Of a stretch of 28,060 nucleotides of DNA, positions 1 through 28,060 are shown piece by piece. The stretch is from a virus. Taxonomy: Duplodnaviria > Caudoviricetes. A program made the position numbers and the translations under genes. The notes under the pieces are model-generated. The model did not search any database. It had not been told where the DNA came from and saw only the letters and a program-made list of their open reading frames with translations. The stretch spans positions 1 through 28,060 of the IMG/VR virus record IMGVR_UViG_3300027586_000038, one strand, 5' to 3'. Each line of letters begins with the position of its first letter. Position 1 is the stretch's first letter.

Positions 1-1
1 A

Positions 2-784
2 AAAGACATCTTCAGTACAGACAATATCAAAACGCTTGCTGGCGCAGGATTGGGTGCCGCTGGATTGATGTCTCTTTACAATTCTTTTAAGGACAAAGAG
101 ACAAACTCATACAAACCTGCCGCGTACACGCCACCAGCAATTCCCCCGCGCACAACTGACTTTGGCATGGGCCCAGCAAGAACGGTGAATCCTCAAATGG
201 GTGGCTTGCAAACAATGACGCCAAGCCAGCAAGAGAATCTGTACACAAACTTGGGGGTTGCTGGCTACGAGCAAGAACATGAAGACCCTGTCGAGGATCC
301 CGTTGAGGATCCCGCAGTTGCTCAATCTATGGCAGATGGCGGCTATGCCCAACCGCAACAATCTCAATCTACCTCGCCATCTTATTTCACTTATGGCGTG
401 CCACAAGACCCATTAGAGGTGCTTGGCGTGCGCCAGCCCCAAGAGAAAGCTCAAGGCGGTGGATTGCAAATGAGACAAGGTGGCTTGCCCCACCCAACCG
501 CAGGCGTGCCAATAATCCAAGGGCGCCAAGATTACCGCCGAGGCGCGGCAGTCAACGGCGAGGGTGATGGGCAAAGCGACGATATACCCGCTATGCTGGC
601 TGATGGAGAATACGTCTTTGACTCTGATGTTGTTGCCGCACTGGGCAATGGGTCAAACAAAGCTGGCGCAAAAGTGTTAGACAAGTTCCGCGAGTCCATC
701 CGCGCACACAAGCGATCAGCGCCAATTGGCAAAATTCCACCAAAGGCTAAATCGCCCTTGGCTTACCTGAAAGAGGCAAAATAA
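2..784 (+). CDS. Internal virion protein, 5'-truncated, with GxGDGxSDxIPAMLxDGEYV domain
   Basis: Frame is open from position 2 (KDIFSTDNIK...), so the start lies upstream of the window. The C-terminal GEGDGQSDDIPAMLADGEYVF motif is typical of phage virion/tape-measure-type proteins. Carries MADGG and MRQGG motifs. Confidence 0.7.
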   Translation, partial: KDIFSTDNIKTLAGAGLGAAGLMSLYNSFKDKETNSYKPAAYTPPAIPPRTTDFGMGPARTVNPQMGGLQTMTPSQQENLYTNLGVAGYEQEHEDPVEDPVEDPAVAQSMADGGYAQPQQSQSTSPSYFTYGVPQDPLEVLGVRQPQEKAQGGGLQMRQGGLPHPTAGVPIIQGRQDYRRGAAVNGEGDGQSDDIPAMLADGEYVFDSDVVAALGNGSNKAGAKVLDKFRESIRAHKRSAPIGKIPPKAKSPLAYLKEAK

Positions 785-1761
785 TGGCTATGTTTCAAGG
801 CTCCCCCTTAGAAAATATAACGACGGTAAAGTCAACGCAGGATACTGTTCCTCAGTACGTTACCGACTACCAACAAGACATCATAAATCTTGGTAAAAAC
901 GCCGTTCAACAAGGTGGCGTGGCTAATCTGTCGCCGTTGACTCAGCAAGCCATGAACATGGCTCCACAGGTTGCGTTTGCAGGCGCAACCAGCGCTGGCA
1001 CAGGGCAAGATCTTTTGACTCAAGCTGGGTACACAGGGTCAAATCAGATTGTTCAAAATTATATGAATCCATACACGCAAAACGTGGTGGATGAAATGGC
1101 GCGTTTATCAGGCAAAAACCAGCGTGAAAATATTATGCCCGCGCTAGATGCTGGGTCGATTGCAACAGGTAATTTTGGATCAGGGCGCATGGCAAACGTG
1201 CAAGGTCAAACCCTTGCTGATATTCAAGCGGCTTTGACGGGCCAGCAATATGGCGCACTAAGCAAAGGTTACACAGATGCTATGAGTGCGGCGTCAAATG
1301 ACCTAAATCGTGGCGTGCAAGCTGGCTCAGCGTTAAACAACACAGCGCAAATTCAAAATGCAATTGGCACAAGTGGGTTGAAGTCAATGGCTGATTTGGG
1401 CGGGCTTGCGCAAACAAACGAGCAGGCTAAGTTGGACTACCCAATGGCGCAAGCGTCAAAGTTCTCGCAGTTGATGGCAAACCAAGACGTTCCTAAAGGG
1501 CAGACTGGGGCAACCACCGCCCCGGGTTCTCAGGGCCAGTACGGCATGAGCGGTTTGCAAGAAATGATTGCTTTGTACGCCCTTTATCAAGCAATCAATG
1601 ATCCAACCACCAAGCCCTCTGAACTGTCAGGACTCATTAGCACGCCCAAGGCGGCAGAGGGTGGTTCAATTACTTCAACGGGTTCACAAGTTCCCGAGGG
1701 TGCTGTTTTTTATGATGAAGACGGCAATTTTTATGACGCCGAAGGCAACAAGATAGGATAA
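784..1761 (+). CDS. Putative internal virion/DNA ejection protein
   Basis: Q/A/G/N-rich, contains a YMNPY motif, TAATG-coupled to the previous gene, and lies in a block ending with a transglycosylase protein. Confidence 0.6.
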   Translation: MAMFQGSPLENITTVKSTQDTVPQYVTDYQQDIINLGKNAVQQGGVANLSPLTQQAMNMAPQVAFAGATSAGTGQDLLTQAGYTGSNQIVQNYMNPYTQNVVDEMARLSGKNQRENIMPALDAGSIATGNFGSGRMANVQGQTLADIQAALTGQQYGALSKGYTDAMSAASNDLNRGVQAGSALNNTAQIQNAIGTSGLKSMADLGGLAQTNEQAKLDYPMAQASKFSQLMANQDVPKGQTGATTAPGSQGQYGMSGLQEMIALYALYQAINDPTTKPSELSGLISTPKAAEGGSITSTGSQVPEGAVFYDEDGNFYDAEGNKIG

Positions 1762-1765
1762 AAAA

Positions 1766-3553
1766 ATGGCAGTCGTACCCGACCAATTGCAAGCTCCTCA
1801 AGGTGGTTTAAGCCAAGTTGCGCCACCTGCGCAAGCAAGCACGCCTATAAACCCTACCAAGGCGGCCATGGATGCCCGAATTGGTGAGGAAGAAACGCCT
1901 GAAGATCCCATAGAAAAAGCAACGCGGAAAATGGCGGTGGACAGAGAAGTTCTCACTGCACAGATTGACAAGCTGTCTAAATCGTTAAGTGCACGCCAAA
2001 ACCTACCGTTCAACCCCATGTATTTGGAAATAGCAAGAGCCGCCGCAAAGCCTGCGTCTACGGGTAGCGCAATTGAAGCTCTTGGCAATATTGGTGGCGC
2101 TTATGGTGATGCGTACCTAAAAGAAAACCAACGCCAAATAGACATTGAAAAAGATCAGGTTGATTTGCTCAAGCAAAAGCAAGCATTGAATCAAATGGGT
2201 CTTGAGCAAGAGATAAGAGCCAACTACTTTAAAGACCCAAACGCCAAAAAGATGCCAGCAGGAGCCCCCGCAGGAGCCCCCGCAGGAGCCGCAGAAGCCG
2301 CACCATCTGCGCCAACAACGACTGGAGGTGTGCAAACTATTGAGCCGCCGCCCGGCTTTGTTCAACCAAATCAAATGCGCCGCGTAACTGATAGGGACAT
2401 TGCTATGTTGCAAGGCTCATTTCCCAAATTTGCTGAAGAACTAAAGGGCTTATCTACTCTCCAACAAAAAGCTCAAGTGGTCAGCACCGAGGGCATTTGG
2501 GACACCATGTCAAACAGATGGGTGGTGAAATTCCAATCCAGTATTGAGCGCCCCATGCGCGTAATTGGCAATGTGAAAATGACCAAGGATCAGTCTGATA
2601 AATACGATCAGTTGGAGAGAAGCTTACAGGGCAAATCCGAACAAGAAAAAAATGATGCCGTTGCTAATTTTGCGGCTGATGCTGGTCTTGGTGGCGTGCG
2701 CAGAGCCGCTGATGGAAAAATTACAGGGTTCCAAGGGGCGGCAGAAAAAGAGCTTTCCCAAGAAGAAGCCAAACAAAGAATGAAGGACAGGGTAGAGGCA
2801 GATAAAGTAAGTTCTGAAAAAATCTTTACCGATGGAACGCGGGCTCAGGCTACCAAACAAGCCGCGCAGATCTTGTACAAGCTGTCTACGGATCCTGAAA
2901 GAAAAGGAGCTTTTGGCGTTTTGAACAAACCCGGCGTCTTAAACGCAATAGCCGTTGCAGTTGCTCAATTTTTGGATAAGGGATCTTTTGGCACCGCAGG
3001 CTTGGAACAAGCTGTACGCACCGCTGGAGGCACCGAAAAGGAAATAGAAGCCGCCTCCTATGTTGCGTCAGTGCAGGGTCACTTGCAACTTATGGCGGCT
3101 CAAGACTTTCTAAAAGGTCAAGGCGCTGTTTCTGATGCTGAGCGCCGCTTGATAGCCAACCTTGTTGGATCCCTATCAGACACGCCAAGATCTGTGGCTA
3201 TGAAGGCCAAGGTAGTAGAAGCGCGTGCCAATTTTGATCAACTTGTTGCGGACGCCTTTTACGAATGGAGAAATAAAACTGGAAATTCAACAAGGACAGT
3301 ACAAGATTTTTATCGTGAAAAAGACGGTGAATACAAAACATTGTTTAAAGAATACGACGAGCACATGAGCGGTTTGTACTCGCACTATTTTGGGGGGTCA
3401 AGCAAGCCAGCGGCAAACGCCCCTCCTGCTCCTGCGCCTGCTCCTGCGGTACCCTCTAAAGCACCCACAACGCAAGACCAAACACCAAAAGCACCTCGTC
3501 CAGTTGGCCCCCTTGAACAGCGCCTTAGAGACAAAAAGAAAGCAGGCTCCTAA
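1766..3553 (+). CDS. Putative DNA ejection/injection protein
   Basis: 595 aa, helical, Pro/Ala linkers, GQGAVSDAERR motif seen in podovirus injection proteins; position in the module. Confidence 0.55.
   Translation: MAVVPDQLQAPQGGLSQVAPPAQASTPINPTKAAMDARIGEEETPEDPIEKATRKMAVDREVLTAQIDKLSKSLSARQNLPFNPMYLEIARAAAKPASTGSAIEALGNIGGAYGDAYLKENQRQIDIEKDQVDLLKQKQALNQMGLEQEIRANYFKDPNAKKMPAGAPAGAPAGAAEAAPSAPTTTGGVQTIEPPPGFVQPNQMRRVTDRDIAMLQGSFPKFAEELKGLSTLQQKAQVVSTEGIWDTMSNRWVVKFQSSIERPMRVIGNVKMTKDQSDKYDQLERSLQGKSEQEKNDAVANFAADAGLGGVRRAADGKITGFQGAAEKELSQEEAKQRMKDRVEADKVSSEKIFTDGTRAQATKQAAQILYKLSTDPERKGAFGVLNKPGVLNAIAVAVAQFLDKGSFGTAGLEQAVRTAGGTEKEIEAASYVASVQGHLQLMAAQDFLKGQGAVSDAERRLIANLVGSLSDTPRSVAMKAKVVEARANFDQLVADAFYEWRNKTGNSTRTVQDFYREKDGEYKTLFKEYDEHMSGLYSHYFGGSSKPAANAPPAPAPAPAVPSKAPTTQDQTPKAPRPVGPLEQRLRDKKKAGS
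2258..2290 (+). repeat. 12-bp tandem repeat GCAGGAGCCCCC (about 2.75 copies) encoding an AGAP linker
   Basis: Read directly in the sequence. Confidence 0.85.
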
Positions 3554-5424
3554 TGGACTTTGCCAAGCTATCCGCAGATCAAAAACAATATGCTCTTGCC
3601 ATTGCTGACAAGGCAAGGGAGATGGGCGTTGACCCTGAACTGGCACTTGCTGTTGCTTTCAACGAAAGTAAATTTGACCCCAAGGCTATTGGTGATCCAA
3701 TAAAAGGGGATCCAAACCGCCGAGCAATTGGCTTGATGCAGATAGACCCTGTGAACGTCAAGGGTCTCAAAATGACACTTGAGGATTTAAATGATCCTGA
3801 CAAAAATATTGCGGCAGGCATACAGATTCTTAGGGAAAACTTAGACAGGTACAAAGGGAACACACGCGCCGCTTTAGTTGCCTATCAATCAAGTCTTGAT
3901 TATGCAAAAAAATACTTGGCGTCCAACGAAGACTTTGATGTATTGCCAGCCGCAACGCGCAAGTACCTTGAGGACATTGATGCAATGCACAATACAGACG
4001 CGGTGGGTTATCTAAACAAGGATGACCTAAAGCCTGTAGCAAGCAAGGCGGGCCCAAGCAAGTTTGGAGACCTACCTCCACTTGAGGAAAGCCAAGCACC
4101 CATTGTGGACGTCACTCAATCACAAGAACCTCCTCCAAAGTTTGGGCACTATGATGAAAACAAAATTGTGGAGCAAGAAGAGGCGGCAAAAACTGCCCCA
4201 CCGCCTGAGCCAACGATGTATGACCGCGCCAACAAAACGCTTACTGACGTTTACAACGCCGCCGACAAAAATCGTGAATTAACTGGAGCCGTTGCCGCAA
4301 GTGGCACGGCAGGTTTGTTGCTAGGAAAGTACGGCAAAGATACGCTGGACAAGCAAACTGAAGTTCTTGATCAAGCCAAACGTAATTCGTTGTTGGCTGA
4401 AAAAAGCCGCGAGGTTGGCAACAGAATTAACTCAGGATTTACAGGCGAGTCCTCGCAGGCGTTGGATGAGCTTGATGAGGTGCTTGCCCAGCGCAAACAA
4501 AACTTACTTGTACGCGAAGAGGAGCTTCGCAAGCTACAGGCCCAATTGGCAGATAAAGCGCCGCCTGACTTTAAGGGTGCCCAAAAATATACAGACACTT
4601 TGGGTGGCGAGGATGTGCCCTTTGAGCAAAAGAAGGGGGCTGAAAATTTTCGGGGCGATAACACCAAGGGCGGGCAAAACATCATTAACCAAAACAGCGC
4701 CAACAAACGGCGACTTGAAAAAATTGGGTTGTCTAACTATAGCTTGACCGAACCCGCACCGGGGCAACTCGCAGTCCCCGACGACATAGCCAAAGAACGC
4801 AACGCCAAGCTACTTGCTGAGCAACAAGCCCAAAACAAAGCCGCCTTGGATGCCCAGCAAAAAGCAGAGATTGCCCGTAAGGAGCTAGAAGAAACTCAAC
4901 GTGCACGCGACCAAGCCGCTAAAGCTCACGCAAGGGCTATGCAAGCCTCAGGCAAAAGCGCCGCTGAATTGGGCGGGGACGTTGAGATAGCTAAGGCAAT
5001 GGAAGCTGATGCGGCAAAACGTGCACCCACAGGGTTGGGCAAGGCAGGCGTGTTTGCTGGCAAGGTGGCTGGCAAGACCATAGGGGCGCTTGCGGGTATC
5101 TCGGTGCCGCTTGCCGCGGATGAGGCGGCTAAGAGATTTAATAGTGGGGACACGGTTGGGGGGATTCTTTCAGCCGCTGAGGCGGTGACAGCGGTGATGG
5201 CTATGTTGCCCCCCGGTACGCCCCTCACAGCCGCCCTAAAAGCCGCTGGCATTGGTGGCGGTCTTGCCATCGCCGTCATTGATCACTTCCGAAACAAGGG
5301 CGGCAAGCCTGCTAAGCCAGCGCCTAAGCCAGCGCCAAAACCACCATCAGGCGGCCTGACCCAGTACAAAGAAAGAAAGCCCAACGGCATCTACAAAGAC
5401 GCCTATGGGCGGTATCATGGGTGA
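3553..5424 (+). CDS. Virion protein with N-terminal soluble lytic transglycosylase (SLT) domain
   Basis: SLT motifs AVAFNES (catalytic E), AIGLMQI, DPDKNIAAG and ALVAY, followed by a coiled-coil and a hydrophobic G/A-rich C-terminus. Confidence 0.85.
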   Translation: MDFAKLSADQKQYALAIADKAREMGVDPELALAVAFNESKFDPKAIGDPIKGDPNRRAIGLMQIDPVNVKGLKMTLEDLNDPDKNIAAGIQILRENLDRYKGNTRAALVAYQSSLDYAKKYLASNEDFDVLPAATRKYLEDIDAMHNTDAVGYLNKDDLKPVASKAGPSKFGDLPPLEESQAPIVDVTQSQEPPPKFGHYDENKIVEQEEAAKTAPPPEPTMYDRANKTLTDVYNAADKNRELTGAVAASGTAGLLLGKYGKDTLDKQTEVLDQAKRNSLLAEKSREVGNRINSGFTGESSQALDELDEVLAQRKQNLLVREEELRKLQAQLADKAPPDFKGAQKYTDTLGGEDVPFEQKKGAENFRGDNTKGGQNIINQNSANKRRLEKIGLSNYSLTEPAPGQLAVPDDIAKERNAKLLAEQQAQNKAALDAQQKAEIARKELEETQRARDQAAKAHARAMQASGKSAAELGGDVEIAKAMEADAAKRAPTGLGKAGVFAGKVAGKTIGALAGISVPLAADEAAKRFNSGDTVGGILSAAEAVTAVMAMLPPGTPLTAALKAAGIGGGLAIAVIDHFRNKGGKPAKPAPKPAPKPPSGGLTQYKERKPNGIYKDAYGRYHG

Positions 5425-5443
5425 AGCAGTTGCCTGCTCCTTT

Positions 5444-5468
5444 GCCCCACTTCGGTGGGGCTTTTTTT
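5444..5468 (+). terminator. Rho-independent terminator
   Basis: GCCCCAC-TTCG-GTGGGGC followed by T7, between convergent operons. Confidence 0.9.
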
Positions 5469-5706
5469 AGCTATATTTTTTTAACTTTTCGTCAGCCCAT
5501 TGACTCAGTTGAGCGCCAACATTCTCGTTGAGACTTGAAACAAACGAAATTGCCTCGCGGTATGCCCGCTCAGTCTTTTCGTACGCCACCGCCTTTTCGA
5601 CGTTCTCTGCAAACTGGATGTAGTCAATGTCAACGGCTAACACCGCGCCTACACGCGGGTGACCGCTGTGAAAAAATATCTCTCTGATTTTGCTTTCGGT
5701 CAGCAT
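5467..5706 (-). CDS. Hypothetical protein, 79 aa
   Basis: Last ORF of the leftward operon, GAGG upstream. Confidence 0.6.
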   Translation of the reverse strand: MLTESKIREIFFHSGHPRVGAVLAVDIDYIQFAENVEKAVAYEKTERAYREAISFVSSLNENVGAQLSQWADEKLKKYS

Positions 5707-5713
5707 GTAACCC

Positions 5714-6490
5714 TCACTTGTGTTTGTTTTTCAATTGCCAAAATTGGAGCAGGTGCATGAACATGTCCCACCCGCGCTCTAAATCCTCTTGTGACCACTC
5801 CTTGACCACCACCAAGCCCTTGACACTGCGACTGACAAATACATTGGCACAGCGGGCGTTGTGGAGCCCCAAACCAATTCTGTACGCCGCTAACTGCATC
5901 AGGTGTTCGTCATAGCCTTCGACCTTTGCTGGGTCAAAGAACTCTTTAGTTTTGATATCTATGACAACACCGCCGTCTGCTGTTGAGTGCAAGTCACATT
6001 TGCCGCCAAACCCGTGCTCATTGGCAAACGACTTTTCAGCTACCCAAGACTGAAAACCAAATGCCTCATTTATTCGGTGATCAGCCCCAACAACGTGCTC
6101 GACGTGCTGAGTAGCTGTAGCAGGCGTGCCCTCGTAGAAGGATTGGATTGACGTGTGGATGTTTGTGCCAGCATCAGCCGCTGAGCGCCCCTGCTCCTTA
6201 CTGTCATCAATGATCCTCGCTATGTAGTCGTCCTCAGGCTCGTTATCGCGCCGTGGCAGGGTCAGAGCGGCAAGCAAGACCTGCTTCTGTAGCCATATGG
6301 TCAAGGCAGGCTTAGCGGCTACATTGAGCACCGTGGTGACGCTGGGCACCAAGCTGAGCTTGCGGGCATCTCTCAGGGTTGTATTACGTTGCCCGCCCTT
6401 GGCGGCTTCAACGGTGTACATGGGCGCACCCTCGCGGGTGTACCAATGGTTTGATTCGCTGGCGCGTGGTTCTTTTGCTTCAATTGACAT
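5714..6490 (-). CDS. PD-(D/E)XK (RecB/Cas4-like) exonuclease
   Basis: PSVTT, GTNIH, GGKCDL, VIDIKT and QLAAY motifs. Confidence 0.85.
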   Translation of the reverse strand: MSIEAKEPRASESNHWYTREGAPMYTVEAAKGGQRNTTLRDARKLSLVPSVTTVLNVAAKPALTIWLQKQVLLAALTLPRRDNEPEDDYIARIIDDSKEQGRSAADAGTNIHTSIQSFYEGTPATATQHVEHVVGADHRINEAFGFQSWVAEKSFANEHGFGGKCDLHSTADGGVVIDIKTKEFFDPAKVEGYDEHLMQLAAYRIGLGLHNARCANVFVSRSVKGLVVVKEWSQEDLERGWDMFMHLLQFWQLKNKHK

Positions 6491-6749
6491 GTTTTTCCTT
6501 ACGGCCTCGTTTTAAAGATGGTTCGCCATTTTTCTTGTAACCGTATGGCGCAGGTGAGGAAGACTCTGTTTCTGCCCTGTTAATAAAATGAAGACCAATT
6601 TCTAAAATGATTTCATCTATTTTGTCTACGCTCCACATAGCGCCACTGTGTTTTTCGTAAGCTGGCTCTAGCCCAATGCTTTTTAAAAAAGCAATCGGCA
6701 ATTGCAAGCCAACTATTGTGCTTAACCTTGATGTTGATATGGTGTTCAT
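6480..6749 (-). CDS. Hypothetical protein, possibly DNA-binding (basic C-terminal KRGRK)
   Basis: AGGAG RBS, overlaps the next gene, APYGYKKNGEPSLKRGRK tail. Confidence 0.6.
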   Translation of the reverse strand: MNTISTSRLSTIVGLQLPIAFLKSIGLEPAYEKHSGAMWSVDKIDEIILEIGLHFINRAETESSSPAPYGYKKNGEPSLKRGRKEKHVN

Positions 6750-6757
6750 GTCTGCTC

Positions 6758-7243
6758 CTAAAAAAGTTTACCTTGCGAAGGTGGAAAATATTCATTCATC
6801 AATTGCTCGTAGTCAAAATACTCTTTAAAGCATTCTGAAATATGAACTAAATTTTGGCTGACGACTTCAACATCGCCTTTGTAGGTATAAACTTTTTCAG
6901 GTATTTTTTGTACACCATGAACAAAGTCCACGCCCAATTTTGTGGCTTTCCACATGCCCGAATGCTTGTTTTTAGGGTCATCGTTGCCCCGCCTTACAAC
7001 CAACTCCCACCACCTAAGGGTAGCTAATTGATTAGATCTAACAAGCCATCGAGGGGCATTTGTAGGAACATCAACCCAACCATTTTCGTCTTTACCTGCT
7101 TGGCACAACCACATTAAAGAATGAGCCATGGTTTTGTTGATATTCCTTGCGTAGATCCTGCCCCACCTGTCGCAAACAGGGCAGTAACCACCATCATGCT
7201 CAATGGTGGCTCTCCAACTTTTTCGAAGTTGATCCCTGTCCAT
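6758..7243 (-). CDS. Hypothetical protein with CxxC and a C-terminal QGKLF motif
   Basis: CPVC, probable winged-helix-like core, fits the operon packing. Confidence 0.7.
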   Translation of the reverse strand: MDRDQLRKSWRATIEHDGGYCPVCDRWGRIYARNINKTMAHSLMWLCQAGKDENGWVDVPTNAPRWLVRSNQLATLRWWELVVRRGNDDPKNKHSGMWKATKLGVDFVHGVQKIPEKVYTYKGDVEVVSQNLVHISECFKEYFDYEQLMNEYFPPSQGKLF

Positions 7244-7245
7244 GG

Positions 7246-7890
7246 TCAGAACGGTATATCGTCAACCATGTCATCAAAGCCCGAACCACCGCTAGGCGCT
7301 GACGCACCGCCGCGTTTGATAGCCGCCTGCCACTCAGGAGACTTTTCAATCTTGGCTTTGGTGCTTTTACCAAACGTATCAAACAAATCCATGTCGGGGT
7401 TTGAAATAGAGAACATCCCAATCTTGTTAAAACCAAGGGGCACGGTGTCTTTCAACACCTTGGGCACAGGATTGATATTTTTGATGTTGGTGTACTGCTT
7501 ACCGTCCTGCCCAGTCTCTTTGGAAATGGCAAGCATTGCCCATACGCCAAGCAACTTCTCGATGTTAAAACCTTGAAGCTCTTCGGGGGTAAATGCACGC
7601 CCACGCCAAGCTTCCAAGTCAGCACGTAAGGTGGCTTTTTCGCCAAGGCTCAGCGTAAAGTTCTTGCTGATGGACATGGGCTCACCCTTGTCGGTGACCA
7701 ACGGTTTGCCTGAATCATCCTCGCCATGCACCTCAAACTGAAGCATGACTTTGTGTTGAAACTTGGTGTCGCCCTTGTAAGTAACCTCTTGGGTGCCAAG
7801 ATCAACAATTCGGTAGCACCGCGCTAGGTGCATACCTGCGGGTACTGGGGTAAAGCTACCACCACCGCTATCAGACGCTATAAGACTCAT
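7246..7890 (-). CDS. Phage single-stranded DNA-binding protein-like
   Basis: FTPVPAGMHLARCYRIVDLGTQ N-terminus, Gly-rich linker and acidic DDMVDDIPF tail. Confidence 0.75.
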   Translation of the reverse strand: MSLIASDSGGGSFTPVPAGMHLARCYRIVDLGTQEVTYKGDTKFQHKVMLQFEVHGEDDSGKPLVTDKGEPMSISKNFTLSLGEKATLRADLEAWRGRAFTPEELQGFNIEKLLGVWAMLAISKETGQDGKQYTNIKNINPVPKVLKDTVPLGFNKIGMFSISNPDMDLFDTFGKSTKAKIEKSPEWQAAIKRGGASAPSGGSGFDDMVDDIPF

Positions 7891-8062
7891 GTTCGTTCCT
7901 TTTTAAGTTTTCCAAAAATTGACTCTTGGGCATGCCACATTCTGCGCGGATCAAAACCCAATCGTCAGGGGTAGCGGCGCCAGCCTCAGCCTTTTGCAAA
8001 GCCTCCTCTAGCACACGCATTCTGTCTACAAAAAGTTCTATTACTTCGTTGTCGTCAATCAT
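7871..8062 (-). CDS. Hypothetical protein, 63 aa
   Basis: Overlaps both neighbours in the leftward operon. Confidence 0.6.
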   Translation of the reverse strand: MIDDNEVIELFVDRMRVLEEALQKAEAGAATPDDWVLIRAECGMPKSQFLENLKRNEHESYSV

Positions 8063-8225
8063 AAAAATACATCCAGTTCGCTATATGTTCAGCAATAAAA
8101 ACAGCCACAAGCACCAGCGCAAGAAGGATTGCGCCAAACACAAAATCACCAATTCCAAAAGCTTCTTTGTCTTTTTTCAATAACGCTTTTTGCAGTTTGT
8201 CTTCGTCATCTTGATCTTTGTCCAT
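8055..8225 (-). CDS. Small single-pass membrane protein, 56 aa (absent from the ORF track)
   Basis: Hand translation MDKDQDDEDKLQKALLKKDKEAFGIGDFVFGAILLALVLVAVFIAEHIANWMYFYD; stop overlaps the next start. Confidence 0.7.
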   Translation of the reverse strand: MDKDQDDEDKLQKALLKKDKEAFGIGDFVFGAILLALVLVAVFIAEHIANWMYFYD

Positions 8226-8338
8226 GATTCGCTTTCGTTAAATGTTTCTAACCTTACCACGTTTAACGTGTCGATACACAAAACGGTTGACACGTTCCAA
8301 ATTAGTGTAACATCAAAGAATATAACAAGGAAACCAAA
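8226..8338. promoter_or_regulatory. Divergent promoter/operator region
   Basis: TTGACA at 8287-8292 (+), extended -10 TGTTACACT at 8312-8304 (-), palindrome CACGTT-T-AACGTG and near-palindrome GTGTCGATACAC. Confidence 0.65.
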
Positions 8339-8551
8339 ATGACGCTACAAGAATATTTTAAAGACAAGCCGCGAGGTGCGCAGTCATTGCTGGCAAAGCA
8401 ACTCGGTATCAGTAGAACGTGGTTGTCACTCATCCTCACAGGTAAACGCCAACCATCACCACGCTTAGCTATGGAGATCGAGCGACACACCTTACGCAGT
8501 GTTAAACGCGTTGATTTGCTCCCTGAACTTTTTAGCAAGGCTGTCAAATGA
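8339..8551 (+). CDS. cro: Cro/YdaS-like helix-turn-helix regulator
   Basis: QSLLAKQLGISRTWLSLILTGKRQPSP HTH, V-x-R-x-D-L-x-P-E tail, first gene of the rightward operon. Confidence 0.85.
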   Translation: MTLQEYFKDKPRGAQSLLAKQLGISRTWLSLILTGKRQPSPRLAMEIERHTLRSVKRVDLLPELFSKAVK

Positions 8552-8880
8552 ACTGGTACAAATTTAACATTGTTGAATTTTACGAAAAGTTGGGTGACCT
8601 TACCGTGCTAGAGGAACTTGTGTATCGGAGGTTAATTGACTTGTATTACCTCAACGAAGAGCCCTTGCCAAACAACCTTTTGGAACTTATAGATGCCGTG
8701 GACATGGGCGACGAACATACAGTTGAGCGCGTATTGGAATCGTTTTTTCTGCTTGGCAAAGAAGATGACTGTTGGCACGACGAAGCCATTGATCGTGACT
8801 TGATGAACCGTAAGCATCAAGTATCTATGAACCGACAGATCGGCCAAAAGGGTGGTCGTCCTAAGTCAACCAAGGCGTAG
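8548..8880 (+). CDS. DUF1376/YdaU-family protein, short stand-alone paralog
   Basis: MNWYKFNI...LEELVYRRLIDLYYLNEEPLP...GQKGGRP. Confidence 0.8.
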   Translation: MNWYKFNIVEFYEKLGDLTVLEELVYRRLIDLYYLNEEPLPNNLLELIDAVDMGDEHTVERVLESFFLLGKEDDCWHDEAIDRDLMNRKHQVSMNRQIGQKGGRPKSTKA

Positions 8881-8944
8881 TGTTAAACGTTATGGTACGA
8901 TCCTGTCACAATTTCTTTTTGTAACGATGACCAACAGCGCGAGG
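8865..8944 (+). promoter_or_regulatory. Promoter-like element (GTCAACC-N17-GTTATGGTACGAT, then CAACAGCG)
   Basis: Same boxes and 17-nt spacing as the elements at 14524 and 16087. Confidence 0.55.
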
Positions 8945-8949
8945 TTTCT

Positions 8950-9705
8950 ATGCACTACTACCAATTTAACATCGGTGACTACCAGTCCCACACGGCACAC
9001 CTTGAGCCGCTTGAGGACTTGACCTACAGGCGCTTGCTTGATTGGTACTACCTCCACGAAACACCCATACCCACTGATTTAACTCAGGTTGCACGACAAA
9101 TTAGGATGCGTTCGCATAGCGAGTGCATTGCAACCGTATTGCAAGAGTATTTCGAGTGCACTGATGCGGGGTGGGTGCATCACAGGGCAAACAAGGAAAT
9201 AGCCAAGACAGGTGAAAAGTCTGAGAAGGCAAGTGCAAGCGCTAAAGTCAGGTGGGATAAGGTCAAAGATGCGAACGCATTGCCAACGCAATCCGATAGC
9301 AATGCTACACATAACACAGAACACAAGACACAAGACACAATTAAAGAAGCTAAAGCTTCTTTGTCGGTAGCTTCGCTCCCAACCTGCCCGCATAAGGAAA
9401 TTTTGAAGCTTTGGCAAACCAAGTTACCGAACCTTGTTCAACCAAGGGTATGGGAGGGAGCTAGGCAGGCTTCTTTGCGGCAAAGATGGATTCAGGCATC
9501 CAAGCCCTCGGAATTCTCAAAAAAGGGATATAGCACCGTTCCTGAGGGTTTGACATGGTGGTCAAGCTTCTTTGATTACATAGCCGATGACACCAAGCTG
9601 GCTAAGGGCTTTGAAACTAACGGGCGAGTGTGGGTGCCCGATCTTGAGTGGGTGGTCAATGCGACCAATTTTCAAAAAATCATTGATGGAAAGTACAACA
9701 AATGA
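8950..9705 (+). CDS. Replication initiator (lambda O-like), DUF1376/YdaU N-terminal domain
   Basis: MHYYQFNIGDY...YRRLLDWYYLHETPIP, internal iteron-like repeats, C-terminal DLEWVVNATNFQKIIDGKY motif. Confidence 0.85.
   Translation: MHYYQFNIGDYQSHTAHLEPLEDLTYRRLLDWYYLHETPIPTDLTQVARQIRMRSHSECIATVLQEYFECTDAGWVHHRANKEIAKTGEKSEKASASAKVRWDKVKDANALPTQSDSNATHNTEHKTQDTIKEAKASLSVASLPTCPHKEILKLWQTKLPNLVQPRVWEGARQASLRQRWIQASKPSEFSKKGYSTVPEGLTWWSSFFDYIADDTKLAKGFETNGRVWVPDLEWVVNATNFQKIIDGKYNK
9269..9341 (+). repeat. Putative replication origin: three 11-bp iterons plus five ACACAnn 7-mers
   Basis: ATGCGAACGCA/TTGCCAACGCA/ATCCGATAGCA, then ACACATA ACACAGA ACACAAG ACACAAG ACACAAT, inside the initiator gene as in lambdoid phages. 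Confidence 0.7.
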
Positions 9706-9935
9706 GCTTCGAGAAACCAAAAGACAAGTTTGACATTGACGCGTTTGAGGGCAAATCCTTGATGTGCCAAGTAGCTGGATGCGGCAAGCCTTGGTCAGTC
9801 AACATGGGCTGGCGCAAGTGCTCAGCGCATGCGTGGGGCAAGGATCCTGATTATGGGCTTTCATCAGTTCCAAAGGTTGCCTTTAAGCATCCACCCGTTA
9901 AGCCTTTCAGCGAAATTGACGACGAGCCGTTCTGA
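9702..9935 (+). CDS. Small putative Zn-binding protein with acidic SSB-like tail
   Basis: C-x4-C...C-x2-H, ends EIDDEPF, ATGA-coupled to the initiator. Confidence 0.7.
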   Translation: MSFEKPKDKFDIDAFEGKSLMCQVAGCGKPWSVNMGWRKCSAHAWGKDPDYGLSSVPKVAFKHPPVKPFSEIDDEPF

Positions 9936-10195
9936 TGCCTTACGCAAAACCAAACTTGGATCAAGGAGTTCTTTTTGGCGAGCAAGAAGCTTGGAGAGAA
10001 GAATGGCAAGGTATGCCTGAGTTTGAACAAAAAAACTTGTTGCCGGAATATTCTGTGCGAATCAATTTTGCTACATATGAAGACATGCAAAATTTTGCAT
10101 CCATGATTGGTCAAACCATTTCAGCCAAAACGCAATCCATTTGGTATCCCAAGCAGATGCGGGAAGACCTTTCGGGGAAGCGATATGTTGAATAA
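9935..10195 (+). CDS. Small partner protein of the glycosyltransferase
   Basis: EWQGMPEF...F...IGQ...KTQSIWYP pattern, which I recall upstream of phage TAGT-like genes; coupled on both sides. Confidence 0.7.
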   Translation: MPYAKPNLDQGVLFGEQEAWREEWQGMPEFEQKNLLPEYSVRINFATYEDMQNFASMIGQTISAKTQSIWYPKQMREDLSGKRYVE

Positions 10196-11051
10196 ATACC
10201 CTATCTACATTGTTTCTAAAGGGCGGTGGGATAAACGCCTGACGGCAAACTCTCTTGACGAAATGGGTGTGGATTACAAAATAATTGTTGAAAAACAAGA
10301 GTTTGAAAATTACGCAAACGCAGTGGGTGAATCAAAGGTTTTGATTCTTCCGCAATTGTATTTGGATGAGTACGTTACATGTGATGAGTTGGGTGACAAC
10401 AAGGGTAAAGGCCCCGGGGCGGCTCGTAATTTTGCCCTTGACCACAGCAATGCTGAGCGTCATTGGGTCATGGACGACAACATGGATGGCTTTTACCGCC
10501 TAAACCAAAATTTAAAAATCAAATGTTTGACTCCCTCAATTTTTAGAGCGGCTGAGGATTTTGTTGACAGGTATGAAAACGTCCCGCTGGCTGGATTTAA
10601 TTACGCCATGTTTGCCAAGCGCAAAGACAGCCTTCCTCCATTTGTTTTGAATACAAGAATCTACTCTTGCTTGTTGGTTAGCAATTCAATCAAGCATCGG
10701 TGGGAAGGGCGCTATAACGAAGACACTCACTTGTCCCTTAGGGTTCTAAAAGATGGGGATTGCACAATTCAATTTAATGCTTTTCTTGCGGATAAAGTAA
10801 GAACGCAAACCATGAAGGGCGGCAACACAGATATGTTTTACGCCAAAGAGGGCACATTAAACAAATCTCAGATGCTTGAGCAACTTCATGCAGATTGCGC
10901 AAGGGTGGTGTGGAAGTTTGATCGGTGGCATCATTTTGTTGACTACAACCAATTTAAAAAAAATAAATTGAAGCGCAAGGCAAGTTGGAATTACGTTGGC
11001 GTAAATAATTTTGGAATGAAACTTGTGAGGCGCACTGATGAACAAACATGA
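10185..11051 (+). CDS. TAGT/GREB1-like glycosyltransferase, putatively DNA base-modifying
   Basis: YPIYIVSKGR, ARNF, HWVMDDN, NTRIYSCLL, GRYNEDT and KGGNTD motifs; start moved to ATG 10185 after a GGGGAAG RBS. Confidence 0.75.
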   Translation: MLNKYPIYIVSKGRWDKRLTANSLDEMGVDYKIIVEKQEFENYANAVGESKVLILPQLYLDEYVTCDELGDNKGKGPGAARNFALDHSNAERHWVMDDNMDGFYRLNQNLKIKCLTPSIFRAAEDFVDRYENVPLAGFNYAMFAKRKDSLPPFVLNTRIYSCLLVSNSIKHRWEGRYNEDTHLSLRVLKDGDCTIQFNAFLADKVRTQTMKGGNTDMFYAKEGTLNKSQMLEQLHADCARVVWKFDRWHHFVDYNQFKKNKLKRKASWNYVGVNNFGMKLVRRTDEQT

Positions 11052-11250
11052 AGCGAACCAAATCCTCGACAAAGCCCGCGAAGGTGAACCTTGCCCCGAG
11101 GATTTCATTACTCTCCTCCTCCATATCACAGGAGACCTTGGAGCACATGCGCCAATGCGAAGCAAGGGAATGGATGTCGAGGCGTCTGCGCAAGATTGGC
11201 GAGGTCGGGTTAGACAACGCGCTATTGTGGTGGGCAGGAGTCAAGCATGA
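11038..11250 (+). CDS. Phage hypothetical protein, 70 aa
   Basis: GAGG RBS, overlaps the glycosyltransferase stop, ANQILDKAREG...ITGDL pattern. Confidence 0.55.
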   Translation: MNKHEANQILDKAREGEPCPEDFITLLLHITGDLGAHAPMRSKGMDVEASAQDWRGRVRQRAIVVGRSQA

Positions 11251-11329
11251 CATTGATAAGCGTCGAGGAGTTGGAGCAAGCGCTGATCTTGTTAAAAGAA
11301 TGGAGATTGAACGTGCAAAAACAAAATGA
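11147..11329 (+). CDS. Phage hypothetical protein, about 60 aa (RQCEAREW...KRRG)
   Basis: GGAG RBS before ATG 11147; resembles small phage proteins found just upstream of rusA. Confidence 0.55.
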   Translation: MRQCEAREWMSRRLRKIGEVGLDNALLWWAGVKHDIDKRRGVGASADLVKRMEIERAKTK

Positions 11330-11672
11330 AATTGTGTTGCCATGGCCCCCAAGCGTGAACAGGTATTGGCGAACCTTTCAGGGGCGCATGATCATCAGCC
11401 AAGAAGGGCGTGCATATCGTGAGGCTGTCACCGCGTTGTTGATGGATCGAGGAGTGGCGCCAATCAAAGGTAAGTTGATTGTTGAGATTGAAGCATGGCG
11501 TCCTGACAACCGCGTGCGCGACTTGGACAACCTGCTCAAGGCTACGTTGGACTCGTTGACACATGCGGGCATCTACAACGACGACAGTCAAATCGTTGAC
11601 TTAAGAATTTATTGGGCAGTAGAAAAAGGGGGTATGTTAAAAATTTGGTTGAAGGAGGTGCTGAATGATTGA
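11313..11672 (+). CDS. rusA: RusA-family Holliday junction resolvase
   Basis: LPWPPSVNRYWR, RDLDNLLKATLDSL and DDSQI motifs; likely start is GTG 11313 (GGAG RBS), alternative ATG 11247. Confidence 0.9.
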   Translation: MQKQNEIVLPWPPSVNRYWRTFQGRMIISQEGRAYREAVTALLMDRGVAPIKGKLIVEIEAWRPDNRVRDLDNLLKATLDSLTHAGIYNDDSQIVDLRIYWAVEKGGMLKIWLKEVLND

Positions 11673-11778
11673 TATAGCAATAAACGTTGTGCTTGTAACT
11701 GGTGTGCTTGTTTGGTCATTCATTTTGATAGCAGTTATGGTTTTTATATTCACAATTATTTTTGGAGCGAAACGATGA
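11665..11778 (+). CDS. 37-aa hydrophobic membrane peptide (absent from the ORF track)
   Basis: AAGGAGGTG RBS; MIDIAINVVLVTGVLVWSFILIAVMVFIFTIIFGAKR; ATGA-coupled to the next gene. Confidence 0.75.
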   Translation: MIDIAINVVLVTGVLVWSFILIAVMVFIFTIIFGAKR

Positions 11779-12107
11779 GCGAAGACAGAGATCCACATAA
11801 AGCAGTTGATTTTATTCTTGTGCATGCCGAAAAGTTTGCCATAGCAAAAGCAAAGCGCACCATGTTGGAGTATTACTCGAAGTCTCTTAAGTCGAGACTG
11901 ATGATTGAAAGTGGGCAAAAAGTAATTTCAGCACAAGAGCGTGACGCGTATGCCCATGAAGAATACAAGGTGTTTGTTAAGGGCATTCAAGAGGCAACCG
12001 AGATAGAAGAACAACTTCGATGGAAGTTAAAAGCCGCTGAGCTTCGCGTTGAAATATGGCGCACTGAACAAGCGAATGCAAGACAAGAGTTTAGGGTGAC
12101 GGTATGA
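11775..12107 (+). CDS. Helical phage hypothetical protein
   Basis: Start moved to MSEDRDPHKAVDF (GGAG RBS, ATGA overlap); AQERDAYAH and EIWRT motifs. Confidence 0.75.
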   Translation: MSEDRDPHKAVDFILVHAEKFAIAKAKRTMLEYYSKSLKSRLMIESGQKVISAQERDAYAHEEYKVFVKGIQEATEIEEQLRWKLKAAELRVEIWRTEQANARQEFRVTV

Positions 12108-12541
12108 ACGAGCTTGACCCCGAAGACGAAGCATTCAACGATATTGAGCGTATGTCAAACATAAGAAAAGAGAGCGTGAAGATGACAATGTTGAAACCAA
12201 AAACAGCAGAAGAGTTTTACAACGAATTACGCGAAAAAGCTCTTAACGAGGTTCGGGTTGAATATGAAGAGAGGCTTGATAAGGCGTATGGGGAGGCAAA
12301 AAAAATAATACTTGGATTGCGCGACGACGTTGCCAGTTTAGAGTTTAAGGTGTTGATGCTACAGATGGAGGTAACGCGATGCCATAAAAATGAAAAATTG
12401 GAAAACGAAAACAACTTGCAGTTTGAAAAATGGACTGAAGAATTTTTTATTGTTCACGGTTTATCAAAATACATTGAGCCGCTTAACAATTATTTGATTG
12501 AAAAAATTTCAAACAATGGAAAACAAGAGGACGAAGCATGA
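12104..12541 (+). CDS. Hypothetical coiled-coil protein
   Basis: ATGA coupling at both ends. Confidence 0.65.
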   Translation: MNELDPEDEAFNDIERMSNIRKESVKMTMLKPKTAEEFYNELREKALNEVRVEYEERLDKAYGEAKKIILGLRDDVASLEFKVLMLQMEVTRCHKNEKLENENNLQFEKWTEEFFIVHGLSKYIEPLNNYLIEKISNNGKQEDEA

Positions 12542-12699
12542 TTGAAGAAGATGATGACATTCAAGACTACAAGAAGCCGTGGGTAGGGCTGACGCTAGAA
12601 GAGCAAACTAAGTTGTTTGAGGGCGATTGGGACGAACACGACGGCTGGGGGGTACTTTATGAAGCTATTGAAGCCAAACTTAAGGAGAAGAACACATGA
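12538..12699 (+). CDS. 53-aa protein of the WVGLTxEE...AIEAKLKEKNT type (absent from the ORF track)
   Basis: Hand translation; ATGA overlaps at both ends; motif familiar from aquatic phage genomes. Confidence 0.8.
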   Translation: MIEEDDDIQDYKKPWVGLTLEEQTKLFEGDWDEHDGWGVLYEAIEAKLKEKNT

Positions 12700-12875
12700 A
12701 AAAAGACAGAATTATTTTAGAGATTGAAAAGATAGTTGAAAACTGCATAGCCGTAAGAGAGGAAGACATCAACAAGGAAGTTACCTCACTGGCTCAATTG
12801 GTAATTAGAGATTGCAACGTTTTAATTAAAAAAATTAAACATGAACATTTGGAGGTGATCAATGGGGTTTCGTGA
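12696..12875 (+). CDS. Hypothetical protein, 59 aa (absent from the ORF track)
   Basis: AAGGAG RBS, MKKDRIILEIEK..., fills the operon gap. Confidence 0.65.
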   Translation: MKKDRIILEIEKIVENCIAVREEDINKEVTSLAQLVIRDCNVLIKKIKHEHLEVINGVS

Positions 12876-13083
12876 CTCAACATTAAAGTATTTCAAAGAT
12901 GTATTGCGACAGCGGTTTATCAGAGAAGTCATTGCACTCGAGTTGAGAGACGCACATTTGCGCCTGCTTGAGGCAGAGACCGCCGCCGAGCATTCGCATG
13001 CACACATTCAATTTAACTCGGCACGCATAAAACGTTTGGAACAGCGCCTCCACCAGCACACGTTGGAGGGCGACTATGTATAG
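12862..13083 (+). CDS. Hypothetical helical protein, 73 aa
   Basis: GGAGGTG RBS. Confidence 0.7.
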   Translation: MGFRDSTLKYFKDVLRQRFIREVIALELRDAHLRLLEAETAAEHSHAHIQFNSARIKRLEQRLHQHTLEGDYV

Positions 13084-13222
13084 CCTATTCAAATGGGTGT
13101 GGCTTGCATCAGGTTACGAGCAAAAGTATTTTGATACCGAAGCCGATGCAATGGAAACAAAACGCATTTGGGGTGGCGAGGTTTTCCCCCTTTACCGAAA
13201 GACAAATGATGCCAAGACCTAA
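13076..13222 (+). CDS. Hypothetical protein, 48 aa (absent from the ORF track)
   Basis: GGAGG RBS; MYSLFKWVWL...GGEVFPLYRKTNDAKT. Confidence 0.6.
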   Translation: MYSLFKWVWLASGYEQKYFDTEADAMETKRIWGGEVFPLYRKTNDAKT

Positions 13223-13382
13223 AAGCGAATACACCAAAAGCGGCAAAACAATTGCGTTACGCGCAACCATAAGCGAGTGGGAGGAGTGGATGCGATTGGG
13301 TGGCGCCAAGTGGTTGCGCCCTATGCTACGAGAGAGCATGGCGGCTAAGCAAAAGCCCACCAGTAAGGAGCCTAAGCAATGA
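13209..13382 (+). CDS. Small ribbon-helix-helix-like DNA-binding protein
   Basis: MPRPKSE...TIALRATISEWEEWMRLGGAKWLR; start moved downstream of the track's call. Confidence 0.6.
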   Translation: MPRPKSEYTKSGKTIALRATISEWEEWMRLGGAKWLRPMLRESMAAKQKPTSKEPKQ

Positions 13383-13687
13383 CAACAATTGCAGAGAAAA
13401 AGCACATGGACAGGGTGGCTTATCTAGGGTGCGTGGTATGCCGCCGCATGGGGTACGAGGGCACTCCTGCTGAGTTGCATCACCCAAGAGCAGGAACAGG
13501 GGCAGGAAGGCGCTCTAGCCATATGGACGTCATTCCCCTATGCCCCGAGCACCACCGAGGCAAGACGGGCTTGCACGGGCTTGGAACCAAGGGGTTTGTC
13601 AAACACTACGGGTACACCGAGGCTGATTTGCTGGATGACACACAAATTTTGTTAGATTTGGAGAAAAACAACAGAATTATAAAATAA
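13379..13687 (+). CDS. Ref-like (RecA-dependent nuclease/DUF968-type) HNH protein
   Basis: CVVC, ELHHPR and IPLCPEHH...GLH motifs; AAGGAG RBS. Confidence 0.8.
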   Translation: MTTIAEKKHMDRVAYLGCVVCRRMGYEGTPAELHHPRAGTGAGRRSSHMDVIPLCPEHHRGKTGLHGLGTKGFVKHYGYTEADLLDDTQILLDLEKNNRIIK

Positions 13688-13690
13688 TCA

Positions 13691-13764
13691 TGTCAACCAA
13701 CACAAAACCTGTTGCGTTGTTTATCTTGGAGTTATACTTCAATCCTCTAAACCAACAGCGAAAG
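13691..13764 (+). promoter_or_regulatory. Promoter (TGTCAACC box, TTGCGT, GTTATACT, CAACAGCGAA)
   Basis: Shares boxes with the elements at 14524 and 16087; TATACT is a good -10. Confidence 0.65.
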
Positions 13765-13771
13765 AAACACC

Positions 13772-14086
13772 ATGAACAACGACCTTACACTCAACAGCGT
13801 AGACACCCTCGGCGCTCTCTTGGCTCAAATTGCCGATTTGACAGCGCAAGCTGATGCCATCAAAGACAACATCAAAGACCTTGGCTCAAAGGGTCTCCTG
13901 CCAACCAAGGCCTCAGGCAAAAAGACAGTGCAATTCCTCGAGGGTGCGCTGTTCAGCGCCACTTACAGCGAGTCCAACAAAACTTTGTTTGACAAAGAAA
14001 AGTTTGTTGCTGAGTTTGGCGAAGAAAAATACTTGGCATACACCAAGATTTCTGCTTCTTTTTCTGTCAAAGTAACATCACGTTAA
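13772..14086 (+). CDS. Phage hypothetical protein, 104 aa (N-terminal coiled coil)
   Basis: VDTLGALLAQIADLTAQADAIKD; directly follows the promoter. Confidence 0.8.
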   Translation: MNNDLTLNSVDTLGALLAQIADLTAQADAIKDNIKDLGSKGLLPTKASGKKTVQFLEGALFSATYSESNKTLFDKEKFVAEFGEEKYLAYTKISASFSVKVTSR

Positions 14087-14093
14087 TCAGGGG

Positions 14094-14519
14094 GTGACAA
14101 TGGACAAATCAGAATTCAACCGCCGCGTCAACCAAGACATTCGCGCCTTGATCCAGCCCAATACAGAGCTTGATCATCTGTTGCTGGATAACAACGTTAT
14201 GATTTGCAAGCATTGCGGTTTCGAACAGCAGATCAAGATGGGCGTAACCTCATTTGATGATCTTGACGACACATTTGCCAAGTTTCAGAGCGTCCACAAG
14301 CATTGCGAAAAGCCCGTAGTCACAACTACGCGCAAGGCAATTACTGAGCTTAATGAAATTGCTAAGCAGGCTTTGATTAACGCCGTGAACGACGGCTACC
14401 ACTCGGGCTTTGACCACGGGTGTGATTACATCCTGCATGAAGCAGAATACTGGGTGCGCGAGGACAAGGGCACCTTGGCTGACTTTGTGGTTTATTTAAA
14501 AGATTTTAAAAAAAGTTGA
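14094..14519 (+). CDS. Hypothetical protein with CxxC...HxxC putative Zn site
   Basis: CKHC...HKHC; likely start ATG 14100 after GGGGG. Confidence 0.7.
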   Translation: MTMDKSEFNRRVNQDIRALIQPNTELDHLLLDNNVMICKHCGFEQQIKMGVTSFDDLDDTFAKFQSVHKHCEKPVVTTTRKAITELNEIAKQALINAVNDGYHSGFDHGCDYILHEAEYWVREDKGTLADFVVYLKDFKKS

Positions 14520-14523
14520 AACC

Positions 14524-14572
14524 TTGTCAACCGATTCGGTTTCAATTGCGTTATAGTATGGTCTCAGGACAA
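14524..14572 (+). repeat. Promoter-containing direct repeat, copy A (49 bp)
   Basis: 45/49 identical to 16087-16135 by manual alignment; contains the palindrome AACCGA-T-TCGGTT and GTTATAGTATGGT. Confidence 0.9.
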
Positions 14573-14609
14573 AACAGTTAACTTTTTCAACAACAGCGAA
14601 GGATCTAAA

Positions 14610-15464
14610 ATGTACCGTTATGCAAAATCTACCCCTTTCCAAGGCCACCGTTCAAACCAGCCTTTGACCAATGACCAAATTGCTTACTACGCCCCCAGCG
14701 TAGTGGCTGATGGTGCCCATGAGTCACGCGGTGACCGCTATACATTCATCCCTACCATTGCAGTGATCGACGGTCTGCGCCGCGAGGGCTTTCAGCCCTT
14801 TGAGGTTCAGCAAACCCGTGTACGCGACATCAGCAAGCGTGAGCACACCAAGCACATGGTTCGCCTGCGCCACGCCGATGCCGCCGCCTCTGACGGTGAA
14901 GTGGGCGAGATCATCCTGCTCAATAGCCACGACGGTAGCTCCAGCTACCAGTTGTTGTCAGGCTTCTTCCGTTTTGTTTGCAACAACGGCTTGATTGCCG
15001 GCGACGTGACCAACGACATCCGCGTGCGCCACAGCGGCAACGTAGTGGACAACGTTATCGAGGGCGCCACACGTATCCTCGACGACCTGCAAGTGGCTCA
15101 GGAGCGCTTGGAGACATTCAAGTCAATCACCCTGTCCCCTGACGAGCAGACCCTGTTTGCTAACGCCGCCCTGTCCCTGCGCTGGGAGCAAGATCAAGCC
15201 CCTGTGACTGCTGACCGCGTGCTGATCCCTAACCGCTGGGATGACCGCAAGAACGACCTGTGGACAACGTTTAACCGCGTGCAAGAGTCCTTGGTCAAGG
15301 GTGGTGTACATGGACGCGCCAAGACAGGTCGCCGCCTGACTACACGCGCCGTGGGTGGCGTCAGCGAGAACGTCAAGCTCAACCGTGCTCTGTGGTCATT
15401 GGCTGATGGCATGGCTAACCTGAAGCAAAATGTCATTGACATTGAGGAGCTTGTTGCCGCATAA
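14610..15464 (+). CDS. DUF932/DUF945-family protein (YubP/YafZ-like)
   Basis: APSV...HESRGDRYTFIPT, HTKHMVRLR, LLNSHDGSSSYQL, FRFVCNNGL, DLWTTFNRVQE and LNRALW motifs. Confidence 0.9.
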   Translation: MYRYAKSTPFQGHRSNQPLTNDQIAYYAPSVVADGAHESRGDRYTFIPTIAVIDGLRREGFQPFEVQQTRVRDISKREHTKHMVRLRHADAAASDGEVGEIILLNSHDGSSSYQLLSGFFRFVCNNGLIAGDVTNDIRVRHSGNVVDNVIEGATRILDDLQVAQERLETFKSITLSPDEQTLFANAALSLRWEQDQAPVTADRVLIPNRWDDRKNDLWTTFNRVQESLVKGGVHGRAKTGRRLTTRAVGGVSENVKLNRALWSLADGMANLKQNVIDIEELVAA

Positions 15465-15480
15465 GTCAAAGTAAAAGGTG

Positions 15481-15505
15481 GGGGGCTTTTGCCCCCTGTT
15501 TTTTT
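15481..15505 (+). terminator. Rho-independent terminator
   Basis: GGGGGC-TTTT-GCCCCC-TG-T7. Confidence 0.85.
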
Positions 15506-15529
15506 GCTGACAGAAACTAAACTTTAACC

Positions 15530-16081
15530 ATGCGAAGAATAACCCCCGAGGGCCCATTGCGAGACTTCCCACTTGAGGTGGGTACGCTTTGGCGCAGTCG
15601 CAATGACGAGCCCGAGCAAGAGGTGTTTGACCGCCTGCCTGAATGGATGAGGCCTCAGAGTGAGGACAGGGACACCCTAATTGATTTGGAGCGCCTTGTG
15701 CCCGCAATTTTGGAGGGCTTGCGCCCCAAGGAGCGAAAAGTGCTTTGGTACCGTTTTTGGGGTGATTTCACTCTTGACGAAACTGGCAAGGTGCTCGACG
15801 TTACAAAAGAACGAATACGGCAAATTGAAGCAAAGGCTTTGCGCAAGCTCAAGCACCCCACGCGCAGTGAATTGCTTCACCCATTTGTAGATCAGTGCCC
15901 TAAGCATCGGCGAATGATTCTAAAGAGTCAGGAGGTTTCGTCAGAGGTAAAATTAAAATTAGCGGAAGAGATGGCGCAAAAGTATCAGGACGTGCTAGAC
16001 GCTTTAGATCAAAAAGATAAGCGCCGAGCCATCAGGGCTGTGCTGGACGCTGAGTATCAAAATTGGTTGAAAAATAATTAA
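15530..16081 (+). CDS. Stand-alone sigma70 region-4 domain protein
   Basis: [13 protein letters not shown]...[41 protein letters not shown] closely matches the RpoD C-terminus; no region 2 seen. Confidence 0.9.
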   Translation: [183 protein letters not shown]

Positions 16082-16086
16082 AAATT

Positions 16087-16135
16087 TTGTCAACCAATTC
16101 GGTTTAAAATGCGTTATAGTATGGTCTCAAGACAA
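16087..16135 (+). repeat. Promoter-containing direct repeat, copy B (49 bp)
   Basis: Matches copy A; both are followed by CAACAGCGAAGGATyTAAAATG. Confidence 0.9.
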
Positions 16136-16163
16136 TTTAACAACCAACAGCGAAGGATTTAAA

Positions 16164-25181: not shown

Positions 25182-25190
25182 AGTGTAACA
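25182..25190 (-). promoter_or_regulatory. Extended -10 element TGTTACACT
   Basis: Identical 9-mer to the leftward element at 8304-8312. Confidence 0.45.
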
Positions 25191-25203
25191 CAGGATTAAA
25201 CAT

Positions 25204-27678
25204 ATGGCTACTGAAATGCCCATTGAACAAGAATTTGGCCGAAACATTGACGGCGTACAAGCAACAGATGAAGAAATGATTGTTGATGTGCCTGAGATGG
25301 ACGACGCTGATATTGAGGAAACCCCTGATGGTGGCGCAATTGTCACCATGCCTGATGACTTTAAGGGCCCGTCGGATGACACTGATTTTTATGAGAATTT
25401 GGCTGAAACGGTCAACCTCATAGACTTGAGCAAGCTGACAATGCGCTACCTTGACATGTTGGACAAAGACAAAGAGGCGCGGAAGAAGCGGGATAAGCAG
25501 TACGAGGATGGCATCAAAAGGACTGGCTTGGGGGATGAGGCCCCCGGTGGCGCTAACTTCATGGGCGCCAGCCGCGTTGTCCACCCTGTTATGGCTGAGG
25601 TCTGCGTTGACTTTGCCGCCAGCGCCATCAAAGAGTTGTTCCCACCCGATGGCCCAGTGCGCACCAACATCCTCGGCGAAGTAACTGATGAAAAGACCGA
25701 GGTTGCAGAGCGTAAGCGCGACTACATGAACTGGCAGTTGACCGAGCAGATCCCTGAGTTTAGAGATGAGACAGAGCAACTGCTTACCCAGCTACCCCTT
25801 GGTGGCTCACAGTACATGAAGATGTGGTTTGATGAGAAGCTTCGCCGCCCCTGCGCTGAGTTCATCCCCATTGACAACATTCTGTTGCCCTTTGCCGCCG
25901 CAAACTTCTACTCTGCACAGCGCGTATCTGAGATTCAAGACATCACTGATTGGGAGTTTGAGACTCGCATTAAGTCAGGCTTGTACCGCGACATTACCTA
26001 CATTCGCGCAAGTTCGGATCCTGAGGAGAGTGGCCCACAACAAGCGACAAACGAGATTGAAGGTAAAGAAAGCGATGAAAACGACGACGGTTTGCGTCGC
26101 GTTTTTCACATCTACACATGGCTTGAGCTTGAAGATGATGGTTTTTCTGACGGCGAGATGGCTCCCTATATCCTGATGATTGATGAGACCGAGAACAAAG
26201 TGCTTGGTTTGTATCGAAATTGGGAGATGGGCGACAAAGCCATGGAAAAGCTGGACTGGGTTATTGAGTTTAAGTTCATCCCATGGCGTGGTGCATACGC
26301 AATTGGCTTGCCACACCTGATTGGCGGGCTCTCAGCGGCGCTTACAGGCGCTTTAAGGGCACTTTTGGACACCGCACACGTCAACAACTCGCTGACGATG
26401 CTGAAGCTCAAGGGTGGGCGCAACAGTGGACAGACGCAACAGCCTGAAATGACGCAGGTGACGGAGATCGAGGCGGCGCCGGGCATCGACGACATCCGCA
26501 AGATTGCCATGCCCATGCCATTCAACCCCCCAAGCCCTGTTTTGTTTGAGCTTTTGGGCTGGTTGGACAACGCCGCCAAGGGCGTCGTCAGCACCGCAGA
26601 GGAAAAGATTGCGGACATGAACACAAACATGCCCGTTGGCACCACACAGGCGCTGATTGAGCAGGGAGCCAAGGTATTTAGCTCCATCCACGCCCGTTTG
26701 CACGATTCACAGCGCCGCGTTCTTGGTGTTTTGGGTCGAATCAACCGTTGGTACTTGAATGAACAGAAAAAAGGCGACATGGTTGCCGATTTGGCGGTCA
26801 CCAAACAAGATTTTGAGCGCAATACCGACGTTGTGCCCGTATCTGACCCCCACATCTTCAGCGAAACCCAGCGTATGGCGCAAAGCCAAGCTGTTTTGGC
26901 GCTCATGGAGAAGTATCCCAACGAGTTCAACCAAAAAGCGGTGCTTGGGCGCATCTTGAAGCAAATGAAGGTGCCAAATATCTCGGAATTGATGCCAGCG
27001 GCGGCAAAACCCGACGAATTAGATGCCGCAAACGAAAACGCGGCTATGGCATTAGGTAAACCAGCCTTTGCATACCCGCGTCAAGACCAATTGGCACACA
27101 TTCAAGCCCACTTGAACTTTGCGCTTGATCCAATCATGGGATCTAACCCGCTGATTGCTCAGGTCTACATACCGCAGGCTTTGGAACACATCAAGCAACA
27201 CATGATGCTGTGGTACACAAACCAAATGACGACCTACGTCACTGGTGGAACAGATATCACGCTTCAGAAGTACGAGAAAAACAAGCTTGCCAGCACGGTT
27301 GACAAAGCTGTTGCGTTGGCGTCTGACCACGTCAAGATTGATACGGCAAAGACCTTTGAAAAGGTTGTTCCTATATTGCAACAGCTTGGACAAATGATGG
27401 CTCAGTTTGCTCCCAAGCCTCCAGTGGATGCCGAGTCTCAAGCTGTGTTGCAGGCGTCTATGGCAGAGACCCAACGCCGCACCGCACGCGATCAGGTGGA
27501 AATGGAACTGAAGAAAAAAGACCAAGAGATCGACGTAGCTATGAATGTCGAAAAACTTTTGACACAAGAGCGCATGAAGACCGCAGACCTCAGCGTAGAG
27601 GAAGCAAAGCTCAAGCGAGAGCAAGAGCAAACAGTGCTTGAACTGAATCAAGCAACCCAACGTAACTTAGGAGAGTAA
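25204..27678 (+). CDS. Portal protein (P22-like head-tail connector)
   Basis: 824 aa after terL; HPVMAE, YMNWQL, PVGTTQALIEQG and PVSDP motifs; C-terminal coiled-coil barrel. Confidence 0.88.
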   Translation: MATEMPIEQEFGRNIDGVQATDEEMIVDVPEMDDADIEETPDGGAIVTMPDDFKGPSDDTDFYENLAETVNLIDLSKLTMRYLDMLDKDKEARKKRDKQYEDGIKRTGLGDEAPGGANFMGASRVVHPVMAEVCVDFAASAIKELFPPDGPVRTNILGEVTDEKTEVAERKRDYMNWQLTEQIPEFRDETEQLLTQLPLGGSQYMKMWFDEKLRRPCAEFIPIDNILLPFAAANFYSAQRVSEIQDITDWEFETRIKSGLYRDITYIRASSDPEESGPQQATNEIEGKESDENDDGLRRVFHIYTWLELEDDGFSDGEMAPYILMIDETENKVLGLYRNWEMGDKAMEKLDWVIEFKFIPWRGAYAIGLPHLIGGLSAALTGALRALLDTAHVNNSLTMLKLKGGRNSGQTQQPEMTQVTEIEAAPGIDDIRKIAMPMPFNPPSPVLFELLGWLDNAAKGVVSTAEEKIADMNTNMPVGTTQALIEQGAKVFSSIHARLHDSQRRVLGVLGRINRWYLNEQKKGDMVADLAVTKQDFERNTDVVPVSDPHIFSETQRMAQSQAVLALMEKYPNEFNQKAVLGRILKQMKVPNISELMPAAAKPDELDAANENAAMALGKPAFAYPRQDQLAHIQAHLNFALDPIMGSNPLIAQVYIPQALEHIKQHMMLWYTNQMTTYVTGGTDITLQKYEKNKLASTVDKAVALASDHVKIDTAKTFEKVVPILQQLGQMMAQFAPKPPVDAESQAVLQASMAETQRRTARDQVEMELKKKDQEIDVAMNVEKLLTQERMKTADLSVEEAKLKREQEQTVLELNQATQRNLGE

Positions 27679-27680
27679 AC

Positions 27681-27851
27681 ATGGCTACAAACAGCAAAAT
27701 TGGTGGCACACCAGCAGGCCCCACACGTCAACACTACCGCTTGGCAACAGGCGAAGACGTGACCAAAAGTCAAACATCTACAGCGTCCAACAGTGGAAAA
27801 AAGAGTGGTGGCTTGTCCACCATGAAGTCGTCTAAAGGCAAGAGCAAGTAA
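27681..27851 (+). CDS. 56-aa basic peptide with KKSGGLSTMK motif (absent from the ORF track)
   Basis: AGGAG RBS, hand translation, TAATG coupling to the next gene. Confidence 0.75.
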   Translation: MATNSKIGGTPAGPTRQHYRLATGEDVTKSQTSTASNSGKKSGGLSTMKSSKGKSK

Positions 27852-28033
27852 TGCGTTTAATCAATGACCTCATAAGCGCTGTAAAAGCGCGTCAAACAGA
27901 GATCAGGTACTCGTTGGTTGATGGCAACGCTATTAACTTTGAGTCCTATCAACGAATGGTGGGTCAATACTCAGGATTGCAGGAGTCGTTAGACATCCTT
28001 GATAACTTAATGAAAGAAAAAGACGATGAGTGA
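27851..28033 (+). CDS. Small head-module hypothetical protein, 60 aa
   Basis: FESYQRMVGQYSGL pattern typical of genes following the portal in this phage type. Confidence 0.75.
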   Translation: MRLINDLISAVKARQTEIRYSLVDGNAINFESYQRMVGQYSGLQESLDILDNLMKEKDDE

Positions 28034-28060
28034 AAGCACGGTAGCGGGTAATGCCGCTGA
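28026..28060 (+). CDS. Start of the next head-module gene (3'-truncated)
   Basis: ATG overlaps the previous gene end (MSESTVAGNAA...); too short to assign. Confidence 0.4.
   Translation, partial: MSESTVAGNAA

Follow-up and report, generated by a model that had tools for sequence, protein, structure and literature searches.

A two-gene TAGT glycosyltransferase cassette, gained and lost as a block in a freshwater phage, as a candidate DNA-tethered glycosylation module

In a freshwater phage, two short adjacent genes, one for a glycosyltransferase of the TAGT family and one for a small partner protein with an unnamed domain, are gained and lost as exactly two genes. The DNA analyzed in the current study (referred to as the window) is a stretch of 28,060 nucleotides, which forms the entire IMG/VR-type contig IMGVR_UViG_3300027586_000038. 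A prior interpretation of this DNA, made from the letters alone (the sequence-only reading), had taken the window to span the whole early region; the contig is complete as a record, but covers only about 50% of a phage genome of about 55 kb, in which the early region is of the lambdoid type and the late genes are P22-like. On balance, and by a narrow measure, the data favour the view that the pair would form a glycosylation module complete in itself, tethered to DNA and using this DNA as a substrate without prior priming.

Both genes are located on the forward strand. The partner (9935-10195) is a protein of 86 residues with a short N-terminal arm and a WxGMPEF...F..D..F...W(Y/F)P domain, and the TAGT gene (from the ATG at 10185 to the TGA at 11051) encodes a 288 residue enzyme of the GT-A glycosyltransferase family. 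The translational coupling layout predicted for the pair was found in the reading frames, since the partner and TAGT frames overlap by 11 nt, and the partner start sits inside a TGATG stop/start overlap (9933..9937, forward strand) with a 77-aa ORF directly 5' of it. This TGATG is the left boundary of the insert. The right boundary is a second TGATG (11036..11040, forward strand), which contains the start of a resident 70-aa ORF, the first bases of which double as the last codons of TAGT. The pair had also been placed between the initiator region and rusA. It does not abut rusA: two overlapping ORFs (11038-11250 and 11048-11329) are found between TAGT and rusA; they are read in different frames, overlap by about 200 nt, and are both conserved (55–89%) in relatives. 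Tandem DUF1376 initiator-like genes are found at 8548-8880 and 8950-9705, and the short one is also present in close relatives.

The insert is exactly 1103 bp in length and is flanked by the TGATG repeats. In the closest relatives (L162, L163, L164 and L194; flanks 84–88% identical to the window at the nucleotide level) the site is empty, and the 77-aa and 70-aa ORFs join at a single TGATG. Among 26 slot-spanning backbone relatives, gathered by exonuclease or terL match, TAGT was present in one only (L172/G080, complete), where the cassette occupies the identical slot in a diverged lineage (62% and 38% identity). Near-identical cassettes (85–92% protein identity) were found in other backbones, one of them with a terL only 25% alike.

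The cassette and empty forms coexist in all three lake metagenome DNA runs. The cassette contigs (1250-1274 bp) showed 0–1 differences and had depths of 32, 34 and 11, while the empty-site joint (9932>11036), which skips exactly 1103 bases and has 5 shared letters, had depths of 85, 124 and 33. By contig depth, a rough and poor measure of the share of each form, the cassette is carried by about one quarter of the molecules in the three runs. The window ORFs (all-frame, at least 70 aa) were also compared with two complete carriers, G010 (54 kb) and G080 (55 kb, with terminal repeats), and four non-carriers (G079, G081 and G082, complete; G076, partial). Partner and TAGT were the only window ORFs common to a complete carrier yet missing from the four non-carriers; G010 and G080 have in common one short stretch near terS, which is missing from the window. 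A nearly invariant polymorphic insert of this kind is what a role in conflict, with selection that fluctuates, would be expected to produce, although it is no proof of such a role.

The cassette is AT-richer than terL (GC content 0.420 vs 0.582), as had been noticed. This is only a weak sign of foreign origin, as several neighbouring early genes have a GC content as low or lower (0.33–0.44) and 7.6% of the same-length early-region windows fall below the cassette; the empty-site comparison is the real evidence for insertion. The position within the replication operon had been read as a sign of replication-coupled modification. This argument was rejected because the insertion is recent and the neighbours of the homologs vary, including terS/terL (homologs often lie by terminase genes), portal genes, tRNA clusters, rIIB and helicases.

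A promoter-like element, GTCAAC-N17-CGTT, is located upstream of the initiator (8865..8891, forward strand), and is likely to drive the operon whose transcription would extend into the cassette. Five exact copies were found in the window (8265-8291 on the reverse strand, 8865-8891, 13692-13718, 14526-14552 and 16089-16115), compared to 0.09 expected. The window also encodes a sigma-70 region-4 protein (15530-16081). A scan of the window for sigma-70 promoters gave a yield below chance. One RNA run contained two low-depth contigs, one of them reaching 9785-10016; these do not count as a sign of transcription.

Other genes were noted in this phage group. A 1393-aa polyvalent-type protein (19075-23256) is encoded in the terL/portal interval and has a weak ART-PolyVal match, and its homologs in G010 and G080 exceed the ART-PolyVal cut-off. 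Tail-region accessory genes include a beta-ketoacyl synthase in G010 (L051:10091-11762), and a sulfotransferase and an APS kinase in G074 (L277:4990-6263).

The assignment of the enzyme as a TAGT-like glycosyltransferase was confirmed by profile searches (Pfam PF20691, E 1.3e-42, 146.5 bits against a cut-off of 27.5, model positions 1–205 of 205; phrog_842, E 2e-51). The AF2 model (pLDDT 87.8) had GT-A enzymes as its top Foldseek matches, which shows a GT-A fold; these were glycan and protein GT-As, at only 8–14% identity. The protein has a pI of 8.9, and its motif residues are R14, D97-D98-N99 and E179-D180. Compared with the motif R...DDD...ED(Y/F), as worded in the preprint by Pyle, R14 and E179-D180 are present, while the triad reads DDN and the third residue of the ED element is T. 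Residues R14, D97, D98, N99, E179 and D180, together with a GGNT motif, were invariant in 23 sequences, among homologs 40–83% identical, and intact frames of the cassette type occur in thousands of clusters. In a tree of 112 sequences the clade formed a single branch, and all of its 106 members had DDN, a count that is partly selected as one of the two locus-search patterns included DDN. The other six sequences, all DDD, were the TET-linked P12024L enzyme and five 'second' TAGTs.

The partner, which the sequence-only reading had correctly picked out as an 86-aa ORF, had no family match in Pfam, PHROG or NCBIfam. The profile of its domain matched 3,378 representatives (clusters) at E<=1e-3. In the WQGMPEF core (10004..10024, forward strand), W24, M27 and P28 were invariant in 26 aligned sequences, and G26, E29 and F30 were nearly so. 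The domain was found at 115 of 121 loci of the window's TAGT clade. When the loci were found by TAGT alone, it was present at 76 of 78 bacterial-genome loci (the best 80 of 116 loci, two being excluded for lack of upstream room) and at 32 of 36 viral loci (42 found, six excluded for the same reason); the four viral misses have long N-terminal extensions.

In cultured phages (Aeh1, 65, POP12, GD1, PTm1, Kuja and Vibrio 1.076.O) the domain was present in seven of seven, always fused to the N-terminus of TAGT and often as a tandem repeat. The fusions point to a physical complex of partner and TAGT, and the tandem repeats suggest that the domain may work as a dimer. ORF086c of Aeh1 corresponds to half a partner domain (HHalign E 3e-6). 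The monomer model of the partner was poor (pLDDT 72, pTM 0.42), a structure search (VIA) gave no match at a Z of at least 2, its sequence had no match below E 0.15 in the PDB, and the ESM Atlas matches were only unnamed viral clusters. These empty searches do not show a new fold.

In 35 of the 80 genome loci, and in three viral loci, the partner domain lies behind a ParB N-terminal module (ParB-N), the matches of which were phage ParB proteins and the N-terminal part of DNA methyltransferases from phages (phrog_498). These fusions are commonly located directly upstream of terS/terL. The partner in the window had no ParB match in Pfam or PHROG, ParB-N being found only in homologs. Its low-pLDDT arm carries the sequence QGVLF (residues 10–14; 9962..9976, forward strand), as previously read, which is a candidate beta-clamp-binding motif. 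The consensus of such motifs is QL[SD]LF.

The two N-terminal features appear to exclude each other. QxxLF was found in 7 of 20 stand-alone partners vs 0 of 22 ParB fusions (p 0.003), and [LMIF]F in 16 of 20 vs 4 of 22 (p 1e-4), in a set dereplicated at 60% from which eight rows without the core pattern were dropped, and whose rows are not phylogenetically independent; before dereplication, QxxLF was found in 0 of 38 ParB fusions. It was also present in 75 of 145 top profile hits (shuffle mean 0.6), a count that is inflated, as the profile itself contained the motif. Among the short partners of the bacterial-genome set only 1 of 18 had strict QxxLF, and the complete carriers G010 and G080 have forms without the Q (MTDLF and TLNLF, respectively). 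One QxxLF copy in 86 residues is by itself modest evidence, since the remaining proteins of the window, about 7,000 residues in all, contain the motif two more times. The proteins concerned are two early ones, the phrog_2693 protein (6758-7243, reverse strand; C-terminal QGKLF) and the product of 12538-12699 (QTKLF), which are possibly further binders of the host clamp or chance occurrences.

Clamp-type peptides were also seen in the T4-like carriers, at the other end of the protein. C-terminal peptides of the T4-like polymerase type bind clamps. The TAGT of GD1 ends in ..IEDFMC, resembling the end of its own polymerase (..IDDFM), ORF086c of Aeh1 ends in ..LASLFDI (gp43, ..LSDLFGDM), and the second TAGT of L022 ends in ..LNDFFT (gp43, ..LEDFFHE). 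The module protein POP12_147 likewise ends like the polymerase of its own phage. At another locus (L131:1412-2539) the partner-TAGT pair, the partner of which has QINFF, is immediately followed by a gene for the beta clamp of DNA polymerase III, so that partner and clamp would be a cognate pair. Further N-terminal modules, all helical, were found on or beside the partner domain (L097, L100, L107, L117, L152, P0161 and P0189). Most had no family match, and some may resemble domains that are fused to phage methylases. Thus, the earlier suggestion of a DNA target with clamp tethering agrees with the ParB fusions and the distribution of the motif, and all of its support is comparative.

The enzymes of this family known from phages act on acceptors primed by other enzymes, and the window had been described as free of TET, hydroxymethylase and methyltransferase genes. 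Six-frame searches for TET, ThyA, C5 methylase, N6/N4 methylase and 2OG-FeII_Oxy_3 families in the window were empty, in agreement with this description, and C5 methylase, N6/N4 methylase and 2OG-FeII_Oxy_3 were likewise absent from six-frame translations of the complete carriers G010 and G080. Tet_JBP gave no match in the window (G000), G010, G013, G024 and 18 backbone relatives in six frames, with P12024L as a positive control; in the first set (0 of 31) the search was run without this control, and it was repeated with the control for part of the set. The ThyA family had no match in 24 IMG/VR carrier records, nor in the window and the 18 backbone relatives. Beyond the window, no TET, methyltransferase or ThyA homolog was found in G010 and G080, and neither was a second glycosyltransferase or any priming family. 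No DNA polymerase family was found among the scanned ORFs of the window, G010 and G080. The missing half of the window's genome was examined through relatives only: G074, G084 and G085 overlap the window at 80–95% identity and reach into this half, and had no TET, ThyA family or C5 methylase match. The 'orphan' reading of the cassette therefore appears strengthened by the two complete carriers and by the contigs over the missing half.

Among bacterial genomes that bear the clade, Tet_JBP exceeded the cut-off in one of 49 (representing 49 of the 80 loci), on an unlinked contig of 990 kb. Weak Tet_JBP matches in G043 (on another contig) and G065 (in frame inside an exonuclease-like ORF) were rejected, as was a weak ThyA match in Aeh1, which falls within the span of gene 47. 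Exceptions were found, in addition to a cluster of five loci described below: in PTm1, a gene annotated as pyrimidine-hydroxymethylase-like lies at a distance of 29 kb from TAGT, and G018 contains C5 and N6/N4 methylases. The single ThyA-family genes of the other cultured carriers are putative ThyA. The ORF-by-ORF Pfam scans, which took one ORF per stretch and are non-exhaustive, missed the C5 methylase of G018 that the six-frame search detected; Dam-type methylases were covered by the ORF-by-ORF scans only.

The homologs differ in what lies around them. In 5 of the 80 loci (one cluster, judged by a scan of the cluster representative) a C5-methylase-like gene is nearby. In some carriers the pair is accompanied by a second TAGT, of the DDD type, or by different glycosyltransferases. 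In prophage-like loci of Erwinia sp. and Pantoea stewartii (L086/L087, 3184-6852) the order is ParB-partner-TAGT-terS, preceded by an MptE-like gene, a gene of 307 aa without annotation and a methyltransferase, and these loci may represent a longer pathway in a cultured host. The hmU pathway is a usual trait of the Ackermannviridae. In one member of this family, Vibrio phage Kuja (L047, 7581-10269), two tandem fused partner-TAGT genes and one ThyA-family gene were found, and the tandem genes may have replaced the hmU pathway.

According to the reading favoured here, the partner would bind TAGT and hold the enzyme on DNA, in the window phage probably via the host beta clamp through QGVLF. With a nucleotide-sugar of the host as donor, TAGT would next modify the phage DNA in one step, at an ordinary site that has received no priming, and the sugar would likely shield this DNA from host nucleases. 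The motif points to clamp binding by the partner, and the enzyme family, the ParB architecture and the clamp motifs together suggest DNA as the substrate. A canonical base or the backbone would be the acceptor, because no priming genes were found, and the role in anti-restriction is proposed by analogy. We put forward a more specific version only tentatively, with rather more doubt than confidence. It would be a one-step hypermodification, in which the sugar is placed without priming on a canonical base (exocyclic amine, ring N or O) or on the backbone, and the adaptor's tether (ParB clamp, host beta-clamp motif or gp45-type peptide) is swapped according to the replication machinery.

A protein target is the first alternative, and we regard it as unlikely. 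TAGT would glycosylate a protein as GREB1 does, for example the clamp of the host, a protein of the replisome, of a defence system or of the virion, to which the partner and its motif would direct the enzyme. GREB1, which is related to TAGT, is a protein O-GlcNAc transferase (PMC7968844, according to the available part of the text), and a Ser/Thr hydroxyl requires no priming enzyme, so that the orphan state would be explained directly. Many homologs adjoin terminase or portal genes, and the top Foldseek matches noted above include protein GT-As, although at low identity. However, the partner domain is fused behind the ParB module of phage DNA methyltransferases in the 35 genome loci, clamp-type motifs of two different systems recur, and the cassette moves between unrelated virion types while its proteins remain 85–92% identical, which fits better with a universal substrate.

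The second alternative keeps DNA as the target, with an acceptor primed from outside the cassette by a host or unrecognised phage enzyme, as an oxidised base (5hmU or 5-hydroxycytosine), or by a first sugar from another transferase; we judge it improbable. In the phage-DNA literature, so far as its accessible text goes, all characterised phage TAGT reactions use a hydroxyl acceptor. The hydroxymethylase-like gene of PTm1 and the additional glycosyltransferases beside some pairs agree with external priming, and a Krischvirus whose cytosines are glucosylated although its genes reveal no such pathway (PMC13390438) indicates that gene searches can miss pathways. Against this, no third gene is common to carriers and missing from non-carriers, G010 and G080 contain neither a second glycosyltransferase nor a priming family, and prophage-like loci with the cassette are spread over many phyla, so that a rare base would have to be supplied widely by the hosts. 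That the cassette is only a hitch-hiker with weak or no catalysis, or serves for binding and has no transferase activity, is very improbable, since the motif residues and GGNT are invariant and the frames are intact in thousands of clusters, even though the clade has DDN where the TET-linked and second TAGTs have DDD (106 vs 6 of 112) and the cassette is dispensable, with a minority share by contig depth, a poor measure.

Many phages have solitary TAGTs, the substrate of which is described as an open question in the accessible text of two papers (PMC13216743, PMC8056088). The locus described here is such a system cut to two short genes, which is naturally added or removed as a block. Its carrier phage has no recognisable nucleotide-modifying genes, and the locus offers a minimal construct together with natural carrier and non-carrier strains. 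If unmodified DNA were sugared, this would be a new route to base hypermodification and a two-gene tool for protection or labelling. A domain that so far has no name, although it is represented by more than 3,000 clusters, would also acquire a function. If a protein were sugared, the enzyme would be a phage counterpart of GREB1.

The closest known systems are the solitary TAGTs of the Aeh1ORF087c type (Aeh1, 65, phiAS5, POP12, GD1, PTm1, Kuja and Vibrio 1.076.O), the glycosyltransferase domains of which are 48–59% identical. The window TAGT is 56.5% identical to that of Aeh1, and the partner profile matches residues 26–95 of Aeh1ORF087c (E 1e-12). By this identity, the DDN triad and the WxGMPEF domain, the window pair belongs to the same orphan TAGT clade. 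Aeh1ORF087c is tabulated as a glucosyltransferase presumably modifying an unknown base (PMC8056088, in the available part of the text, where the table cites Iyer 2013). Solitary TAGTs were reported in 288 of 753 genomes, and novel transferases were suggested (PMC13216743, available text). In the accessible portion of a preprint by Pyle, glycosyltransferases without a nearby 5mYOX or ThyS were judged less obviously DNA-directed. The available part of PMC2993671 names neither Aeh1 nor 65 among the carriers of gene 42, and considers T4 relatives without this gene to be free of major modifications, on the basis of a pseudo-T-even study, the phages of which may not be carriers.

In the phage-DNA literature, as far as its available text extends, the acceptor of GT-A enzymes is a hydroxyl group, on 5hmC, on 5hmU or on a sugar already attached, and no direct glycosylation of a canonical base was found in these papers. 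Within the openly accessible main texts, no paper on the partner domain, on its swappable N-terminal modules or on the activity of the clade was found (PMC7824862 and PMC13326640 likewise contained nothing relevant), nor biochemical data for any clade member, nor restriction or LC-MS data on the cultured carriers.

The founding TAGT, the beta-glucosyl-HMC-alpha-glucosyltransferase of T2/T6, shares PF20691/phrog_842, the GT-A fold and the R...DDx...ED motif with the window enzyme. It needs gene 42 and alpha-gt, whereas no ThyA-family gene was found in the window phage, and no T-even record was among the 25 tblastn hits of the window TAGT at E<=1e-5. The TET/JBP-associated phage GT-A enzymes (such as P12024L gp27; Burke 2021, Pyle 2024) have in common with the window TAGT the post-replicative DNA GT-A family, at 25% identity (E 1e-7). 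The window enzyme differs from these in that no TET or C5 methylase was found with it, in having DDN rather than DDD, and in forming a separate clade with a constant WxGMPEF partner.

Two further systems are similar in architecture. ParB proteins with an NBD-linker-small CTD layout activate phage DNA T-dioxygenases (5mYOX176/ParB176; PMC13229309, available text), and 35 of the 80 homologous loci resemble them in having ParB-N and a small C-terminal domain by a post-replicative DNA-modifying enzyme; here, this enzyme is a glycosyltransferase, and the window partner is without ParB-N. The alpha-glucosyltransferase of T4 co-purifies with the gp45 clamp in a pull-down (PMC13216743, available text), which is a precedent for clamp-coupled DNA glycosylation. 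The T4 enzyme is a GT-B that acts on 5hmC and binds the phage's own clamp directly, whereas the tether proposed for the window would consist of a subunit distinct from the enzyme, acting through the clamp of the host.

The idea itself is not new, since the literature already lists Aeh1ORF087c, and with it the clade, as a transferase that acts on an unknown base. The Aeh1ORF087c type is one fused protein found in cultured phages, while the window encodes two genes with a QxxLF-armed partner, in a clean presence/absence insert of a small phage in which neither a polymerase nor nucleotide enzymes of its own were found. What the window locus adds is this exact two-gene presence/absence form in a small phage, together with the mutual exclusion of ParB and QxxLF.
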